A stretch of DNA of 64,000 nucleotides. Origin: Candidatus Levyibacteriota bacterium (GTDB taxonomy: Bacteria > Patescibacteriota > Microgenomatia > Levybacterales > UBA12049). Position numbers and translations under genes: made by a program. The stretch covers positions 46,312 through 110,311 of the forward strand of contig JACPLF010000006.1 of assembly GCA_016186645.1 (NCBI GenBank). The letters are read 5' to 3'. How positions within the stretch are numbered: position 1 is the first letter of the stretch; every line of letters starts with the position of its first letter. Of this stretch, positions 1 through 64,000 are shown piece by piece. The notes beneath the pieces are model-generated. The model saw only the letters and a program-made list of their open reading frames with translations. It was not told the origin of the DNA and did no database searches.

Positions 1-428
1 ATTTAGATAATCCCTGGAATAAAGACGTAGTGATTATAAGGGAGAAAATTAAATCAAACAAAAAAATTATTTGCCTGGGTTTTGTTTCCAACGAGGAGCT
101 CGTAGCCTTATACAATGCTGCGACTGTTTTTGCTATGCCATCCCTGTACGAAGGATTTGGCTTGCCAATACTTGAGGCTATGAGCTGTGGCTGTCCTGTT
201 GTGACATCCAAAGAAGGTTCAATTCCTGAAATCACTGGCGAGGCCACCCTGAGCGTAGACGCTTATCACGTTGGGAGCATTGCAAAGGGAATTAAAGACG
301 TATTTGATGACAAAGACTTGCAAGCTACACTGTCTGAAGAAGGAATAGAACAGTCAAAGAAGTTCAGCTGGGAAAAGACAGCCATAGAGACAATGTCCGT
401 ATACAGAAAAGTCACCCGCAAGCCTTAG
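1..428 (+). CDS. Glycosyltransferase family 1 (GT4-like), C-terminal part; 5' end lies outside the window
   Basis: Frame is open from nt 3. The EGFGLPILEAMSCGCPVVTS motif is typical of the GT4 C-terminal Rossmann domain. Confidence 0.8.
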   Translation, partial: LDNPWNKDVVIIREKIKSNKKIICLGFVSNEELVALYNAATVFAMPSLYEGFGLPILEAMSCGCPVVTSKEGSIPEITGEATLSVDAYHVGSIAKGIKDVFDDKDLQATLSEEGIEQSKKFSWEKTAIETMSVYRKVTRKP

Positions 429-468
429 ATTCTTTGCAAATGCAGGCCTTTTTTAATAGAATAATAGT

Positions 469-1041
469 ATGGATTTTATTACGCTTAGCAATCTTAGTAG
501 CACAAAATTAATCAAGGACACTTTGGTTCATCCTCTCAAAATCAACAGAGACGCATCAGGAATTCTGGTTGAGACGTTGAGAAAAGATTGGAAGAATATT
601 TATGGTCCAGGCCGTGAATTTGCAATGCAATATTACTCTGTAACAGATAGCGGTGTAGCTCGGGATGAAGATGTTTGGCATTATCATCCGACAGTCCAAG
701 AAGACAGATTCTTGGTGGTTCAAGGTGAGATTATTGTGGCCGTAGCAGATAAAAGGGAGGGTTCAAGTACGAATGGATTATTAAATCTTTTTTATATGCA
801 GGCAGATAAAGATCCTTATATATTGTTAGTTCCTAAAAAGACATTGCATACTTTTATGGTAGTTTCCAAAAAACCGGCAATAATACTTAACTATGCAACC
901 AAGCTTTATAATCCGGCCGAAGAGGGAAGAATACCTTTCGAAGAAGCAGGAGTAAAACTTGCGGATGAGGAATTATTTACATGGGAAAAAGCCAGAAGGG
1001 AATTTCCTAAATTCTACTCTTCTATAAATGCGCAACATTAA
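469..1041 (+). CDS. RmlC-like cupin, dTDP-4-dehydrorhamnose 3,5-epimerase family
   Basis: 190 aa. RGFxETLRxD-like start, a WHYH cupin His motif and a C-terminal YNPxxEGxIPF block, with spacing that fits RmlC. Confidence 0.55.
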   Translation: MDFITLSNLSSTKLIKDTLVHPLKINRDASGILVETLRKDWKNIYGPGREFAMQYYSVTDSGVARDEDVWHYHPTVQEDRFLVVQGEIIVAVADKREGSSTNGLLNLFYMQADKDPYILLVPKKTLHTFMVVSKKPAIILNYATKLYNPAEEGRIPFEEAGVKLADEELFTWEKARREFPKFYSSINAQH

Positions 1042-1768
1042 TTTTCTATCTGTTGTTATTCCTGCTTACAAGCAAGAAAAAACAATCTTAAAAGACATAA
1101 GAGATCTTGATGAGTCACTTAAAAGCCTGCCTTATAAGTATGAAATTATCGTAGTTGTGGATGGTTTTATAGACACAACTTTTGGAAAAGCAAAGCAAAT
1201 AGATAAAGAGCATATAAAAGTTTTCGGTTATGAGAAAAACGAAGGCAAAGGTCATGCGGTGAAGTATGGCATGCTGAAGGCAAAAGGTGACGTAATAGGT
1301 TTTGTAGATGCCGGAATGGACTTAAGCCCAACTGGAATTTCTATCCTTTTGGATTCTATGATGTGGCAGGATGCAGATATCATAGTAGGCAGCAAACTCC
1401 ATCCGGATTCAAGAGTAGATTATCCTTATTTTCGTAGAATTCTTTCCTGGGGTTACAGAACATTAACCCATTTATTATTTGGATTCAGCGTTCGCGATAC
1501 GCAGGTCGGGATGAAATTTTTTAAAAGAGAACTAGTTGAAAAAGTTTTCCCAAAACTGTTGGTTAAGGCTTTTGCTTTTGACGTTGAGATTTTGGCAGTT
1601 GCAAATTCGATGGGTTATAAAAAGATAATTGAGGGACCAGTTGAGCTCAATTTCAAAGGAGGAAGCAGTATAACATCGGGAAATTTTTGGATTATTGTAC
1701 TTCTTATGCTTTGGGATACAATGGCAGTTTTTTACAGACTAAAAATTCTTAACTATTATAAAAAATGA
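1028..1768 (+). CDS. Glycosyltransferase family 2
   Basis: N-terminal VVIPAYKQE...EIIVVVDG and a DAG (DxD-like) motif, GT-A fold signature. Confidence 0.85.
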   Translation: MRNINFLSVVIPAYKQEKTILKDIRDLDESLKSLPYKYEIIVVVDGFIDTTFGKAKQIDKEHIKVFGYEKNEGKGHAVKYGMLKAKGDVIGFVDAGMDLSPTGISILLDSMMWQDADIIVGSKLHPDSRVDYPYFRRILSWGYRTLTHLLFGFSVRDTQVGMKFFKRELVEKVFPKLLVKAFAFDVEILAVANSMGYKKIIEGPVELNFKGGSSITSGNFWIIVLLMLWDTMAVFYRLKILNYYKK

Positions 1769-3045
1769 AAAAAATAATTAAGTCTGCGATGAATCATCCG
1801 TTAGTTACCGGAAGCACAATTATTTTTTTTGGCTCAATGACAGCCAATATACTCAATTATCTCTTTAATTTAGGAATGGGAAGATTTCTCCTAGAGTCAG
1901 AGTATGGGACATTTATATCTTTAATATCAGTATTCAATATTTTCTCAGTTTTATCTACGACCGTAAACACTGTTTTTACAAAATTTTCAGCAGTATTGGT
2001 CGGCCAGAAAAAAGAGGAATTTATAGGCCAGCTTTTTATATCTGGCAGTTGGTGGATTGGAATAATAGCATTTTGCATTACGGGATTTATAATTATATTT
2101 TCTTATCATATCTCGCGTTTTCTTAATATTAACTCAACAATTTTGATAGACATTACTGCTCTTGCTCTTTTTTTCTCCTATTTATCTTTTGTTGGCAATG
2201 GAATTCTTCAGGGTCTTCTTAAATTCGGATATTACTCATTTATAAATATATTTTCTTCTTTGTCAAAGCTTATTTTGGGTCTTGGCTTTATTTTTTTAGG
2301 GTTTAAAGTTTTCGGAGCAATTAGTGCATTTTTCCTGTCTGCTTTGATTGGATATCTGTTGGTCTTTTTCCCCTTACGAAAATTTTTAAAAAATAGCGGA
2401 AAAAAAGATTTTCATTTCTCTAATTTACGGAAAAAACTTTCCCTATATGCACTTCCGGTTTTTTTAGCCAATATTGGGATGACGGCATTCATAACAATAG
2501 ATATTATTTTGGTAAAGCATTTTTTTGAACCAACGACAGCAGGACAATATGCGGCAATATCCACCATGGGCAGATCTATATTTTACGCAGTATCTCCGAT
2601 CGCCTTAGTCCTTTTTCCTTTAGTGGCACAGAGAAAAGAAAGAGGAGAAAATTTAACCGGAATTACGCTTTTGTCTTTATTTTTAATAGGAGTTCCATCT
2701 TTGTTTTTAAGCTTGTTTTATTTTACGTTCCCGGAATTTGTACGTACAATCTTTTATCCTTCTTTTAGCCAAATAATAAATCAATATCTGGGGCCATTCT
2801 CTCTATTTGTCTTATTCTATACACTCTCGTATGTCTTAAATATCTTTTATCTTTCCATTGGCAAAATAAGAGTATACATAATTACAATTTTGGCAGCATG
2901 CGCTGAGACTGCTTTGATATGGTTTTTGCACGATAGTGTTAGTCAGGTAATAAATATTCTAATTTTAAGTTCCTTTTTGTTGTTTTTATCATTGCTATTT
3001 TACTATCCGATCGCAACCAAAAAAACAAGACCTAATTCTATATGA
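1765..3045 (+). CDS. Polysaccharide or oligosaccharide flippase-like polytopic membrane protein (Wzx/MOP superfamily-like)
   Basis: 426 aa, about 12-14 hydrophobic segments, ATGA overlap with the upstream GT2. Confidence 0.6.
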   Translation: MKKIIKSAMNHPLVTGSTIIFFGSMTANILNYLFNLGMGRFLLESEYGTFISLISVFNIFSVLSTTVNTVFTKFSAVLVGQKKEEFIGQLFISGSWWIGIIAFCITGFIIIFSYHISRFLNINSTILIDITALALFFSYLSFVGNGILQGLLKFGYYSFINIFSSLSKLILGLGFIFLGFKVFGAISAFFLSALIGYLLVFFPLRKFLKNSGKKDFHFSNLRKKLSLYALPVFLANIGMTAFITIDIILVKHFFEPTTAGQYAAISTMGRSIFYAVSPIALVLFPLVAQRKERGENLTGITLLSLFLIGVPSLFLSLFYFTFPEFVRTIFYPSFSQIINQYLGPFSLFVLFYTLSYVLNIFYLSIGKIRVYIITILAACAETALIWFLHDSVSQVINILILSSFLLFLSLLFYYPIATKKTRPNSI

Positions 3046-4142
3046 ATATCCTTATTTTTAACTGGAGAGATATAAAACATCCTTTGGCTGGAGGAGCCGA
3101 GATCTCTCTTTTTGAACACGCAAAATATTGGGAGAAGAAAGGGGCAAGCGTCACGTGGTTTGCATCCTCATTTCCTAAAGGGAAAGAAAGAGAAGATGTG
3201 GAAGGAATAAAAATTATAAGAAAGGGTTCTCATTATTCTGTTCACTTTCTTGCATTTTTAAATTATCTGCAAGGTCGTCTGGGCAATCCCAGTATTGTTA
3301 TTGACAGTTTCCATTTTTTACCTTTTTTCACACCTCTTTATATCAAAAAAGCAAAAATAGTAGGACTAATAAACGAAGTTGCAGGAAGAGTTTGGTTCTC
3401 AAATATTATTTTTCCTTTGTCTTTGATTGGTTATTTAATTGAGTCATTATTTTTTGCTTTTTACAAAAATACAAAATTTATTACGAGCTCTGATTCAACA
3501 AGAGATGAGCTTATAAAGTTCGGAATCCTCAAAGAATTTGTAAACATAGTTCATCACGGTGTAACTGTAAAAAAAATAAAAAAAGATATTGTTAAGGAAA
3601 AAAATCCAACGATAATTTTCTTAGGACGTATATCAGAGGACAAGGGTATAAAAGATGCTCTTATGGCTTTCAGTGAATTGAAAGGTAAAATTAAAAACTG
3701 TAAGTTGTGGATTGCGGGTAGAGAAGAAAATGAGGGATATCTGGAAGGATTGATAAAAGGTGTTGGGCTTAACAAATTTAGATCTGAAATTATATATTTT
3801 GATTATGTTTCGGAGGAGAAAAAGTTCGAACTCTTGAAGAAGGCTTGGGTGTTGATTCATCCATCAAGAAAAGAAGGATGGGGCCTTAACGTTATCGAAG
3901 CTGCATCCCAAGGGACGCCTACTGTAGGTTATAACACAGAGGGCCTGAGAGACTCCATTGTAGATGACAAGACTGGTCTTTTGTCCGATCCCAATCCTAA
4001 ATCTTTGGCAGATAAAGCCTTTAAGCTTATTTCAGATAAGAGACTTTACTATAAGTTAGAATTGGGAGCAGAAGAATGGGCCAATAAGTTTAATTGGGAA
4101 GAAAGTAATAGGCAGAGTTGGGAAGTTATAAAAAATATATGA
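3042..4142 (+). CDS. Glycosyltransferase family 1 (GT4)
   Basis: EGWGLNVIEAASQGTPTVG...GLRD motif of the GT4 C-terminal domain. Confidence 0.85.
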   Translation: MNILIFNWRDIKHPLAGGAEISLFEHAKYWEKKGASVTWFASSFPKGKEREDVEGIKIIRKGSHYSVHFLAFLNYLQGRLGNPSIVIDSFHFLPFFTPLYIKKAKIVGLINEVAGRVWFSNIIFPLSLIGYLIESLFFAFYKNTKFITSSDSTRDELIKFGILKEFVNIVHHGVTVKKIKKDIVKEKNPTIIFLGRISEDKGIKDALMAFSELKGKIKNCKLWIAGREENEGYLEGLIKGVGLNKFRSEIIYFDYVSEEKKFELLKKAWVLIHPSRKEGWGLNVIEAASQGTPTVGYNTEGLRDSIVDDKTGLLSDPNPKSLADKAFKLISDKRLYYKLELGAEEWANKFNWEESNRQSWEVIKNI

Positions 4143-6127
4143 AAAACATTAAAAACTTTTTTAAATCTTACTGGATCGGGATTTTAATTGCTTTAACATT
4201 CTTTTTTGTGGGATTGAGCACTCTTTCTCATTACGGAATAAATATTGATGAGCCTATTCATTTTGAAAGAGGGAATGCTTATCTGGACCTTTTCCTAACA
4301 GGAAGAACAAAATATACGAATGCTGATTTTCAAAGCCCCAGAGTAAGTGAATGGAAATATAAGGGTTATGATGCAGATTATTTTATAAAAAATGACAGCG
4401 GTCATCCTCCGCTTAGCGGCATTTTAGCAGCCGCAACCAACAGAATTCTTTATGAGAAGTTAGGAGTAATGGATGACTTGGAAGCTTATCATGCATTTGA
4501 ATTATTCATTTCAGCTCTTCTTGTTTTTCTTGTTTTTGCCATGATTAAAAGAAGATATGGCACATTCGCAGGGACTATAGCATGCTTATCGATGGCTCTT
4601 TATCCTTTGTTTTATGGAGAGTCTCACTATAATATTAAGGATCCAATTGAGGCTTCATTTTTTGCTTTTACTCTTTATTTTTTATATCTTGGCGTAGAGA
4701 ATCTTAAAGCAAAATATTTTTTTATTTCAAGTTTTTTTTGTGCCCTAGCTTTTGGAACGAAATTCAATATAATCTTTCTGCCTTTCATAATCATTCCGTA
4801 TCTTTTTGTACGCTTTGGTTTTTCTTTAAATTTTAAAAAGATACCTAAAGGTGTTTATGTAAGCTTATTTTTGTATACAATTATTGTTTTAGTTATTCAT
4901 TTTCTCTCCAGACCCTTTCTGTGGCAGGATCCAATAAACCGTTTCCTATATATAATTGCGTATTATAAAAACATCGGAACAGGGACAAATTTTGAACCAA
5001 TGTTTCTCAAATATGGATGGAACACCTATCCAACATTTTTCGTTGGAATATCTACCCCCCTTGTTATCCTTATTTTATTTATTATTGGCGTATTAGTTGT
5101 CTTATTCAGGATAAAGAAAGAAAAAGATAAGTTCTCTTTCCTTCTACTTTTGTGGTTTGGAGTTACCATTCTTAGGGTTTCACTTCCTGGTACTTCAATA
5201 TATGGTGGAGTAAGGCAGATTATGGAATATATTCCTGCTATGGCAGGAATTGCTGGGTTGGGAGCCTTATATATTCGCGGTCTATTATTCAAGTTTATAA
5301 ATATCAAATTAGCCTCCATAATAATTTTTGCAGCATTTGTTCCTTTGATGGCAACTCTTGTGAGGTTACACCCAAATGAAAATTTATTTATAAATAGTTT
5401 GGTAGGAGGATTGAAGGGGGCAACTGAAAAAAAAATAATGGGAAACGCTTATCTGCAAGGGATATTGTGGCTGAACGAACATGCGGAACAAGGAGCTCGT
5501 TTTGGATTTCCTGTGGGACTTGGATCTAACTTTCCGCCTCAATTCGTACGCAAAGATATTAAATTTGGCGGCCATTTTTCAGGAATGAAACGAGGCGGAG
5601 AATATATGATAGAAATGTTTTCTGTTGAGTTTCCGATCCACAAGTATTCTTATGATTATTTGGATCGCTTTCTTATTCCAGTACATGTAAAGGCTGTAGA
5701 TGGAGTACCAATACTGAAAATTTGGAAAAACGATATAGCCCACACGAGGACTGGATTTGTAAATGAGATAGAGGAAGGAAGAATTTTAGTTGAAAAATCA
5801 GGAGACGGATTATCTTTCTCTGTAAAGCTCAAGGAGCCAGCATTTGTTACTAGAATTGAGATTAATTATAGCAATGATGATTGTACTCGCGAATTTAATG
5901 GAGATTTTAGTTACTCTTATGACGGAGATAAGGAGTATCTTTCTCCCGATGAATCTCCTTTAAATCAGGGTAGATACGTAATTTCCTTACAGACAGTTAA
6001 TAAGCTTGTTTATTTTTTCCCTGCTGTAAAAGCCAAGTGGGTATACGTTACGCCCCATGATTCAAACTCATGTTTGTTGAATGTTAAAAACGTGAGAATT
6101 TTTTCTTTGAAAGATATTAAGCCTTAA
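4139..6127 (+). CDS. GT-C-type integral membrane glycosyltransferase-like protein (paralog family A) with extracytoplasmic C-terminal beta-rich domain
   Basis: ATG at 4139 overlaps the upstream stop (ATGA); the track ORF starts earlier at a TTG at 4118. About 430 aa polytopic region followed by about 230 aa soluble domain. Paralogous to 7411..9334 and 42113..44191. Confidence 0.75.
   Translation: MKNIKNFFKSYWIGILIALTFFFVGLSTLSHYGINIDEPIHFERGNAYLDLFLTGRTKYTNADFQSPRVSEWKYKGYDADYFIKNDSGHPPLSGILAAATNRILYEKLGVMDDLEAYHAFELFISALLVFLVFAMIKRRYGTFAGTIACLSMALYPLFYGESHYNIKDPIEASFFAFTLYFLYLGVENLKAKYFFISSFFCALAFGTKFNIIFLPFIIIPYLFVRFGFSLNFKKIPKGVYVSLFLYTIIVLVIHFLSRPFLWQDPINRFLYIIAYYKNIGTGTNFEPMFLKYGWNTYPTFFVGISTPLVILILFIIGVLVVLFRIKKEKDKFSFLLLLWFGVTILRVSLPGTSIYGGVRQIMEYIPAMAGIAGLGALYIRGLLFKFINIKLASIIIFAAFVPLMATLVRLHPNENLFINSLVGGLKGATEKKIMGNAYLQGILWLNEHAEQGARFGFPVGLGSNFPPQFVRKDIKFGGHFSGMKRGGEYMIEMFSVEFPIHKYSYDYLDRFLIPVHVKAVDGVPILKIWKNDIAHTRTGFVNEIEEGRILVEKSGDGLSFSVKLKEPAFVTRIEINYSNDDCTREFNGDFSYSYDGDKEYLSPDESPLNQGRYVISLQTVNKLVYFFPAVKAKWVYVTPHDSNSCLLNVKNVRIFSLKDIKP
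5296..5436 (+). repeat. 141-nt tract identical to 8598..8738 in the downstream paralog, ending in an A9 homopolymer
   Basis: By eye the tracts match base for base, whereas flanking paralog sequence is only about 65-75% identical. Confidence 0.85.
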
Positions 6128-7361
6128 TGTTTGTGGAAAGCATTTTTTCTATGTGTGACTTCATTTTGTCGAAGCCAAAACGGCTTTTATATGTTTTGTA
6201 GGCATTTTCGCCCAGCCTTTTGCGAAGCGCCGGATTTTTTATCAGTTTTTCTAGAGCTTTCGCCAATGAAGCTTCGTTGCCGCTTTCTACGATTAATCCT
6301 GAAAAATTATCCTTAATATCTTCGGGTATACCATCGCAATTACTTACCACAAGTGTTTTACCGTAACTCATTGATTCCAAAACTGTTAATGCACTACTTC
6401 CCTGGCGCAGAGGAACAACAACTGTTATATCTGCCTCGGTTAAAATAGGGTTGATATCAGCTACAAAGCCTAAGAAAATGACTTTCTTGGTAATATTTAA
6501 TTTTTCCGCTAATTTTTTATTTAATTCATAAAACGATCCAGATCCAACTATTAAGCAGGTGATATTAGGATATTTCTGAGATAGTATTTTTATGGCATGA
6601 ATAATAAAATTTATACCTTTTCTTGGATCTTGTCTGCAAATAGAAACAATAAGAGGGCGAGAATATTTGGTTGTTTCTATGCTCTTGTCTCCTTCTCTTT
6701 TGAAAGTTTCTGCGTACCAAGGAAACATATGAATTTTTTTGTCTTCAACATTAAAGCCTTCTCTGATTATTTTTTTCGAGGAGTTGTAGTGTATTACTAC
6801 CAGATCGCAAAAATCCAAGGTTATTTTCTCAAATAGATTAAATACCCTCGCGACTATTTCATAGACAACTAAATATTTAATTTTAGGTATCAGTCCATAA
6901 TCTTTGACTCTTATTGCATCCAAGGCTCCTTTCATTTCATGACGAGTACTTGTGAAATAACTCGACATCATGGTCATATGAACATTTTTTTGAGGAAATA
7001 TCTTCAGAAAAGCACCCGGAAATGCCCATGGCCCCATTCCCCAAAGGATAAATTTAGCGATTTTCTTTTCTTTGACTATTCTTTTTATTTCTTTAGCAAA
7101 AATAAAGCTATAATAAGGAAGTCCTGCTAATGCTAGATGATGAAGAAATGGAAAAAGTTTCAGTAATTTTGTGTTCAAAATATGAATATCTCCATATTCT
7201 GTCTTTTCAACTCCTTGTTTTTTACCTATTGCTAGGGTGTGAACGGGGTAACCAAGGGAAGTTAGTGTGATTGCCAGAATTCGAGCGTATGCAGGGTACC
7301 CTCCGGGATCTTCTAGGGGAGATTTTCCGCTAATAATGAATACAGGTAGCTTAACTTTCAT
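6117..7361 (-). CDS. Glycosyltransferase family 1 (GT4)
   Basis: LESMSYGKTLVVSNCDGIPEDIKDNFSGLIV motif; 414 aa. Confidence 0.85.
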   Translation of the reverse strand: MKVKLPVFIISGKSPLEDPGGYPAYARILAITLTSLGYPVHTLAIGKKQGVEKTEYGDIHILNTKLLKLFPFLHHLALAGLPYYSFIFAKEIKRIVKEKKIAKFILWGMGPWAFPGAFLKIFPQKNVHMTMMSSYFTSTRHEMKGALDAIRVKDYGLIPKIKYLVVYEIVARVFNLFEKITLDFCDLVVIHYNSSKKIIREGFNVEDKKIHMFPWYAETFKREGDKSIETTKYSRPLIVSICRQDPRKGINFIIHAIKILSQKYPNITCLIVGSGSFYELNKKLAEKLNITKKVIFLGFVADINPILTEADITVVVPLRQGSSALTVLESMSYGKTLVVSNCDGIPEDIKDNFSGLIVESGNEASLAKALEKLIKNPALRKRLGENAYKTYKSRFGFDKMKSHIEKMLSTNIKA

Positions 7362-7372
7362 AGCTGATTATT

Positions 7373-7381
7373 GTGTTATAA
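7373..7381 (+). promoter_or_regulatory. Extended -10 promoter-like element TGTTATAAT in a divergent intergenic region
   Basis: TGnTATAAT match, 30 nt upstream of the ATG at 7411. The same 13-mer ATTGTGTTATAAT recurs at 54209..54221. Confidence 0.3.
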
Positions 7382-7410
7382 TGCAAATCTAGGGATGTTC
7401 TAAATTATAC

Positions 7411-9334
7411 ATGATTAAATCTTCTAAATCTACTAAATGGCTTGACAAAATTGGCTCTTTTTTGAAATTTTATTGGGTTGGAGTTTTAATTTCTTTGATA
7501 TTTTTTGTTGTAGGAATTATAACCCTTTCTCATTATGGAAATAACATAGATGAGCCAATGCATTTTGAAAAGGGAAATGCGTATCTCGACTTCTTCTTAA
7601 CCGGCAGAGAAAAATATACGGATGCCGATTTCACAAGTAAGCGTATCAGTGAATGGAAATATAGAGGATTTGATACGGCATTTTTCTTGAAGACCGATTG
7701 TTGCCATCCTTCTCTGAATGATATTCTGGCCGCTGGGACTAATAGAGTTCTTTATGGACAGTTTGGAATAATGGGTGATCTAGAATCGTATCATGTATTC
7801 GAATTATTTATCTCAACGCTTCTTATATTTCTAGTATTTGCAATGATTAGAAGGAGATACGGTATTTTTGCTGGAACGATAGCGTCTTTATCAATAGCCC
7901 TCTATCCTTTATTCTATGGAGAAGCTCGTTTTAATATTAAAGATCCTATTGAAGCTTCATTTTTCGCTTTTACTCTTTATTTCTTTTATTTAGGTGTTGA
8001 AAAAGCGAGAGCAAAATATTTTTTAATATCAAGTATATTTTGCGCCCTTGCTTTCGGAACTAAATTCAACATTATCTTTTTGCCATTCATAATTATTCCA
8101 TATCTCTTAGTACGTTTTGGTTTTAGTTTTAATTTTAAAAAAATACCCAAAAGAATTTATTTAAGTCTATTTATTTATCCGATTATAGTTTTGGGAGTCA
8201 ATTTTATCTTCAGACCTTATTTGTGGCAAGACCCCATTAATCGTTTCTTGAGTGTTGCCCAATATTATAAAGACATTGGGACAGGGACAGATTATCAGTC
8301 TGCATTTCTTAAATTTGGTTGGAATACGTATCCAACTTTTTTCGTTGGAATTTCTACGCCTCTTATTATTCTCGGATTATTTCTTGTCGGGGTGGTAATT
8401 GCTTTATTTAGAGTAAAACGTGAAAAAGATAAATTTTCCTTTCTTATACTTTTGTGGTTTGCAATTACTATTCTCAGAGTATCAATTCCAGGGACTTCAA
8501 TATATGGGGGAGTAAGACAGATTATGGAGTACGTTCCTGCCATGGCGGCAATTTCAGGATTAGGAGCTTTATACCTTAGAAGTCTCTTGTCCAGATATAT
8601 AAATATCAAATTAGCCTCCATAATAATTTTTGCAGCATTTGTTCCTTTGATGGCAACTCTTGTGAGGTTACACCCAAATGAAAATTTATTTATAAATAGT
8701 TTGGTAGGAGGATTGAAGGGGGCAACTGAAAAAAAAATCTAATTTTCCTCCTCAATTTTTACGTAAAGACATTAAATTTGGTGCAGTAATTTCCGGCATG
8801 AAGCGTAACGGAGAGTATATGATGGAAATGTTTTCTGTGGAATATCCCTCTTCCCGCTATAATATAGATTACCTGGAAAATCTCCTAGATCCTGTATATG
8901 TTTATTATGTTGATGGTGTGCCAATCCTGAAAGTTTGGAAGAACGACATCGTTCACACAAAACCAGCTTTCGCTCTCGAAGTGGAGCTTCATGATCTTAC
9001 TATAAGCGGAGGAGCTAAAGAGGGATTCATACTGCTTGAGCTTAAAAATCCAGCTAGCATATCTAGAATTGAAATAGATCATGATCGCAATTCTTGTAAA
9101 GACGAGAGCACTGGAAGAGTTATGTACTTATCCTTAGACGAAGAAGAAATTCTGCTGCCCGATGATCTCTTTAGATCTCAAAGTTTGTATCCATTATCTC
9201 TTCAAACCCCAACACATTTTGTCTATTTTTTAACAGGACAAAAAACAAAGCAAATTACAATAATTCCTGAAAATAAAAATCTTTGTTTGTTGCAATTCAG
9301 AGCAGTAAAAATATTTGGACTGGCAAGTAAGTGA
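7411..9334 (+). pseudogene. Family A GT-C paralog, currently split into 7411..8742 and 8798..9334 by an 89-nt deletion at an A9 tract; one A fewer would restore a single ORF
   Basis: Both fragments align to the 4139..6127 protein. The stop falls immediately after the A9 tract, and the downstream fragment frame reads through upstream (KKSNFPPQFLRKDIKFG...) if the tract were A8. Confidence 0.7.
8729..8737 (+). repeat. Poly(A)9 homopolymer at the frameshift point of the split paralog
   Basis: Read directly: gaaaaaaaaat. Confidence 0.9.
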
Positions 9335-9342
9335 TTTGATGT

Positions 9343-10560
9343 ATGAAAAAAATAAAAATTTTGGTGGTAACGAGCTCTTTCCCGCGCAGTAAAGCCGATT
9401 GGTGGGGACAATTCATTTTAAAAATTTATGAGCATTTACCTAAAGATAGATTTGCAATAACTATTTTAGCTCCACATTCTCCAGGCGCTAAGTTAAAAGA
9501 AAATTTTGAAGATATTAACATTTTCAGATTTCCATATTTTTACCCCTTTTCCCAAGAAATCTTAACAACAGGAAGCGGTATCTTACATAGTAAAGGCAAT
9601 ATTCTTGCAAAAATACAGGTTTCCACTTTTTTATTATCAGAATTTGTTTACGTAATTTTTATTCTCTTAACAAAGAAATTTGATATAGTTCATTCGCATT
9701 GGATTCTGCCTCAGGGTTTTTTTGGAGTTATAGCAAAATATATATTTAAAATACCTTTAATTGTTACTATACATGGAAGCGATATCTTTGCATTAAAAAA
9801 ACTTAACCTTATTAAATCTTTTGTATTAAGAAAATCAACCATCGTTACCGCAAATAGTACTGCAACACAAAGAGAAGCTTACGCAGTTAGTTCTAATTCA
9901 AATCCACTTTTAATACCAGAAGGTGTAGATTTAAACGTATTCAATTCCAAGAAAAGGGACTTACAATGGAGAAAAAAAATGAATAATAATGACCAAATTA
10001 TTATTGCAGTGGGAAGGCTGATAAAGTGGAAGGGTTTTGACTATCTTATAAAGGCAATGCCTAAAATACTTAAAAAGTTTCCTAAAGTAAAACTTGTTAT
10101 TGTAGGTTCAGGTCCTGAAGAAATGAATTTAAAAAAAATTGTAGAATTTTTGGGATTAGATAAAAATGTTGTATTTTTAAAAAATGTATCTCATGACAAA
10201 CTTTCAGTGATGTATGCATCGAGCGATATTTTCGTGTCTCCATCAATAACGAATGAAGCTAGTGGAGAAAAAGAAGCATTGGGGATTGTTATTATAGAAG
10301 CGATTGCCTCAGGAATTCCGGTTGTTGCGAGCAATAGCGGTGGCATTAGAGATACTGTAGATGGCAAATCAACGGGATTTCTTGCAAAAGAAAAAGATCC
10401 TGATGATATAGCTCAAAAGACAACGGATTTACTATCTAATTTGAAAATTAGAAGAGAAATCATCAAAAAAGGCTTAAGACATGTTGAGAAAAGATATTCA
10501 TGGGATATTCTGGCAAAGAAATATAGTGACTTATATGAAAAATGCATGAAGTTGACATAA
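9343..10560 (+). CDS. Glycosyltransferase family 1 (GT4)
   Basis: EALGIVIIEAIASGIPVVASNSGGIRDTV motif. Confidence 0.85.
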   Translation: MKKIKILVVTSSFPRSKADWWGQFILKIYEHLPKDRFAITILAPHSPGAKLKENFEDINIFRFPYFYPFSQEILTTGSGILHSKGNILAKIQVSTFLLSEFVYVIFILLTKKFDIVHSHWILPQGFFGVIAKYIFKIPLIVTIHGSDIFALKKLNLIKSFVLRKSTIVTANSTATQREAYAVSSNSNPLLIPEGVDLNVFNSKKRDLQWRKKMNNNDQIIIAVGRLIKWKGFDYLIKAMPKILKKFPKVKLVIVGSGPEEMNLKKIVEFLGLDKNVVFLKNVSHDKLSVMYASSDIFVSPSITNEASGEKEALGIVIIEAIASGIPVVASNSGGIRDTVDGKSTGFLAKEKDPDDIAQKTTDLLSNLKIRREIIKKGLRHVEKRYSWDILAKKYSDLYEKCMKLT

Positions 10561-10605
10561 AGAAGCAGAATAACTACGATATATGCTGTTATTCAAAAAG
10601 CATAC

Positions 10606-11391
10606 ATGAGAGACAATAAGAAAACACGTGAGCGTATAACAGGAGAAGATAGCGGAAATTCAATTATTTTTAACCGCCATTTGGCAGCTTACAAATACGC
10701 TGCTTCTTATGTGGATAGGAAAAAAAGCGTATTGGATTTAGGCTGCAGTGATGGCTATGGAAGCTTTTTAATTGCAAAGATATCAAAGGAGACTGTTGCG
10801 CTAGATATTGATAAAAAGACAATCGAAGATGCAAGAAAAAAATACAGTATGGCAAACCTTAAGTTTGTTCTCGGGAACGCACTATCTTTAAAATGGAAAA
10901 ATAAATTTGATATTGTAGTGTCTTTTCAGGTTATTGAACATATCGAAGATGTAAATTTGTATCTTCACCAGATTAAAAAAGTTTTGAAAAAAGGAGGAAT
11001 TTTTATTCTTTCTACCCCAAACAGATTGCTCCGATTGAGAAACGGGGAAAAACCCTGGAATAAATTTCATATTCATGAATTCGAAAAGGAGGAATTAACG
11101 TCTTTTCTTAAAAAACATTTCTCAAAAATTGAAGCAATGGGATTGCATTCTTCAGAAGATATTTATGAAGCCGAGAGGAAAAGACTATACATAAGAAGGT
11201 TAATTGCGAAATTTGATTTATTTGATTTTTACTCGCATCTACCTCGTGAATTCACAGATAGGATTGTTGGGTTAATTAAAAAATTGACCTTAAGAAAAAA
11301 AGATAAAAAAACTACAAATCAAAATGATTTTTGGTTCAGCAAGGACAAGGTAGATATTTCCCTAGATTTACTGAGCGTATGCACAAAATAA
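10606..11391 (+). CDS. Class I SAM-dependent methyltransferase
   Basis: VLDLGCSDGYG motif I and a later LKKGGIFILSTPN block. Confidence 0.8.
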   Translation: MRDNKKTRERITGEDSGNSIIFNRHLAAYKYAASYVDRKKSVLDLGCSDGYGSFLIAKISKETVALDIDKKTIEDARKKYSMANLKFVLGNALSLKWKNKFDIVVSFQVIEHIEDVNLYLHQIKKVLKKGGIFILSTPNRLLRLRNGEKPWNKFHIHEFEKEELTSFLKKHFSKIEAMGLHSSEDIYEAERKRLYIRRLIAKFDLFDFYSHLPREFTDRIVGLIKKLTLRKKDKKTTNQNDFWFSKDKVDISLDLLSVCTK

Positions 11392-11415
11392 ATACATATC
11401 AAGGTTTTTAGCTTT

Positions 11416-12597
11416 ATGGTCAAATTAATTAAGTCTACTTTTTATAATGAATATAATACGAAAGAAAAATTGTGTGAATTTATTAAAAATGCTAAGCAGC
11501 TTAGTTTTGGGACAGAGTGCGAGAAGTTTGAACAAAATTTTGCTAAGTGGCAGAAAAGAAAGCATTGTATATTTTTGAATAGCGGAAGTTCCGCCAACTT
11601 AGCTATAGTTCAAGCGCTTCTGAATGAAGGTAGCATCAAAAAAGGGGATAATGTCGGGTTTTCAGCTCTCACCTGGTCCACAAATGTGATGCCAATAATT
11701 CAATTGGGATTGAATGCGATACCCATAGATGTCGAGTTAAACACTTTAAATGTTTCCAGCAGAATGCTTAGAGAAGTTATTGAAAAACATTCTTTGAAGA
11801 TGCTATTTATTACTAATCTTCTTGGATTTTGCGACGACATAGATGAAATAAGAAAAATTTGCGATGAAAAGAAAATAATTTTTATAGAGGATAACTGTGA
11901 ATCGTTAGGTACAGTTTACAAAGGAAAATTATTGGGCAATTATGGGATAGCTTCTACATTTTCCTTTTATGTCGGGCACCACATGTCTACGATTGAGGGC
12001 GGAGCAGTTTGTACTGATGATGATAAGCTTGCAACCATGCTTCGCTTGGTTAGGGCGCATGGGTGGGATCGTAATTTAAGCCAAGAACAGCAATTAAAAA
12101 TTAGAAACAAGTTTAAAGTTAACTCCACATTTTACTCAAGGTATACGTTCTACAATTTGGGTTATAATCTACGGCCAACAGAAATAAATGGACTTATCGG
12201 TAATTTACAAATTAAGTACCTTACAGAAATTATAGAGATAAGAAGCAAAAATTTTTTTGATTTATCGTTGCCTATTTATAAGCAGGAAAATAAGTATTTT
12301 ACGATTAAATATAAACATATCGATTTCCTTTCTAGCTTCGCTATTCCTGTAATATGCAAGAGTCAAAAAATAAGAGACGAATTGGTTGAAAAATGCAAAG
12401 ATAAGATTGAGATCAGGCCAATTGTAGGTGGAGATATGACAAGACAGCCTTTCTTCATGAAGTACATGAAGAAATATGCAGATTCATTTAATGACTCAAA
12501 TGCTAAGTTAGTGCATGATCAGGGGTTATATTTCGGCAACAATCCTGAGCTAACATCTGAAGAAAAGAAAATAATTTTAGACGTATTTACTAAGTAG
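11416..12597 (+). CDS. DegT/DnrJ/EryC1-family enzyme with His replacing the PLP lysine: putative PMP-dependent nucleotide-sugar 3-dehydratase (ColD/E1-like)
   Basis: SFYVGHHMSTIEGG in place of the canonical SF..K..GEGG; 393 aa; no C-terminal Cys cluster. Confidence 0.65.
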   Translation: MVKLIKSTFYNEYNTKEKLCEFIKNAKQLSFGTECEKFEQNFAKWQKRKHCIFLNSGSSANLAIVQALLNEGSIKKGDNVGFSALTWSTNVMPIIQLGLNAIPIDVELNTLNVSSRMLREVIEKHSLKMLFITNLLGFCDDIDEIRKICDEKKIIFIEDNCESLGTVYKGKLLGNYGIASTFSFYVGHHMSTIEGGAVCTDDDKLATMLRLVRAHGWDRNLSQEQQLKIRNKFKVNSTFYSRYTFYNLGYNLRPTEINGLIGNLQIKYLTEIIEIRSKNFFDLSLPIYKQENKYFTIKYKHIDFLSSFAIPVICKSQKIRDELVEKCKDKIEIRPIVGGDMTRQPFFMKYMKKYADSFNDSNAKLVHDQGLYFGNNPELTSEEKKIILDVFTK

Positions 12598-13507
12598 GTC
12601 GGTCTTTTTTCTTTTGCGCAAGGTAATATGTGACCATTTCCGCAATTAGCCCTGTTGATAAAAGCTGCACTCCTAAAAGCATGAAGAATACTCCAGCAAT
12701 CAAAAGGGGAATCTTACCTTGAGTTGTGCCTGTTGTTAATTTGACATAAGTTACGTAAGCATCCATTAAAAAACCGGCAGAAAAAAGTGAAAGTCCTATT
12801 ACGCCGAAAAAATGTGCAGGTTTTGCAGCAAAGTCGCTTATAAAGATCGCAGTCAGAAGATCTAAAATGCCTCTCCAGCTTCTCCCAAAACCAAATTTGG
12901 ATTTCCCATATTTTCTTAACCTATTATTGACTTGAATTTCCGTAACCTTATATTTCTTTTTTGCTGCCAATATAGGGATGAATCTGTGTAGCTCGCCATA
13001 AATACTTAACTCGTCCGCAACTTCTTTTCTCAATATTTTTAGTCCACAATTAAAATCATGTAATTCTACTCCGGATAGAAATGCGGAGCCCTTATTAAAC
13101 AATATGCTTGAAATTTTCTTGGATAATGTATCTGCTCTTTTTTTCCTCCATCCATTAACCAGATCGTATCCTTCTTCTAATTTGGCGATTAGTTTTGGGA
13201 TATCCATAGGATCGTCTTGCAAGTCTGCATCCATCGCGATAATTACCTCTCCCGTTGCTTCTCCAAACCCGGTGGATAGAGCCAATGATTTGCCAAAGTT
13301 TGCTCTAAAAGTAATAAGCTTAATATTGTTGTTGGTTTTTTGAAGCTCAGCAATTATCTTACTTGAATTATCTTCGGATCCATCGTCAATAAAAATAATC
13401 TCATAAGGCTTGTTAAGTTTTTTTAAAGCTTTTGCTAGCTCATTGTGGAGTGTAGGAAGAGACTGAGCTTCGTCTTTTAAAGGGATTACTATGGAATAGG
13501 CAATCAT
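12590..13507 (-). CDS. Polyprenyl-phosphate glycosyltransferase (GT2, GtrB/ArnC/DPM1-like) with C-terminal transmembrane hairpin
   Basis: IVIPLKDE...IIFIDDGSED...DADLQDDP plus two C-terminal hydrophobic helices. Confidence 0.8.
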   Translation of the reverse strand: MIAYSIVIPLKDEAQSLPTLHNELAKALKKLNKPYEIIFIDDGSEDNSSKIIAELQKTNNNIKLITFRANFGKSLALSTGFGEATGEVIIAMDADLQDDPMDIPKLIAKLEEGYDLVNGWRKKRADTLSKKISSILFNKGSAFLSGVELHDFNCGLKILRKEVADELSIYGELHRFIPILAAKKKYKVTEIQVNNRLRKYGKSKFGFGRSWRGILDLLTAIFISDFAAKPAHFFGVIGLSLFSAGFLMDAYVTYVKLTTGTTQGKIPLLIAGVFFMLLGVQLLSTGLIAEMVTYYLAQKKKDRPT

Positions 13508-14133
13508 TGTTTGTTGTAGTATTTTTTATTTTGGAGTTTTTCTATGGTTTGCAAATTTGTCTTTGAAAAATTGACTACAATAATAAACGTTTTTTGGTTC
13601 TGAGCTGGAACTCTTTCTATTAGCGTACCAAGAACCTCCTGATGTTTTCTGGAAGCAGTTTTTAACTTATTAAACAAGTCATCGTTTGGTTTTTCTGACA
13701 TTTTTTTAAGCTCGTATGTTACAAGAGTCATATTGTGTTCTGCTTTTAATGCTGTTTGCTCTGCCAGCGCAACTTTGTTTTTATCTATCAGCATAGCTGT
13801 AGCCAATATGCCCTTATCTGCCTGCAATAGGTAAAATTCAATCCTCTTATACTGATCGCTTATGAGCACTATGCTTATTTTGTCTCTTAGGACTTTCAAT
13901 TTATACAGGGGATTATCAGGCAAAATACCGGGGAAAGCCAGATCGTAGTCTATTTTAGCGATCTCCATTTTAGGGTCAGCTGATTCAGTTTCCATTGAGT
14001 TTTGCTCCTTAGCTTCAGCCGAGATTGCAAAAAACAGAGAAAAAACGACAAAAACCAATATGAATAAATTCAATTTACGCACATTTTGAGTATAGTCTAA
14101 TACGATGAAAGTGTCAACATCTCTATTTGACAA
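13504..14133 (-). CDS. Secreted or membrane-anchored hypothetical protein (DUF5667-like)
   Basis: N-terminal hydrophobic helix, then PGILPDNPLYKLK and coiled-coil-like Ala/Lys/Glu-rich sequence. Confidence 0.4.
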   Translation of the reverse strand: MSNRDVDTFIVLDYTQNVRKLNLFILVFVVFSLFFAISAEAKEQNSMETESADPKMEIAKIDYDLAFPGILPDNPLYKLKVLRDKISIVLISDQYKRIEFYLLQADKGILATAMLIDKNKVALAEQTALKAEHNMTLVTYELKKMSEKPNDDLFNKLKTASRKHQEVLGTLIERVPAQNQKTFIIVVNFSKTNLQTIEKLQNKKYYNKQ

Positions 14134-15109
14134 GGTCTTTTAAATAGTTTTGAGTAAAATATTCAACGCCTTTTACATTTAAGTGTTCACGGTCCCAATA
14201 AAACTCCTGTTTTTGCATTTCTAGTGCGAAATCAAAATACTCTGTTTTGTATTTCTTTTTAAGCTCGGACAGTAACTTTATCACATTATCATGTCCGGGC
14301 ATTTCTCCCATAAGAGTGGGTGGTATTATGAAGGAAATTGCTGCATCATTCTTTTTTGCTAACAATATAATTTGTTCGACATGCTTTGAATACTTTGAGA
14401 AATTTTTATCACTTAACCCCTCATTATATGATATTTCCAGTCTTTGTTTATCTTCAGCTTGGTTAGCTAGCTGTTGTTCTTCCGGAGTCTTCTGAGCCAT
14501 TCGCGCTTCTCTTTTTCCAGCCTCAACCTTAGCAGAGTCCTCACTAGGAATTTCTTTATTGTCAGGTTGTAGATTTTCTACGGGTTTAATTTTCTCAGGG
14601 GATATAGTTTTAGGCATTAGCAGTTCCCTCATAAATTTATCAGAATTGTCTGTCAACTTATCTCTAAAGTAATTAAATACCACTTTTGTACTCACTTTGT
14701 TTTCGATTAGCTTAGAGAGGTATGAGTATTCGATTCCTTCCTGTTGAAGAATATAATTATCCTCATTCCAGCGAGACGAATAAAGCGCCCACGGATCTAA
14801 AAAATAAATAACTTGATTAGTTTTATTGTTTGCCTCAAAAAAACAAGTGAGAAATATTTTTTCCGGAACAACACCAGCAGCTCCTGTTGCCAAATTTTTC
14901 ATTTTTTTCTGTATAATTTTTTCTACTATGTGATCGTAAAATACTTGTGTATGTGATGTTCCCATTAGTAAGAAATCATATTCTCCGTTTCTAGGAGCTG
15001 TACAAGCAGATTCAAGGAAAGACTTGTTGTATAAAAGGTACATAATCACATTGTAGATAACGATATTAACTACCATTAGAATTAAAACTTTTAAAATAAA
15101 TCTTTTCAT
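14123..15109 (-). CDS. DltD/SGNH-like membrane-anchored acyltransferase partner protein (putative)
   Basis: N-terminal TM, GTSH (GDS-like) block, C-terminal DREHLNVKG (DxxH) block; sits directly downstream of the MBOAT gene. Confidence 0.45.
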   Translation of the reverse strand: MKRFILKVLILMVVNIVIYNVIMYLLYNKSFLESACTAPRNGEYDFLLMGTSHTQVFYDHIVEKIIQKKMKNLATGAAGVVPEKIFLTCFFEANNKTNQVIYFLDPWALYSSRWNEDNYILQQEGIEYSYLSKLIENKVSTKVVFNYFRDKLTDNSDKFMRELLMPKTISPEKIKPVENLQPDNKEIPSEDSAKVEAGKREARMAQKTPEEQQLANQAEDKQRLEISYNEGLSDKNFSKYSKHVEQIILLAKKNDAAISFIIPPTLMGEMPGHDNVIKLLSELKKKYKTEYFDFALEMQKQEFYWDREHLNVKGVEYFTQNYLKDLVK

Positions 15110-15114
15110 TTCGC

Positions 15115-16614
15115 TTAAAATGCAAAATAGATAAACTGTTTTTTTGCAAATTCACCAAACGTCATAATGGTCCAAAATAAAAATGAATAAGCTGTCCAGC
15201 GGATATAGAAAGGTTTTTTAGACAAATATCCCCACATATCGCCATTTCTTTGAAAGAAATATACCGTCTGCATTACAATAATTGCAAAAGTTACAATTGC
15301 CAAATCGCTAATGCCTCGTGTGGCTAGTATTGGTTTTGCGATTGTCTCCAGCGGCAAAGCATTATACGCTGCCGTATACGAGACTGCGTCTTGAATATAT
15401 GAATCCAGACCTTTGAATAAATGAGTAGAAATATAATTAGCATCCAATACATCTTTTGCTCTGAAAAATATCCAGGCAAAACTTACAAGACAGAAAGTAG
15501 CAGCAATTTGGATCAAATATGTAATTTTCCACTTCATAATTTCGACCCCCAGAGAAAATGCATTCATAAAATTACCAAATAGTGTAGAAACAATAATATA
15601 AATTCCGTGCAATGTCCCCCAAATTATAAAAGTCCAATTCGCTCCGTGCCAAAGTCCGCTTAAAATAAAAGTTATAAGCACATTAATTGCCCACCTAATC
15701 TTTGGAACTTTATTTCCTCCAAGCGGAATATATATGTAGTCTCTAAGCCATGAGGAGAGCGATATGTGCCATCTTCTCCAAAAATCAGAAGGTGAATTGG
15801 CAAAATACGGACTGTTAAAGTTATTTATCAGCCTAAAACCTAAGACTTGGGCTGTTCCAACTGCAATGTCTGAGTATCCGGAGAAGTCGCAGTAAATTTG
15901 ATAGGAAAAAAGAATTGTTGCAAATACAAAGGATATTCCCGACTGAGCTACCGGATTATTGTTATAAATTGGATCTACGAAAAGAGCTAACCTATCTGCA
16001 ATTACTACTTTCTTAAAAAATCCCCATGCGATTAATTTGATTCCGTTGGTCACTCTTTCATAGTCGAAATAATGTTTTTCTCTAAATTGATGAAGCAAAT
16101 GCTGAGGTCTTTCAATAGGTCCTGCAACCAGCTGAGGGAAAAACATTACATATAGTGCGTAATGGAAAAAATTCTTCTCAGGTTTTTGTTTTCTTTTGTA
16201 GACTTCTATTGTGTAGCTCATTGCCTGAAAGGTATGGAAAGAAAGTCCTAAGGGAAGCAGAATAGATAGTGTTGGGAAATCATGCGACATCTTAAGAAAA
16301 TTAAATATATAAGAAATACTGTCAAAAACGAAATTAAAATATTTAAAATAAAAAAGTATCCCAAGGTTAGCAACAAGGCTTAATAATAAATATATTTTTC
16401 TTTTTATTCCTCCTTCTTTTGCGATAAAAAATGCCGCAAAATAATCAACTATTATTAAAAAGAAAAGTATAAATATGTATTCAACCTTGAAAGTCATGTA
16501 GAAGATAGAACTTGCTATCAAAAGGAAAATCACCCTAAGTTTATGTGGAAGAAGGAAATATAGAAGAACTACGAGTGGGAAAAATATTAAAAATTCAAAA
16601 GAATTAAATAGCAT
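15115..16614 (-). CDS. MBOAT-family membrane O-acyltransferase (AlgI/DltB/PatA-like)
   Basis: RRWHISLSSWLRDYIYIPLGG with the conserved His, WHGANWTF, and multiple TMs. Confidence 0.9.
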   Translation of the reverse strand: MLFNSFEFLIFFPLVVLLYFLLPHKLRVIFLLIASSIFYMTFKVEYIFILFFLIIVDYFAAFFIAKEGGIKRKIYLLLSLVANLGILFYFKYFNFVFDSISYIFNFLKMSHDFPTLSILLPLGLSFHTFQAMSYTIEVYKRKQKPEKNFFHYALYVMFFPQLVAGPIERPQHLLHQFREKHYFDYERVTNGIKLIAWGFFKKVVIADRLALFVDPIYNNNPVAQSGISFVFATILFSYQIYCDFSGYSDIAVGTAQVLGFRLINNFNSPYFANSPSDFWRRWHISLSSWLRDYIYIPLGGNKVPKIRWAINVLITFILSGLWHGANWTFIIWGTLHGIYIIVSTLFGNFMNAFSLGVEIMKWKITYLIQIAATFCLVSFAWIFFRAKDVLDANYISTHLFKGLDSYIQDAVSYTAAYNALPLETIAKPILATRGISDLAIVTFAIIVMQTVYFFQRNGDMWGYLSKKPFYIRWTAYSFLFWTIMTFGEFAKKQFIYFAF

Positions 16615-16625
16615 AATTTGGAGAA

Positions 16626-17348
16626 TTAATTAGACATTTTTATTCTGATAATTCCTAGCAGTGCAGACACAAATTCTTTTACTCCCGCACTAGACTTACC
16701 ATAAGTTCTATCTGTGAAATTAATGGGTACTTCGGCAATTTTAAAGCCATTCTTTTTTAATCTAAAGGCAATTTCGGAGAGAGCAATAAAACCTTTTTCT
16801 CTTAGTTTTATTTTTGTTAAAAATTCCACAGATTTTCTGTTGTAGAGTCTGAAGCCGTTGGTATAATCACTGATTTTAAGACCCAGCCAGATATTTATAA
16901 AACTGTTGATTATTTTGCTCAATATTAGCCTTTTTAGAGGCCATTTAATTATTTTGCTTTCTTCTAAGTATCGTGACCCAATAACTAGATCTGCTTCTTT
17001 AGATTTTATGGTACCCAAAAATTTACTAAAATCTTCGGGATCATGAGCCATATCCGCATCCATTTCAAAAAAATATTTTATTTGCTTATTTTTAAACATT
17101 TCTCTGAAACCTGTTATTATCGCACTGCCTCTGCCCATTTTTTTAAATCTTGAAATTAGAATAACTTTATTTTTTAATTGCGAATCGGATTTAAGTAGTC
17201 TTTTTAGTTTTAGATTATTTTCGATTTTAGAATCATCAACGACTATTATTTTTGCATCCGGCAAAAAAGATAATATTTTTTTTGTAAGTAAGGAAATATT
17301 CTTTGTTTCGTTAAACGAGGGGATGATAACGCCAACAGATAATTTCAT
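16626..17348 (-). CDS. Glycosyltransferase family 2
   Basis: GVIIPSFNE...IIVVDDS GT-A motifs. Confidence 0.8.
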   Translation of the reverse strand: MKLSVGVIIPSFNETKNISLLTKKILSFLPDAKIIVVDDSKIENNLKLKRLLKSDSQLKNKVILISRFKKMGRGSAIITGFREMFKNKQIKYFFEMDADMAHDPEDFSKFLGTIKSKEADLVIGSRYLEESKIIKWPLKRLILSKIINSFINIWLGLKISDYTNGFRLYNRKSVEFLTKIKLREKGFIALSEIAFRLKKNGFKIAEVPINFTDRTYGKSSAGVKEFVSALLGIIRIKMSN

Positions 17349-17402
17349 TATAATACGCTTGATTATACCACCTTTTTTGCGAAATGAGCTATAATATCTG
17401 AA

Positions 17403-19658
17403 ATGAGTAAAGCAAAAGAAATTATATTAGCACCCTCCAATTATTTATTAATATCCATTTTCCTTTTAGCCATATTCCTGAGATTTTTAGGTGTCAATCC
17501 CGGTTTTCCCCCTAACCATCCGGATGAGCCTACTATTTACGGTTCAGTTAGACAGCTGATATTATCCGGAGAATTTAAGCCGGTTCTTTATTCATATGGA
17601 GGTCTTCTCTACGAGTTATATGCAATTATTATAGCCGCATTATTCATTCCATTATCTTTCTTAGGTTTTCTTGTGTCCCACTTAAAAGAATTTATGAATA
17701 GCGGGGTTGCCGGGTTTATAGAGGAATACAGGCATTCTCAATTATTGTCAGGCCAAAATTTTTTGTATTGGACAAGGTATCTTAATGCATTTTTTGGGTC
17801 TCTTGCCGTAATTGCAGTATATCTTCTTGGGAAAAAATTGTTTGGTAAATCTGTGGGACTAGTTGCTGCTTTTTTGTTAGCTGTAAATTATAGACACGTT
17901 GTAAGTAGCGTCCTTGTTTTAGCGGATGCGCCGGTATCTTTTTTTGCACTACTTTCTATCATATTAAGTTTTAATTTAATCAAAAATAGATCAATGAAAT
18001 CTTATTTATTGGCAGGTATTGGTTTGGGACTGTCGCTATCTGTAAAATATTTTGTATACGTTATTCCGTTTTTTTTCCTGTGTCATTTGCTAAGTGTATT
18101 TGACAGAAGAAACTTAGCTCTTAATAAAAAAATATTTCTACTTTTTATCTCAAAAAATTTGCTACTTTCTTTAGGTATTTTTGCGATTACTTTTTTTATA
18201 ATAAATCCTTTTATTTTTTTAGATTCTAAAAATTTCCTGACTGAATATAGTTATGATTCCCAGAGGTTTGGAGTCACTTCTCCAATTTCAATTTTATTAA
18301 ACTATGATTACCACCGATCTTTAGTCGGACTATATTACCTTATAAGATATGCAATAGGAGATTGGCTAAGCCTTGCAATTATAGTCGGTTTTTTTTATTC
18401 GGCGATAAGAGGTTTTAAAAATACACTTATTTTGTCATTTGTAATAATCCCATTTTTGATCGTGTTTTTGGTCATAGCTGCTCCCTCATCCGCTAGATAC
18501 TATACGGCAATTATGCCCTTGCTATTGCTTTTTCCATCGTTTCTCATAATAGATATTTTAAGATTTGTTAAACCCAAGTTTTTAAAAATAACGTTAACTA
18601 TTGTTGTCATTTTTGCTCTTGCTGCACCATCAATAAAAAATAGTTTTCTGACTGCCCTTTATTTTTCTTGGCCCCAAAATCAAGTTTTGGCAGACAAATG
18701 GCTGGCGGAAAACTTATCTGAAGAAAGTGTGGTTGCCGTTTCTGCCGTTTCTTTGCCCCTAACAAAAAATATCAAAGAGATTGATATTAACCCTGCCGGT
18801 GCCACGACCTTAATGTCTATGGAGGAGCTTAAGAAAAATAATGCTCAATGGATAGTGGTTAGCTCTTTTTTTACTTCTTCTGCTAACGCTCAGGCATGGA
18901 TAAATAGCAATTTGGTCAAAGAAATGTTTTTTAATGATGATTTATTCTGGAAGTTAATAAATAATACATATATAAGCCTTACATTGAATGATGTTGGAGC
19001 ATATCGGGTGAAGGAATTTGTTAAGCCCTTTTGGCAATCTCCTGATAGAGCAATTATTATTGCAAAAATGCCGGATTTTTGGAAAATAAGAAAAGATAAA
19101 TTGATATATGATTATAAATTCAATAATGCTAAAGATAGAGAGCTTTTTTTGAAAGTCTCATTTATCGGAGAAGAAGAATTACCATCATTTTCCCCTGAGG
19201 TCGGACACGATAATTTTGGGAGTCTGTATTTAGAGTCAACAGAATGTCAAGCCCAAACAAGATTTTCTTCTAAGAGTTTTTCTGTTGATCCAGGAAAATG
19301 GTATTCGGCAATTGGTTTTGGAAAAAGAGAAAGTAATCCGATTTACTCAGGCTATAAGGATGGATTTTTGAGATTAGATTTTTATTCGGAAAATAACACA
19401 AAGCTTAAAGCATATGTTTCCAGACTTCTTGAATCCAGTGAGGATTGGCAGGAGCTAACGCTTGCAGGTCTTTCGCCGGCAGATTCCAAATATGGGAGAT
19501 TAAGTTTTCAGCTGGATAAATGTTTCCCCGGAGAAAAATATTTTATTGATGATTTACAGATATTTTCGTCTGATGAAGTCAAAAGTATAAATATTAAAGA
19601 ATATCCTTTCTATGATAAAGGGGTTCCTGAGAATTTGCTTTGGCTTCCTGAATTATAG
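17403..19658 (+). CDS. GT-C-type polytopic membrane glycosyltransferase-like protein (ArnT/PMT-like) with about 300 aa C-terminal soluble domain
   Basis: 751 aa; N-terminal half has more than 10 hydrophobic segments and a DE-containing first loop (NHPDEPTIYG). Confidence 0.6.
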   Translation: MSKAKEIILAPSNYLLISIFLLAIFLRFLGVNPGFPPNHPDEPTIYGSVRQLILSGEFKPVLYSYGGLLYELYAIIIAALFIPLSFLGFLVSHLKEFMNSGVAGFIEEYRHSQLLSGQNFLYWTRYLNAFFGSLAVIAVYLLGKKLFGKSVGLVAAFLLAVNYRHVVSSVLVLADAPVSFFALLSIILSFNLIKNRSMKSYLLAGIGLGLSLSVKYFVYVIPFFFLCHLLSVFDRRNLALNKKIFLLFISKNLLLSLGIFAITFFIINPFIFLDSKNFLTEYSYDSQRFGVTSPISILLNYDYHRSLVGLYYLIRYAIGDWLSLAIIVGFFYSAIRGFKNTLILSFVIIPFLIVFLVIAAPSSARYYTAIMPLLLLFPSFLIIDILRFVKPKFLKITLTIVVIFALAAPSIKNSFLTALYFSWPQNQVLADKWLAENLSEESVVAVSAVSLPLTKNIKEIDINPAGATTLMSMEELKKNNAQWIVVSSFFTSSANAQAWINSNLVKEMFFNDDLFWKLINNTYISLTLNDVGAYRVKEFVKPFWQSPDRAIIIAKMPDFWKIRKDKLIYDYKFNNAKDRELFLKVSFIGEEELPSFSPEVGHDNFGSLYLESTECQAQTRFSSKSFSVDPGKWYSAIGFGKRESNPIYSGYKDGFLRLDFYSENNTKLKAYVSRLLESSEDWQELTLAGLSPADSKYGRLSFQLDKCFPGEKYFIDDLQIFSSDEVKSINIKEYPFYDKGVPENLLWLPEL

Positions 19659-19696
19659 ATAAATTGATCTTATTTTGTTACAATCATTAAGCCTAT

Positions 19697-20521
19697 ATGA
19701 ATAAAAATCCCTTAGTTTCCGTATTGGTTCATACGAAAAATTCCAGCCGTACAATCTTGGAACACTTAGAAAGCATAAAAAATCAGTCCTACAAAAATGT
19801 AGAGATAATAGTTGTTGATAATAATTCACAAGATCAGACTTTAAAAATAGCGAAACAATTTACAGACAATATATTTAATGCGGGTCCTGAGAGAAGTGCG
19901 CAGAGAAATTTTGGGGCAAAAAAAGCAAAGGGAGATTATTATTTGGTTCCGGATTCAGACATGATTTTAGATAAAAACGTGATTAGAGAGTGTGTATTAA
20001 AAGTGGAGGAAGATCCTGAAGTTAAGGCTGTAATAATATGTGAAAAAAGTTTTGGAAAAGGATTTTGGGCAAAATGTAAAACATTGGAGAGAGAATGTTA
20101 TGTTGGAGATAATGCAATTGAGGCTGCAAGATTTTTCGATAAAAATGTTTTTTGGGAAATGGGGGGATATGATGAAAATATGACAGGGCCTGAAGATTGG
20201 GATCTTCCTCAGAGAATAAAGAAAAAGTATCAGATCGGCCGGATAAAAAGTCAGATTATTCATGACGAGGGAAAGGTTACTCTTGCAGGTCTTATGAAAA
20301 AGAAATATTATTATGCGAAAAAAGTATCTGTATATTTAAGAAAGCATCCTTTAAGTACAACTGGAAGTCAAATCATTTATCTTTTAAGGCCCGCTTTTTA
20401 TAGAAATTGGAAAAAACTCGCTAAAAATCCATTAATAACCTGTGGTATGATAATTATGCTTGCTTTTGAGCAAACGGCGGGATTTTTTGGTTTTATTTCC
20501 GCTACTTTTAATTCAAAATGA
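19697..20521 (+). CDS. Glycosyltransferase family 2
   Basis: VSVLVHTKN...EIIVVDNNSQD...DSD motifs. Confidence 0.8.
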   Translation: MNKNPLVSVLVHTKNSSRTILEHLESIKNQSYKNVEIIVVDNNSQDQTLKIAKQFTDNIFNAGPERSAQRNFGAKKAKGDYYLVPDSDMILDKNVIRECVLKVEEDPEVKAVIICEKSFGKGFWAKCKTLERECYVGDNAIEAARFFDKNVFWEMGGYDENMTGPEDWDLPQRIKKKYQIGRIKSQIIHDEGKVTLAGLMKKKYYYAKKVSVYLRKHPLSTTGSQIIYLLRPAFYRNWKKLAKNPLITCGMIIMLAFEQTAGFFGFISATFNSK

Positions 20522-21504
20522 ATATTTTAGTAACTGGAGGAGCGGGATATCTAGGAAGCGTTCTTGTTGGAAAACTTTTGGCGGAAAACAATAAAGTAAG
20601 AGTTTTGGATGCTCTCATGTTTGGAGGAGAGGGAATCTTGCCCTTTATTTATCACAAGAACTTCGAATTTGTAAAAGGGGATACCAGAAATAAAGAAACA
20701 GTTTTAAAATCTTTGGAAGGAGTGGATTGCGTTTTTCATTTGGCAGCTCTTGTTGGTGAGCCTGCTTGCAGCGTTAATCCATCCTTGACAGAGCAAATCA
20801 ATCATGAGTCAGCAGTTCTGGTTGGTAAGTCAGCTAAAGAAAATGGCGTTGAAAGAATTATTTTTACTTCAACTTGCAGCAATTATGGAATATCCAATTT
20901 AGATGAATTGGCAACAGAAGAATCTCCTCTTAATCCCTTGTCTTTGTATGCGGAGACAAAAATAGCAACAGAAAAAGATCTCTTAGAATTATCCGATTCA
21001 AGCTTTACTGTTTGTGTCTTGAGACTAGCTACAATTTTCGGATTATCAGGAAGGATGAGATTCAATCTTTTGATAAATGAAATGGTTAGAGAAGCTTACG
21101 TAAATAAAAAGATTTTATTGTATAAAGAAGATGCTTGGAGGCCTTATGCGCATACGCAGGATGCATCAGATGCTCTGATTAGCGTTTTAAACGCAGAAAG
21201 CTCAAAGATAAATCATGAAATTTTTAATATGGGAACAGAAAACTACCAGAAAAAAGGATTAGTAGAATTGGTAAAGAAATATGTTCCAGATCTAGAAATC
21301 GATAGACAAGGAGGACTTCCTGACAACAGAGACTATAAAGTTTCTTTTGAAAAAATAAAAAGAGTTATAGGTTTTACTCCGAAAAGAAAAGTTGCAGATG
21401 GAGTCGACGAGCTTTTCTGGGCGGTTAAGAATAATGTTTTCAGCAATCTTTATGATGATAGATACGTAAGCTGGATAAATGAAAAAGTTTTGGATAAATT
21501 ATGA
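20518..21504 (+). CDS. NAD-dependent sugar epimerase/dehydratase (SDR)
   Basis: ILVTGGAGYLGS Rossmann motif and a YAETK (YxxxK) catalytic dyad. Confidence 0.8.
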   Translation: MNILVTGGAGYLGSVLVGKLLAENNKVRVLDALMFGGEGILPFIYHKNFEFVKGDTRNKETVLKSLEGVDCVFHLAALVGEPACSVNPSLTEQINHESAVLVGKSAKENGVERIIFTSTCSNYGISNLDELATEESPLNPLSLYAETKIATEKDLLELSDSSFTVCVLRLATIFGLSGRMRFNLLINEMVREAYVNKKILLYKEDAWRPYAHTQDASDALISVLNAESSKINHEIFNMGTENYQKKGLVELVKKYVPDLEIDRQGGLPDNRDYKVSFEKIKRVIGFTPKRKVADGVDELFWAVKNNVFSNLYDDRYVSWINEKVLDKL

Positions 21505-21625
21505 CCCTCCTTCGTGCCTCCTTCGCCGACCTGCGCTTCGCCGCGAAGGCTCCGGCAAGGCGAGAGTGGCTACGAAGGCCGAGTAAAACTACGAAGGGTC
21601 ATGCCGTCGAAGCTGAGTGAAAGTG
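21505..21625 (+). other. GC-rich (about 60%) palindrome-containing intergenic element, candidate structured RNA or attenuator
   Basis: Follows the stop at 21504. Contains repeated CCTTCG/CGAAGG units, a GACCCTCCTTCG...CGAAGGGTC long-range complement and a CTTCGCCGCGAAG hairpin. Confidence 0.4.
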
Positions 21626-21681
21626 TAAAAACAGTTTGATTATGTCAAAATATTATTTAAAGAAAGGATAAGCGAAGTGGT

Positions 21682-22764
21682 ATGAAATTTATTGCACAAA
21701 TGGAGCCATGGATTGGTAAAGAAGAGAAAGAAGCAGTTGATAGCGTTCTTGCATCAGGATGGATAACAGAAGCCTCTAAAACTCGTGAATTTGAAAGCCG
21801 TATCGCATCATTTGTAAAGAGCAAGTATGCAAGTGTTCTTTCCAATGGTACAGTTACTTTATTTGCCGGCTTAAAGGTTTTAGGAGTAGGACCGGGAGAC
21901 GAAGTAATTGTTCCGGATTTCACAATGGTTGCTAGTCCAAATACAGTTGTGATGGTTGGAGCAAAACCTGTATTTGTTGATATAAAAAAAGAAAATCTAT
22001 GTCTTGATCTTACAGAAGTTGAGAAGAAAATTACTAAAAAGACAAAAGCAATTATGCCGGTTGCTATCAACGGACGAGCTCCGGACATGGATAGCCTTAT
22101 GAAATTGGCTAAAAAGTATAAGCTTTTTGTTCTGGAAGATGCTGCGCAGGCTTTTGGAAGTTATTATAAAGGAAAACACTTGGGAACAATTGGAGACATA
22201 GGAAGTTTTTCTTTTAGTACTCCAAAAGTAATAACAACCGGTCAAGGTGGTGCTTTAGTTACGGACAATAAAGAATTTAGCGATAAAATTATAAGGATTA
22301 AAGATTTTGGAAGAATTGACAGGAATACCCAGAACCATGATGAGATAGGATACAACTTCAAATTTACGGACATTCAGGCGGCACTAGGTCTTGCTCAAAT
22401 GGGTAAATTAGAGTGGAGACTGAAAAGAAAAAAAGAAATGTACAAGCTTTATAAAGACTGTTTGAAGGAAGTATCTCAAGTAAAATTTATTAAAACAGAT
22501 CTAGAGCAAACTTCTCCCTGGTTTATAGATATTATGGTTGAGGATCCAATTAAACTATCTAAATATCTTAAAACTAAAAATATAGGGACAAGAGTTTTTT
22601 ATCCTGCGATTCACACTACAAAACCTTATAAGGGTGCAGAAAAATTTCCCAACTCTTTATGGGCATCAACTCATGGCCTTTGGCTTCCGTCATCAACTTT
22701 TCTTACAGAGTCTGATATAATCTTAATTTGCAGCGCCGTAAAAGAGTTTTATGAAAAAAACTGA
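21682..22764 (+). CDS. DegT/DnrJ/EryC1-family PLP-dependent sugar aminotransferase
   Basis: SFSTPKVITTGQGG with the canonical PLP lysine; 360 aa. Confidence 0.85.
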   Translation: MKFIAQMEPWIGKEEKEAVDSVLASGWITEASKTREFESRIASFVKSKYASVLSNGTVTLFAGLKVLGVGPGDEVIVPDFTMVASPNTVVMVGAKPVFVDIKKENLCLDLTEVEKKITKKTKAIMPVAINGRAPDMDSLMKLAKKYKLFVLEDAAQAFGSYYKGKHLGTIGDIGSFSFSTPKVITTGQGGALVTDNKEFSDKIIRIKDFGRIDRNTQNHDEIGYNFKFTDIQAALGLAQMGKLEWRLKRKKEMYKLYKDCLKEVSQVKFIKTDLEQTSPWFIDIMVEDPIKLSKYLKTKNIGTRVFYPAIHTTKPYKGAEKFPNSLWASTHGLWLPSSTFLTESDIILICSAVKEFYEKN

Positions 22765-23836
22765 GCAAGATATCAAGAAAATATTAAATAACAGAACGGT
22801 TTTAATAACTGGGGCAGATGGATTTGTCGCATCCCACTTAACAGAAAAATTAGTAGAGTATGGTTCAAATGTTCATATATTAATTCGTGCCACTTCTTCA
22901 GGAATGCTTCACAATATTCCTCATCTTAGGGGAAAAATGACTGTTCATTACGGAGACCTAACAGACAAGCAGGCGATAAAGGAAGTTTTGAAAATAGTAA
23001 AGAATGAGGGCGGGGAAAAGCCCATTGTTTTTCATCTTGGGGCGCAGGCGCATGTCGGAGAATCCTGGAGAAGATCATATGAAACATTTAATACAAATGC
23101 TCTGGGTACTTTAAATCTTTTGCAGACGATAGTTGATGTAGATTTAGATTTGTTTAAACTCGATACTGCAGGAACCTCAGAGGAATACGGAAATGTAAAT
23201 CCGGAAGTTAGAGATCAATATAGATTTGACAAAAACGGTGGTTTAATTTTGGATGAGAGATCACCTCTAAATCCGCAAAGTATTTATGCTACTTCAAAAG
23301 TCGCAGCTGATTTTCTAACCAGAAATTTCTATGTAGGGTATGGAGTCCCTACGGTTGTAACAAGAATGTTTAACAATTACGGCCCAAGACAAAATCCAAG
23401 ATTTATAACAGGAACAATTATTACTCAAGCTTTGGACAGGGATATCGTAGAATTAGGTTCTTTGACTCCAAAAAGAGATTTCTGCTTTGTGGAAGATGGG
23501 GCAATGGGACACATAAATGTAGCGCTTTTTGGAAATCCGGGTGAGGTATATGTTTATGGTTATGGAGAGACAATTTCAATTGGTGATTGGTACGATCTTA
23601 TTATAAAAGTTGGCCGTGAAAAGGGATACTGGAAAGATAAGAAACTCATTCATAAAGATAGCGGAAAAAGAGGAAGACTGGGAAAAAGCGAGGTTGAAGA
23701 ATTAAGAGTTGATTATACAAAACTTAATAAACTCACTGGTTGGACTCCGAAATTCTCTTGGAAAGAAGGACTTGAAAAAACCATAAAATGGTACGCTGAA
23801 AATAAAGAAAAATGGATAGGAAGGGTTGATTGGTAA
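22751..23836 (+). CDS. NDP-sugar 4,6-dehydratase, GDP-mannose 4,6-dehydratase-like
   Basis: VLITGADGFVASHL, MTVHYGDLTD (Gmd-like HYGDLTD) and YATSK. Confidence 0.7.
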   Translation: MKKTEQDIKKILNNRTVLITGADGFVASHLTEKLVEYGSNVHILIRATSSGMLHNIPHLRGKMTVHYGDLTDKQAIKEVLKIVKNEGGEKPIVFHLGAQAHVGESWRRSYETFNTNALGTLNLLQTIVDVDLDLFKLDTAGTSEEYGNVNPEVRDQYRFDKNGGLILDERSPLNPQSIYATSKVAADFLTRNFYVGYGVPTVVTRMFNNYGPRQNPRFITGTIITQALDRDIVELGSLTPKRDFCFVEDGAMGHINVALFGNPGEVYVYGYGETISIGDWYDLIIKVGREKGYWKDKKLIHKDSGKRGRLGKSEVEELRVDYTKLNKLTGWTPKFSWKEGLEKTIKWYAENKEKWIGRVDW

Positions 23837-24787
23837 ATGGATAAGGGTTTTTGGAAAGGCAAGAAAATACTCGTAACAGGAGGCCGCGGTTTCGTAGGAA
23901 GTCACGTTGTAAAAAATCTTCTTGAAAAAAGAGGCGTTCCAAAAAGCGCTATAATAACTCCTCAAAGCAAGGATTACGACCTAAAGACTTACGATGGAGC
24001 AAGAAGATCAGTCAAGGGAGTAGATGTTGTGTTGCATTTGGCTGCAGATGTAGGCGGAATTGCATACAGCAGCACTCATCCTGCAACTCAAATGAGGAAC
24101 TGTTTGCTTATTGACGCAAATACGTTTGAAGCGGCAGCAAATGAAAAAGTAGAAAAATTCGTTTGTGTATCTAGCGCAGTTGCATATCCCGTTAACGCAT
24201 CATCACCTCTTAAGGAGGAGGATTTATTTATAGGAGAACCAGCAAAAGGCGGATACGGCTATGGATTTGCCAAAAGAATGTCTGTTGTAATGGCAAGAGC
24301 TTACAAAGAGGAAAAAGGATTAGACGCTTCAGTATTACTGTCTTCCAATGCATACGGTCCGGGAGACAATTTTGATCTGTCTCATGGGCACGTGATTCCT
24401 TCTCTTATCAAGAAATGTTTGACAGAAAAGGAGCTTGTTGTCTGGGGAGATGGAAGTCAGGTGAGGGATTTTTTCTTTGTTGAAGATTTTGCAGAAGGAG
24501 TAGTTTTGGCAGCTGAAAAATTACATACCTCAGATCCAGTAAACATTGGCTCAGGGGATCCAATTGCCATTAGAGATTTAGTTAAAATAATTGTTAAATT
24601 GACCAAATTTAAAGGAAAGGTGATATTTGACTCAACAAAACCTCAGGGGCAAAAAATTAGAAACGTTAGTATAGAAAAAGCCTTAAGGTTGATGGGTTTT
24701 GCCCCGTCCTACACTCTTGAGGGAGGTATTAAAAAGACAATAGAATGGTATCTTAAGTATGGAAAAGAAGGTTCAAAAACAACTTAA
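23837..24787 (+). CDS. GDP-L-fucose synthase-like NDP-4-keto-6-deoxyhexose epimerase/reductase (SDR)
   Basis: LAADVGGI, YGYGFAKR and NAYGPGDNF...HVIPSLI blocks in the order of the fucose synthase (GMER) family. Confidence 0.7.
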   Translation: MDKGFWKGKKILVTGGRGFVGSHVVKNLLEKRGVPKSAIITPQSKDYDLKTYDGARRSVKGVDVVLHLAADVGGIAYSSTHPATQMRNCLLIDANTFEAAANEKVEKFVCVSSAVAYPVNASSPLKEEDLFIGEPAKGGYGYGFAKRMSVVMARAYKEEKGLDASVLLSSNAYGPGDNFDLSHGHVIPSLIKKCLTEKELVVWGDGSQVRDFFFVEDFAEGVVLAAEKLHTSDPVNIGSGDPIAIRDLVKIIVKLTKFKGKVIFDSTKPQGQKIRNVSIEKALRLMGFAPSYTLEGGIKKTIEWYLKYGKEGSKTT

Positions 24788-25943
24788 AGACTTAAATGTT
24801 GCAATAGTCACTCATACAAGAACAACCGGATTAAGCCAATTTTTGAAAGATTGGCTACTTAATAAAACAAAAAAACTTGTTTTTATAGGTCACCCTCTAT
24901 ACCCAAGTACTGAATCTAATTCTTTAATGGAAATTTATGAAAAAGGAGCATTAAAAAAAAATTATAATTCTCCATTCATCTTTAAGTCGGGAATTTTACT
25001 TTACATAAAAGATGCATTTCTCACATTTTATTTTTTTCTCAAAATGGGTAGCAAAATAGACATTGCTGTTGGGGTAAATAATCTTAATACGGCAGCTCTA
25101 TTACTTCTTAAGAAAATGAATTTTATAAAAAAAGTTGTATATCATACGGTTGATTATGCCCCAATTCGTTTTGAAAATAAATTACTTAATAATGTTTATC
25201 ATGCGATTGACAAATGGTGCTGTTATAACGCAGACATACTTTGGAACAGTTCCGGAAGAATGAATGAGGGAAGAATAAAAAACGGAATGGATAAGAATAA
25301 AATTGCCAAAACAATTATTACGCCGGACGGAAGCAATTTTGACCCAGAGAAAAGATTAGGCATTTCAGAAATAGATAGGAAAATGGTTGTTTTTTTGGGA
25401 CATCTTAGGGAAAGATTGGGATTAGAGCTATTGGTAGAATCTTTTAGCGATGTTGTTGCGTTTGTTAAGGATGCAAAGTTATTGATAATAGGCGATGGTC
25501 CATTATTAAACAAATTAAAAAATATGGTCAAAGAATTAAAAATTTCAAAAAATGTCGAGTTTACGGGTTTTATAGAGAGACATTCCGATGTGGATAATAA
25601 ATTAAGAAAAGCGGCAATTGGAATCGCAGTGTTTGAGCCCGATAAAAATTCGTATGAATATTACTCCGATGCAGGAAAACCAAAAGTCTATCTAGCTGCA
25701 GGTTTGCCGGTTGTAATAACTAAGGTGCCTGAAATTGCAGATGAAATAGATGCTAAAAAAGCAGGATTTGCCATCGAATACGACAAAAAAGAATTAGCAA
25801 AAGCAATCGTTACGCTTCTTAAAAATGACAAACTCTACGAAGACTACCGAAAAAATGCTATAGAACTTTCTAAGAAATATATTTGGAATAGTCTTTTCTA
25901 TGAGGCCTTTTCCCAAACTTTAAAACATTTCAAGAAGAATTAA
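24759..25943 (+). CDS. Glycosyltransferase, GT4-like; paralog of 52999..54207
   Basis: C-terminal Rossmann-like domain aligns with the 52999 protein (GLPVVITKVPEIADEI vs GLPVITTHVPPLSREI). Confidence 0.55.
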   Translation: MEKKVQKQLKDLNVAIVTHTRTTGLSQFLKDWLLNKTKKLVFIGHPLYPSTESNSLMEIYEKGALKKNYNSPFIFKSGILLYIKDAFLTFYFFLKMGSKIDIAVGVNNLNTAALLLLKKMNFIKKVVYHTVDYAPIRFENKLLNNVYHAIDKWCCYNADILWNSSGRMNEGRIKNGMDKNKIAKTIITPDGSNFDPEKRLGISEIDRKMVVFLGHLRERLGLELLVESFSDVVAFVKDAKLLIIGDGPLLNKLKNMVKELKISKNVEFTGFIERHSDVDNKLRKAAIGIAVFEPDKNSYEYYSDAGKPKVYLAAGLPVVITKVPEIADEIDAKKAGFAIEYDKKELAKAIVTLLKNDKLYEDYRKNAIELSKKYIWNSLFYEAFSQTLKHFKKN

Positions 25944-25945
25944 TT

Positions 25946-26686
25946 ATGAAAAATATTTACCAGGAAAAAACAGAAAAATTTTTTGACAAATATGTTTCAG
26001 CAAAAAAAGACTTAGATCTTCTGAAAATGTCTAGAGCAGGAAGAATAGAATTTGAAAAATTCTTTAATTTTTTAAATTTACCAAAAGGTTCGAATGTAAT
26101 CGAGTTGGGATCAGGTTACGGAAGATTTGTTCTCCAGCTTCTCAAAAGAGGATACAAGGTTACTGCTGTTGATATATCTCAAGAGTCTCTGAATGTACTC
26201 TTGGATCAGGCCAAAAAAAATAATATAGACAAGGATTTAAAATTAGTGAGGTCGGATTTTTCAAAACCGCAGTTTACAGATTCCTATGACGGGGCATATT
26301 GCATTAGTACATTTCATCTCTTGGCAGGGACAGAGGAAAAAAGAATTGAGACTTTTTCAAATTTGATAAAAAGTGTAAAAAAAGGAGGAACGGTTGTTGT
26401 GATCGAACCAAATCCTCTTAATCCTTTTTACTATCCTTTCTATTGGTTTTCAGATCAAGTTGCTTGGGAAATAGAAAAAACTTTTATGCAGAGTACGGAG
26501 TTTAATCTCAGAAATATCTTTAAAAAACTTGGTTTGGTTGATGTAGAGATTTCCTATATGGGGTTTTTGCCAAATAGATTTATAAATAGTATTGAGGCAA
26601 TTAAATATCTGAATGGCTTTATCAATTCAGTACCCTTACTAAACAAATTCTCCAGTTTTATCTACATAAAGGGGAAGAAAAAATAA
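25946..26686 (+). CDS. Class I SAM-dependent methyltransferase
   Basis: VIELGSGYGRF motif I; VKKGGTVVVIEPN. Confidence 0.75.
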   Translation: MKNIYQEKTEKFFDKYVSAKKDLDLLKMSRAGRIEFEKFFNFLNLPKGSNVIELGSGYGRFVLQLLKRGYKVTAVDISQESLNVLLDQAKKNNIDKDLKLVRSDFSKPQFTDSYDGAYCISTFHLLAGTEEKRIETFSNLIKSVKKGGTVVVIEPNPLNPFYYPFYWFSDQVAWEIEKTFMQSTEFNLRNIFKKLGLVDVEISYMGFLPNRFINSIEAIKYLNGFINSVPLLNKFSSFIYIKGKKK

Positions 26687-27319
26687 TTATTTTATATTTT
26701 TTACTGCGAAAAGATCATAGGAAAGTTCAGGAGATGAGTATAAAAAAGGCTCTGAAATAAAAGCTAGAGCTCCCCACAATATCCAAGGCTTGTATTTAAT
26801 TGTCGCATAGTCGCCCCTTAAATACTTAATTCCTCTTAGGCCATATACTTTGTAGCCAAGTCTTTGTAAGTCTTTGGAAGACCATCCGGATTTGTGAATT
26901 TGGTAAGGATTACTATCATATCCGTCCTGAGGATAGAATCCATTTGGAGTAAGAAGAATAACTTTTTTCCTAGCAATCTTTTCCATTTCTTGAATAAGTT
27001 TATATGAATCCTCTTTTGGAAAATGTTCAATCACATCAAGTGCAATTACGGCATCAAAACTTTTTATTTTGAAATTAGACCTTAATCTATTAATATTTCC
27101 AACGGTATATTGATCATGTATTTTTTTGTCTTTGCTTTTTAAAATACTTGGCTTATGGGTATCTACACCATGACTTGAAAAGAATTTTTTTATTTTGGCA
27201 AGAGGAGAATCAGATCCACATCCTACATCAAGAACAGAGGAGCAACCTCTTAAGTGGCTCTCAAGTGTTTTATAATAAAAAACATCCTTGAATTCATTTA
27301 TAATTTTAGTAATTTGCAT
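26687..27319 (-). CDS. Class I SAM-dependent methyltransferase
   Basis: VLDVGCGSDSP motif I. Confidence 0.75.
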   Translation of the reverse strand: MQITKIINEFKDVFYYKTLESHLRGCSSVLDVGCGSDSPLAKIKKFFSSHGVDTHKPSILKSKDKKIHDQYTVGNINRLRSNFKIKSFDAVIALDVIEHFPKEDSYKLIQEMEKIARKKVILLTPNGFYPQDGYDSNPYQIHKSGWSSKDLQRLGYKVYGLRGIKYLRGDYATIKYKPWILWGALAFISEPFLYSSPELSYDLFAVKNIK

Positions 27320-27323
27320 AACG

Positions 27324-28991
27324 TTATTTAAAATCTTTGCGCTCTAACTTTTTTGTCTCGGAGTTATAATATAAGTAAATAACATCGTCCTTGTCAAACA
27401 AATTTTGTCCAATCGCTTTATTTAACTCTAGCTTATCGTAATAATAGCCAAAACCTTTGCCATCTTTTTGTCTATATCCTTGTCCTAAGGTGTCGTATAG
27501 AAATCCAACATCTAATGCTTTTGCAAACGTTGCTTCTTTGAAAAAATCAGGATTTAATTCTCTTTTCGTTGTATATTTAACCATTAGAACATGTCCTAGG
27601 CCAGACTGAAAAGGAGTTTTCAGTTCCGGCAGACCATAGTATCCCTCAGAATTTCCAGTTATAAAAAATACTGTTTTTTTTGGCAATACCGGTACCAAAT
27701 TTTCAACTTGTTTCAAAAAATTTTGTCTTTCTTTGGATCTATCTGCCATAAGCTTTAAATCCGAGAAAAGCGTTGATTCATGGATAAAAACATATAGAAA
27801 TAAAACAAAAACCGCAATTATTTTAAATACCCTTTTGTTGGAGGAAAGCAAATTGAAAATTAATACGGCTAAAAAAATAGCGACTCCAATAGATCCTGCA
27901 TAGTAATATCGGGAATCCAAATATGAGAATGAGCTGTTTATTACAACATAAGGGAGGAAGCTTAAAGCAGCTAAAATAATTGATGCTTTCAAAGCTTTTA
28001 AGGAATTGGAAGAAAATTTTAATTTTCTCATAAGCCAAAATATTAAAATTGCAAAAGCAACCAGTAGAAGTAAAATTGTAATTTCCGCATTAGAATTTTG
28101 ACTTGCGATTAAAAACCCTAAAGAATCAGAAGGTAAGTTGGGATTAACTATTCTTGTTGTTATATCGGATAATTTGAATAAATAGAAATTCGGGATAATT
28201 AATTGCACTATGCCCTCAAGCGGGTATTGTATTGAATGCATAGCTATATTCGGGATTAGTGAGGAGCCGGTGTTCACATAATTCGCCCTGTCTCCAGGAA
28301 TAAACAATACGGTTTTTATAAAGAAAGAAAGCATAATTAATCCTAAAATAATAAGTGTTAAATGTTTTTTCAGCAGTATTTTTATACCCGTTCTTTTTAG
28401 AGAGTAGATTGAGAAAAGAACCGGATAAAAAACAAACGCGAATGCCCCAATTTCTTTAAAAAGAAAGGAAACCCAAAGAAGAAAAGTAGACAGTAAAACA
28501 AGCTTAACTTTTCCATTATCGATAAATTTTAGGAAAAATATTAAAGATAAAAGCAGGAAAAAAACCGAAGTCGAGGATCCTGTCATGGTTCCAAACCAGC
28601 TGTAAGCTTCATGTCCGAGCTCATTTATTAAAAAAAGAAAAGAAGCTAGGGTAGAGATTAATAGATTTTTTGTTAACTTTTTTGTCAATAAAAATATAAG
28701 AAATGCATTGGCCACATGAAAAGTGAATCCAAAAGCACCGTAAGGCAGAGTATTTAGCTCAAATAAATTGAAAAGGCCAAAAGTTATAATTCTTGCTCCA
28801 ATTCTATCGCCCAAAAGAAGTTCTACCAAAGTTTTGTCCACGGTTATATATTTGGTTCCGTAGGATAAGATAATTCCAAATCCATGCCATTCATCCTGTT
28901 GGAAATACTGGAGAAATAGAAGAAAATTAGCCAGCAGAATAATATGTATTAAAATTCCAACAGCGACTATTTTTTTAAAAACTTCACTCAT
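27324..28991 (-). CDS. Polytopic membrane protein, putative GT-C-type glycosyltransferase
   Basis: 555 aa with more than 10 hydrophobic segments; sits in a minus-strand operon with RmlD-like, GT2 and methyltransferase genes. Confidence 0.5.
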   Translation of the reverse strand: MSEVFKKIVAVGILIHIILLANFLLFLQYFQQDEWHGFGIILSYGTKYITVDKTLVELLLGDRIGARIITFGLFNLFELNTLPYGAFGFTFHVANAFLIFLLTKKLTKNLLISTLASFLFLINELGHEAYSWFGTMTGSSTSVFFLLLSLIFFLKFIDNGKVKLVLLSTFLLWVSFLFKEIGAFAFVFYPVLFSIYSLKRTGIKILLKKHLTLIILGLIMLSFFIKTVLFIPGDRANYVNTGSSLIPNIAMHSIQYPLEGIVQLIIPNFYLFKLSDITTRIVNPNLPSDSLGFLIASQNSNAEITILLLLVAFAILIFWLMRKLKFSSNSLKALKASIILAALSFLPYVVINSSFSYLDSRYYYAGSIGVAIFLAVLIFNLLSSNKRVFKIIAVFVLFLYVFIHESTLFSDLKLMADRSKERQNFLKQVENLVPVLPKKTVFFITGNSEGYYGLPELKTPFQSGLGHVLMVKYTTKRELNPDFFKEATFAKALDVGFLYDTLGQGYRQKDGKGFGYYYDKLELNKAIGQNLFDKDDVIYLYYNSETKKLERKDFK

Positions 28992-29683
28992 TTTTTGAAA
29001 TAAAATTTCATCATCTCTTCTATGGTCCTAAATATGACACTTCTGCTTCCTCCCGAAGCCTTGCCAAATTTGCGCGGAAAATGGCTAACAGGTATTTCTT
29101 TTATTTTATATCCTTTATCTCTAAGTTTAATTAAAAGCTCAGCATCTATGAATGAGCTATTGGATGTAAGTTTAATTGAATCGAGAGCTTTTCTGCTGAC
29201 AATCTTCATTGAGCAATTTATGTCTTTTATATCGGTTGAGAAAAGAAATCTGATTAACCAGTTGAAGAGAAGAGTTTGAAGCTGCCTTGAAAATGTTAAG
29301 GCTCTTTTTTTTCTAAAGCCGATAACGGCATCATAATTCTTAAGGTAGGGCAGCATTTTTTCTATTTCTGCTACGTCATATTGGATATCTCCGTCTGTGT
29401 AAAAAGTATAGTCGTATTTTTTCGCATTCCTGAACCCATCTCTTAATGTTGCACCATATCCCATATTTTTTTCGTGGTGAATAACTTTAACAAAAGGTTG
29501 ATATTTGGCGGATAATCTATCGGCTACTTCTTTTGTTTTATCCGGACTGCCATCTTCAACAATCAATATATCAAATGCCGAGGTATTTTCTTTAAGAACC
29601 TTAAAAATTTTAGGAATTAATATTGGCAGATTTTTCTCGTCAAAATATGCAGGACAAAAAAAGGAAATAGATGGCTTTTTCAT
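28988..29683 (-). CDS. Glycosyltransferase family 2 (DPM1-like)
   Basis: ILIVEDGSPD...TDGD motifs. Confidence 0.8.
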   Translation of the reverse strand: MKKPSISFFCPAYFDEKNLPILIPKIFKVLKENTSAFDILIVEDGSPDKTKEVADRLSAKYQPFVKVIHHEKNMGYGATLRDGFRNAKKYDYTFYTDGDIQYDVAEIEKMLPYLKNYDAVIGFRKKRALTFSRQLQTLLFNWLIRFLFSTDIKDINCSMKIVSRKALDSIKLTSNSSFIDAELLIKLRDKGYKIKEIPVSHFPRKFGKASGGSRSVIFRTIEEMMKFYFKK

Positions 29684-30528
29684 AGAAGGTCATTTTCCAT
29701 ATAATTTTTAAGAGTTGTCTGCCAAGATGAAGTTAATGGAAATTTTACGCTTTTAATAACTTCATAAGTCGGTCTGGGAGCAGGGAATTGTTCCGCAAAC
29801 TCCTTAGAAGAAACGGGTTCGATAATAGAATTACTCCTAAACTCTTTTTTTATAAAATTTGCTATGTCAAAACGAGAACACATTCCTTTTGAGCCGAAAT
29901 GAAATAAGCCAAATTCTTTTCTGCTAAGTCTTTCTTTAACAAATTCCAAAAGATCTTTTGCGTAGGTGAGCGTTCCAAAGCGGTCATTAACAACCCTTAA
30001 AGTTTCTCCATTCTTGATCTTGTCAAAAATATACGAGATAAATTTCTTCTCTTTTTTTCCTCCCCCGATCATCCATGCGCCTCTGACTATAATATAATCT
30101 TTAATATTTTCTTTTACTATTTCTTCTCCCAATAATTTGGTTTTGGCATATACATTGGCAGGGTGAGGTTGATCCTCCTCTGAATAACCCTCATTGGGTA
30201 AGTTTTTCCCATCAAAAACAGCTGAAGTAGAGATGTATACAAAGGGGATATTGTACTTTTTTGCTATCAAAGTCATATTTTTAGTTCCATCAGCATTTAT
30301 TTTTTTTGCAAGATCTGGATTTTTCTCACATAGATCAACGTTGGTTAAAGCAGCAAGATGAATTACAACTGTTGGTTTAATTTTATCAAAAACTTTCTTA
30401 ATTTGGTTAACATTAGTTATGTCAAGATCCATTCTCCCCATAATAAAAACGGCGCTCTCATTAAAAGCCGCCTTTGCGTAACTTCCGACCGTTCCCATGC
30501 CTCCCGTAACTAGTATTTTACTATTCAA
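29680..30528 (-). CDS. dTDP-4-dehydrorhamnose reductase (RmlD)-like SDR
   Basis: 282 aa; HLAALTNVD, STSAVFDG (RmlD STDYVFDG-like) and YAKTK. Confidence 0.65.
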   Translation of the reverse strand: MNSKILVTGGMGTVGSYAKAAFNESAVFIMGRMDLDITNVNQIKKVFDKIKPTVVIHLAALTNVDLCEKNPDLAKKINADGTKNMTLIAKKYNIPFVYISTSAVFDGKNLPNEGYSEEDQPHPANVYAKTKLLGEEIVKENIKDYIIVRGAWMIGGGKKEKKFISYIFDKIKNGETLRVVNDRFGTLTYAKDLLEFVKERLSRKEFGLFHFGSKGMCSRFDIANFIKKEFRSNSIIEPVSSKEFAEQFPAPRPTYEVIKSVKFPLTSSWQTTLKNYMENDLL

Positions 30529-30553
30529 TTTGATACCATCAATTATAGTTTAT

Positions 30554-31957
30554 ATGCCAAAAATTTCAATAGCTTTGATCTTTGGATTTCTTCTTTGGGC
30601 ATATTTTGGCATCTATCAGCTCCCATATTACGTTTGGACTTTTGCTCTTACGCAAAACTGGTTCACAGATAACGGTCTTATTTTATTTAAAGATATTATT
30701 TATCATCATACCCAATTACCTCTATTCGCTCTTTTTGGAATGTCCAAAATTTTGGGTAATACTCCGGACATGATGCGGGCGTCGTCGTTTATACTATTGA
30801 TAGTCTTTAGTTTTGGAATATTGCTTTTGGGGAGAAAAATATCTAAGAAGGTTGGCAACATTTCTTTTGCAATTTTTTTATTAACTTTTTTCACTCTTTT
30901 TCATAACTTTCACATAGAAGAAATGATGGCATCTCTTTTCTGTATATACGCAACATTTTTTTACTTAAAATTCTGGGATAAGCTGTCATCTTGGTGGATT
31001 TTTTTCTCGGGAATCTTTGTTTCACTGGGAATAATGTCCAAGCAATCTGTAGGGCTTATTATTCTAGTTTTTCTTTTGGCATCCGTATGGCAAATACGCA
31101 GAAATAAAAAACTAGTAAAAACTACAATAAAAGGATTTATGTATTTTTTTCTAGGATTATTAATTGCGGCTACTCCTTTCTTTTTTTACTATTTTGTAAA
31201 TCATAGTCTAGGAGATTTTTTCTACTGGAATATTATTTTTAATTTTACTATTTATCCCAAACAAAGTATCCCATATGCTCTTAAGGATGGAATGATTGCT
31301 GCCGGTTGGCTGTTATTTTCAATAATTCCGTCAATTTACTTACTATTCACTAAGTTAATAAATAAAGAACTCAGATTTCCATTAATACTTTTAACTTTAT
31401 GCGCAGTATTTTTGAGCACATCTTTGTTGCCAAGTTTTCTAACTTACAAGGCTTTACCTTTTTATCCGTATCCTTTAATAATATGGGGAATACTTTTAGT
31501 TAACATCGATAAGCGGATACTAAAAATATTTATAGTGACAGGGTTATTGTTGCTATTGCCTGCGATAAAATCTTTCTATGTTGATTACTTACCAACAGAT
31601 GCTTTCAATAATAGATTTATCTTGGACTATGGAGACTCAGAATTAAAAATAGTTGATTGGCTTAAGAAAAATACGATCTATAAAGAAAAAATAATGAACT
31701 TAGGACATCATTACGTTACGACTCTTGCTAGAAGATTGCCTCAAAATAGATATGTATATTTATTCCCATGGTTAGTTTCTCCTTTTGATGTTTCTACAAA
31801 AGAAATATTGAAAAATCCTCCCAAAACAGTAGTTGTCGACTGGAGAACTTTTGATGACTTCCCAGTTCTTCATAAATGGCAGTTCATAGATTATGTAAAG
31901 ACTAATTATAAACTTGTTGCAAAATACGATTCTTACGAAATTTTCTCTAATAAATAA
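30554..31957 (+). CDS. Polytopic membrane glycosyltransferase-like protein (paralog family B)
   Basis: Start moved to the ATG at 30554 so it does not overlap the divergent minus-strand gene. C-terminal LPxNxYV.FPW/Y...NPPK block shared with the 31959 and 63497 proteins. Confidence 0.55.
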   Translation: MPKISIALIFGFLLWAYFGIYQLPYYVWTFALTQNWFTDNGLILFKDIIYHHTQLPLFALFGMSKILGNTPDMMRASSFILLIVFSFGILLLGRKISKKVGNISFAIFLLTFFTLFHNFHIEEMMASLFCIYATFFYLKFWDKLSSWWIFFSGIFVSLGIMSKQSVGLIILVFLLASVWQIRRNKKLVKTTIKGFMYFFLGLLIAATPFFFYYFVNHSLGDFFYWNIIFNFTIYPKQSIPYALKDGMIAAGWLLFSIIPSIYLLFTKLINKELRFPLILLTLCAVFLSTSLLPSFLTYKALPFYPYPLIIWGILLVNIDKRILKIFIVTGLLLLLPAIKSFYVDYLPTDAFNNRFILDYGDSELKIVDWLKKNTIYKEKIMNLGHHYVTTLARRLPQNRYVYLFPWLVSPFDVSTKEILKNPPKTVVVDWRTFDDFPVLHKWQFIDYVKTNYKLVAKYDSYEIFSNK

Positions 31958-31958
31958 A

Positions 31959-33389
31959 ATGCGTTTATTTTCTTTCAAGGATTTATTAGTTTTATTTTTA
32001 GGCATCATAGCCATAACTTTGCAGTTATTTTTTCTGCCGTTTCATGTATGGGATGCGGGAGTAGCCCGACCATGGTACATGATGCATGATCTGATTCCTT
32101 ATAAGGATTTTGTTTGGATTAGAATGCCTTTTGATCTATTTCTGCTGGAGACTTGGTATAAAATTTTTGGAGCAAATGGTTTTGCATATCAGCTTTTCAT
32201 ATACGCTTTACTTGTTATTTTAAGTATTGCGGTTTTTGTCTGCGGCCGATTGGTTTTAAAAAAATTTTACTTCCTACCCTTTCTCTTTTTTAATATTTTT
32301 CTTTTTCCACTTTTCCAAAATACGGAGGAGGGGGAAATATTAGTTGGAATTTTCAACATATTATTATTTTTAACCGTATTTTTTTATTTTAAAAAAAGAA
32401 ATATTTGGTATTTATTTATTGCGGGTTTGATTTCCGGACTATCTTTTATAACAAAACAAAACTCTGTTTTGGTTGCAGGCGCTCTTACTGTTACTTTATT
32501 GTTAGATTTTTATCTCCAAAGAGCAAAGTTTATTTTATTAATTAATAGATTAGGCGTTTATTTCTCTGGAATAATAATTCCCATCCTTGGAATCATATTG
32601 TATTTCTCCTTCCATAAAAGTTTGGAGGACTTTTTTTACTATACTTTATTTTTTATCTTGGGAACATATAGTAAAGCTCAAGTTAATCAGGGAAATGGGC
32701 TTTTGATTGTATTCTCATTCCTATCTCTTCTTATCCCATTTGTGTTTGTTGTAAAAAAAGTAGGAGTGAGGCTTCAGTCAGGATTGTTTTTAATACTACA
32801 GATAGTTGCTCTTTTTCCATCTCTTCTCCCATCTTTTCTTTCCTACAGAGCTTTCACAGCTTTTCCTTTAATTTCAATTGTCGCGGGCGTTCTTTTGACA
32901 ACCCTTATTAGAAATAAAATAGGAAAAGTAAGTAAAGTTGCGATTGTCCTCGCATTCGTTTCTTTTTTATTTTTTAATTACACGTTTATTGATTCATATA
33001 TTTCCTCTATTGCAAATGGAGAAATTAAATACGGTCAGTATATAACAAGTTATGGAAAAAAAGAGCTAGAGATAGCAGAATTAATCAGAAAAAATTCCAG
33101 TAAAGATGAAAAAATTATAAGTTATGGTAATGAAATGATTTATGTTTTATCCGATAGATTACCGGCGAATAAATATGTTGATCCTTTTCCTTATTTACTT
33201 CATCCATATGAAGAAACTTCCAAAGTTTTCATAGACAATCCGCCTAAGTTAGTAGTTTATGATGAATCATTGCCTCGCGATCATATCGGATTGGATAAAT
33301 GGCCATTTATTGATTTTTTGCACAAGAATTATGATATATTACAAAGATTCGATAGTGGTTTTGTTTTATATAAATATAAAAAATTATAA
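31959..33389 (+). CDS. Polytopic membrane glycosyltransferase-like protein (family B tandem paralog)
   Basis: ATG lies 1 nt after the upstream stop; clear similarity to the 30554 protein throughout. Confidence 0.55.
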   Translation: MRLFSFKDLLVLFLGIIAITLQLFFLPFHVWDAGVARPWYMMHDLIPYKDFVWIRMPFDLFLLETWYKIFGANGFAYQLFIYALLVILSIAVFVCGRLVLKKFYFLPFLFFNIFLFPLFQNTEEGEILVGIFNILLFLTVFFYFKKRNIWYLFIAGLISGLSFITKQNSVLVAGALTVTLLLDFYLQRAKFILLINRLGVYFSGIIIPILGIILYFSFHKSLEDFFYYTLFFILGTYSKAQVNQGNGLLIVFSFLSLLIPFVFVVKKVGVRLQSGLFLILQIVALFPSLLPSFLSYRAFTAFPLISIVAGVLLTTLIRNKIGKVSKVAIVLAFVSFLFFNYTFIDSYISSIANGEIKYGQYITSYGKKELEIAELIRKNSSKDEKIISYGNEMIYVLSDRLPANKYVDPFPYLLHPYEETSKVFIDNPPKLVVYDESLPRDHIGLDKWPFIDFLHKNYDILQRFDSGFVLYKYKKL

Positions 33390-33391
33390 TT

Positions 33392-34675
33392 ATGAAAGTT
33401 GGTATTATTGGAGCTGGGTTTACTGGTCTTTCAGCAGGATACTACTTAACAAAAGAAGGCCATGATGTAACCATTTTTGATAGGGATGGCGTTCCGGGTG
33501 GTCTGGCTATAGGTTTTCAGGAAAAAAATTGGGAATGGAGTTTGGAAAAGCATTATCATCATTGGTTTACAAATGATAGATCTATTTTAAGTTTGGCCAG
33601 AGAGTTAAATTACAAAGTTTTTATAACACGGCCAAAAACTTCAGTGTATGTAGATGGAAAATTTTTCCAATTAGATTCCCCATTGAATGTACTTCAGTTT
33701 CCAAGACTTCCCATTTTCGATCGGATAAGAATGGCATTTGTTTTAGGGCTGATGAGATACAATCCCTTTTGGAAACCTCTGGAAAAAATTCGGGCAGTTG
33801 ATTTTCTTCCAAAGGTAATGGGAAAAAGAGCATATGAGAAGTTATGGGAACCATTGTTTATCAATAAATTTGGAGACCGAAGGCATGATATATCTTTGGC
33901 ATGGTTTTGGGCAAGGGTTCGTAAGAGAACGCCTAGTCTTGCATATCCGCAGGGGGGATTTTTAAAATTTGCAAATCATTTGGCCAACAGGATTAAAAAA
34001 CAAAAAGGGAAAATATTTTTAAATACAGAAGTCATCAGTGTGGAAAGTGATAAAGAGACTAAGATAAATATTAAGAGAAACTTAGAAATAAAATCAATCA
34101 AATTTGACAAGATTCTTGTTACACTTCCTACTTTCTTTTTTTTAAAACTGGCTAAAAATTTGCCAGGTGATTACGTAAAGAGATTAAGTAAATTGGAGGG
34201 GTTTGGGGCAATAAATCTTGTGATGAGATTAGATAGGAAATTTCTTAATGACAATACTTATTGGCTGAATATTTGCGATAAAAATTCACCTGTAATGGCA
34301 GTTGTGGAGCATACCAATTTTATGAATAGTAAATATTATGATCGGGAACACGTAGTTTATGTAGCAAATTATTTCCTGCCCAATGACCCGCATTTTAAAA
34401 TGACGGATAACGAGCTATTAAAAGAGTGCGATCCATATCTTAAGAAAATTAATAGTAAATACAGGGAAAACCTTATTAGCTATAGTGTTTTTAGAACTCC
34501 TTTCGCTCAGCCTCTTATTCCCATGAATTATTCAAAAATGATCCCGCCAATAGAAACTCCTTTGAAAAATGTGTATCTTTCAAATATCCAACAGGTCTAT
34601 CCTTGGGATAGGGGAACAAATTATTCAGTTGAGAATGGAAGAGAGGTTGCTAAGATGATGATGAATTTGGTATGA
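33392..34675 (+). CDS. FAD/NAD(P)-binding oxidoreductase (amine oxidase / UDP-galactopyranose mutase superfamily)
   Basis: N-terminal VGIIGAGFTGLSAGYYL...DVTIFDRDGVPGG dinucleotide-binding motif. Confidence 0.55.
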   Translation: MKVGIIGAGFTGLSAGYYLTKEGHDVTIFDRDGVPGGLAIGFQEKNWEWSLEKHYHHWFTNDRSILSLARELNYKVFITRPKTSVYVDGKFFQLDSPLNVLQFPRLPIFDRIRMAFVLGLMRYNPFWKPLEKIRAVDFLPKVMGKRAYEKLWEPLFINKFGDRRHDISLAWFWARVRKRTPSLAYPQGGFLKFANHLANRIKKQKGKIFLNTEVISVESDKETKINIKRNLEIKSIKFDKILVTLPTFFFLKLAKNLPGDYVKRLSKLEGFGAINLVMRLDRKFLNDNTYWLNICDKNSPVMAVVEHTNFMNSKYYDREHVVYVANYFLPNDPHFKMTDNELLKECDPYLKKINSKYRENLISYSVFRTPFAQPLIPMNYSKMIPPIETPLKNVYLSNIQQVYPWDRGTNYSVENGREVAKMMMNLV

Positions 34676-34684
34676 TTTTTTCTT

Positions 34685-35653
34685 ATGATTCAAAATTTTC
34701 TACTAGACCAATTTAGGATTTTAAGGAATAATTACTTTAGACTAAGACTGAGAGCTTCACATTCACGACTTGCAGAAATTAAAGCTTATCAAAGAAAACA
34801 GTTTGATAAACTATCTATTACTTTCTCAAAAAAATATTACAGGCTTAACAGTCTTGATATTAGCAAATTTACAACTCCTCTTTGGAGAAAATTTAATTCG
34901 CAAATAGAAAAGAGTCTCTTACCTATTCCTTCTTTTTCTTTTTTGAACGACCCGACAGTAATGGTATCTATGTTTGCAACTGCAGGAGGAGGATGGTTAA
35001 AAAAAGAACTAAAATTTCTTCAGGAGAAAATGGACAAAAAAGTATTAAAAAAAGTCTTGGAGGAAGATTATGCAGGAGAGCCGTTGCTTCTCAATTCTTA
35101 TTACCTAACATCTCACACTGTTATTCACCATTTGCATCATCTTATCAAATTTACCGAAAGGACAAAAACAAAATTGGAAAACTTAAATACTATTGTTGAA
35201 TGGGGAGGAGGATATGGAAGTTTAATCAGAATATTAAAAAAAATCAATCAAAAAAAGACAACATATATTTCTATCGATACGCCTCTTTTTGTTTGTCTTC
35301 AGTGGCTTTATTTGAGTACTATTTTCGGAGAAAAAGAAATTAACCTGCTTTTAGGCCCAAAGGATAAAATAAAAAATAATAAGATAAACTTATTGCCTCT
35401 TCCATTCTTGGAAAATCATGAGATTAATGCTGATTTGTTCATTTCAACGTGGGCGCTTTCGGAAAGCTCAAAGTATTCTCAGGATTATGTTCTTAAGAAA
35501 AATTGGTTTAATGCTAAGCATTTACTTTTGGCTTATCAAGATAACCCTTCGGGCTTATTCAATCCATCCCGTATTGGTAAATTAGCAAAAGATAAGGGAG
35601 CAATTATCGAAGACATGGAGTTTCTTCCCGGAAATCACTACGCCTTTCTCTGA
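34685..35653 (+). CDS. Hypothetical protein, possible SAM-dependent sugar O-methyltransferase-like
   Basis: EWGGGYGSLIRIL glycine-rich motif resembling methyltransferase motif I; no other recognisable signature. Confidence 0.3.
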   Translation: MIQNFLLDQFRILRNNYFRLRLRASHSRLAEIKAYQRKQFDKLSITFSKKYYRLNSLDISKFTTPLWRKFNSQIEKSLLPIPSFSFLNDPTVMVSMFATAGGGWLKKELKFLQEKMDKKVLKKVLEEDYAGEPLLLNSYYLTSHTVIHHLHHLIKFTERTKTKLENLNTIVEWGGGYGSLIRILKKINQKKTTYISIDTPLFVCLQWLYLSTIFGEKEINLLLGPKDKIKNNKINLLPLPFLENHEINADLFISTWALSESSKYSQDYVLKKNWFNAKHLLLAYQDNPSGLFNPSRIGKLAKDKGAIIEDMEFLPGNHYAFL

Positions 35654-36636
35654 CTTCTCCTGAATAATTTTTTGGCTTGATTTTCTATAACCGCATAAGC
35701 ATATACCATTATTGTTAGCCATGATATAAAGGGATGCCAGAACCAAGCTATTTTTCCGCTCTTCCTGTATTCTTTTATAGCCTCGAACAATGGACCAATT
35801 ATAGAGAGGTTATACATCACAGCCCAGAAAAAGCTATCTTGCTGCGCGTGGTCAACCCATGTTTTTTGTTTTCTTGCCTTTCTTCCTAAGAATTTACGCC
35901 CAATCTTTACTCTTTTTTTAATATAACTCCAAATGGATGTGCAGTAATAATGATAAATTCCAACGTCTTTAACTTCAGCATAAGATAAATATCCACCAGC
36001 AATAACTCTTGCTATAAAATTGACCTCTTCAAATTTTTGCTCATATCCTCCAACAGAATCAATGACCCCCCTCCTCCACAAAAATCCATTTGCACCAACC
36101 ACAGGAGTATCTCCAAGCTTTGCTCTATAAACTACATATTTGCCTTTATCAATAACTTCCATTTGTGGGTGGAAACGTCTAGCCAAAGGGTCTGCGATTT
36201 TAATTAGAGTTTCATATTGATTAATTGATGGGTCGTCTTTTCTCATAAGCCATGGAGAAGCTACTCCAAAGATTGTCTCGTCTTCCATAAGGGGTAAAAC
36301 CATTGTTTTAAACCACTTCGGGGAACTTAGCTCATTGTCGGCATCAATTAAGGCAACTATTTCTCCCTTTGCACTATGGAGTCCGATGCTCTTTCCCTCA
36401 TCGCAATCTCTAAAAGGATTAAAAAGTATTTTTGTTTTGAAAGCTTTGAATTCTCGCACTATTTCAAGGGTTCTATCTCTGCTTCCTCCGTCAATGACTA
36501 TTACTTCAAGCTTGTCTTTTGGGTAATCCTGCATGGCAATGCTGTTCAAGCAGTTTTCAATGTCTTTTTCTGCTTGATAAGTAGGTAAGATTACGGAGAT
36601 GGTGGGATAATTATCCTTTATTTTGCTTTTATCCAT
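35638..36636 (-). CDS. Glycosyltransferase family 2
   Basis: ISVILPTYQAE...VIVIDGGSRD...DAD motifs. Confidence 0.8.
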   Translation of the reverse strand: MDKSKIKDNYPTISVILPTYQAEKDIENCLNSIAMQDYPKDKLEVIVIDGGSRDRTLEIVREFKAFKTKILFNPFRDCDEGKSIGLHSAKGEIVALIDADNELSSPKWFKTMVLPLMEDETIFGVASPWLMRKDDPSINQYETLIKIADPLARRFHPQMEVIDKGKYVVYRAKLGDTPVVGANGFLWRRGVIDSVGGYEQKFEEVNFIARVIAGGYLSYAEVKDVGIYHYYCTSIWSYIKKRVKIGRKFLGRKARKQKTWVDHAQQDSFFWAVMYNLSIIGPLFEAIKEYRKSGKIAWFWHPFISWLTIMVYAYAVIENQAKKLFRRSQRKA

Positions 36637-36655
36637 TTGCTAATTATAACACAAT

Positions 36656-37369
36656 TTAGAGCTTTTTAGCCTTGATGCAGATTCCAAAAGAAAGAAGCTC
36701 AGAAGATCTGGGGAGGATTAAGCTCAAGAGTCTCATAAGAATATATGCCGGAATTACAATAGGGTAAATTAAAAATATGGGGAGAGCTAAAATATTAATC
36801 ATTCTCCATAACACAAGAGGAGTACGAATTATCTCAAGAGTAATAAAATCAAAATAATTTCCATAAGTATAAGTTTTTTCTATTTGGAAGCCATATTTTG
36901 GTAGGTTTTCTTTATAAAAATTTGAAGAAAAACCAGAATAGAAAAAATAAGGAGAATAGTGTGTTAGGGAAGCAAAAGGAGCTGTAAGAATTAAACTGCC
37001 TCCCTTTTTGGTAACACGGGAAAGTTCTTTTAATGCATCGAGAGGTCTTGGTAAATGTTCAAAAACTTCAATACAAAGACTAGAATCAAATTTCCCGGAC
37101 TCAATAGGCATATTTACAATATCCGAAACTATATCTATTTTTGAAAAATCTCTTTTACCTGTTTGTATGCCTTTTTTGTCTCCTTTGCCATCGTATTGGT
37201 TAAAATCCTGGCTGGTATATTTAAGGTGTTGACAGTACTTTTTATACTGGCATTCTCCAGCTCCGGCATCTAAAATTGTTGAGTTTTTAGGAAGCTTAGT
37301 CAGCTCTTTTGCTACCCATTTTTCTCTTTTGCTGTCGCTTTGGGGAATAAATAATGCCAATAAGTTCAT
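36656..37369 (-). CDS. Class I SAM-dependent methyltransferase
   Basis: ILDAGAGEC motif I; EVFEHLPRP; KKGGSLILTAP. Confidence 0.7.
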   Translation of the reverse strand: MNLLALFIPQSDSKREKWVAKELTKLPKNSTILDAGAGECQYKKYCQHLKYTSQDFNQYDGKGDKKGIQTGKRDFSKIDIVSDIVNMPIESGKFDSSLCIEVFEHLPRPLDALKELSRVTKKGGSLILTAPFASLTHYSPYFFYSGFSSNFYKENLPKYGFQIEKTYTYGNYFDFITLEIIRTPLVLWRMINILALPIFLIYPIVIPAYILMRLLSLILPRSSELLSFGICIKAKKL

Positions 37370-37421
37370 TTCAGATTAATTTTATCATATTTATACACAA
37401 TATAATGTATAATTACAGCCT

Positions 37422-38204
37422 ATGGTTAAAAATACTTTATCGGTTGATTTAGAATCTTTTATTCACAGACAACTTAATACTAAAAAAAGAATAGAAAGTG
37501 AAAATGGGGAGACTGCCTTAGCAATTAAATATCTTTTGGATATTTTTGATAAATATAACACAAAAGTAACATTTTTTGTTTTGGGGGAAATTTATGAATG
37601 GTACCCGGATCTTATTGAGGAAATCAAAAAAAGAGGACATGAAATTGGATATCATGGCCACAGGCATATTCTTTTTAGAAATAGAGAGACACTTCTTGAA
37701 GACTTAAAATTATCTAAAAAATTTCTTGATACATATAAGCCTATTGGCTTTCGTGCTCCGAGAATGTTTTTGAAAAAAGAATATTTGAAGATCTTGTCCG
37801 ATTTTGGTTTTAAATATGATTCTTCTGTCTATGGGCAACAAATAGAAGATATAAGGGAATTTGGCATTAAAGAAATTCCTGTTTCTTTATCCAGATATTT
37901 TGGAAACAGCATATTAAATAAATTCCCTCAGGGCATGAGAAAAGAGCTATTGCTTCAGGGAATACCTTATGGATCCGGTTTGTTTATTTCTCTTTTGCAG
38001 AAAAAGATTCAATATTTTATAGAAAAATCCCACAAGAAAAATATTGGCTCTAATCTGTTTATTCATCCATGGCAGCTTAGTGGTTATAAAGAAACGGGTT
38101 CTTTACCTTTGATTCAAAAACTTTCCTATAGAAAAAAGGTGGACAGTGTGATTGAATATTTACTAGGTAGGAATAAATTTTTTCCTTTGAAAGAGCTTGT
38201 ATGA
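37422..38204 (+). CDS. Polysaccharide deacetylase (carbohydrate esterase family 4)
   Basis: KVTFFVLGE...GHEIGYHGHRH NodB-homology motifs. Confidence 0.75.
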   Translation: MVKNTLSVDLESFIHRQLNTKKRIESENGETALAIKYLLDIFDKYNTKVTFFVLGEIYEWYPDLIEEIKKRGHEIGYHGHRHILFRNRETLLEDLKLSKKFLDTYKPIGFRAPRMFLKKEYLKILSDFGFKYDSSVYGQQIEDIREFGIKEIPVSLSRYFGNSILNKFPQGMRKELLLQGIPYGSGLFISLLQKKIQYFIEKSHKKNIGSNLFIHPWQLSGYKETGSLPLIQKLSYRKKVDSVIEYLLGRNKFFPLKELV

Positions 38205-39112
38205 AATATTTAGTAACAGGAGGATTAGGATTTATCGGATCAAATCTCGTTGACTATCTTTTGGAAAAAGGACATGAAATTGTAGTTGTAGATGATTTAT
38301 CTACGGGTAAAGAAAGTTACAAAAATCCTAAGGCAACATATTACAATTATTCAATTGCAGATTTGAATTTAATGACTGAATTAACAAAGGGGATGGATGG
38401 AATTTTTCATTTAGCAGCGTGGGCAAGATTACAAAGAAGTATTAATGATCCTCTTGGAACAAATCACGCAAACGTAACCGGAACCTTAACTTTACTTCAG
38501 GCAGCCCGAGTCAATAAGGTAGAAAAATTTATATTTTCTTCGTCTTCTTCTGTATATGGTATGCAGGAAAATCCAATCATGGAGGAAACAATGTCTACAA
38601 ATCCACTTCATCCCTATGCTTTACAGAAGTTGGTGGGGGAAATGTATTGCAGGTTGTACAGCAAGTTATTTGGTATTAAGACTGTTGCTCTTCGATACTT
38701 TAATGTGTATGGTCCTAGACAAATTATTGACGGGGATTACGCACTTGTGATTGGCACGTTCCTGAAGCAAAAAAGAGAAAATAAAAAGATGACAATTTAT
38801 GGTGATGGTAGACAAACAAGAGCATATACGCATGTTGGCGACGTAGTAAGAGCAAATCTTCTAGCTATGGAATTGTCTATGGAAAAAGGAGAGAGTGAAA
38901 TTTTTAACATTGGCACCGATCGGGAAACATCGATAAATGAAATTGCTAAAATGTTGGGTGGAGAAGTCGAACATATTATTCCTAATCCAAGAGGAGAATT
39001 TGAAGAAAGACGTAAGGCAGCCAATTACTCAAAGGCGTTAAAAATTCTTGGATGGAAACCTACAGTTACTATCGAAGAAGGGATTAAGCGGCTTCTTGGT
39101 CAAAAGAGTTAA
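38201..39112 (+). CDS. NAD-dependent NDP-sugar epimerase/dehydratase (UDP-glucose 4-epimerase-like)
   Basis: YLVTGGLGFIGSNL; YALQK (YxxxK). Confidence 0.8.
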   Translation: MKYLVTGGLGFIGSNLVDYLLEKGHEIVVVDDLSTGKESYKNPKATYYNYSIADLNLMTELTKGMDGIFHLAAWARLQRSINDPLGTNHANVTGTLTLLQAARVNKVEKFIFSSSSSVYGMQENPIMEETMSTNPLHPYALQKLVGEMYCRLYSKLFGIKTVALRYFNVYGPRQIIDGDYALVIGTFLKQKRENKKMTIYGDGRQTRAYTHVGDVVRANLLAMELSMEKGESEIFNIGTDRETSINEIAKMLGGEVEHIIPNPRGEFEERRKAANYSKALKILGWKPTVTIEEGIKRLLGQKS

Positions 39113-40059
39113 ACAATCTCATCTATCAGATAGGTTTCTCTTTTCTGACTGCTGATTGCATCATAGCTTATCATATCCGCTATAAATCCAAACCCCAAAA
39201 ACATAATCCCTAGTAAAATCAATACGACCCCGAGTATTATAGATGGAAGATCTTGATATAAATGACGTCCAAAAAATATCTTTTCATAAGCAAAGAAAAA
39301 ATTTATTAGAAAGCCACTTAGGAAAGATACAATCCCTAAAAAACCAAAAATATGAAAAGGCCTTGTCGAATACTTCATGAAGAATTTTATGGTAAGTAGG
39401 TCAAGAAAGCCTCTGAAAATTCTGGTGTAATTGTAATTTGTTTTTCCATTAGCTCTTTTTCTTATATTGATAGGAACTTCGGTAACCCTAAATCCTTTCC
39501 AAAGAGCAAGAAGGGGTAAGTATCTGTGCATTTCACCATATAGATGTATATTCTCAACAACCCTTCGTGTAAATGCCCTCATTCCGCCTGTTGAGTCATT
39601 TAATTTACTTCCGGTTATAATTCTGACTAAAATATTTGCTAATTTAGATGGGATAGTTTTTCTTATCAAGGAGTCTGAAGAGTTTCTGTTTTTTCTCCAT
39701 CCGCACACCACATGGTACCCTTCATTTATCTTTTTAATCAATGGCAAAATATCTTTTGGATCATGCTGCATATCGGAGTCCATAGTCACAATTATATTCC
39801 CAGCGCAATTTGTGATGCCGGCAGAGATTGCGTTAGATTGTCCGTAATTTGACATTAGCTTTACAATTTTAACTTTTTTATCCTTTGAAGCAATTCTTTT
39901 TAGTAAATTAAAAGACTCATCTTTTGATCCATCGTCTACGAACACTATTTCATAGGAGTCTTTATCCGGCAAAACTTCATTTATTTCGTTGTATAATTTC
40001 TGAATGTTTCCTTCCTCATTAAATATGGGGATGATAACAGATATGCCTACTGGCTTCAT
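39109..40059 (-). CDS. Polyprenyl-phosphate glycosyltransferase (GT2, GtrB/ArnC-like) with C-terminal TM hairpin
   Basis: ISVIIPIFNEE...IVFVDDGSKD...DSDMQHDP plus two C-terminal helices. Confidence 0.8.
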   Translation of the reverse strand: MKPVGISVIIPIFNEEGNIQKLYNEINEVLPDKDSYEIVFVDDGSKDESFNLLKRIASKDKKVKIVKLMSNYGQSNAISAGITNCAGNIIVTMDSDMQHDPKDILPLIKKINEGYHVVCGWRKNRNSSDSLIRKTIPSKLANILVRIITGSKLNDSTGGMRAFTRRVVENIHLYGEMHRYLPLLALWKGFRVTEVPINIRKRANGKTNYNYTRIFRGFLDLLTIKFFMKYSTRPFHIFGFLGIVSFLSGFLINFFFAYEKIFFGRHLYQDLPSIILGVVLILLGIMFLGFGFIADMISYDAISSQKRETYLIDEIV

Positions 40060-40091
40060 AATGCATATTTTATCATAAAACTGATCAATTA

Positions 40092-40754
40092 ATGTATAAT
40101 ATTGTGATGAACAAGACTGAGGCTAAAAAGATTTTGTCTTTATATAAAAACCTATCTTTTTTCGATAGGTTTCACATCTACATAAGATTGCGCCGATTGC
40201 CATTTGAGACTATTGAAAAGTATATTCCAAAAAATGGAAAAATTTTGGATTTTGGATGCGGACATGGTTTTTTCTCTTTATACATGTCACAAAAATCTCC
40301 TGCAAGAAACATTATCGGGGTTGATATATCTAAGGAAAAAATCAATGTAGCTAAGGCTTCAAAACACAGCAATAAAGTTTCTTTTAGTTATGACCTAAGA
40401 AGCATGTCGTTTCTAGAAAAACAACTTGATTATGATTGCATAGTGATTATAAACGTGCTATATCTTCTCAGAAGAAAAGAGCAAGAAAAAGTCTTGGAAA
40501 AGGCAAGTAAAGCCTTGGTTAAAAACGGAAAACTTTTGATAGTCGAACCTGATGCTAATTTAAAATTCAGAACTTTTTATGAGATAATACGGGAGTCTAT
40601 AATGCTGAAATTACTAAGAAGAACGCAGGGGAAGGGTTTAACTTTCAATACGAAAGAATGGTGGATAGAAAATCTAAAAAAATACCTAAAGAAGGTAGAG
40701 GTTAGAGAGTTTCCTAACAAAAAGCATCACTTGTTATATATCTGCACAAAATAA
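40092..40754 (+). CDS. Class I SAM-dependent methyltransferase
   Basis: ILDFGCGHGFF motif I. Confidence 0.75.
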   Translation: MYNIVMNKTEAKKILSLYKNLSFFDRFHIYIRLRRLPFETIEKYIPKNGKILDFGCGHGFFSLYMSQKSPARNIIGVDISKEKINVAKASKHSNKVSFSYDLRSMSFLEKQLDYDCIVIINVLYLLRRKEQEKVLEKASKALVKNGKLLIVEPDANLKFRTFYEIIRESIMLKLLRRTQGKGLTFNTKEWWIENLKKYLKKVEVREFPNKKHHLLYICTK

Positions 40755-40758
40755 ACCT

Positions 40759-41508
40759 ATGAATGACAAAAAATTAAATGTGGGGATTGTTGGTGTTGGA
40801 GAAGTTGGGTCATCAGTATTGGCTTTGGTTTCCAGAGTACACAATGTTTTTATGAGAGATATAGACAAAGATACAATCAAAAATCAAAAATTGGATGTTC
40901 TTCATGTTTGTATTCCATATGGCAAAGATTTTGAAAAAATAGTTATAGAAAATGTTAAACGGAATAATCCAGATTTGACAATAATTGAATCAACTATTTT
41001 GGTAAAAACAACAGAAAACATTTACAAATTGATAAAAAAACCCATTGTTCATTCTCCTGTAAGAGGTTTTCATACAACCATGGTTGGTGATCTTAAAAGA
41101 TTTGTTAAATTTGTTGGGTCTGTCGATAGGAAGTTTGCGCAGGATGCAAAAAAATATTACAAAACTTTGGGAGTTAATGCGCAGGTTGTAACTTCATCCC
41201 GCGAGACAGAAATGGGAAAACTTTTGGACACAACTTATTACGCTTTATGTATTGCATGGCATCAAGAGATGGATAGATTTTGCAAGAAATATAATATTAA
41301 CTTTGATGAAGCGGTAACTGCTTTTAACAAAACTTATAACGATGGATATAGAAATTCAAAGCCCAATGTAATTAGACCTGTTTTAACTCCAGGATTTATT
41401 GGAGGACATTGTCTTATGCCAAACATTGAGATTTTGAAGAAATCTTTCAAGTCAGATTTTCTCAGGGTTGTAGAAGAATCTAATGACAAAAAGAAAAAAA
41501 ATATCTAA
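40759..41508 (+). CDS. NAD(P)-binding Rossmann protein, short nucleotide-sugar dehydrogenase-like
   Basis: VGIVGVGEVGSS dinucleotide motif; PGFIGGHCLMPN resembles the UDP-glucose dehydrogenase catalytic PGxGFGGSCxPKD loop but with His for Ser; only 249 aa. Confidence 0.35.
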   Translation: MNDKKLNVGIVGVGEVGSSVLALVSRVHNVFMRDIDKDTIKNQKLDVLHVCIPYGKDFEKIVIENVKRNNPDLTIIESTILVKTTENIYKLIKKPIVHSPVRGFHTTMVGDLKRFVKFVGSVDRKFAQDAKKYYKTLGVNAQVVTSSRETEMGKLLDTTYYALCIAWHQEMDRFCKKYNINFDEAVTAFNKTYNDGYRNSKPNVIRPVLTPGFIGGHCLMPNIEILKKSFKSDFLRVVEESNDKKKKNI

Positions 41509-42113
41509 TGGACATTCTTTCTATAATTCAACATCTGCCTTTGGATATAGGACAAGCTGATAGAAAGCATAAAACAGCAGGAAAAAAAATTGCTCTATCT
41601 TTTATTCGGGAAGGAAAAGGAAAACTTGCTCTTGATATTGGATGTAGAGATGGTTATTGGTCAGAAGTTCTAAAGAAAAAAGGATACATAGTTAAATCTT
41701 TAGATATAGAGCCGCATTATAAAGGGGCATTAAAACACGATGTTGAAAAAGGACTGCCATTTGAGAATAAGACGTTTGATTTGATTTGGTGCACGGAAGT
41801 TTTGGAGCATCTCAAGAATCCTGAATTTTTAATTAAAGAAATAGGTAGAGTGATGAAAAAAAATGGAGTGGCAATTTTGACTACTCCAAATTCCAATTGG
41901 TGGGCATATTGGTTAGTAAAGCTTTGGGGTTGGACGCCAAAAAAACTTCAGAATAAAGATCACAAGCAATTTTTCGATGAAAATACTTTAAGAAATATTA
42001 CATCAGGATATGACATCTTTGGATATTTTCCCTATGCCCTTATCTTTTTAAAAATAAAATTTTTCCTAGGAATTCTATCTCCAACATTTATTTTGAGAAA
42101 GAATTTTAAATAA
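41508..42113 (+). CDS. Class I SAM-dependent methyltransferase
   Basis: LALDIGCRDGYW motif I; IWCTEVLEHL; KKNGVAILTTPN. Confidence 0.75.
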   Translation: MDILSIIQHLPLDIGQADRKHKTAGKKIALSFIREGKGKLALDIGCRDGYWSEVLKKKGYIVKSLDIEPHYKGALKHDVEKGLPFENKTFDLIWCTEVLEHLKNPEFLIKEIGRVMKKNGVAILTTPNSNWWAYWLVKLWGWTPKKLQNKDHKQFFDENTLRNITSGYDIFGYFPYALIFLKIKFFLGILSPTFILRKNFK

Positions 42114-44191
42114 TGTTCAATTTTTTATCAAATAAAAAAATCTTGGCTTTAATAGTGGGATGCATATATTTCATTTTATTGTTGGTTAGTATGCCTGACT
42201 ACAATATTTTTTGGGATGCCAGAAATCATTATTTTAAGGGCCAGGCATTTGTAAGTTTTTTTCTTTCTGGGAGAAAAGATTATGAAGGATTACCAATCAC
42301 CAAGGACTATGCTCGTTATCATCGGGATTATGTGAGCAAATATTCCCCTGATCCAAATATTGCAAGTAGGATTTCTAAAGACCCAAATTACAGAAGAAGT
42401 ATATATCAGGATGATGTTCACACTTTCGATTGGTTAATGAAATCCAATCAAATAGAGCACCCTGTTTTTAGTGATATAGCCTCAACTTTTTCCAATGTTT
42501 TATTTTATGAAAAACTTGGGTGGCTTAGGGACGACTATTCTTATCGTATTTATACTTTATCTTTGGCTTCGATTCTGGTTACTGTTATTTTTTATTGGCT
42601 TTTTAGTCTTTACGGTTTTATCGCTGCAATAATTGGTACACTTACTTTAGCAACAACTCCTCTTTTTTGGGCAGAAAGCCATTTTAATTTAAAGGATATT
42701 CCTCAAATGACTTTTTTTGCTTTAGCTATTTGGCAGTTTTATAACGGAATTGTTTCTAAATCAAAAAAGAAAATAATTTTTTCGGCAATTTTTGCAGCTT
42801 GTGCATTTTCAACAAAATTAAACATTGTTTTTCTGCCATTTATTTTAGCTCCATGGTTTATTATTTTTTATCTCAAAGAGAAAGAAGAAGAAAGGAGCAA
42901 ATATCATAGTTGGTGGTGGTTATTGTTGGCATATCCTGCAATTATGTTCGGAATTTTTATTGCAGTTTGGCCTCAGATGTGGCAAACACCAGTCAAGAGC
43001 TTTCTGGATGTTATAGAAATTTATAGACAGATAGGAGTTGCGCCTGATTACACTCCTACATTTAGAACAATATTTGGATTTAGTACTTACGCAGCTATTT
43101 GGATATTTCTTACAACTTATCCGTGGGTTGGGATTTTATCCATTTTTGGTATAGCAGCAGCAATACTTAATTTCAAAAAAGTGAAAAATTATCTTCCATT
43201 TTTATTGTTATTATGGCTTTTTGTTCCAATAGCAAGAGCTTCTCTTCCTTTCACTTCAATCTTTGGTGGAGTAAGGCATATCATGGAATACATTCCGGCG
43301 TTAGCTATGCTGGTTGGATATGGCACCTACAATCTCCTCAAGTTTTTTCCGAGCAGATTAAAAGGAATTATTGGATTAATTCTGATTTTGGGTTTTATAC
43401 CTCTTATTTTGACTTTGGTTAAGCTGCATCCTGCAGAAAATGTTTATTTCAATTCTTTGATTGGGGGTTTAAGCGGAGCTAAAAAAGCAAATATTACTGG
43501 TTGGGGATACAATGACGGAGGAATTTACAGAAAAGCAACAGTTTGGCTTAATGAACATGCAGAAAAAGGATCTCATGTGGCTGTCACTTTTAGCGAACCT
43601 GCGGATTTTTATATTCCAGAGTTAAGAGACGATTTATTAGCAGATAATTCTTTTAGCGGATATTTGCAAAAAGGAGAGTATATCATTGGGTTAACTCATG
43701 ATACAGGCTTGGATCATGTTTACAGAGTTAAATATTCTGAGGACTTCTTAGAGCCTCTATATTTATTTTCTATTGATAATGTGCCACTGTTAAAAATATG
43801 GAAAAATGAAAAGAAATATCTTAAAAAAGATTTTTCAAAGCTTGATTTTAAAAACCTAAGCATAATGCCGGAAAAATTAGAGGACATATTACAGTGGAAA
43901 TTAGATAGTGAAAAAATAATTATGGGAATTGAGGTTTCATTTGACGAAAACGGATCTTGTAAAAAATTAACAAACGCATATTTTCAAGTGTCTGAAGATG
44001 GAGAAAATTGGGAGATTCTGCCAGATATTTATCCTGGCGGAACTTTGAGCTTTCTAGGAGACCAGCCAAAAGATGGAAAATTAGTTGCGCCAATTGTAGG
44101 AGTGAAAATCCAGTATGTTTCTTTAGTTATTGACCCTCAAGATTCATGTATATTTAATCTGAAAAATAGCGAAATTGTTGTGCTGGAATAA
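42113..44191 (+). CDS. GT-C-type integral membrane glycosyltransferase-like protein (family A paralog) with discoidin-like C-terminal domain
   Basis: Shares SIFGGVRHIMEYIPA and the HFNLKD block with the 4139 protein; 692 aa. Confidence 0.7.
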   Translation: MFNFLSNKKILALIVGCIYFILLLVSMPDYNIFWDARNHYFKGQAFVSFFLSGRKDYEGLPITKDYARYHRDYVSKYSPDPNIASRISKDPNYRRSIYQDDVHTFDWLMKSNQIEHPVFSDIASTFSNVLFYEKLGWLRDDYSYRIYTLSLASILVTVIFYWLFSLYGFIAAIIGTLTLATTPLFWAESHFNLKDIPQMTFFALAIWQFYNGIVSKSKKKIIFSAIFAACAFSTKLNIVFLPFILAPWFIIFYLKEKEEERSKYHSWWWLLLAYPAIMFGIFIAVWPQMWQTPVKSFLDVIEIYRQIGVAPDYTPTFRTIFGFSTYAAIWIFLTTYPWVGILSIFGIAAAILNFKKVKNYLPFLLLLWLFVPIARASLPFTSIFGGVRHIMEYIPALAMLVGYGTYNLLKFFPSRLKGIIGLILILGFIPLILTLVKLHPAENVYFNSLIGGLSGAKKANITGWGYNDGGIYRKATVWLNEHAEKGSHVAVTFSEPADFYIPELRDDLLADNSFSGYLQKGEYIIGLTHDTGLDHVYRVKYSEDFLEPLYLFSIDNVPLLKIWKNEKKYLKKDFSKLDFKNLSIMPEKLEDILQWKLDSEKIIMGIEVSFDENGSCKKLTNAYFQVSEDGENWEILPDIYPGGTLSFLGDQPKDGKLVAPIVGVKIQYVSLVIDPQDSCIFNLKNSEIVVLE

Positions 44192-44215
44192 TATTTTGTT
44201 GTATACTTGTTAACT

Positions 44216-45427
44216 ATGGATGGTAAATTGCGGGTTACATATGCCAAGGCGGTATATGATGATAAGGAAATAGAAAGAGTTGTCAGCGTTTTGAAAGAGC
44301 ATAGGGAAGCAGTTGGTCGTGAGACTGATGAATTTGAGAAAAGAGTATCAAGGGCTTTTGGGAAAAAATATGGAATAATGGTTAACTCCGGTTCATCCGC
44401 AAATCTTTTAGCATTTGAGCTTATTAATTTAAAACCAGGATCCGAAGTTATCACTCCTCTTCTTACTTTTTCAACAACTGTAAGTCCAATAATACAGAAA
44501 GGGTTGGTTCCTGTATTTGCAGATGTTGAGGAGGGAAAATATATAATTGATGTATCTCAAATTGAAAAATTAATTACAAAAAAGACAAAAGCGATTATGA
44601 TACCTCTTTTGATAGGAAATATTCCAAATATGAAAAAAATTTCGGCAATTGCAAAAAAACATAAACTCTTTCTTATTGAAGATTCTTGTGATACGTTTCA
44701 AGGATTTTTTGATGGCAAACCAACAGGAACTTATTCGGACATTACTACTACAAGTTTCTATGGGTCTCATATCATTACTGCTGCGGCAGGGGGAGGGATG
44801 ATAATGGTAAATAGTGAAGGATATCGTGATAGGGCAAAGGTATTAAGGGGTTGGGGAAGACAGTCTTCTCTTTTTAATGAATCGGAAAGCATTGATAAAA
44901 GATTTAACTCCAAAACCAAAATAGAAGGAGCGCTATATGATGCAAAATTTATTTTTTCAGAAATAGGCTACAATTTTTTGCCTCTTGAAATAAGCGCTGC
45001 GTTTGGAAATGCGCAACTAGATAAACTTCCCGTTTTTAGAAAAAAGAGAGAGGAAAACTTCAGACATTTGCTTAATTTTTTCAAAAAGTATGAAAAGTTT
45101 TTCATCCTTCCAAAACAAGATGCTATGGTTGGTACTCAATGGCTTGCATTCCCATTAACAATAAAAAAGAATGCTCCCTTTACCCGTTTCGAAATTGTAA
45201 AGTTTCTTGAGGAGAATAACATTCAGACCCGTCCTATTTTAGCAGGTAATGTGCTTAAGCAACCCGGCTTTACAGAGATAAAGAACAGAATAATAAAAGG
45301 CGGATGCCCAGTAACGGAACTAATTATGAAAAATGGATTTGTGGTTGGTTGTCATCAGGGACTTGAAGATGTTCACCTTGAGCGGATTAAAGAATCAATA
45401 GCAGCTTTTATCAAAAGTCTTTCTTAA
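44216..45427 (+). CDS. DegT-family enzyme with His replacing the PLP lysine: putative nucleotide-sugar 3-dehydratase (ColD/E1-like), second copy
   Basis: SFYGSHIITAAAGGG. ATG at 44216 preferred over the upstream TTG at 44207 used by the track. Confidence 0.65.
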   Translation: MDGKLRVTYAKAVYDDKEIERVVSVLKEHREAVGRETDEFEKRVSRAFGKKYGIMVNSGSSANLLAFELINLKPGSEVITPLLTFSTTVSPIIQKGLVPVFADVEEGKYIIDVSQIEKLITKKTKAIMIPLLIGNIPNMKKISAIAKKHKLFLIEDSCDTFQGFFDGKPTGTYSDITTTSFYGSHIITAAAGGGMIMVNSEGYRDRAKVLRGWGRQSSLFNESESIDKRFNSKTKIEGALYDAKFIFSEIGYNFLPLEISAAFGNAQLDKLPVFRKKREENFRHLLNFFKKYEKFFILPKQDAMVGTQWLAFPLTIKKNAPFTRFEIVKFLEENNIQTRPILAGNVLKQPGFTEIKNRIIKGGCPVTELIMKNGFVVGCHQGLEDVHLERIKESIAAFIKSLS

Positions 45428-46356
45428 TCTTTATTTTTAAAAATACTTTTTACAATAAATTTAGGTCTTTGTTTTACCTCTTCAAATATTTTGCCAATGT
45501 ATTCTCCAAGAACACTTATTCCCAATAATTGGATTGCTCCGATAAATAACACTGCAATTAATACTGTTGTAGTTCCTTGAGGAGTGTTTGGCAAGACAAG
45601 CCTTAATATTATCTGTACTACTATCGCAACAAGGGCAATAAAGAAAACAATGAACGAGAGCATTGTCATAATTTGCAAAGGAACGTAGGAGAAAGAAAGT
45701 ATTCCCTTTGTTGCCCAATTAATATTTTTAAGAAGGCTATTGGTTGACCTGCCAAACATTCTTTCAGGCCTTGTGTAGGGTATTCCTGTTTGTCTAAATC
45801 CAACCCATGCCCTTAGTCCTCTTAGGAATCTGTCTCTTTCGGGAAAAGTTTTCAGGATTTGTACAACCTTGTTGTCTATTAAAGAGAAATCTCCGGCATC
45901 AAGAGGCATTTTTATGTAAGACAATTTGTGGAAGATTCTGTAGAAAAGCTTATAGGCAATGGCCATGTAAAGAGGCGCTTCTCTTTTTGTTCTTATTCCA
46001 TAAACAACATCATATCCCTGAATCCATTTCTCATAAAGTTTTTCTATTAATTCCGGAGGATCCTGTAAATCCCCATCCAGCAGCACTACTGCATCAGAGT
46101 TAGCAATTTCCATGCCGCTTGTGAATGCCATTTGTGAGCTGAAATTTCTCGAATGGTTTATCGCAATTACGTGTTTATCTTTTTTTACAAGATTTTCCAG
46201 GATTTGTTCTGTCTTGTCAGGACTCCCGTCATTTACAAAAATTATTTCATAATCAGTACCAATTTTTTCAAAAGTCTTTTTAAGCCTTTCATACATTATG
46301 GGAATTGCCTGTTCATCTTTGTAGCATGCGATAACTGCAGATAATTTTTTATTCAT
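45424..46356 (-). CDS. Polyprenyl-phosphate glycosyltransferase (GT2, GtrB-like) with C-terminal TM hairpin
   Basis: SAVIACYKDE...IIFVNDGSPD...DGDLQDPPE; C-terminal hydrophobic helices. Confidence 0.8.
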   Translation of the reverse strand: MNKKLSAVIACYKDEQAIPIMYERLKKTFEKIGTDYEIIFVNDGSPDKTEQILENLVKKDKHVIAINHSRNFSSQMAFTSGMEIANSDAVVLLDGDLQDPPELIEKLYEKWIQGYDVVYGIRTKREAPLYMAIAYKLFYRIFHKLSYIKMPLDAGDFSLIDNKVVQILKTFPERDRFLRGLRAWVGFRQTGIPYTRPERMFGRSTNSLLKNINWATKGILSFSYVPLQIMTMLSFIVFFIALVAIVVQIILRLVLPNTPQGTTTVLIAVLFIGAIQLLGISVLGEYIGKIFEEVKQRPKFIVKSIFKNKD

Positions 46357-46380
46357 ATTTTAATTTCTAGTTTCCATTTT

Positions 46381-46875
46381 CTATCTTCTAAGGTTTACAT
46401 ACCAAGGTTTGTCACTTTTTATCATATCATTAACAAGTCCTGGAATTTCTTCCAGAGTTTCAGGCCATCTTGAATCTATATTTTTAAATATTTTCATAAC
46501 TTCCCTATCTTCTTCTGCCCAATGGCAAAATCCATGGTCTGAATAATCTTTATCTCGTCCACCCCCAATTAACTTAACAGGAATACTTTCGTGATCTAAG
46601 TAATTCCTAATCGTTTCAAACGGACGGTATAAGAGGAAGGTTGTGATAGAGTAGATTATTGGTATTTTTCCTTGTAGAGCCAATCCAACTCCTATTCCTA
46701 CCATTGCTTGTTCTGCCGCCCCAACGTTTAATACTCTGTCAGGGTAAGAAGATCTCAGATCATCTAACATCTTATATCCTAGATCACCGGTAAGTATATA
46801 TATTTTCTTATTCGACTTCATTCGCTGAAAAAGTTCGTAAACGAACCATCCGCGCATTGAATTATGTCTTTTCAT
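46381..46875 (-). CDS. Transketolase-like pyrimidine-binding domain protein, C-terminal half of a split mini-transketolase
   Basis: GDLGYKML...FPDRVLNVGAAEQAMVGIGVGLALQGKIP resembles the transketolase Pyr domain; 164 aa; no transketolase C-terminal domain. Confidence 0.65.
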   Translation of the reverse strand: MKRHNSMRGWFVYELFQRMKSNKKIYILTGDLGYKMLDDLRSSYPDRVLNVGAAEQAMVGIGVGLALQGKIPIIYSITTFLLYRPFETIRNYLDHESIPVKLIGGGRDKDYSDHGFCHWAEEDREVMKIFKNIDSRWPETLEEIPGLVNDMIKSDKPWYVNLRR

Positions 46876-47501
46876 CTTAGTATCTCTAATGCTTTCTTAT
46901 ACTCATCATCAGTCATTGCATGATAATGAGCATCCAATCCTTTAAGAAAGGGTAATTGCTCAACTGTTGTTAATCTTATATTAATTTCAGGACAGAATGC
47001 CTTCAGCCTTTTGGTTAATTGAATGGGATTGATAGCGTCATACGCTCCATAGCCATTTAGATTTATATACACTTTTAGATTATCTACTTTTAGATCAGTT
47101 TTTATTCTTAATGTTTCCCATACGCTTCCTTCCGCACATTCACCATCACTTATCATGCAATAAACATTTTTCGATCTGTCGGCGATTGCCATTCCCAAAG
47201 CAACAGGCAATCCTTGCCCAAGACTTCCAGTTGTACACCAAATACCATTTTTTTCGTCCTTACTCGGATGAATCCCATATCTCCTAAGCAGGTATTCAGG
47301 GTCTCTTCTTTCATGTTTTTCTAGAATGCAATAAAAAGCAAGTCCTGCGTGTCCTTCTGATAATATAAATTTTTCGTCTTCTCTTTTTAAATCGTATATC
47401 TCCTCGATAATATCTACAGCTGATAAACAGCTTCCAAGATGATATTTTTTGTATTTATAGCTAATCTCAATTATTCGTCTTTTTAAATCTTTATTTTTCA
47501 T
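46872..47501 (-). CDS. Transketolase-like thiamine-diphosphate-binding N-terminal subunit (split mini-transketolase)
   Basis: SEGHAGLAFYCIL, GSLGQGLPVALGMA and ISDGECAEGSVWE motifs; 209 aa. Confidence 0.7.
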   Translation of the reverse strand: MKNKDLKRRIIEISYKYKKYHLGSCLSAVDIIEEIYDLKREDEKFILSEGHAGLAFYCILEKHERRDPEYLLRRYGIHPSKDEKNGIWCTTGSLGQGLPVALGMAIADRSKNVYCMISDGECAEGSVWETLRIKTDLKVDNLKVYINLNGYGAYDAINPIQLTKRLKAFCPEINIRLTTVEQLPFLKGLDAHYHAMTDDEYKKALEILR

Positions 47502-47503
47502 TT

Positions 47504-48451
47504 TTAAAGATACTTTTTAAACCATTGATAGGTTTCTTTAAGTCCCTCTTCCAAGCTATATTTCGGTTCCCAATCGAGATATTTTTTGGTTTTTGATATA
47601 TCTGCTACCCAATGAGAAGTATCCCACAAACGTTTCGGAAATACACCTTTTTCGATTTTTACTTTTTTCCCTGTTACTTTGAAAAGTTTTTCCACCACCT
47701 CATCATTTGTAAATTCAAGACCGGTTCCCATATTTAGAATTTGTCCTGAAAGCTCTTTTCCTTTAGATATAGTTTTAATATAAATATCTACGACATCTTT
47801 TATATAAACAAAATCTCTTCTCTGCGTTCCTGATGTAAGTTTAATAGGGTGCCTTTGTATAGCTGCCTTAATGATTATAGGGATAAAACGTTTCTCTTCT
47901 TCGTGCGGTCCGAAAACAGAAAAAGGTCTTAGCGTAACAATTGGTTTTTGATGCTCTTTAGAAAATACTTGGCAGAGAAGTGTTGCTGATGCTTTTGTAG
48001 CGGCATAAAAGCTAATAGGTTCCAAAATATCATCTTCTTTCATTGGGTTTTCTTTGATTCCATATTCGGAAGAAGATCCGGTGTTTATAAAGATTTTATA
48101 ATTTATATCCTTTGAAGATATAAGTAAATTCATGGTACCCTTTATATTTACTTCAATCATTTCAAGCGCAGCTGTATGATCTCTATACGCGCTATATGTT
48201 GCCAAATGAATAATTATAGAAGGATTAATTTTCTCAACTATAGTTTTTAATTCATCCTTGTCCAAAAGATCAACTTCGTGAAGACGGATTTTTGGAAGAA
48301 CATTTTTTAGGCGTTTGAGGTCCGTTGAATTTCGTATAAGTAAATTAATATTTTTATAACCCAAATCCAATAGTTTGTTAACTAAATTAGCGCCAATAAA
48401 TCCAGCACCTCCTGTTATTAAAACAGGATCGCGTGTTATAATGGGAGACAT
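47504..48451 (-). CDS. NAD-dependent sugar epimerase/dehydratase (SDR)
   Basis: VLITGGAGFIGANL and YAATK. Start chosen at the internal Met (MSPIITRD); the track start at 48481 adds 10 residues and overlaps the divergent gene. Confidence 0.75.
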   Translation of the reverse strand: MSPIITRDPVLITGGAGFIGANLVNKLLDLGYKNINLLIRNSTDLKRLKNVLPKIRLHEVDLLDKDELKTIVEKINPSIIIHLATYSAYRDHTAALEMIEVNIKGTMNLLISSKDINYKIFINTGSSSEYGIKENPMKEDDILEPISFYAATKASATLLCQVFSKEHQKPIVTLRPFSVFGPHEEEKRFIPIIIKAAIQRHPIKLTSGTQRRDFVYIKDVVDIYIKTISKGKELSGQILNMGTGLEFTNDEVVEKLFKVTGKKVKIEKGVFPKRLWDTSHWVADISKTKKYLDWEPKYSLEEGLKETYQWFKKYL

Positions 48452-49349
48452 GATTGATATTATATGTGCTTTGTGTGGCAAAAAGCAACAAGTTAAGACT
48501 CTTTATCCTGCCACTTTTAAGGAAAATGCTATCCCTAAAAACATCTATTCCGCCAGACGTTTTCCGGATAAGGTACATTATAAAATTAATAAATGCTCAA
48601 ACTGTAGTTTAGTTTTTTCTTCGCCTATTTTGCCCTTGGAGAAATTATTTCCCCTTTATAGGGAAAGCTTGTGTAATTATCAAGATCAAATACCATATCT
48701 AATTAAAACTTATTTCAAAATTGTCAATGAAATTAAGAAAGATCTCCCCAAAAATCCAAAAGTTTTGGAGGTTGGTTGTGGTAACGGTTTCTTTCTGAAG
48801 GCTTTAAAAGATTTAAATTTCACGCAGAATGTTTTTGGAGTGGAGCCCAGCTACAAAATGGTTTCTAAAGCAGACTCGTCTATAAGGAACAGAATTAAAA
48901 TAGATGTTTTCAATTCCAATCTATTTCCTAAGAATAGTTTTGATCTTGCTTTGTGTTTCCATACCTTGGATCACATGATTGACCCGAACGATTTTATTAA
49001 AGGAGCAAATTCAATGCTGAAGAAAAACGGATATGTAATTGTAGTTGTCCACGACACGCAGGGACTGTCAGTGAAATTATTTGGAGAAAGCTCAGCAATT
49101 TTTGACGTAGAACACATATATTTATTTAACAAAAAAACTTTACGAGAAATATTTATAAAAAATCAATTTAAAGCGATAAAAGTTTTTAACGTGGTCAACA
49201 AATACCCTTTGAATTATTGGGTTAAAATGAGTGGCTTTCCTCTTGTTATTAGAAAAATTGTCAATTATACTATTAGACTAATTGGCTTGAGCAAAATACC
49301 GGTACCAATTCCTGCTGGAAATATTGGTATTATTGCAAGAAAAACCTGA
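48450..49349 (+). CDS. Class I SAM-dependent methyltransferase with N-terminal Cys4 zinc-ribbon
   Basis: CALCG...CSNC pair followed by VLEVGCGNGFF motif I. Start ambiguous (48441 or 48450). Confidence 0.7.
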   Translation: MIDIICALCGKKQQVKTLYPATFKENAIPKNIYSARRFPDKVHYKINKCSNCSLVFSSPILPLEKLFPLYRESLCNYQDQIPYLIKTYFKIVNEIKKDLPKNPKVLEVGCGNGFFLKALKDLNFTQNVFGVEPSYKMVSKADSSIRNRIKIDVFNSNLFPKNSFDLALCFHTLDHMIDPNDFIKGANSMLKKNGYVIVVVHDTQGLSVKLFGESSAIFDVEHIYLFNKKTLREIFIKNQFKAIKVFNVVNKYPLNYWVKMSGFPLVIRKIVNYTIRLIGLSKIPVPIPAGNIGIIARKT

Positions 49350-49360
49350 ATTCATCTTTT

Positions 49361-50116
49361 ATGAAGCTTCCTTTGACACTTATTGTACCTGCTAAAAAAG
49401 AAGAAGAAGCGGTTATCCATACATTGGAAAAAATTAAAGAAAGAGTCAAAATTAATCACAAAGTAATAGTTGTAAATGACTCTTTTGAAGGGGACAAGAC
49501 AGGTGAAATTGTTAAAAAATATGCAGAAAAAAATAAAAATGTTTCGGTAGTTATCAATAGGAATAATCCTCACCCGACTTTTGCAAGCGCATTAATCTTG
49601 GGATTTGATAAAGTGAAAGACGGCGTAGCTATTCCTATAATGGCTGATTTGTGTGACAGACTGGAGGACATAGAAATTATGTATAAGAAAATCCATGAGG
49701 GTTGGGATATTGTCTGCGGTAGCAGATATATAAGGGGAGGGGGAAAAAAAGGAGGACCATTAATTCAGTCGGTAGGCTCATTTCTTATTTGTTCTTTCTT
49801 ACATTATGTGACAGGTATTCCCACAACAGATGTAAGCAATGCTTTCAAAATGTATAGAAAAAACGTTTTGGAAAAAGCGATTATCCATCCAAGAAGCGGA
49901 GTTGAGGCATCTATGGCAATTACGCTGCAGGCGTATTTTGACAAGGCAAAAATCACAGAAATTCCAACTCGCTGGATTGGCAGAACTTTGGGAAACTCTA
50001 AATTTAAAATAATTGAAAGAACGCCTCCTTACTACAAAATTTGCGTATGGGCAGTCAAAAATACCATAAGAAAATACTTGCATCTTAAGCCTCTAAAATA
50101 TAATATAGATTATTAA
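49361..50116 (+). CDS. Glycosyltransferase family 2 (DPM1-like)
   Basis: LIVPAKKEE...VIVVNDS...ADL motifs. Confidence 0.7.
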   Translation: MKLPLTLIVPAKKEEEAVIHTLEKIKERVKINHKVIVVNDSFEGDKTGEIVKKYAEKNKNVSVVINRNNPHPTFASALILGFDKVKDGVAIPIMADLCDRLEDIEIMYKKIHEGWDIVCGSRYIRGGGKKGGPLIQSVGSFLICSFLHYVTGIPTTDVSNAFKMYRKNVLEKAIIHPRSGVEASMAITLQAYFDKAKITEIPTRWIGRTLGNSKFKIIERTPPYYKICVWAVKNTIRKYLHLKPLKYNIDY

Positions 50117-50125
50117 TCGTCTTTA

Positions 50126-53002
50126 ATGAGAAAAATTTCTATATTTATCAAAACTTTTTCTAATTTTTTCAATAAATACTACCCCATATCTGCTTTAGTT
50201 TTTCTTGCGCTGGTAGTTGTTGCAGCCTTGTGGCAGGTCTCAAATTTGTATTTCTGGACAGACGATTGGGATCTATTCCTAAGAATAACCCATCCCAATC
50301 TTGAGCTTTGGGGAATGAAGCCTGGATGGTTTGGCAGCGGTCCGTATCGTTACCTTCCGACTCCCTTCATGCCTTTCTTTCCAATATTTGGTCTTAATCC
50401 AACTCCTTATTTTATTGGCAGTATTTTCGTTTATTTTATCGCCACTGTAAGCGTATTTTTGCTGTTTCTTGAGATTACACGGAAAAGGTCTTTAGCAATT
50501 GGAGCAGCTGCAATTTATGGTGCGTCAGGATATATTGGGAGCTATACAATTTTTCATTTGTCTAATTCTTATCAGAATCTGGGTGCTGTAATATTTACCA
50601 CTTTGACTCTTTGGATTTTGGCAAAACATTATAAAACAAATAATATTTTGTATTACTTGTTAAGCATCTTTCTGTTTTATGCATCTTTGGAGATAGAAAA
50701 TCTTAGGGCTCATGGACTTATATTTTTAGTTTTGGGTTTAACAATTTTATTTGCGAGATGGGAAAAATCTATAGGAAATATCTTGCTTAATTTAGTAAAA
50801 TTAATTCCCTTTGTCTTAGTTTATAGGAATTTGTACAGCGCTACGTTGGGGTCCGGACATACGACTACTGTTGGAGCATTTTTCTACACAATGGGGAGAG
50901 ATAAATTATATGCATATTTTATTAACCCATTTGCAAGTTTTAGTAACGTTATTATTCCGGACAATATAACAAAATTTATCTATAGCTTTTTTGGTAAGCT
51001 ACCAGGCAACCCAGTCCCTGAAATTATCCTCATTTTGCTTTTTACTTTGGCGACATTGTTTATTGTTTTTAAAAATAAAAGTTTAGTTCAGAAGTATTTT
51101 GGTTTGATTTTAATTGCCACAGAAATTGCATATTTCTTCTTCAATAAATGGGCGATAAAACAGCCCATACTTTCAAATCTTGAGATACATGCCGGTTTTA
51201 CTTCTATGCTGGGTATGACACTTTTGCTGTCATTATTGCTGGTCAGTTTCAGATTATGGAAAAACAGGGAAAATATTCTTAGCAGAGTCTTACTTTTTGG
51301 AGTAGTTTTAATTTTTGGGCATTATATTGGTTATTTTGTTGGCGTTCCCGGATATAGCTATCTTATAACTACCGATAGATACTTAACGCCCTCTGCTGTT
51401 GGGACAGCACTTATATTGGGAACTTTGTTTTACGTGATTAAGTTTAAAAAGATAGCTTTTTTCCCAATCTTTGTATTTTTTTACTCTGCATATTTAATAA
51501 TTCTTATGAATATAGCTGCTTATCAAACAGTCAACGATGTCAGTAAACCTACAAGACGAATATATGATAATATAAGGAAAATTACCCCATCCATACCTAA
51601 AAATTCAGTATTGTTGTTAAATATTGAAAATACTTCTAACTTGAGATACTTAGTTGGGAGTTCTTTTCCTAGCACTGCATTTGCATTATTTTATGGATTT
51701 CCAAATAGGGTTCCTGCTGTGCGTTCCTTTGATGAGTATCTTTATGATGTGAAAATGGGGAAGATGAAATTGGATGACTTACAAAGTTTTTATATCGATC
51801 AATGGAAAATCATAGATACAACTAAGGAAATAATATCACTTTTGAAAAATCCAACAGTCCCTAGTGTATTAAATCTTTCAAAATGGTCTAGCAATACTCC
51901 GTTCTCAAATAATAATTCGTTTAGTACCGGTTCTTTTATTTTAGAAAGAGAAAAGGATACTGTGGGGGTTAACCCGCAAATAGATGCAAATATAGATTAT
52001 AAAAGTATTGTTCCTGCAATGCTTAGTCTAACCATTACTGCGAGTCCGGCTATTTTGGATGGGAAAAAACTTCCCTATCGTGATATTTCCACTACTGTAG
52101 GAGATGAAATTATAAAAGAAGATTTAGTGAATTTGGTAATTGATGAGGTTATGGATCCAGCATCATGTAAAAATATTCCTATGTTTATCGCTTTAGATAA
52201 AGAGCGTAAAGAATTTGTAAAACAGGGAAGTATAGACGTTACTTCGCAAACTCAATATAGTGAAAAAGAATTTTTGTACGATGGCTTATTTAATACTAAT
52301 TGGTCGGGGCATGTGTTGGATTGGGCTAATGAGAAGTTAGTAGAAGTAACTTTGGACTTAAAAACCATAAAGCCTGTAACTGCATTTGTTTGGGTGAACT
52401 ATCTAGAAAGAACTACGCCCACTCAATATGTTATTTTGGGATCAGAAGATGGTACGAATTGGAAAAAATTAAAAGAGGTCAATAAGGGGCCGGGAAGATT
52501 GGACGGAGAATTCGTTTTGGAAAACTTTCCAGAAACAAACGCTAGGTACATAAAAATGATTATTACAGATATTTTGATAAAAAATGCCCCAGCTATGTCT
52601 GAAATTTGGACAAGTTCGCAAAGTAAAACAGAGGATTTGAAAGGTTATTCAAAACATCTAATTGATAATCCAATGCAATGTTCTTTAAAAGGTATTAATG
52701 AATACACAAGTCTTATTACCTCTCTTGATTTTCAGGCCAAAGCTAAGATTTGGTGGTTAACAGATAGCTGGGAAAATTTCAGCGAAAATAATTCTAAAGA
52801 GTTTAGTGTAATTTTGGATGGTCAGCCTCATACTTATAATATTTTTATCCCGGCCCAGGGAACCATGCTTGAGAAAATAAGAATAAATAATTTTCAATTG
52901 CCTATTAATTTAAATATTCAAAAAGCAGTAATTCGTTCTTTAACTTTTAAAGAAATTGATGAAACGGGGCATATAAGTATGCCTACAGGATCCACCAATT
53001 AA
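50126..53002 (+). CDS. Large polytopic membrane protein (GT-C-like) with C-terminal F5/8 type C discoidin-like carbohydrate-binding domain
   Basis: 958 aa. The N-terminal roughly 470 aa is hydrophobic. C-terminal NWSGHV...VTAFVWVNY...GSEDGTNWKKL...ARYIKM resembles a discoidin domain. Confidence 0.6.
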   Translation: MRKISIFIKTFSNFFNKYYPISALVFLALVVVAALWQVSNLYFWTDDWDLFLRITHPNLELWGMKPGWFGSGPYRYLPTPFMPFFPIFGLNPTPYFIGSIFVYFIATVSVFLLFLEITRKRSLAIGAAAIYGASGYIGSYTIFHLSNSYQNLGAVIFTTLTLWILAKHYKTNNILYYLLSIFLFYASLEIENLRAHGLIFLVLGLTILFARWEKSIGNILLNLVKLIPFVLVYRNLYSATLGSGHTTTVGAFFYTMGRDKLYAYFINPFASFSNVIIPDNITKFIYSFFGKLPGNPVPEIILILLFTLATLFIVFKNKSLVQKYFGLILIATEIAYFFFNKWAIKQPILSNLEIHAGFTSMLGMTLLLSLLLVSFRLWKNRENILSRVLLFGVVLIFGHYIGYFVGVPGYSYLITTDRYLTPSAVGTALILGTLFYVIKFKKIAFFPIFVFFYSAYLIILMNIAAYQTVNDVSKPTRRIYDNIRKITPSIPKNSVLLLNIENTSNLRYLVGSSFPSTAFALFYGFPNRVPAVRSFDEYLYDVKMGKMKLDDLQSFYIDQWKIIDTTKEIISLLKNPTVPSVLNLSKWSSNTPFSNNNSFSTGSFILEREKDTVGVNPQIDANIDYKSIVPAMLSLTITASPAILDGKKLPYRDISTTVGDEIIKEDLVNLVIDEVMDPASCKNIPMFIALDKERKEFVKQGSIDVTSQTQYSEKEFLYDGLFNTNWSGHVLDWANEKLVEVTLDLKTIKPVTAFVWVNYLERTTPTQYVILGSEDGTNWKKLKEVNKGPGRLDGEFVLENFPETNARYIKMIITDILIKNAPAMSEIWTSSQSKTEDLKGYSKHLIDNPMQCSLKGINEYTSLITSLDFQAKAKIWWLTDSWENFSENNSKEFSVILDGQPHTYNIFIPAQGTMLEKIRINNFQLPINLNIQKAVIRSLTFKEIDETGHISMPTGSTN

Positions 53003-54207
53003 ATTGTACCCATTTTTTTTAAAGCAGAGCTGTAAGAATTTTTCCAAGTATTATTCTTAGCAAAGTTAATCGCTTCTTTTCTCATTCGCATGTAAAGATT
53101 GTTATCTTCAAAAACTTTAATTACTGCGTTGGCTAAATCTTCCTCGTTATCTTTTATAATAATCCCTGATCCATATTTTTCTATCTCACGGCTTAGAGGA
53201 GGTACATGAGTTGTGATTACTGGTAATCCTGCTCCAAAGTAAAGTCTTATTTTGGTTGCGTCACCATACCATCTTGCGGAATCAGGATAAGACATGTAGG
53301 GAGCAATACCTAGACTCGATTCTTTAACAATATTGGAAAGTTTGTTTGCGTCTTGTATAAAACCGTGGAAAATTATATTTTTTTCAACTTTATTATCCCT
53401 TGCCAAATTTTCAAGTTCTTTTTGCGGAGTATGGCCTCCTCCGAGAATGCTAAGTTTTGCTTTAGGAAATTTGTTTAATATTCTTTTCATAGCAAGGATT
53501 GCGATAGGAAGTCCATTTTCAGGACCGAATGTTCCTGCAAAAACCAACGTGAAGGGTTTGATTTTATCCAAGGGTAAGTAAGAAATCTGTTTTGGAAATA
53601 AAGCATTGGGTACCAAAATTACAGGTGCAGATTTTTTTGGATCAAGACCAGCTTTAATTCTTGCATCAAACATTGCCGGTGATACGTCCCAAATAAAGTC
53701 GGCTGAATAGCAGCAAAACCTATCAAGAGAAAGATACAAATTATTCAGCCATTTTTGTGAATATCTATTTGGAATATAGTCTGAAACATAATAAACAACT
53801 GTTTTAGTCAGTCCCAATCTTTTCAGTATTATTCCGGCAATTGTGTAGATAGACTCAAGTCCTATGAAAAGATCGTATTTTGTTTTGGAAATAATAAATA
53901 GTTCAAAGACCGTTAGAAAATCCCGTAATTTAAATAATATTTGTGTACCATTGATATTTATTATTTTAAGTAATGGAAACATGAGGATACTAACCAGAGA
54001 TAATGATTTTTTTTTAAGGCTCCCGTTAGCGTATCGGTCAAAACGTGTTATGACGGTGCTGCTTCCCGGATGCGGTCCATCAATTAGATCGACTATTTTG
54101 CTTTGGGGCAAGAAAAAGGAAAGCAATGGCTCAATCATGCCGTTTATGGATGTTTGTCCTTTGGAATTCCAAATGGAGAACGTTGCAATGAGTATTTTGT
54201 CAGGCAT
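52999..54207 (-). CDS. Glycosyltransferase, GT4-like; paralog of 24759..25943
   Basis: 402 aa; C-terminal domain similarity to the 24759 protein. Confidence 0.7.
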   Translation of the reverse strand: MPDKILIATFSIWNSKGQTSINGMIEPLLSFFLPQSKIVDLIDGPHPGSSTVITRFDRYANGSLKKKSLSLVSILMFPLLKIININGTQILFKLRDFLTVFELFIISKTKYDLFIGLESIYTIAGIILKRLGLTKTVVYYVSDYIPNRYSQKWLNNLYLSLDRFCCYSADFIWDVSPAMFDARIKAGLDPKKSAPVILVPNALFPKQISYLPLDKIKPFTLVFAGTFGPENGLPIAILAMKRILNKFPKAKLSILGGGHTPQKELENLARDNKVEKNIIFHGFIQDANKLSNIVKESSLGIAPYMSYPDSARWYGDATKIRLYFGAGLPVITTHVPPLSREIEKYGSGIIIKDNEEDLANAVIKVFEDNNLYMRMRKEAINFAKNNTWKNSYSSALKKMGTI

Positions 54208-54212
54208 AATTG

Positions 54213-54221
54213 TGTTATAAT
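54213..54221 (+). promoter_or_regulatory. Extended -10 promoter-like element TGTTATAAT, second copy of the ATTGTGTTATAAT motif
   Basis: Lies in the divergent intergenic region 54208..54260, about 39 nt upstream of the ATG at 54261. Confidence 0.3.
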
Positions 54222-54260
54222 ATTTTACATTATTCAGAGACCAAATTAAATACTTAGAAT

Positions 54261-55313
54261 ATGTCGAAAAAGATTTTAGTGACAGGGTCTGCGGGACTTA
54301 TCGGATCTGAATCAGTTAAATTTTTCGCCGAAAAAGACTTTGAAATCATCGGAATAGACAACGACATGCGGGCATATTTTTTCGGGAAAGAAGCGAGTAC
54401 TTCCTGGAACAGAAAGTTTTTGGAAACAAAATATAAAAACTACAAGCACTACAACCTAGATATTCGCGATCAAGAAGGCCTTGAGAAAATTTTCAAAGAG
54501 CATAAATTTGATTTAATAATTCACACTGCTGCTCAGCCATCGCATGATTGGGCTTCAAAAGAGCCTCTAACCGATTTTGGAGTAAATGCATTAGGAACTT
54601 TGTATCTTTTGGAAAACTTTAGAAAATATAGCCCTTCATCTGTTTTTATTTTTACATCTACGAATAAAGTATATGGAGATACTCCGAATAGTCTTCCTTT
54701 AATCGAAGAAAAGTTGCGTTATGAGTTGCCCAAAACCCACAAATATTACAAGGGAATAGACGAGTCGATGAGCATTGATAATTCAAAACATAGTATTTTT
54801 GGCGCATCAAAAGTCGCAGCAGATGTTATGGTTCAGGAGTACGGAAAATATTTTGGACTCAAAACAACGGTTTTTAGAGGAGGATGTCTGACAGGTCCTG
54901 CACATTCAGGAACAAAGCTTCACGGATTTTTGGCATATTTGGTTAAATGTATTGCGACGGGTCAGAAATATACGATTTATGGATACAAAGGGAAGCAAGT
55001 TAGGGACAATATTCACTCTTTTGATTTGGTTAATGCTTTTTATCATGTCTACAAAAATCCAAGAATGGGAGAGGCTTACAACATAGGAGGCTCTCGCCAT
55101 TCAAACATATCAATTCTCGAAGCAATCGAAAAGATAGAAAAAATTCTAAAACGTAAAGCTAACTTCGATTATGATAATGAAAATAGATCCGGAGACCATA
55201 TTTGGTACATTTCTGATGTGTCTAAATTCAAATCTCACTATCCTAAGTGGGATTTCAAATACTCAGGCGATATGATTCTTGAAAACATCTGCCGCTTTGG
55301 GCATTTCTCCTAA
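54261..55313 (+). CDS. CDP-paratose 2-epimerase (tyvelose epimerase)-like SDR
   Basis: [27 protein letters not shown]...NISILE blocks align with the RfbE/Tyv family; 350 aa. Confidence 0.65.
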
Positions 55314-55314
55314 T

Positions 55315-56382
55315 ATGAAATATAAAAAAATTCTTGTGACTGGCGGAGCCGGATTTGTAGGATCGAATATCTGCATAAAATTAAAACAAGAATTCCCGCA
55401 AATTCAAATCACGGCTTTTGATAACTTGATTAGGAAAGGATCCGAACTTAATCTTCCTCGATTCAAGAAGCAGGGAATTGGTTTTATTCGTGGAGATGTC
55501 AGAAATAGAGCTGACCTTGCTCTTTCAGATATAGATCTTATTATTGAATGTTCTGCTGAGCCATCGGTTATGGCTGGGGTAACATCATCTCCGGAATATC
55601 TTGTAGACACCAACCTTATTGGCGCCTTAAACTGTTTTGAGTTGGCGAGAAAAACAAAAGCAGACGTAGTATTTTTGTCCACAAGCAGAGTCTATCCGGT
55701 AAAACATTTAAATAATCTGTCGTTTAAAGAAGATAAAACACGATTTTCACTTGTTAGCGATCAGTCAATAAGGGGTAGTTCGGAAGAAGGGATAACAGAA
55801 GATTTTCCTTTGGACGGAGTTAGGACTTTGTATGGAGCAACAAAATTGTCTGCAGAGTTTATGTTGACAGAGTACATCAACAATTATGGGATAAAGGGAA
55901 TCATAAATAGATGCGGCCTTATTACTGGCCCTTGGCAGATGGGAAAAGTGGACCAGGGAGTTATCGTGTTATGGATGGCAAAGCACGTGTACAAAAAACC
56001 TCTATCATACATAGGATTTGGAGGAGAGGGAAAACAGGTTAGGGACATAATAGATATAGACGATCTGTTCGATCTTTTAAAAATTCAACTGGAGGATATA
56101 GAAAAATATAGTGGAGAAATATTTAATGTTGGAGGAGGAAGAAAAAATAGTCTTTCTCTTTTAGAATTAACAAATCTTTGCAGGAATATTTCTGGGAATG
56201 AAATAAAAATAGAAAAAGTAAAAGAAGATAGGGCGGGGGATGTAAGGATATACATTGGGGATAACAGTAAAATAACAAAATTGTCCGGATGGAGTCCAAA
56301 AAAATCCACGAAAAAGACTTTAGAGGAAATTTATAAATGGATAATAGGTAATAAAGATAATCTTGAACCGATTCTTTCTTAA
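55315..56382 (+). CDS. CDP-paratose 2-epimerase-like SDR, tandem paralog
   Basis: Start at MKYKKILVTGGAGFVGS; YGATKLSAEFMLTEY; NVGGG...SLSLLEL. Confidence 0.65.
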   Translation: MKYKKILVTGGAGFVGSNICIKLKQEFPQIQITAFDNLIRKGSELNLPRFKKQGIGFIRGDVRNRADLALSDIDLIIECSAEPSVMAGVTSSPEYLVDTNLIGALNCFELARKTKADVVFLSTSRVYPVKHLNNLSFKEDKTRFSLVSDQSIRGSSEEGITEDFPLDGVRTLYGATKLSAEFMLTEYINNYGIKGIINRCGLITGPWQMGKVDQGVIVLWMAKHVYKKPLSYIGFGGEGKQVRDIIDIDDLFDLLKIQLEDIEKYSGEIFNVGGGRKNSLSLLELTNLCRNISGNEIKIEKVKEDRAGDVRIYIGDNSKITKLSGWSPKKSTKKTLEEIYKWIIGNKDNLEPILS

Positions 56383-56383
56383 C

Positions 56384-59300
56384 ATGAAATTACGAAAAAT
56401 AATTTTGACTATACTTTTGTTTTCGTTATCATTTGTTCCGTTTTTATGGTTCCCTAAAGACCAAATTCTAATAGGCTATGACAATGTTTACCCTCTTAAT
56501 GCGGCAGCTTTCCTAAAAGATAGAATATTTTCATGGACTACAACATCTGGGTTTGACATGGATCAGTCCGGTATTCAGGGGAGCTTAGTTATTCACTTTG
56601 TGGATAGCATTCCTCAGTTGTTGGGACTTCCGGTCCAGCTTAGTCAAAAAATCGTGTTCAGCTTTTGGTTCTTTTTACTATTATTCTCTCCCTATTTTTT
56701 TATCACCAGACTTGAAAAGGCTGGTCTAATCAAAAGTTCATATCTTCGATATTTTTTCCCTGTTTTATATGCATTTAATTTCTACATTCTTCAGGCATGG
56801 TGGGTAGCAGAACGAACAAAGTTTTCTCTCGTTGTTGTTATGCCTCTAATTCTTTCGCTTCTTATACCTATGGCCCTGCAGAAGCTTACTTTGAGAAATA
56901 TAATAAAAACCGCACTTACTTGCTCTATATTACTATCCATCTTTAACGGCGGGGGATGGGTTGGTTTCCCTCTTTACGGAGGCTTACTTATTGCGCTTTC
57001 AGTTTATTATTTCTTTTTTCTTGGTTTCTATTTCTTTACAAACCAGAAGAGAAATATTGGGTATCTTACTTTATTTTTTCTTTGCTTTGGATTTTCGTAT
57101 ATTTTGCTTAATGCTTATACTTTGGTTCCATTCTTGCTGACAACTTTACGGGAATACAGCGCTCTTGTGCAAAGCTCGGGAGGAGTCTTGGGGCTTATTG
57201 AGTGGGCAAAATATTTAAGTTCCGACACCAGCATAGCTAACCTTTTGCGTCTGCAGGGAATACCGGATTGGTATAATAGCGGGAAAGATCACCCCTACGC
57301 GTTAATATATTTACAAAATCCTTTTTTTATCATTGCCAGCTTTCTTTTTCCCGCTTTTCTTTTTCTTTCTTTTCTGAGAAAGAAAAAAGAGAATACTCTA
57401 CTTATTTTTTTCTTTCTCATACTCCTTCTTGTCTCCCTTCTTTTTACTCAGGGCGTACATAAGCCGCTGGGCTCCATAATGGAGTTTTTAATGGAGGTTA
57501 TTCCCGGTTTTATTGCATTTCGTTCGGCAATTTTCAAATTCGGATATGCCTACTGGTTTTCTATAAGCTTTCTTATTGGACTTTTTTTGAGCGAAGCAAT
57601 TGAGTTTATTCTAGGGAAGATAAAACAGAGACAAATAAGCTCTCCCCTAAAGGTTCTATTGCCGCTTGTAATTATATTATTGCTTATTTTATATCATTTT
57701 CCCTACCTGACCGGTAATATTTTCCGAATTGAATCAAGGCAAATTGCCTCGCGCGTAACAGTTCCGTCTTATGTGCATGAATTTTCCAAATGGTGGAGGG
57801 AAAATGGGAAAAACGATAAAGTACTGCTGCTTCCGCAGCTAAATAGCAATTGGGGTTTGGAACAATATAGATGGGGATATATGAGCCTTGCTCCAATTTT
57901 GGGAAATTTTGCCAACAAAAATATTATTGAAAATACAGTTGTTCTTTCCTCTGCGGAAACAAGAATATTAAACGATTTCTACTCTGCTGTTAACGAAAAA
58001 AATTATCTAAAAATGGATGCAAATGCAAATGCGCTTAGTATTAAATATTTTTTGGCCCGAAAAGATTTCTATTATGATATTCCGGATCAGGAAACAACAG
58101 ACCCTTTACTTTTGGAGGAAAGGTTATTGGGGAATCCAAAAATTGTTAAAGTTAAATCATTCGGCCAATGGGACTTATATGCGTACACAGAGGAAAAACC
58201 GCTCTTTTTTGCAAGAACGTCAGCTATCCTGGGAATTGGAAATACAGCAAATGAGCACTATACTATTGCAGATAATGCACTCATTCTCGAAGGAGACAGT
58301 TTTATAAAAAACCCTCAGACTTTTTCTCACACATTTATTCAGCCGTCGTGTCTCAACTGCGATATAGAAAAAGAGGATTTGCAGCTGATTGTACCAAAGC
58401 CACGCGTGTTGATTGATTCAAAGTTCTACCAATTCGTAGAATTGCGGGACAGAATTTTCAGCCCAAAGTATAAATCCGTAGATAGCTATGTTGTAAATCT
58501 TCTTGGAGAAACATTAAAACTTAGCGGACAAATAAACGAGCTTGTTTCACAGGGGAGAAATGAAGAATATATTGCTTTTGCAAAAAATAAATTTATTCAC
58601 AATCTGGACCTAGTTGGCCAAGAGCTCCCAAATATTTTTGAAAAATCCGCGAACCCTTATTATACTTTTTTTGTTATCCAGCAGTATTTGGAGGCAGAAG
58701 ACAAATACATTTCAAACATTATTTCTACAAAGATTGATAGCAAAAGCGTATTCTCTGATCTGGAAAAAATACTTCTTTCAATAAGTCAGCTTAATAATGA
58801 AGTTCAGGCATCTTATACAATTGGAAATGCAAGTATTGAAAAAAAATATAGATTCGTAACGGAAGAAAGCGGAAATTACTTTGTCCGTATACGCCGTGAC
58901 ACAATTGGTACGTTGGTAAATAATGATCCGTCAAGTATCATAGTTTCCATTAATGATAAGCCCGTAAAAATAGATCCGAAACTTGATTATAAATATATAA
59001 TATTAGGAGATTTATATTTTGGTCAGGGAGATCAAATATTGACATTAGTTTTTCCTGAGCAGAAAAATCTTTTTACTCCTGGTACGCTGCAAACTATCGC
59101 CGCAAGAAACTGCGTCTCTTCAGTGATTAACAATTTTTCTCCAGCAAAAACATATAGTCTTAGGTTTTTATCCCGAAATAATTTTGATCAAAGCTTTTAT
59201 CTTTTTATCGATAATGCTGAAACATACGCCCCTACATACAGATCTTTTTTTCCGATTTCAAGAGAACACGTGACCAATAATAAGATAACTGTTTCTTCCA

Positions 59301-59764
59301 ATACAATGCATTTAAACAAATATTCAAATAGGCTACGTATCGCTTTTTGTGCAGCAACATTAACTGAAGATTTATTTAAAGAAAATATTTCCGATCTCGC
59401 TCTCATAGAGCTTACAAGTCCGATAGTAACGTTAGTTAAACAAGATAAAAATGTTTTTCAAAACATACCAGAGATAACTTTTGAAGAAGAAAATCAAACT
59501 CACTATAAAGTGCATGTTGAAAAAGCAGATGAACCATTTTACCTTGTTTTTAGCAGGAGATATTCGTCTGGGTGGAAAGCAAACATTGGTGATCATGTCA
59601 TCGGAAATAAATATGCAAATGTTTGGTATGTTGATAAAACCGGAGATATGGATATTGATGTCGTTTATGGTCCGCAAAGATATTTTACGTTTGGCGCAAT
59701 TATATCGCTATTATCAATCACTGCAGTTATAGGAATAATTATAAGATTAAAAAAATATGCGTAA
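56384..59764 (+). CDS. Very large polytopic membrane protein with roughly 650 aa extracytoplasmic domain, putative GT-C glycosyltransferase
   Basis: 1133 aa. N-terminal roughly 450 aa is highly hydrophobic; C-terminal TM anchor (IISLLSITAVIGIII). Start at the ATG just after the upstream stop. Confidence 0.5.
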   Translation: MKLRKIILTILLFSLSFVPFLWFPKDQILIGYDNVYPLNAAAFLKDRIFSWTTTSGFDMDQSGIQGSLVIHFVDSIPQLLGLPVQLSQKIVFSFWFFLLLFSPYFFITRLEKAGLIKSSYLRYFFPVLYAFNFYILQAWWVAERTKFSLVVVMPLILSLLIPMALQKLTLRNIIKTALTCSILLSIFNGGGWVGFPLYGGLLIALSVYYFFFLGFYFFTNQKRNIGYLTLFFLCFGFSYILLNAYTLVPFLLTTLREYSALVQSSGGVLGLIEWAKYLSSDTSIANLLRLQGIPDWYNSGKDHPYALIYLQNPFFIIASFLFPAFLFLSFLRKKKENTLLIFFFLILLLVSLLFTQGVHKPLGSIMEFLMEVIPGFIAFRSAIFKFGYAYWFSISFLIGLFLSEAIEFILGKIKQRQISSPLKVLLPLVIILLLILYHFPYLTGNIFRIESRQIASRVTVPSYVHEFSKWWRENGKNDKVLLLPQLNSNWGLEQYRWGYMSLAPILGNFANKNIIENTVVLSSAETRILNDFYSAVNEKNYLKMDANANALSIKYFLARKDFYYDIPDQETTDPLLLEERLLGNPKIVKVKSFGQWDLYAYTEEKPLFFARTSAILGIGNTANEHYTIADNALILEGDSFIKNPQTFSHTFIQPSCLNCDIEKEDLQLIVPKPRVLIDSKFYQFVELRDRIFSPKYKSVDSYVVNLLGETLKLSGQINELVSQGRNEEYIAFAKNKFIHNLDLVGQELPNIFEKSANPYYTFFVIQQYLEAEDKYISNIISTKIDSKSVFSDLEKILLSISQLNNEVQASYTIGNASIEKKYRFVTEESGNYFVRIRRDTIGTLVNNDPSSIIVSINDKPVKIDPKLDYKYIILGDLYFGQGDQILTLVFPEQKNLFTPGTLQTIAARNCVSSVINNFSPAKTYSLRFLSRNNFDQSFYLFIDNAETYAPTYRSFFPISREHVTNNKITVSSNTMHLNKYSNRLRIAFCAATLTEDLFKENISDLALIELTSPIVTLVKQDKNVFQNIPEITFEEENQTHYKVHVEKADEPFYLVFSRRYSSGWKANIGDHVIGNKYANVWYVDKTGDMDIDVVYGPQRYFTFGAIISLLSITAVIGIIIRLKKYA

Positions 59765-60119
59765 TAACATTAGTAGGCTTATTGAATGGTATCATGTAAA
59801 TCTGGGAAGAGTAGTTTCTCTTTTTCTTCTTATAGTTGTGTTAGCGCTTCTATTTATCTACATTCCCTTTGTCAATATCATACTTTCTCCACAGTTAAGT
59901 ATTGTGATAATTTTGACGTCTTGGGGCATACTGTTTACGCCTTCCGTAAAAACATTGGTCTTATTCGCATTTTTTGTTCTGCTTATGGATATCATCCTAA
60001 CTTTTTTTGGTTTGGATGCGTTTGTTGACCCGCTTGGAAACATTTTTTATTTTCTGCTCATTTTTATATGCGTTAATTATGCAAAGGAAGTTTTTCAGAT
60101 GTACAAAAATAAAGAATGA
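59757..60119 (+). CDS. Small 3-4 TM membrane protein, hypothetical
   Basis: 120 aa; overlaps both neighbours by a few nt (operonic). Confidence 0.45.
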   Translation: MRNNISRLIEWYHVNLGRVVSLFLLIVVLALLFIYIPFVNIILSPQLSIVIILTSWGILFTPSVKTLVLFAFFVLLMDIILTFFGLDAFVDPLGNIFYFLLIFICVNYAKEVFQMYKNKE

Positions 60120-61777
60120 GATATTTTCTTGTAGTTATTATAATTCTCTTTATTTACTTACCATGGTTTCAGTTTTCGAAAACTTTATCAAGCGGAGATT
60201 GGCCATATTTGTTTGTAGAAAATATTCAGGCGTTTAAGATTCCAACAGATCTGCCCTTTCTGTGGCTTGAGCCTTACTATCAGCTGACAGCCAAGCTTGG
60301 AGTTCAGTTTTTTTCTTTGCCTTGGGAAGCAGCAGAGAAGATCTTTTGGTTTTTTCCATTTTTGGTAATTAGCTTGGTATCTTCATATTTTTTCTTAAAA
60401 TACCTAGCCTATAAATTTGAGATTGATGGCAAAGAATCTACGATTTTTATATCGCTAGGAAAAATTATTTTTACAGCAAACACTTATATTCTAATGTTGG
60501 TTGGCGGAGGGCAGATGGGAGTTGCAATCGCTTACTCCATGATCCCTCTTGTTTTCCTATTTTTTTTGAAACTTATTGATTCAAATAGTTCTTCGAGTCT
60601 TAATTCAAAATTCAAAATTCAAAATTCAAAATTATATATTTTTGCAATTTTGGCTTTGGGAACCCAATTAATGTTTGATCCGAGAATATTCTTATTGAGT
60701 GTATTTATCGCAGCTCTATATATTTTATTCAGATATAAAGAATTTAATGTAAAAATTTTAAAAAGAATTCTTGTAGTTTTAGTTCTAACTATTGCAACCA
60801 ACTTGTTTTGGATTTTACCTAATTTTGGTTATTTTAATACAGAATATAAATCTGCAATCGACGCAGCAAACGCAGATTTTCTAAGTTTTGCAACCTTTTC
60901 AAATTCAATTTCTCTTTTACACCCAAATTGGCCGGAAAATATATTTGGAAAAATCGGGTTTATGAAACCAGAGTTTATTTTAATACCTATTATTGCATTT
61001 TCCTCCCTTATCTTAGGCAATTCAACAATGAAACAATTTAACAATCGCATAGTCTTATTTTTCGCCTTTTTAGGAATTTTGGGAGCATTCTTTGCTAAAG
61101 GTACAAATCCTCCATTCGGAGAATTATATGGATGGTTATCGAATTTTCCGGGATTTTCTGTCTTCAGAGATCCAACGAAATTTTACATTTTAATAGCGGT
61201 TTCATATATGGTATTAATACCTTTAAGTTTATATAAACTCAGTGAAAAAGTATCAAGTATTAAGTATCCCCCCTTCGCCAAGGCTTTGGCGGGCAGGCAA
61301 GTATTAAGTATAGTTTTTATGGCATTTTGGTTAATAACAATTCATCCTGCTATGCTGGGAAACTTAACGGGAACTTTCAAGCCGCATGATGTTCCAAAAG
61401 AATATATTAGTCTTAAAAACTTTTTGTATTCTCAGACGGCTTTTACAAAAACACTTTGGGTTCCACAGATTGAAAGATTTGGTTTTAATTCAAGGACTAT
61501 TCCTGCGATATCTTCAATGGAGTTGTTTGGAGTAAGTTCCGTCTCCGAAGTATTGGATAAATTTAATACGTTAGAGACAAAAAAACAATTAATAGATGAA
61601 GAAGTAAAATATATTATTATTCCCTATGACTATCTGAAAGAACTTTTCTTAACAGAAAGAAAATACGATGAAAAGTTATATACGGCAACCATTAATAAAT
61701 TGGGAAAAGTTAACTGGCTTTCTGAGATGGAAAGTAAAAGCTTCGGAAAAATTAAAGTGTTTAAGTTATTAGATTAG
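60116..61777 (+). CDS. Polytopic membrane protein, putative GT-C-type glycosyltransferase; contains an in-frame heptanucleotide repeat
   Basis: 553 aa with more than 10 hydrophobic segments; N-terminal LPWFQF...GDW motif similar to the 50126 and 56384 proteins. Confidence 0.5.
   Translation: MRYFLVVIIILFIYLPWFQFSKTLSSGDWPYLFVENIQAFKIPTDLPFLWLEPYYQLTAKLGVQFFSLPWEAAEKIFWFFPFLVISLVSSYFFLKYLAYKFEIDGKESTIFISLGKIIFTANTYILMLVGGGQMGVAIAYSMIPLVFLFFLKLIDSNSSSSLNSKFKIQNSKLYIFAILALGTQLMFDPRIFLLSVFIAALYILFRYKEFNVKILKRILVVLVLTIATNLFWILPNFGYFNTEYKSAIDAANADFLSFATFSNSISLLHPNWPENIFGKIGFMKPEFILIPIIAFSSLILGNSTMKQFNNRIVLFFAFLGILGAFFAKGTNPPFGELYGWLSNFPGFSVFRDPTKFYILIAVSYMVLIPLSLYKLSEKVSSIKYPPFAKALAGRQVLSIVFMAFWLITIHPAMLGNLTGTFKPHDVPKEYISLKNFLYSQTAFTKTLWVPQIERFGFNSRTIPAISSMELFGVSSVSEVLDKFNTLETKKQLIDEEVKYIIIPYDYLKELFLTERKYDEKLYTATINKLGKVNWLSEMESKSFGKIKVFKLLD
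60602..60633 (+). repeat. (AATTCAA)x4.5 tandem heptanucleotide repeat inside a coding region
   Basis: Read directly: aattcaa aattcaa aattcaa aattcaa aatt; encodes NSKFKIQNSK. Confidence 0.9.
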
Positions 61778-62377
61778 TTATTTCTCCCCTAAGACAAGTA
61801 TCCAAGGGAAAGGAAGTTTTACTGTTTTTACCTTTACCTCATTTTTTTTAAGAAAATTTAAAAAAGATGCAATTGCCCAATGATTTATATGTCCAGGATC
61901 ATTTCCAAGCCGTGACAAATTCTTTCCTCTCATGAAATTACCCAGCATAAAGAAAGGTTCATTAGGGATAGAGATCAAAACGTGTTTTTTTGACGTTCTT
62001 AATACTTCGCTAAGTACTTTTGCGGGACGTTCCAAATGTTCCAGTACCTCAGTGCAAACAACAAGATCAAAAGAATTATCTTTATAGGGTAGCTGATAAG
62101 CGCTTCCCTCTTTGAATGTTAAGTTTGGAAAGAGTTCTCTTCCAAGAGCTATTGCTTCCTTTGAATGCTCAACCCCCTCTATTTTTTTACCTACTCCAAA
62201 TTTAGCTAACTTATCCATGGTAAATCCTTCCCCACAGCCAGCGTCAAGAATTGTTTGTGGCGATAAAGGTTTTGCCAAGGCAATTAGCGATGAGTAAAAG
62301 TTACTGATTAACAATCTTTGTAAGGGGTTTTTGCTAGTATGTTTGACGAAATTAGTAGGTAGAGAAGTTTTTGTCAT
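61778..62377 (-). CDS. Class I SAM-dependent methyltransferase
   Basis: ILDAGCGEGF motif I; VVCTEVLEHLERP. Confidence 0.8.
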   Translation of the reverse strand: MTKTSLPTNFVKHTSKNPLQRLLISNFYSSLIALAKPLSPQTILDAGCGEGFTMDKLAKFGVGKKIEGVEHSKEAIALGRELFPNLTFKEGSAYQLPYKDNSFDLVVCTEVLEHLERPAKVLSEVLRTSKKHVLISIPNEPFFMLGNFMRGKNLSRLGNDPGHINHWAIASFLNFLKKNEVKVKTVKLPFPWILVLGEK

Positions 62378-62418
62378 TTAATGGGTTTTGTGTAATAATT
62401 CATTATAGATAAAACATA

Positions 62419-62634
62419 ATGAAGATACAAGATATAGCTTTTTTTGTGGTTTTGGCCTTATTGATTTTTAAACGTAATCCCAAGCTTGCAGTATTTTGCG
62501 GAATTCTGTGTCTTTTCTTGTCAATTCCTCTTTTTTCTTTCTGGATTTTCTTCACAGCAGAACGACTTACATGGTATGCCGCAGCATTTTTTTTCCTAGC
62601 GATTATTTTTTATTTGTTTAAATTCAAAAAATGA
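62419..62634 (+). CDS. Small membrane protein, hypothetical
   Basis: 71 aa, two or three hydrophobic helices; ATGA overlap with the downstream EamA gene. Confidence 0.4.
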   Translation: MKIQDIAFFVVLALLIFKRNPKLAVFCGILCLFLSIPLFSFWIFFTAERLTWYAAAFFFLAIIFYLFKFKK

Positions 62635-63500
62635 GCGATAAACAAAAAGCCCTCGTTTTTATCTTATTAGCGTCTGTCTTAGGAGGAGCGACACAAGCCG
62701 TTATAAAGATTGGTCTTGTGAGTATTCCTCCTTTGGCTTTTGCTTTTATTCGCTTTTTAATTGCAGGAGTTATTATTTCCCCTTTTCTTTTGAAAACTAA
62801 TTTTTTTAAGGATTTAAAACAACTTATACCCTTTTCCCTATTAGGGACGATCAACATTGTATTTTTCATCTTAGGAATTAAAACAACAACTGCAACAATT
62901 GGTACATTGCTATATGCAGGAGTTCCCCTTTTAACAGCCATATTCCTTTTTATTTTGTTTGGAGATCGATTGAATCAAAGAAAAAAAATCGGCATAGCAC
63001 TTGGATTTTTGGGAGTAGTGCTTGTGGCCTTGCTTCCAGTTCTTGAAAAAGAAGTAAAATTTTCCGGTGATCTTTTAGGAAACATGCTTATTAGTATGGG
63101 TGTTGTTTCTTGGTCTTTGTATATGGCGTATTCAAAAAAGAAGCTACAATCTTTTTCTCCGTTCGTTGTTACCTCAGCTTTTATATGGGTAACTTGCATA
63201 GGACTATTTCCATTATTTCTGATTGAGTTAACCTTTTATCCTAATTGGTGGCAGAAACTAACATTTTCCGGCGCTTTGTCTTTGAGTTATATAAGTATTA
63301 TTTCAACTATTATAGTTTATCTGTTAAATCAGTACGCAATAAAGCATGGGGGATCTATTTTGGCTTCCATGCAATTTTATCTTCTTCCAATTTTTGCGTA
63401 CTTATCAGCTTTTTTTCTTTTGGGAGAGCAACTAACAACAGGACTTATTATTGGTGGAATATTAGCGCTTTTGGGAGTTTATATTACAACTAAGAAATGA
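62631..63500 (+). CDS. EamA/DMT-superfamily transporter
   Basis: 289 aa, 10 predicted TMs, duplicated EamA-like halves. Confidence 0.8.
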   Translation: MSDKQKALVFILLASVLGGATQAVIKIGLVSIPPLAFAFIRFLIAGVIISPFLLKTNFFKDLKQLIPFSLLGTINIVFFILGIKTTTATIGTLLYAGVPLLTAIFLFILFGDRLNQRKKIGIALGFLGVVLVALLPVLEKEVKFSGDLLGNMLISMGVVSWSLYMAYSKKKLQSFSPFVVTSAFIWVTCIGLFPLFLIELTFYPNWWQKLTFSGALSLSYISIISTIIVYLLNQYAIKHGGSILASMQFYLLPIFAYLSAFFLLGEQLTTGLIIGGILALLGVYITTKK

Positions 63501-64000
63501 AAATAAAAATAAATTTTTCTAATAAGTTAATTAAGACTTTAATTTTTTCCTTCCTTCTTTTGCCTTTTTTTATATTACTTTTCAAGATTTCTTACCAGAG
63601 ATTTGCGATGTTTGGATGTTTTGATGAGTGCTTTAATTACCTCGCCGGCTATTTCATGTTTGATGGAAAAATATTATATAAAGATATTTTTTTTCACCAT
63701 CAAATGTTAATGCCATACCTAAGTTACGTAATACATCTTATCTCTCATCCGGATTCCATCTATCAATTAGTTCTTTATCATCGCATGTTCATATTCGTCT
63801 TTGCTTTTTTAATGGATTTGTTTATTATCTATCGTTTTGGTAAGCCAGGAGTTGGTTTTGTTCTTTTATTTGAAGCCACAAAATTTTATTTTATGGGAAG
63901 TCTTTTTCTTCCGGAATCTCTAGTCGTATATTTGCAGGTATATTTACTTGGATTGTGTTGGGTAAAATTGACCGGAAAAAACCTATCTTCCTTTGATTAT
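63497..64000 (+). CDS. Polytopic membrane glycosyltransferase-like protein (family B), 3' end outside the window
   Basis: ATGA overlap with the EamA stop; open to the window end. ILYKDIFFHHQ... aligns with LILFKDIIYHHTQ of the 30554 protein. Confidence 0.55.
   Translation, partial: MKIKINFSNKLIKTLIFSFLLLPFFILLFKISYQRFAMFGCFDECFNYLAGYFMFDGKILYKDIFFHHQMLMPYLSYVIHLISHPDSIYQLVLYHRMFIFVFAFLMDLFIIYRFGKPGVGFVLLFEATKFYFMGSLFLPESLVVYLQVYLLGLCWVKLTGKNLSSFDY

Follow-up and report, generated by a model that had tools for sequence, protein, structure and literature searches.

A pair of small genes encodes what is probably an active enzyme of the transketolase (TK) type, judging from its sequences and predicted folds, and the best reading of its role, to which we give a probability of roughly 0.6, is a sugar-branching step comparable to the one carried out by YerE and YerF. 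Two carbons would be added to an NDP-4-keto-deoxyhexose, and the product would then be reduced, methylated and transferred to polyprenyl phosphate. The pair, called here mini-transketolase (mini-TK), is an uncharacterized gene pair widespread in uncultured bacteria and viruses. It is described from a 64-kb window, meaning the whole stretch of DNA analyzed. A broader proposal, for which we take the odds to be about even, is that mini-TKs form an undescribed family of minimal two-chain transketolases, present in CPR bacteria, several other phyla, phages and giant-virus MAGs. They would be the first TK-type enzymes of wide occurrence to make branched or higher-carbon sugars from NDP-keto-sugars for lipid-carrier surface glycosylation, and viruses would use them to remodel host or virion glycans. 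If true, a compact, soluble, two-chain transketolase taking NDP-keto-sugars would offer biocatalysis a new route to tertiary alcohols and rare sugars, and the transketolase C-terminal (TKC) domain and the interdomain linker would be dispensable in nature.

The gene pair and its operon

Both genes lie on the minus strand. Subunit A (TKN, 46872..47501, 209 aa) is a compact ThDP diphosphate-binding (PP) domain that matches positions 55-181 of 334 of the Pfam profile Transketolase_N (E 3e-10). Subunit B (PYR, 46381..46875, 164 aa) is a pyrimidine-binding (Pyr) domain only, matching positions 17-168 of 174 of Transket_pyr (E 2.4e-11). An earlier note on this DNA had described two adjacent ORFs of these sizes and domains with transketolase motifs, and both the Pfam results and matches to split transketolases bear it out exactly. 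The range it gave for the pair, 46381-48451, does hold both ORFs but also takes in the SDR gene (47504-48451). It was right, too, that the TKC domain is missing: Transketolase_C was sought in TKN, PYR and the neighboring ORFs and was not found. The notion that a small neighboring ORF supplies this domain in trans was rejected, as no such ORF was found. The PP-Pyr linker, about 70 aa in transketolase, is likewise absent from the pair, which consists of PP and Pyr only and is smaller than any other member of the TK lineage that the survey turned up.

The pair sits, as had been claimed, between an SDR and a GtrB-like glycosyltransferase. The extended SDR (47504..48451, minus strand; Pfam Epimerase and GDP_Man_Dehyd, E 2e-50; ORF extendable to a TTG at 48481) has its stop codon 2 nt before TKN starts, TKN and PYR overlap by 4 bp, and 24 nt separate the PYR stop from the start of a GT2 polyprenyl-phosphate glycosyltransferase of the GtrB/ArnC/PgfS type (45424..46356, minus strand; Glycos_transf_2, E 4e-27). 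Because of this overlap and these two gaps, SDR-TKN-PYR-GT2 is one operon, with GT2 the last gene. Convergent with it is an RfbH/ColD-like NDP-4-keto-6-deoxyhexose 3-dehydrase (44207..45427, plus strand; RfbH model NF011936), next to a GT-C (PMT_2/ArnT-like) membrane glycosyltransferase (42113..44191, plus strand; PMT_2, E 7e-7). Divergent from it is a SAM-dependent methyltransferase with an N-terminal Cys-rich stretch (48375..49349, plus strand; Methyltransf_23, E 2e-24). The sugar genes of the window are NDP-sugar-modifying genes and transferases only; a sugar kinase, isomerase, phosphatase and nucleotidyltransferase were sought across all 64 kb and none was found.

Family membership and active-site residues

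Among solved structures, the best matches are to the two chains of the split transketolase from Carboxydothermus, with E 1e-14 for TKN and 4e-16 for PYR (6yaj). An alignment of TKN to E. coli TktA (hhalign probability 98%) pairs H21 with H26, H51 with H66, H78 with H100, D119 with D155 and N149 with N185, and these mapped TK residues are 97-100% conserved among 157 family members. The ThDP-Mg motif, defined as G/S-D-G-X(25-30)-N, is present as S118-D119-G120 ... N149, with D119 conserved in 100% and N149 in 99% of the same members. An invariant H192-Y193 in TKN, a possible counterpart of H261, falls outside every alignment obtained. In PYR, Glu55 (in "GAAEQ") aligns with the cofactor-activating Glu of the split and the E. 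coli enzymes (E411), and both it and His118, equivalent to E. coli H473, are conserved in 100% of the 157 members. The position of E. coli H461 aligns with Gly106, which is followed by the invariant Arg107 (97%). Arg8 (98%) and Arg164 (87%) match E. coli R358 and R520 by their spacing to conserved anchors, 23 and 7 residues respectively, and hhalign aligns R164 with R520, weakly; mapped in this way, the phosphate-binding arginines of transketolase appear to be kept. Retention of Arg8 and Arg164 would also fit ordinary sugar-phosphate substrates.

AF2 models point the same way. For TKN (pLDDT 94.8) the top Foldseek match is 6yak, the N chain of the split transketolase, with TMq 0.82, while PYR (pLDDT 86.7) reaches TMq of about 0.8 to the Pyr domains of E1-beta, DXS and TK; both models match TK-family structures with Foldseek probability 1.0. 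We propose that the products of the two ORFs assemble into an alpha2beta2 ThDP enzyme, a minimal member of the transketolase lineage with PP and Pyr on separate chains.

The window pair falls below the thresholds of existing models. The best NCBIfam transketolase model, NF004559, scores 86 and 41 bits against a cut-off of 488, so the equivalog score is not reached. An assignment as DXS does not fit, since TIGR00204, with a cut-off of 466 bits, gives scores of only 18 and 28, the full PP-Pyr-TKC architecture is missing, and DXP_synthase_N, one of three profiles that the earlier note had named as a check, matches only marginally (Transketolase_N and Transket_pyr, the other two, both match). Nor does an assignment as 2-oxoacid dehydrogenase E1: the PP chain has no E1_dh Pfam match at E<=0.01, and the E1 signals seen are weak (TIGR03182, 2.8e-4; PRK09212, 1.6e-3). 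A YerE-like single chain with Pyr-TH3-PP order finds only a 35-residue TPP_enzyme_C match at the ThDP motif (E 1e-4), with fold and gene order of the TK type, and a minimal ThDP enzyme like phosphonopyruvate or sulfopyruvate decarboxylase is set aside on similar grounds, matches and fold being TK-type and TPP_enzyme_C marginal. The suggestion that the ORFs might be E1 or DXS fragments with no link to sugar metabolism does not hold either, as the family always occurs among nucleotide-sugar genes.

Distribution in bacteria and viruses

In a library of 1.8 billion proteins, about 128 clusters (50% identity) share the mini-TK size at E<1e-30. Homologs with the same lengths, about 209 and 164 aa, number in the thousands, and the best 120 are all 193-239 aa long. 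The pair is present in 75 species genomes (CPR, Omnitrophota and others) and in 203 viral contigs from IMG/VR, which come from phages and giant-virus MAGs, and it is accompanied by sugar genes there, the co-occurrence that the earlier note had suggested looking for. The phage mini-TKs fall in the same clade as that of the window. Proteins identical to the window ORFs are annotated as hypothetical at NCBI, a PHROGs search returned no function, no close homolog was found in cultured phages and plasmids, and literature searches for this gene combination gave nothing relevant. In CPR and Omnitrophota bacteria the pair would be the marker of a sugar carried on the surface glycans. In uncultured phages and giant-virus MAGs it ranks among the commoner sugar-modifying gene pairs, which points to virus-driven remodeling of glycans.

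Conserved gene neighborhood and cultured relatives

The neighborhood was compared across 157 loci, and marker counts were made for 75 cellular and 80 viral loci. In 132 of the 157, the pair has an SDR no more than 5 genes away. Cellular loci retain SDR-(methyltransferase)-TK-TK-GT2, and the order SDR-(MT)-TKN-PYR-GT2 recurs in about 45 cellular genomes from several phyla. A GT2 from the same cluster as the window's is found in 65/75 cellular loci, and a methyltransferase from the same cluster as the window's in 60/75, often between SDR and TKN; two proteins (P0155 and P0216) are methyltransferase::TKN fusions. In viral clade 5 the genes on either side of the mini-TK encode a true RfbH, which at 469 bits exceeds the cut-off of 423, a 4,6-dehydratase-like SDR and an RmlD-like reductase.

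Full-length split transketolases related to the pair occur in comparable settings in cultured bacteria. Methylovirgula sp. HY1 (NZ_CP073765) has the order rfbF-rfbG-SDR-rfbH-TKN-TKC, then GT2 and GtrA, and Paenibacillus cellulosilyticus (NZ_CP054609) has rfbF-rfbG-MT-[SDR::TKN fusion]-TKC-OMT-GT-GT2/GtrA. The gene set shared with the window comprises SDR, TK-N, TK-Pyr, GtrB-type GT2 and RfbH, and all four window genes have full-length homologs in the Methylovirgula cluster. Unlike the window pair, these transketolases have a PP domain of full size and still carry TKC; in Paenibacillus, TK-N and the SDR form one fused protein. Identity between the mini-TK and the split transketolases of these informative clusters is only 29-31%, and for the window proteins overall it is 28-35%; both clusters are uncharacterized, and their presence in cultured strains makes the question directly testable. 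Fusion of the SDR to the TK N-subunit is seen in about 14 lineages or clusters, distant ones included, and in the distant fusion loci the order is NTP-transferase, 4,6-dehydratase, (DegT), fusion, TKC, GT2.

Partner proteins and the proposed pathway

The SDR was taken in the earlier note to be an NDP-sugar enzyme. An extended SDR is indeed present, but it looks, from its sequence, like a reductase acting after the transketolase, as YerF does, rather than a maker of the keto-sugar. YerF is a reductase that reduces the branch after YerE has acted. The alignment shows "SSE" in place of the dehydratase "TDE" motif, for which reason a 4,6-dehydratase role was rejected, and reading by eye finds "LLIRN" after beta-2 instead of the NAD-binding Asp; the protein is probably an NADPH-type ketoreductase with a YerF-like role. 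Aligned along its full length with the SDR of the Methylovirgula cluster, it shares 28% identity. HldD was also rejected as an identity, heptose_epim scoring 124 bits against a cut-off of 275 and below LegB, RmlB and GalE.

The GT2 scores over its full length with PgfS (247 bits) and ArnC (170 bits), in both cases under the equivalog cut-off, and has two hydrophobic segments visible in its sequence as C-terminal TM helices. It is 32-36% identical, full length, to the GT2 that follows the transketolase in Methylovirgula and in a fusion-type locus. The 3-dehydrase, a DegT-like protein two genes away from the TK pair, reaches 359 bits with the RfbH model, below the cut-off of 423. It shares 35% identity with Methylovirgula RfbH (E 4e-83) and has His instead of the catalytic PLP-binding Lys (SFYGSHIIT). 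A CxC..C Fe-S motif was sought in its sequence and is absent, and the enzyme is for that reason ColD-like rather than E1-like. Presumably it supplies the 4-keto-3,6-dideoxy acceptor. The GT-C enzyme is likely the user of the polyprenyl-phosphate sugar; its place in the module is inferred from adjacency, and its cluster (c28) recurs in some related loci. A tblastn search of the window with Methylovirgula GtrA, a weak test for a flippase, gave no match.

Taken as a pathway, the mini-TK would act as a carboligase on a nucleotide-activated keto-sugar. A two-carbon unit would be loaded on ThDP, with a ketose phosphate or hydroxypyruvate giving up a ketol or, with lower likelihood, pyruvate giving up acetyl. 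This unit would be joined, at the C4 carbonyl, to an NDP-4-keto-6-deoxy or 4-keto-3,6-dideoxy hexose, the latter coming from the adjacent ColD/RfbH-like 3-dehydrase. The co-translated SDR would reduce the new branch ketone with NADPH, as YerF follows YerE, and the methyltransferase may decorate the sugar. The GtrB-type GT2 would move the finished branched sugar onto polyprenyl phosphate, and the GT-C enzyme would use it outside the membrane. The identity of the domains, the intact active site, the operon, its conserved synteny and the fusions in relatives are observed, while in this scheme we infer the acceptor, the donor, the order of steps and the stereochemistry. ThDP-dependent transfer of two carbons to a keto-sugar, followed by polyprenyl-phosphate loading, had been suggested in the earlier note, and it is the best-supported reading because of the rfbF/rfbG/rfbH synteny, the recurrent SDR::TK fusions and the 3-dehydrase beside the operon. 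This evidence is comparative, about 40% of viral loci place the pair beside heptose-pathway genes, and it counts against the reading that a 4,6-dehydratase or 3-dehydrase, the keto-sugar-forming enzymes, lies within 10 kb in only 5/75 cellular loci.

Comparison with known systems

Only a few enzymes, of the YerE-like and E1-like kinds, are known to branch sugars with ThDP, and a transketolase version has only been proposed (PMC12247030). YerE, from the yersiniose A pathway of Yersinia pseudotuberculosis, puts two carbons on a CDP-3,6-dideoxy-4-keto-hexose at its C4 ketone, a 4,6-dehydratase and RfbH having made this substrate, and the branch ketones made by ThDP enzymes are usually then reduced or methylated (PMC12247030, a review). 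The TK pair has neighbors that follow the same logic in viral clade 5 and Methylovirgula, and partly so in the window. YerE itself differs in belonging to the decarboxylase (acetolactate-synthase-like) superfamily and in being a single chain that has FAD and uses pyruvate, whereas the window enzyme is of TK lineage and has two chains. Split-gene transketolases have been proposed for such chemistry, namely hydroxyacetyl branching in miharamycin and amipurimycin, together with 13 Streptomyces BGC transketolases (PMC12247030). These resemble the window pair in standing beside an oxidoreductase, with a proposed ketol addition to a keto-sugar, but are full-length split transketolases of actinomycete antibiotic clusters, their role proposed and unproven in vitro; the window enzyme is minimal and belongs to a cell-surface glycan operon that ends with a polyprenyl-phosphate GT2. 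No in vitro demonstration exists of a TK-type enzyme adding to a ketone acceptor or sugar ketone (PMC12247030).

The split transketolase of Carboxydothermus hydrogenoformans (6yak/6yaj; PMC7661550), the top match to both ORFs by sequence and structure at only 23-28% identity, also has PP and Pyr on separate chains with no linker, and its chains assemble into an active alpha2beta2 enzyme (PMC7661550). Its N chain is about 280-310 aa against 209 aa for TKN, its C chain bears TKC (about 300-340 aa against 164 aa for PYR), and it serves the pentose phosphate pathway and not a glycan operon. In the GtrA/GtrB/GtrX and ArnC/ArnT systems, too, a GT2 makes a polyprenyl-phosphate sugar and a GT-C uses it on the external side of the membrane, but the sugars are ordinary or aminated and no ThDP enzyme takes part.

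Alternative readings

One alternative differs from the preferred reading only in its donor: the pair could be a DXS/E1-like enzyme that decarboxylates pyruvate and transfers acetyl (hydroxyethyl), an analog of YerE or alpha-KADH2 leaving an acetyl or 1-hydroxyethyl branch. We consider it unlikely, yet deserving of attention. The characterized sugar-branching ThDP enzymes all use 2-oxoacids (PMC12247030), and alpha-keto acid dehydrogenase-2 E1 (KbDH-alpha/beta, of the aldgamycin and avilamycin type; PMC12247030) likewise has heteromeric PP and Pyr chains of the TK-like superfamily that set a two-carbon branch on deoxy-keto sugars. PYR lies as near to DXS and E1-beta as to TK in structure, with DXS sequence matches at 6e-6, and many family members carry DXP_synthase_N Pfam matches. 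The PP subunit, however, is clearly nearest split and human TK (E 1e-14, Foldseek ranks 1-10), DXS and E1-alpha being far weaker; KbDH-alpha/beta have E1 alpha/beta sequences, a TKC-like domain on the beta chain and pyruvate as donor. The conserved residues are common to TK and DXS and so do not discriminate.

The heptose-type genes of the viral loci raise another alternative, which we hold to be improbable, that sugar phosphates are the substrates of the pair, which would then be a true, if minimal, transketolase. It would make sedoheptulose-7-phosphate, a classical TK product, or another ketose phosphate for an NDP-heptose or higher-sugar pathway, with the SDR modifying the NDP-heptose and GT2 loading it onto polyprenyl phosphate. 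Activation genes of this type (GmhA-, HddA- or HddC-like, or a PfkB kinase plus HAD phosphatase) adjoin the pair in 31/80 viral loci. In small phages, GmhA-like (E 2.6e-26), HddA-like (E 5e-47) and HddC-like (E 2e-31) genes lie directly upstream of SDR-TKN-PYR; in other viral loci a PfkB kinase, a KdsC/GmhB-like phosphatase and a nucleotidyltransferase stand beside TKN-PYR with no adjacent SDR. The common clade of phage and window mini-TKs agrees with this alternative, as do the conserved catalytic residues and, apparently, the counterparts of Arg358 and Arg520. Against it, a heptose-pathway marker lies within 10 kb in just 1/75 cellular loci and the window has none, not even a nucleotidyltransferase; the PfkB/HAD loci also have RfbH and dehydratases a few genes away; and SDR::TK-N fusions and rfbF-rfbG-rfbH synteny would be senseless for an enzyme at the start of a sugar-phosphate pathway. 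Planctomycetota and similar phyla, moreover, are expected to have a housekeeping transketolase already. IspD/TagD-like transferases also occur in viral loci and suggested an alditol-phosphate/CDP-ketose reductase route of the AbpA/AbpB kind. This was rejected, as it leaves a GT2 that needs a glycosyl donor unexplained; literature searches found no transketolase in pneumococcal cps loci.

Transfer of the two-carbon unit to some other carbonyl seems very doubtful to us: either an exocyclic aldehyde (C6 of an NDP-hexodialdose, giving an octose or nonose) or a keto-sugar already linked to polyprenyl phosphate, as DprE1/DprE2 act on decaprenyl-phosphate-ribose. Transketolases do prefer aldehyde acceptors, and linker-less split ones take bulky aldehydes (PMC7661550). 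Several cellular loci have, in place of the extended SDR, a classical one of about 250 aa that is paired with GT2, most cellular loci have no keto-sugar-forming enzyme nearby, and phage loci could then lengthen GDP-heptose. Yet the analysis found no candidate for a C6 oxidase, synteny with genes for 4,6-dehydratase and 3-dehydrase favors a ketone at C4, and none of the searches annotated a membrane segment in the TK subunits, which are small proteins.

That the ORFs are what is left of a decayed housekeeping transketolase, or a functionless chance domain match, could be argued from their being much shorter than canonical TK domains and from the hypothetical annotation at NCBI, but is ruled out for practical purposes by the family size, constancy of length and intact, conserved catalytic residues described above, by confident and complete AF2 folds, and by an operon architecture kept in more than 150 loci.

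An intact transketolase-like pair of minimal size

Two adjacent minus-strand ORFs, TKN (46872-47501, 209 aa) and PYR (46381-46875, 164 aa), carry transketolase (TK) motifs between an extended SDR and a GT2, as the earlier note had observed. In Pfam, TKN hits Transketolase_N at E 3e-10, with the alignment confined to profile positions 55-181 of 334, and PYR aligns with nearly the whole of Transket_pyr (E 2.4e-11). The two genes share 4 bp, the SDR gene upstream of them (47504-48451, minus strand) has its stop 2 nt ahead of TKN, and the PgfS/ArnC-like GT2 (45424-46356, minus strand) starts 24 nt past PYR; the range 46381-48451 first assigned to the pair does contain both ORFs, but takes in the SDR gene as well. 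The pair was said to lack the TK C-terminal domain, and indeed no Transketolase_C domain is found in TKN, PYR or the neighboring ORFs. NCBIfam matches, to transketolase and DXS models, are all sub-threshold. Among solved structures, the split-gene TK of Carboxydothermus comes closest, its N chain to TKN (E 1e-14) and its C chain to PYR (E 4e-16); it is active as an alpha2beta2 tetramer, and the lack of a PP-Pyr linker in split TK is thought to leave space for bulkier acceptors (PMC7661550).

These are real genes. Decay from a housekeeping transketolase is excluded by an exhaustive search of 1.8 billion representatives, which gives 128 clusters at E<1e-30, with lengths of 195-235 aa in almost every case, and by conservation of the catalytic residues. 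The best 120 homologs of each ORF are all of equal size, and identical proteins, annotated as hypothetical, occur in a Candidatus Levybacteria MAG. Profile alignment (probability 98%) equates TKN His21, His51 and His78 with E. coli TktA His26, His66 and His100, and TKN Asp119 and Asn149 with the ThDP-Mg ligands Asp155 and Asn185. All five are 97-100% conserved over the family (157 members), and so are PYR Glu55 (the cofactor-activating Glu), His118 (equivalent to His473), Arg8 and Arg107; Arg164 is at 87%. From their distances to conserved anchors, Arg8 and Arg164 would be the counterparts of Arg358 and Arg520, which bind phosphate in TK; hhalign supports the second pairing weakly. The AlphaFold2 models of both chains are confident predictions (pLDDT 94.8 for TKN, 86.7 for PYR); the PP chain best matches split and human TK (TMq 0.82), and for the Pyr chain TK, DXS and E1-beta are equally good matches.

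Literature searches found no description of a minimal TKN-PYR family. NCBI names for its homologs are generic, and PHROGs lists the Pyr chain as "unknown function" and has no match for the PP chain. The pair appears to be a new, minimal form within the ThDP-dependent sugar C-C ligases, its chemistry being a prediction.

Distribution and gene neighborhoods

This "mini-TK" is unexpectedly widespread among CPR bacteria and viruses. A PYR search yields 75 loci in species-representative genomes, most of them from CPR/Microgenomates and the rest from Omnitrophota, Planctomycetota, Elusimicrobia and other groups, and 203 matches in IMG/VR viral contigs, giant-virus MAGs among them; no close homolog is found in cultured phages or plasmids. 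ORFs were called in 162 loci and clustered, and recurrent clusters were annotated. TKN lies beside PYR in about 153 of 157 loci.

Four neighborhood classes fall into two mini-TK clades. The first clade comprises class A (cellular, the window included), ordered (MT) SDR (MT) TKN PYR GT2, where MT is a methyltransferase, and class B (small phages with terminase), with GmhA-like, HddA-like and HddC-like genes, SDR, TKN and PYR. The second comprises class C (marine viral), with GTs, TKN, PYR, an RmlD-like SDR, a true RfbH (469 bits, above the cut-off of 423) and a 4,6-dehydratase-like SDR, and class D (viral), where TKN and PYR accompany a KdsC/GmhB-like phosphatase, a PfkB-like kinase and nucleotidyltransferases, with RfbH and SDRs a few genes off. 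The co-occurrence with sugar genes that the earlier note proposed to look for is found: in HMM searches with cluster profiles, GT2 is present in 65/75 cellular and 20/80 viral loci, and a methyltransferase in 60/75 and 14/80.

In a subset of cellular loci (L013, L015, L017, L019, L029, L040) a classical SDR of ~250 aa (adh_short), always paired with GT2, replaces the extended SDR, so the module can change its redox partner. Viral contigs L004, L005, L088-L089, L093, L097-L098, L102 and L136-L137 have a compact module beside packaging genes (GmhA-like, HddA-like, HddC-like, SDR and mini-TK; e.g. L102:6268-6753, L087:1310-2245). It amounts to a virus-encoded, near-complete GDP-heptose pathway, and these terminase-bearing small phages probably have CPR hosts. 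On GVMAG contigs L128, L130, L145 and L148 (IMG/VR) the pair adjoins His-type 3-dehydrases without Fe-S, TDE-type 4,6-dehydratases and GT34-like glycosyltransferases. Viral TKN is called as fused to HNH/NUMOD4 homing-endonuclease domains in P0138, P0148 and P0149, and several loci (L006, L059, L078, L087, L148, L149, L154, L160 and L161) have a further ORF, for an FkbM methyltransferase or a small unknown protein, splitting TKN from PYR; both features suggest an invasion of the pair by mobile elements.

Predicted role in sugar branching

The window is a glycan-biosynthesis island with about nine SDRs, three DegT-like genes and many genes for GT2, GT4, GT-C and methyltransferase enzymes. It also encodes an MBOAT, a polysaccharide deacetylase and two very large membrane proteins, one of 1133 aa and one of 958 aa that contains an F5/8 type C domain. 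Nucleotidyltransferase, sugar kinase, isomerase and phosphatase genes are absent across all 64 kb. The DegT-like gene at 44207-45427 (plus strand) lacks Fe-S cysteines and has His where the catalytic Lys would stand, which makes its protein a ColD-like 3-dehydrase, whose product retains its C4 ketone. Of the other two (11416-12597 and 21682-22764, plus strand), one has His at that position and is dehydrase-type, and one has Lys and is a true aminotransferase, so at least two deoxy-sugars are probably made on this island. A truncated nucleotide-sugar dehydrogenase (40759-41508, plus strand, 249 aa) consists of the N-terminal and central UDPG_MGDP_dh domains with no C-terminal one, and a methyltransferase gene follows it directly; the gene may be split or degenerate.

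Full-length split TKs of cultured bacteria, more distant from the mini-TK, have related settings. A Methylovirgula sp. HY1 plasmid carries rfbF, rfbG, an NAD(P)-oxidoreductase, rfbH, TK-N, TK-C and convergent GT2 and GtrA, with full-length homologs of the window's SDR (28% identity), RfbH-like protein (35%), TKN (29%) and GT2 (32%). Paenibacillus cellulosilyticus has rfbF, rfbG, MT, a 635-aa fusion of extended SDR and TK PP domain, TK-C, O-MT, GT and GT2/GtrA. Such SDR::TKN fusions form about 14 clusters, distant ones included, in loci ordered NTP-transferase, 4,6-dehydratase-like SDR, (DegT), SDR::TKN, TK-C, GT2; the GT2 of a fusion-type locus is 36% identical to that of the window. P0408 joins a homolog of the partner SDR to a ferredoxin-NADP-reductase-type domain (PF00175), which recalls the E3 reductase that acts with RfbH.

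That the pair simply makes sedoheptulose-7-P is improbable. Heptose-type genes do adjoin it in viral classes B and D, but any such marker occurs in only 1/75 cellular loci (31/80 viral) and none in the window; SDR::TK fusions would be senseless for an enzyme opening a sugar-phosphate pathway, rfbF/G/H synteny points to NDP-keto-sugars, and class D loci also carry RfbH and dehydratases. The phage activation genes may only supply an NDP-sugar later modified by SDR and TK, and the phage-subgroup mini-TK may differ in function from the cellular one.

The most economical reading, with a probability of roughly 0.6, is a YerE/YerF-like step by an enzyme of TK lineage. The ThDP-dependent two-carbon transfer onto a keto-sugar put forward in the earlier note gains from the rfbF/G/H synteny and the SDR::TKN fusions, although as chemistry it is predicted from sequence. 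A ThDP-bound C2 unit would be added to C4 of an NDP-4-keto-6-deoxy or 4-keto-3,6-dideoxy hexose, the SDR would reduce the branch ketone, a methyltransferase may act on the sugar, and GT2 would attach it to polyprenyl phosphate, to be used by a GT-C enzyme. The C2 unit could come as a ketol, from hydroxypyruvate or a ketose phosphate, or else as acetyl from pyruvate; the conserved mini-TK residues are common to TK and DXS. The SDR is assigned reduction, not keto-sugar formation, because it has "SSE" where dehydratases have "TDE" (on which ground a 4,6-dehydratase is rejected) and, after beta-2, Arg in place of the NAD-binding Asp; by eye it resembles NADPH-dependent GDP-fucose synthase or RmlD. 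Branch ketones made by ThDP enzymes are commonly reduced or methylated afterwards, and TK-type branching has been proposed, unproven, for miharamycin and amipurimycin (PMC12247030).

B12-binding radical-SAM proteins recur beside split or mini TK genes, as cluster c17 in loci L030, L036, L037, L049 and L055 and also on an Azospirillum argentinense plasmid (L164, NZ_CP007798 43135-53242), where the order is kinase, NAD(P)-oxidoreductase, B12-rSAM, TK-N, TK-C, cobalamin protein, MT. These neighbors suggest that TK genes also belong to another pathway of a different kind, for a sugar or a metabolite.

Follow-up and report, generated by a model that had tools for sequence, protein, structure and literature searches.

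The host gene and its repeats

The window, the whole 64,000-nucleotide stretch of Candidatus Levyibacteriota DNA analyzed here, contains a membrane glycosyltransferase-like gene (the host gene) with several short tandem repeats. The following features are discussed.

56363..59764, + strand: upstream AftD-like GT-C paralog of 1133 aa in the same operon, used as an array-free comparison gene
60116..61777, + strand: host gene, coding for a 553-aa GT-C-fold membrane glycosyltransferase-like protein (ORF call, alignment, structure model)
60581..60622, + strand: codons of the loop of residues 156-169, between helices 143-155 and 170-187 (AF2 model)
60602..60633, + strand: perfect heptanucleotide array (AATTCAA)x4.6 (direct reading, Tandem Repeats Finder, shuffles, ortholog comparison)
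61024..61045, + strand: 8-nt repeat AACAATNN x2.8, coding TMKQFNN in the TM8-TM9 loop
61248..61311, + strand: second heptamer array, AAGTATC/AAGTATT (direct reading, Tandem Repeats Finder)
61269..61298, + strand: 30-nt GC-rich hairpin insert CCCCCTTCGCCAAGGCTTTGGCGGGCAGGC, in frame, with stem CGCCAA/TTGGCG (boundaries ±1 nt)

The start codon of the host gene overlaps the upstream stop as ATGA. The gene sits in a cluster with epimerases, an aminotransferase, GT2, GT4, methyltransferases, and EamA, and the product of this cluster is likely a surface glycan. The protein has about 11 TM helices and a C-terminal outer α/β domain. Its outer loops HPNWPEN and FRDPTKF are conserved, and D28 (SSGDWPY) in the first outer loop was invariant in 25 sequences; this residue may be catalytic. 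The AF2 model had a pTM of 0.82, and Foldseek matched it to STT3 (E = 1e-6), AftD (TM-score 0.60), AftA, AglB, and ArnT. The only hit among curated family models was DUF6541, whose 11.4 bits fell below the cutoff of 29. The modeled architecture is that of a GT-C fold, with a multi-TM N-terminal module and an outer soluble domain, and the protein may be a lipid-linked sugar transferase. The first-pass annotation, made from the sequence alone, had called it membrane glycosyltransferase-like, and a GT-C-fold protein inside a glycan cluster agrees with that. By the same two features the gene would affect a surface structure, as contingency loci do, the glycan itself being the probable product. The host protein and the N-terminal domain of the AftD-like protein are paralogs at 25-34% identity. 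An exact-protein look-up returned no record for the ORF. The closest relative in any collection was 65-69% identical, and the window genome is not among the GTDB representatives.

Tandem Repeats Finder reported the AATTCAA array with period 7, 4.6 copies, and 100% matches. Its score of 64 was the highest among the 34 rows for the window. The exact 32-mer occurs once in the window and in none of 100 dinucleotide-preserving shuffles, even with 3 mismatches allowed. The array codes for N163-S-K-F-K-I-Q-N-S-K172 (aa 163-172), so that both the repeat and the peptide given for it earlier were confirmed. With a head-to-tail 7-nt unit in at least 3 copies, it has the form of bacterial tandem heptanucleotide repeats. 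Ortholog comparison indicated that it consists of an 11-nt seed, AATTCAAAATT, which codes for N-S-K-L, and three extra units (21 nt, 7 aa). Rfam gave no match in the window at gathering thresholds and none at E ≤ 1 in 60400-61500, and a structured RNA was therefore dropped as a reading of the region.

The effect of unit changes was simulated. Indels of ±7 or ±14 nt in the array led to a stop at aa 183-190, whereas ±21 nt kept the frame. The predicted truncation after TM4 when one or two units are lost or gained was thus reproduced, and the array shares with contingency loci a non-triplet unit inside an ORF, where a change of one unit shifts the frame.

In the AF2 model, block 161-170 had a pLDDT of 56, the lowest in the N-terminal half. 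The loop of residues 156-169, between TM4 and TM5, is rich in K and has no acidic residues, and from this composition it is probably cytoplasmic. The segment between the anchors flanking the loop varied from 33 to 72 aa among orthologs; it was 61 aa in those with an array at the AATTCAA site versus a median of 51 aa in those without. The low pLDDT and the variable segment length indicated that the repeat peptide lies in a length-tolerant loop, a point that the first-pass annotation had proposed to check.

Without its insert, the second array is 34 nt long (4.9 copies). Interrupted by the 30-nt hairpin, it codes for KVSSIKY-PPFAKALAGR-QVLSI in the TM10-TM11 loop. Relatives of the insert with the same termini were found in three orthologous loci (L153, L011, and L072), and a compensatory stem pair distinguishes CGCCAA/TTGGCG in the window from CGCCGA/TCGGCG in L153. 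At the TM8-TM9 site, the 8-nt unit had grown to 3.4-4.9 copies in several orthologs.

Arrays, copy number, and reading frame among relatives

The ortholog set contained 153 unique sequences from Levyibacteria and other Microgenomates. Period-7 arrays were present in 74 of them (48%), 142 arrays in total, and 141 of the 142 were located at five fixed sites, namely four probably cytoplasmic loops and TM11. The search of related genomes suggested by the first-pass annotation found the same kind of repeat at the same sites. The first-pass annotation had also found it surprising to see the repeat in a reduced genome. This does not hold up, as arrays of this type are present in about half of the orthologs and the literature ranks heptamers first in abundance among the long SSRs of most bacterial genomes.

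Perfect arrays numbered 43 at period 7, 13 at period 14, four at period 8, five at period 16, and one each at periods 17, 20, and 21. None was found in the orthologs at periods 1-6 or 9-13. Heptamers therefore exceed other unit lengths in the host-gene orthologs, as in the bacterial heptamer class; the intergenic location of that class is not shared, as the arrays lie in ORFs. Array lengths peaked at 30-35 nt and 48-53 nt, corresponding to the seed plus 21 and the seed plus 42 nt. Perfect tracts never exceeded 35 nt. Repeat collapse by the Logan k=31 assembly was rejected as a cause, because NCBI and JGI assemblies share the 30-35-nt ceiling. Up to five arrays occurred in one gene, at mid-gene positions.

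The array density was 17.8 per 100 kb in the host gene and 1.6 in its flanks, an 11-fold difference. Most flank arrays were likewise inside ORFs, and outside the host gene they were concentrated in GT4 genes. The proposed search of GT-C paralogs was negative for the adjacent AftD-like gene, with no array in the 155 kb examined. The other 55 long ORFs in the window had no arrays either. An (AATTTTC)x4.6 array was identical at 32 of 32 positions in three lineages with only 55-57% protein identity, in which codons matched at about 50% of the identical amino acids. Some arrays are therefore kept perfect past synonymous saturation, a pattern not expected if a neutral insertion were simply decaying.

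Near-identical strain pairs were obtained by an all-against-all comparison of 80 loci from the P0044 metagenome scan, which gave only one 100% match. About 15 sister arrays could be compared in pairs with 99.1-99.98% identity, and none differed in copy number. No frame-split ortholog was observed among the 153 unique sequences. Hence, neither a copy-number difference in the sister arrays tested nor a combination of ON and OFF alleles was found. The first-pass annotation had held that invariant copy number across deep read coverage and across related strains would speak against a contingency locus. Invariance between strains was found for these sister arrays, which do not include the AATTCAA array itself. 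Full-length members of the 90% clusters were equal in length.

One natural frameshift was found at a heptamer/hairpin site. The neighbouring GT4 gene is split in L108 and intact in L109, at 99.6% identity, through a 23-nt indel that removed one heptamer unit and half a GC module. Other candidates were rejected. The ortholog in L143 is cut short where it joins a TyrRS-like fragment and not at an array, and no array lies at the GT4 split of L151. The short members of the 90% clusters (46-49 aa) are unrelated in sequence, and the divergence of P0125 and P0121 has causes unrelated to arrays.

Origin of the arrays

We consider it about an even bet (probability roughly 0.5) that the AATTCAA array is a heptamer made by slippage, with a latent capacity for frameshifting and not a demonstrated switch, and that it is one case of a process acting across the Microgenomates lineage. 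Slipped-strand mispairing in a 7-nt register would have extended the 11-nt seed by exactly three units, so that the TM4-TM5 loop, which is short, basic, and probably cytoplasmic, became longer by seven residues. The process would yield almost only tandem heptamers, both in the family of the host gene and in GT4 genes nearby. Since 7 cannot be divided by 3, an intact protein results only from additions of three units, rarely six, and so no others are seen; the in-frame products would pile up in parts of the protein that can take more residues. Mechanically, the tract is still able to frameshift, a one-unit change giving a null allele truncated at aa 183-190. Every state found in the comparison was fixed and in frame, and we therefore regard the tract as a latent mutational hazard or capacity and not as a demonstrated switch. 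Slippage as the generator is consistent with published proposals, including one that 7 nt is the length of the polymerase-bound segment, and adaptive switching is probably absent.

Slippage and tolerance together do not account for the array-free AftD-like paralog or the 55 array-free ORFs of the window. The arrays kept perfect past synonymous saturation also count against them, and so do two further points. Repeats with triplet-multiple units should be better tolerated, yet periods 3, 6, 9, and 12 were never seen. Moreover, growth from the seed, which holds less than two copies, to 4.6 copies takes three slips, either in one event or via out-of-frame intermediates.

A true contingency locus, as claimed by the first-pass annotation, is possible but doubtful. 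The tract would then be kept since a reversible one-unit change switches the host glycosyltransferase, and likewise neighbouring GT4 enzymes, OFF and ON, and a CPR cell living as an episymbiont could in this way diversify its surface glycan against phage or host pressure. Part of the claim stood: the unit is non-triplet and truncates the protein immediately at ±1 unit, the gene is a glycosyltransferase of a glycan cluster, and phase variation of Neisseria pglE by a heptanucleotide repeat is a precedent. The enrichment over flanks, the array-free adjacent paralog, the concentration elsewhere in GT4 genes, and the perfect arrays that outlast synonymous saturation also favor it, as does the L108/L109 frameshift. 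In the published classes, a 5-nt unit counts as hypermutable from three copies upward, and no value is given for 7-nt units; the AATTCAA tract has 4.6 copies, all of them perfect. The expected alleles were not seen, however. No ortholog was out of frame, near-identical strains did not differ at sister arrays, and perfect tracts stayed within 35 nt. Genes carried up to five mid-gene arrays instead of one tract near the 5' end, and the sole OFF allele was a 23-nt indel in another gene, not a unit slip. A size of seed plus three units and up to five arrays per gene look like frame-filtered slippage products, not a tuned switch.

It is quite unlikely that the arrays are landing pads or footprints of 30-70 nt GC-rich hairpin modules, the AATTCAA array being an empty or vacated site and the modules an analogue of the small dispersed repeats that cyanobacteria reportedly carry within tandem heptamers. 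Inserts in or abutting arrays were seen at 61269-61298 and in L008, L022, L026, L035, L011, L072, L153, and L109, about ten clear examples, and the shared termini, the compensatory stem pair, and the removal of one unit with half a module in L108/L109 point in this direction. Against this, no GC module lies close to the AATTCAA array or to most of the 142 arrays, and no transposase or RAYT-like gene was seen beside arrays. In a crude adjacency test with a crude definition of islands, 5 of 151 GC islands touched an array zone versus about 2-4 expected, which is not significant (P about 0.3). Chance low-complexity sequence or an assembly artefact is very improbable. As a chance origin would have it, the genome is AT-rich (32-37% GC) and the loop has many K, N, F, and I codons. 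The array was absent from the 100 shuffles, however; shuffling the codons of 87 orthologs 20 times produced no array of any period, and nearly all perfect arrays were at period 7, 14, 8, or 16. As for an artefact, the same kind of array occurred in assemblies from many projects and assemblers.

Known systems and meaning

In Neisseria meningitidis, pglE encodes a protein-glycosylation glycosyltransferase and varies in phase through an intragenic heptanucleotide repeat. The host gene likewise has a 7-nt unit within the coding sequence of a glycan glycosyltransferase, where unit changes shift the frame. A difference is that ON and OFF states of pglE occur among isolates of one carrier, whereas host-gene orthologs showed no OFF allele and sister arrays were invariant. 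In addition, the host enzyme is an integral-membrane GT-C protein with several arrays per gene and a length fixed at the seed plus three units. The tetranucleotide tracts in LOS glycosyltransferase genes of Haemophilus influenzae, and those of other host-adapted pathogens, are also non-triplet SSRs in surface-glycan genes that change by slipped-strand mispairing. They are long, usually occur singly, and vary among close isolates, in contrast to the 4.6 copies of AATTCAA and the invariant sister arrays. In simple-sequence contingency loci, the mutation rate climbs with repeat number.

The 7-nt excess resembles that of bacterial heptamers, such as the long SSRs of Mrazek et al. (2007), cyanobacterial STRR, Xanthomonas GGGAATC, and Beggiatoaceae TAACTGA. 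Published heptamer arrays typically have 2-6 copies, for which polymerase slippage was proposed, and the heptamer TTCAAAA of Nostoc PCC 7120 is a rotation of AATTCAA. Such repeats lie mostly between genes and have been discussed in terms of regulation, whereas the Microgenomates arrays are intragenic, use all three frames, are quantised by frame, and occupy homologous loops of one CPR protein family. Like Nostoc SDR and Rickettsia RPEs, the hairpin modules are tiny, have no visible transposase, and are in some cases in frame in ORFs; it is the GC insert at 61269-61298 that would share this likeness, and not the AATTCAA array. The small dispersed repeats (SDR) of Nostoc were reportedly found within tandem heptamer repeats by Elhai et al. 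in 2008.

CPR bacteria are thought to be attached to host cells, and surface glycans are likely central to attachment and phage resistance. Within the paper library searched, a query on the Candidate Phyla Radiation, tandem repeats, and phase variation listed no CPR study, and for Patescibacteria or Microgenomates a heptanucleotide, 7-nt, or 7-bp repeat was not mentioned in the 15 top-ranked matches. It is unlikely, though worth stating, that Microgenomates possess a heptamer-specific system, often with GC hairpin modules, that targets glycan genes, is long kept perfect, and makes frameshift and loop-length variants, with the AATTCAA array as an active member. If true, no contingency-locus-like hypermutation system would have been described in Patescibacteria before it, and cyanobacterial STRR/SDR would have a counterpart in coding regions. 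If the arrays switch or remodel glycosyltransferases, contingency-locus biology would extend beyond host-adapted pathogens and into the largest uncultured radiation of bacteria. The conservative reading is one of unusual protein evolution, in which the loops of one family would grow by 7-residue steps via frame-filtered 7-nt slippage. Five fixed positions that grow while an adjacent paralog stays untouched may then offer a natural system for studying the 7-nt slippage preference in bacteria.

The AATTCAA array and its host gene

Positions 60602–60633 read directly as AATTCAA AATTCAA AATTCAA AATTCAA AATT. Tandem Repeats Finder gave period 7, 4.6 copies, 100% matches, and a score of 64, the highest among all 34 rows for the window. 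The 32-mer occurred once and was absent from 100 of 100 dinucleotide-preserving shuffles with 3 mismatches allowed. The array lies inside a 553-aa ORF and encodes N163-SKFKIQNS-K172. When one or two units were added or removed in simulation, stops appeared at aa 183–190; with three units the reading frame was kept. A one-unit slip could inactivate the host gene. Because the sequence reading, the ORF position, and the simulated unit changes agreed, the first-pass annotation was right about the place, unit, and coding of the repeat and the frameshift on unit change. The relevant features are as follows.

56363–59764 (+): 1133-aa AftD-like GT-C paralog
59757–60119: conserved 117–120-aa membrane protein without Pfam match, between the two GT-C genes
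60116–61777 (+): 553-aa GT-C-like host gene
60602–60633: AATTCAA array
61024–61045: 8-nt repeat AACAATNN in the TM8–TM9 loop, encoding TMKQFNN
61248–61311: second heptamer array of the host gene, AAGTATC/AAGTATT, 34 nt without its insert
61269–61298: GC-rich hairpin insert, in-frame 30 nt within the second array, about 70% GC, stem CGCCAA/TTGGCG

Pfam analysis of the 553-aa protein returned only a sub-threshold DUF6541 match. The protein shared 25–34% identity with the N-terminal GT-C domain of the AftD-like protein. Its AlphaFold model, built from 25 homologs (pLDDT 80, pTM 0.82), matched STT3, AftD (TM-score 0.60), AftA, AglB, and ArnT in the PDB. The family alignment showed D28 (first outer loop), HPNWPEN, and FRDPTKF to be invariant. 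Paralog identity, structural matches, and conserved residues identify it as a probable GT-C-fold glycosyltransferase. More than 1000 homologs were found, the named ones in Levyibacteria, Gottesmanbacteria, and other Microgenomates; the nearest was 65–69% identical, and no record of the exact protein was found.

The surrounding glycan cluster encodes a DegT aminotransferase, two GT2, three epimerases, methyltransferases, GT4, an F5/8 type C (discoidin-domain) protein, the AftD-like GT-C, the 120-aa membrane protein, the 553-aa GT-C, a methyltransferase, and an EamA transporter. Its gene order is kept in relatives. The membrane protein gene, whose stop overlaps the start of the next gene (ATGA), was found in every close relative examined.

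In the AlphaFold model, the repeat peptide sits in a loop (156–169) flanked by helices 143–155 and 170–187. Residues 161–170 had a pLDDT of 56, the lowest block of the N-terminal half. The loop contains two K/R and no acidic residues. In solved GT-C enzymes the N-terminus faces inward and the C-terminal domain outward. With the 11 TM helices counted from the model, this orientation would make the loop cytoplasmic. The repeat segment was the most length-variable stretch of the N-terminal half in the homolog alignment, with 33 to 72 aa between the GGGQMG and FDPR anchors across orthologs. Of the orthologs bearing an array at this site, 9 of 17 had a 61-aa anchor-to-anchor segment; the median without an array was 51 aa. 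This length range and the low pLDDT answered positively the first-pass question of whether the loop tolerates length change.

Period-7 arrays in orthologs and flanking genes

The first-pass annotation had proposed looking for the repeat in related genomes and other GT-C paralogs. DNA of 169 loci from related genomes and metagenomes (handles beginning with L) gave 153 unique orthologs. At least one period-7 array of at least 3 copies was present in 74 of them (48%), and 38 had two to five. All but one of the 142 arrays fell at five sites (window-protein aa about 150–180, 198–226, 296–318, 372–396, and 397–412), corresponding to the four predicted cytoplasmic loops that follow TM4, together with TM11. 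Units varied by lineage: AATTCAA, AATTTAA, AAATTTC, AATTTTC, AAATATC, AAATGTC, and AGTTCAA, and further GTTCGCA, GATTACG, AAACCTC, AAGTATC, TCTTACT, and others.

All periods from 1 to 21 were treated equally, with at least 14 consecutive self-matches at lag p. Perfect in-gene arrays had periods of 7 (43 arrays), 14 (13), 8 (4), 16 (5), and 17, 20, and 21 (one each); none had periods 1–6 or 9–13 in the 153 orthologs. Codon-shuffling the first 87 orthologs twenty times gave zero arrays under a slightly stricter 16-match criterion. Eight nt was the sole recurring period other than 7, and the AACAATNN unit had grown to 3.4–4.9 copies at the same site in L079, L082, L089, L069, and L075.

Per 100 kb, the gene held 17.8 arrays and the flanks (1.03 Mb) held 1.6; the flank arrays lay mostly within GT4-type glycosyltransferase ORFs. 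The AftD-like paralog search was negative: across 53 loci (155 kb), this gene and its orthologs, in the same operon, contained no perfect period-7 array, whereas the 553-aa gene had 43 in 242 kb. No perfect arrays were found elsewhere in the window. The hot spot is gene-specific.

GC-rich hairpin modules and a split GT4 gene

The 30-nt insert of the second array codes PPFAKALAGR. A motif mirroring this array, KVSSIKY-x-VLSI, was common to many orthologs. A near-identical 30-nt GC insert occupies the equivalent loop of the distant ortholog L153 (about 6226–6255), with the stem CGCCGA/TCGGCG versus CGCCAA/TTGGCG in the window. This compensatory stem change suggests that the hairpin itself is under constraint. 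Comparable modules lay within or next to arrays in L008, L022, L026, L035, L011, L072, L153, and L109. A crude adjacency test of GC modules against arrays was not significant; a tie between the array and these modules is improbable and is offered as a lead.

Two related elements were also seen. An intergenic 81-nt palindromic element (21505–21585; 68% GC, MFE −34.6) directly follows the stop of ORF 20518–21504. It has the 16-mer GGCTACGAAGGCCGAG in common with the GC insert in the L011 GT4 gene; therefore, the module family is also found outside genes. In L032 (4825–4962), a 67-nt GC-rich unit (…CTTCGGCGGACAGGTCGGCGGACAAG…) is tandemly duplicated in the TM8–TM9 loop of the ortholog; this unit is related to the hairpin modules but larger.

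The strains L108 and L109, which share 99.6% identity, are distinguished by a 23-nt indel (L108 7888 versus L109 8851–8873) comprising one ATATCAA unit and half of a GC module with two hairpins. In L108 it splits a GT4 gene into stop-to-stop frames of 240 and 211 aa; the L109 gene is whole, at 417 aa. The L109 module is bordered on both sides by tandem 7-nt duplications, ATATCAA x2 and CAAACGT x2. Of the 56 loci that carry this GT4 gene, only L108 had it split at a heptamer/hairpin-type site. A 71-nt insertion (L109 9761–9831 versus L108 8774/8775), neither GC-rich nor heptameric, also separates the two.

Possible contingency switching and proposed slippage

A heptanucleotide repeat controls phase variation of Neisseria pglE. 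SSR mutability grows with copy number, and a 5-nt unit at 3 or more copies belongs to the hypermutable class. The first-pass annotation had flagged the repeat as a possible contingency locus. Truncation by a one-unit slip and the confinement of enrichment to specific genes, relative to the flanks and the AftD-like paralog, favored this claim; the strain and ortholog comparisons spoke against it. No ortholog showed a two-frame split, that is, an out-of-frame (OFF) allele. About 15 arrays, including perfect 4.6–4.9-copy ones, were unchanged between strain pairs of 99.1–99.98% identity (L017/L098, L022/L120, L101/L102, L108/L109, and L136/L137). In ten 90% protein clusters, full-length members were equal in length, except for one case not mapped to an array. 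The L143 ortholog is cut short near aa 454, where the sequence continues in a different frame into a fragment resembling tyrosyl-tRNA synthetase (about 6340–6400); this is a rearrangement or assembly chimera unconnected to any array.

Long-term perfection of some arrays also spoke for switching. At the site-1 loop, all 32 positions of (AATTTTC)x4.6 matched among L124, L110, and L141, whose proteins are 55–57% identical, with the same codon at only about 50% of identical amino acids and saturated synonymous sites. Such perfection is far from neutral decay. L103 carries the same perfect array displaced by about one unit. The window array is in register with the AATTTAA array in L085 (47% identity), one unit of which is AATTCAA; this is consistent with units being replaced through conversion within the array or with a conserved seed having re-expanded repeatedly. 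Array behavior was mixed, because others, such as L140/L145, decayed at the background rate. The L108 GT4 allele, one natural frameshift nearby, likewise counted in favor of switching. Given the strain comparisons and the absence of OFF alleles, a functioning switch at the heptamer array is doubtful, though better placed than the hairpin tie.

Perfect arrays were at most 35 nt, most often exactly 32 nt; the pooled set of all arrays peaked at 30–35 nt, with a minor peak at 48–53 nt. These lengths fit a 9–14-nt seed plus 21 or 42 nt, and only frame-preserving outcomes were observed. The window array minus three units becomes AATTCAAAATT, coding N-S-K-L, and the closest relatives had one- to three-copy remnants at the site (AATTCTAAATTC in L081, AAGTTCA x2.9 in L089). 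The best-supported account, with a probability of about 0.5, is a slippage-generated array, frame-filtered to seed plus three units, in a tolerant, probably cytoplasmic loop. Slippage would make the array from a short seed, the reading-frame filter would leave seed plus three units, and the loop would take up the added length.

Heptamers are the commonest long SSR reported in most bacterial genomes, and their excess has been proposed to reflect the 7-nt DNA segment gripped by polymerase. Units in multiples of three have been noted as likeliest in coding regions. Abundant heptamers, mostly intergenic, are known in cyanobacteria, Xanthomonas, and Beggiatoaceae; the Nostoc heptamer TTCAAAA is a rotation of AATTCAA. 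Elhai et al. in 2008 reportedly located small dispersed repeats within tandem heptamers. Among the papers retrieved for heptanucleotide repeats together with Patescibacteria or Microgenomates, none connected the two. The AATTCAA array is one of a large, hitherto unreported family of arrays in Microgenomates glycan genes.
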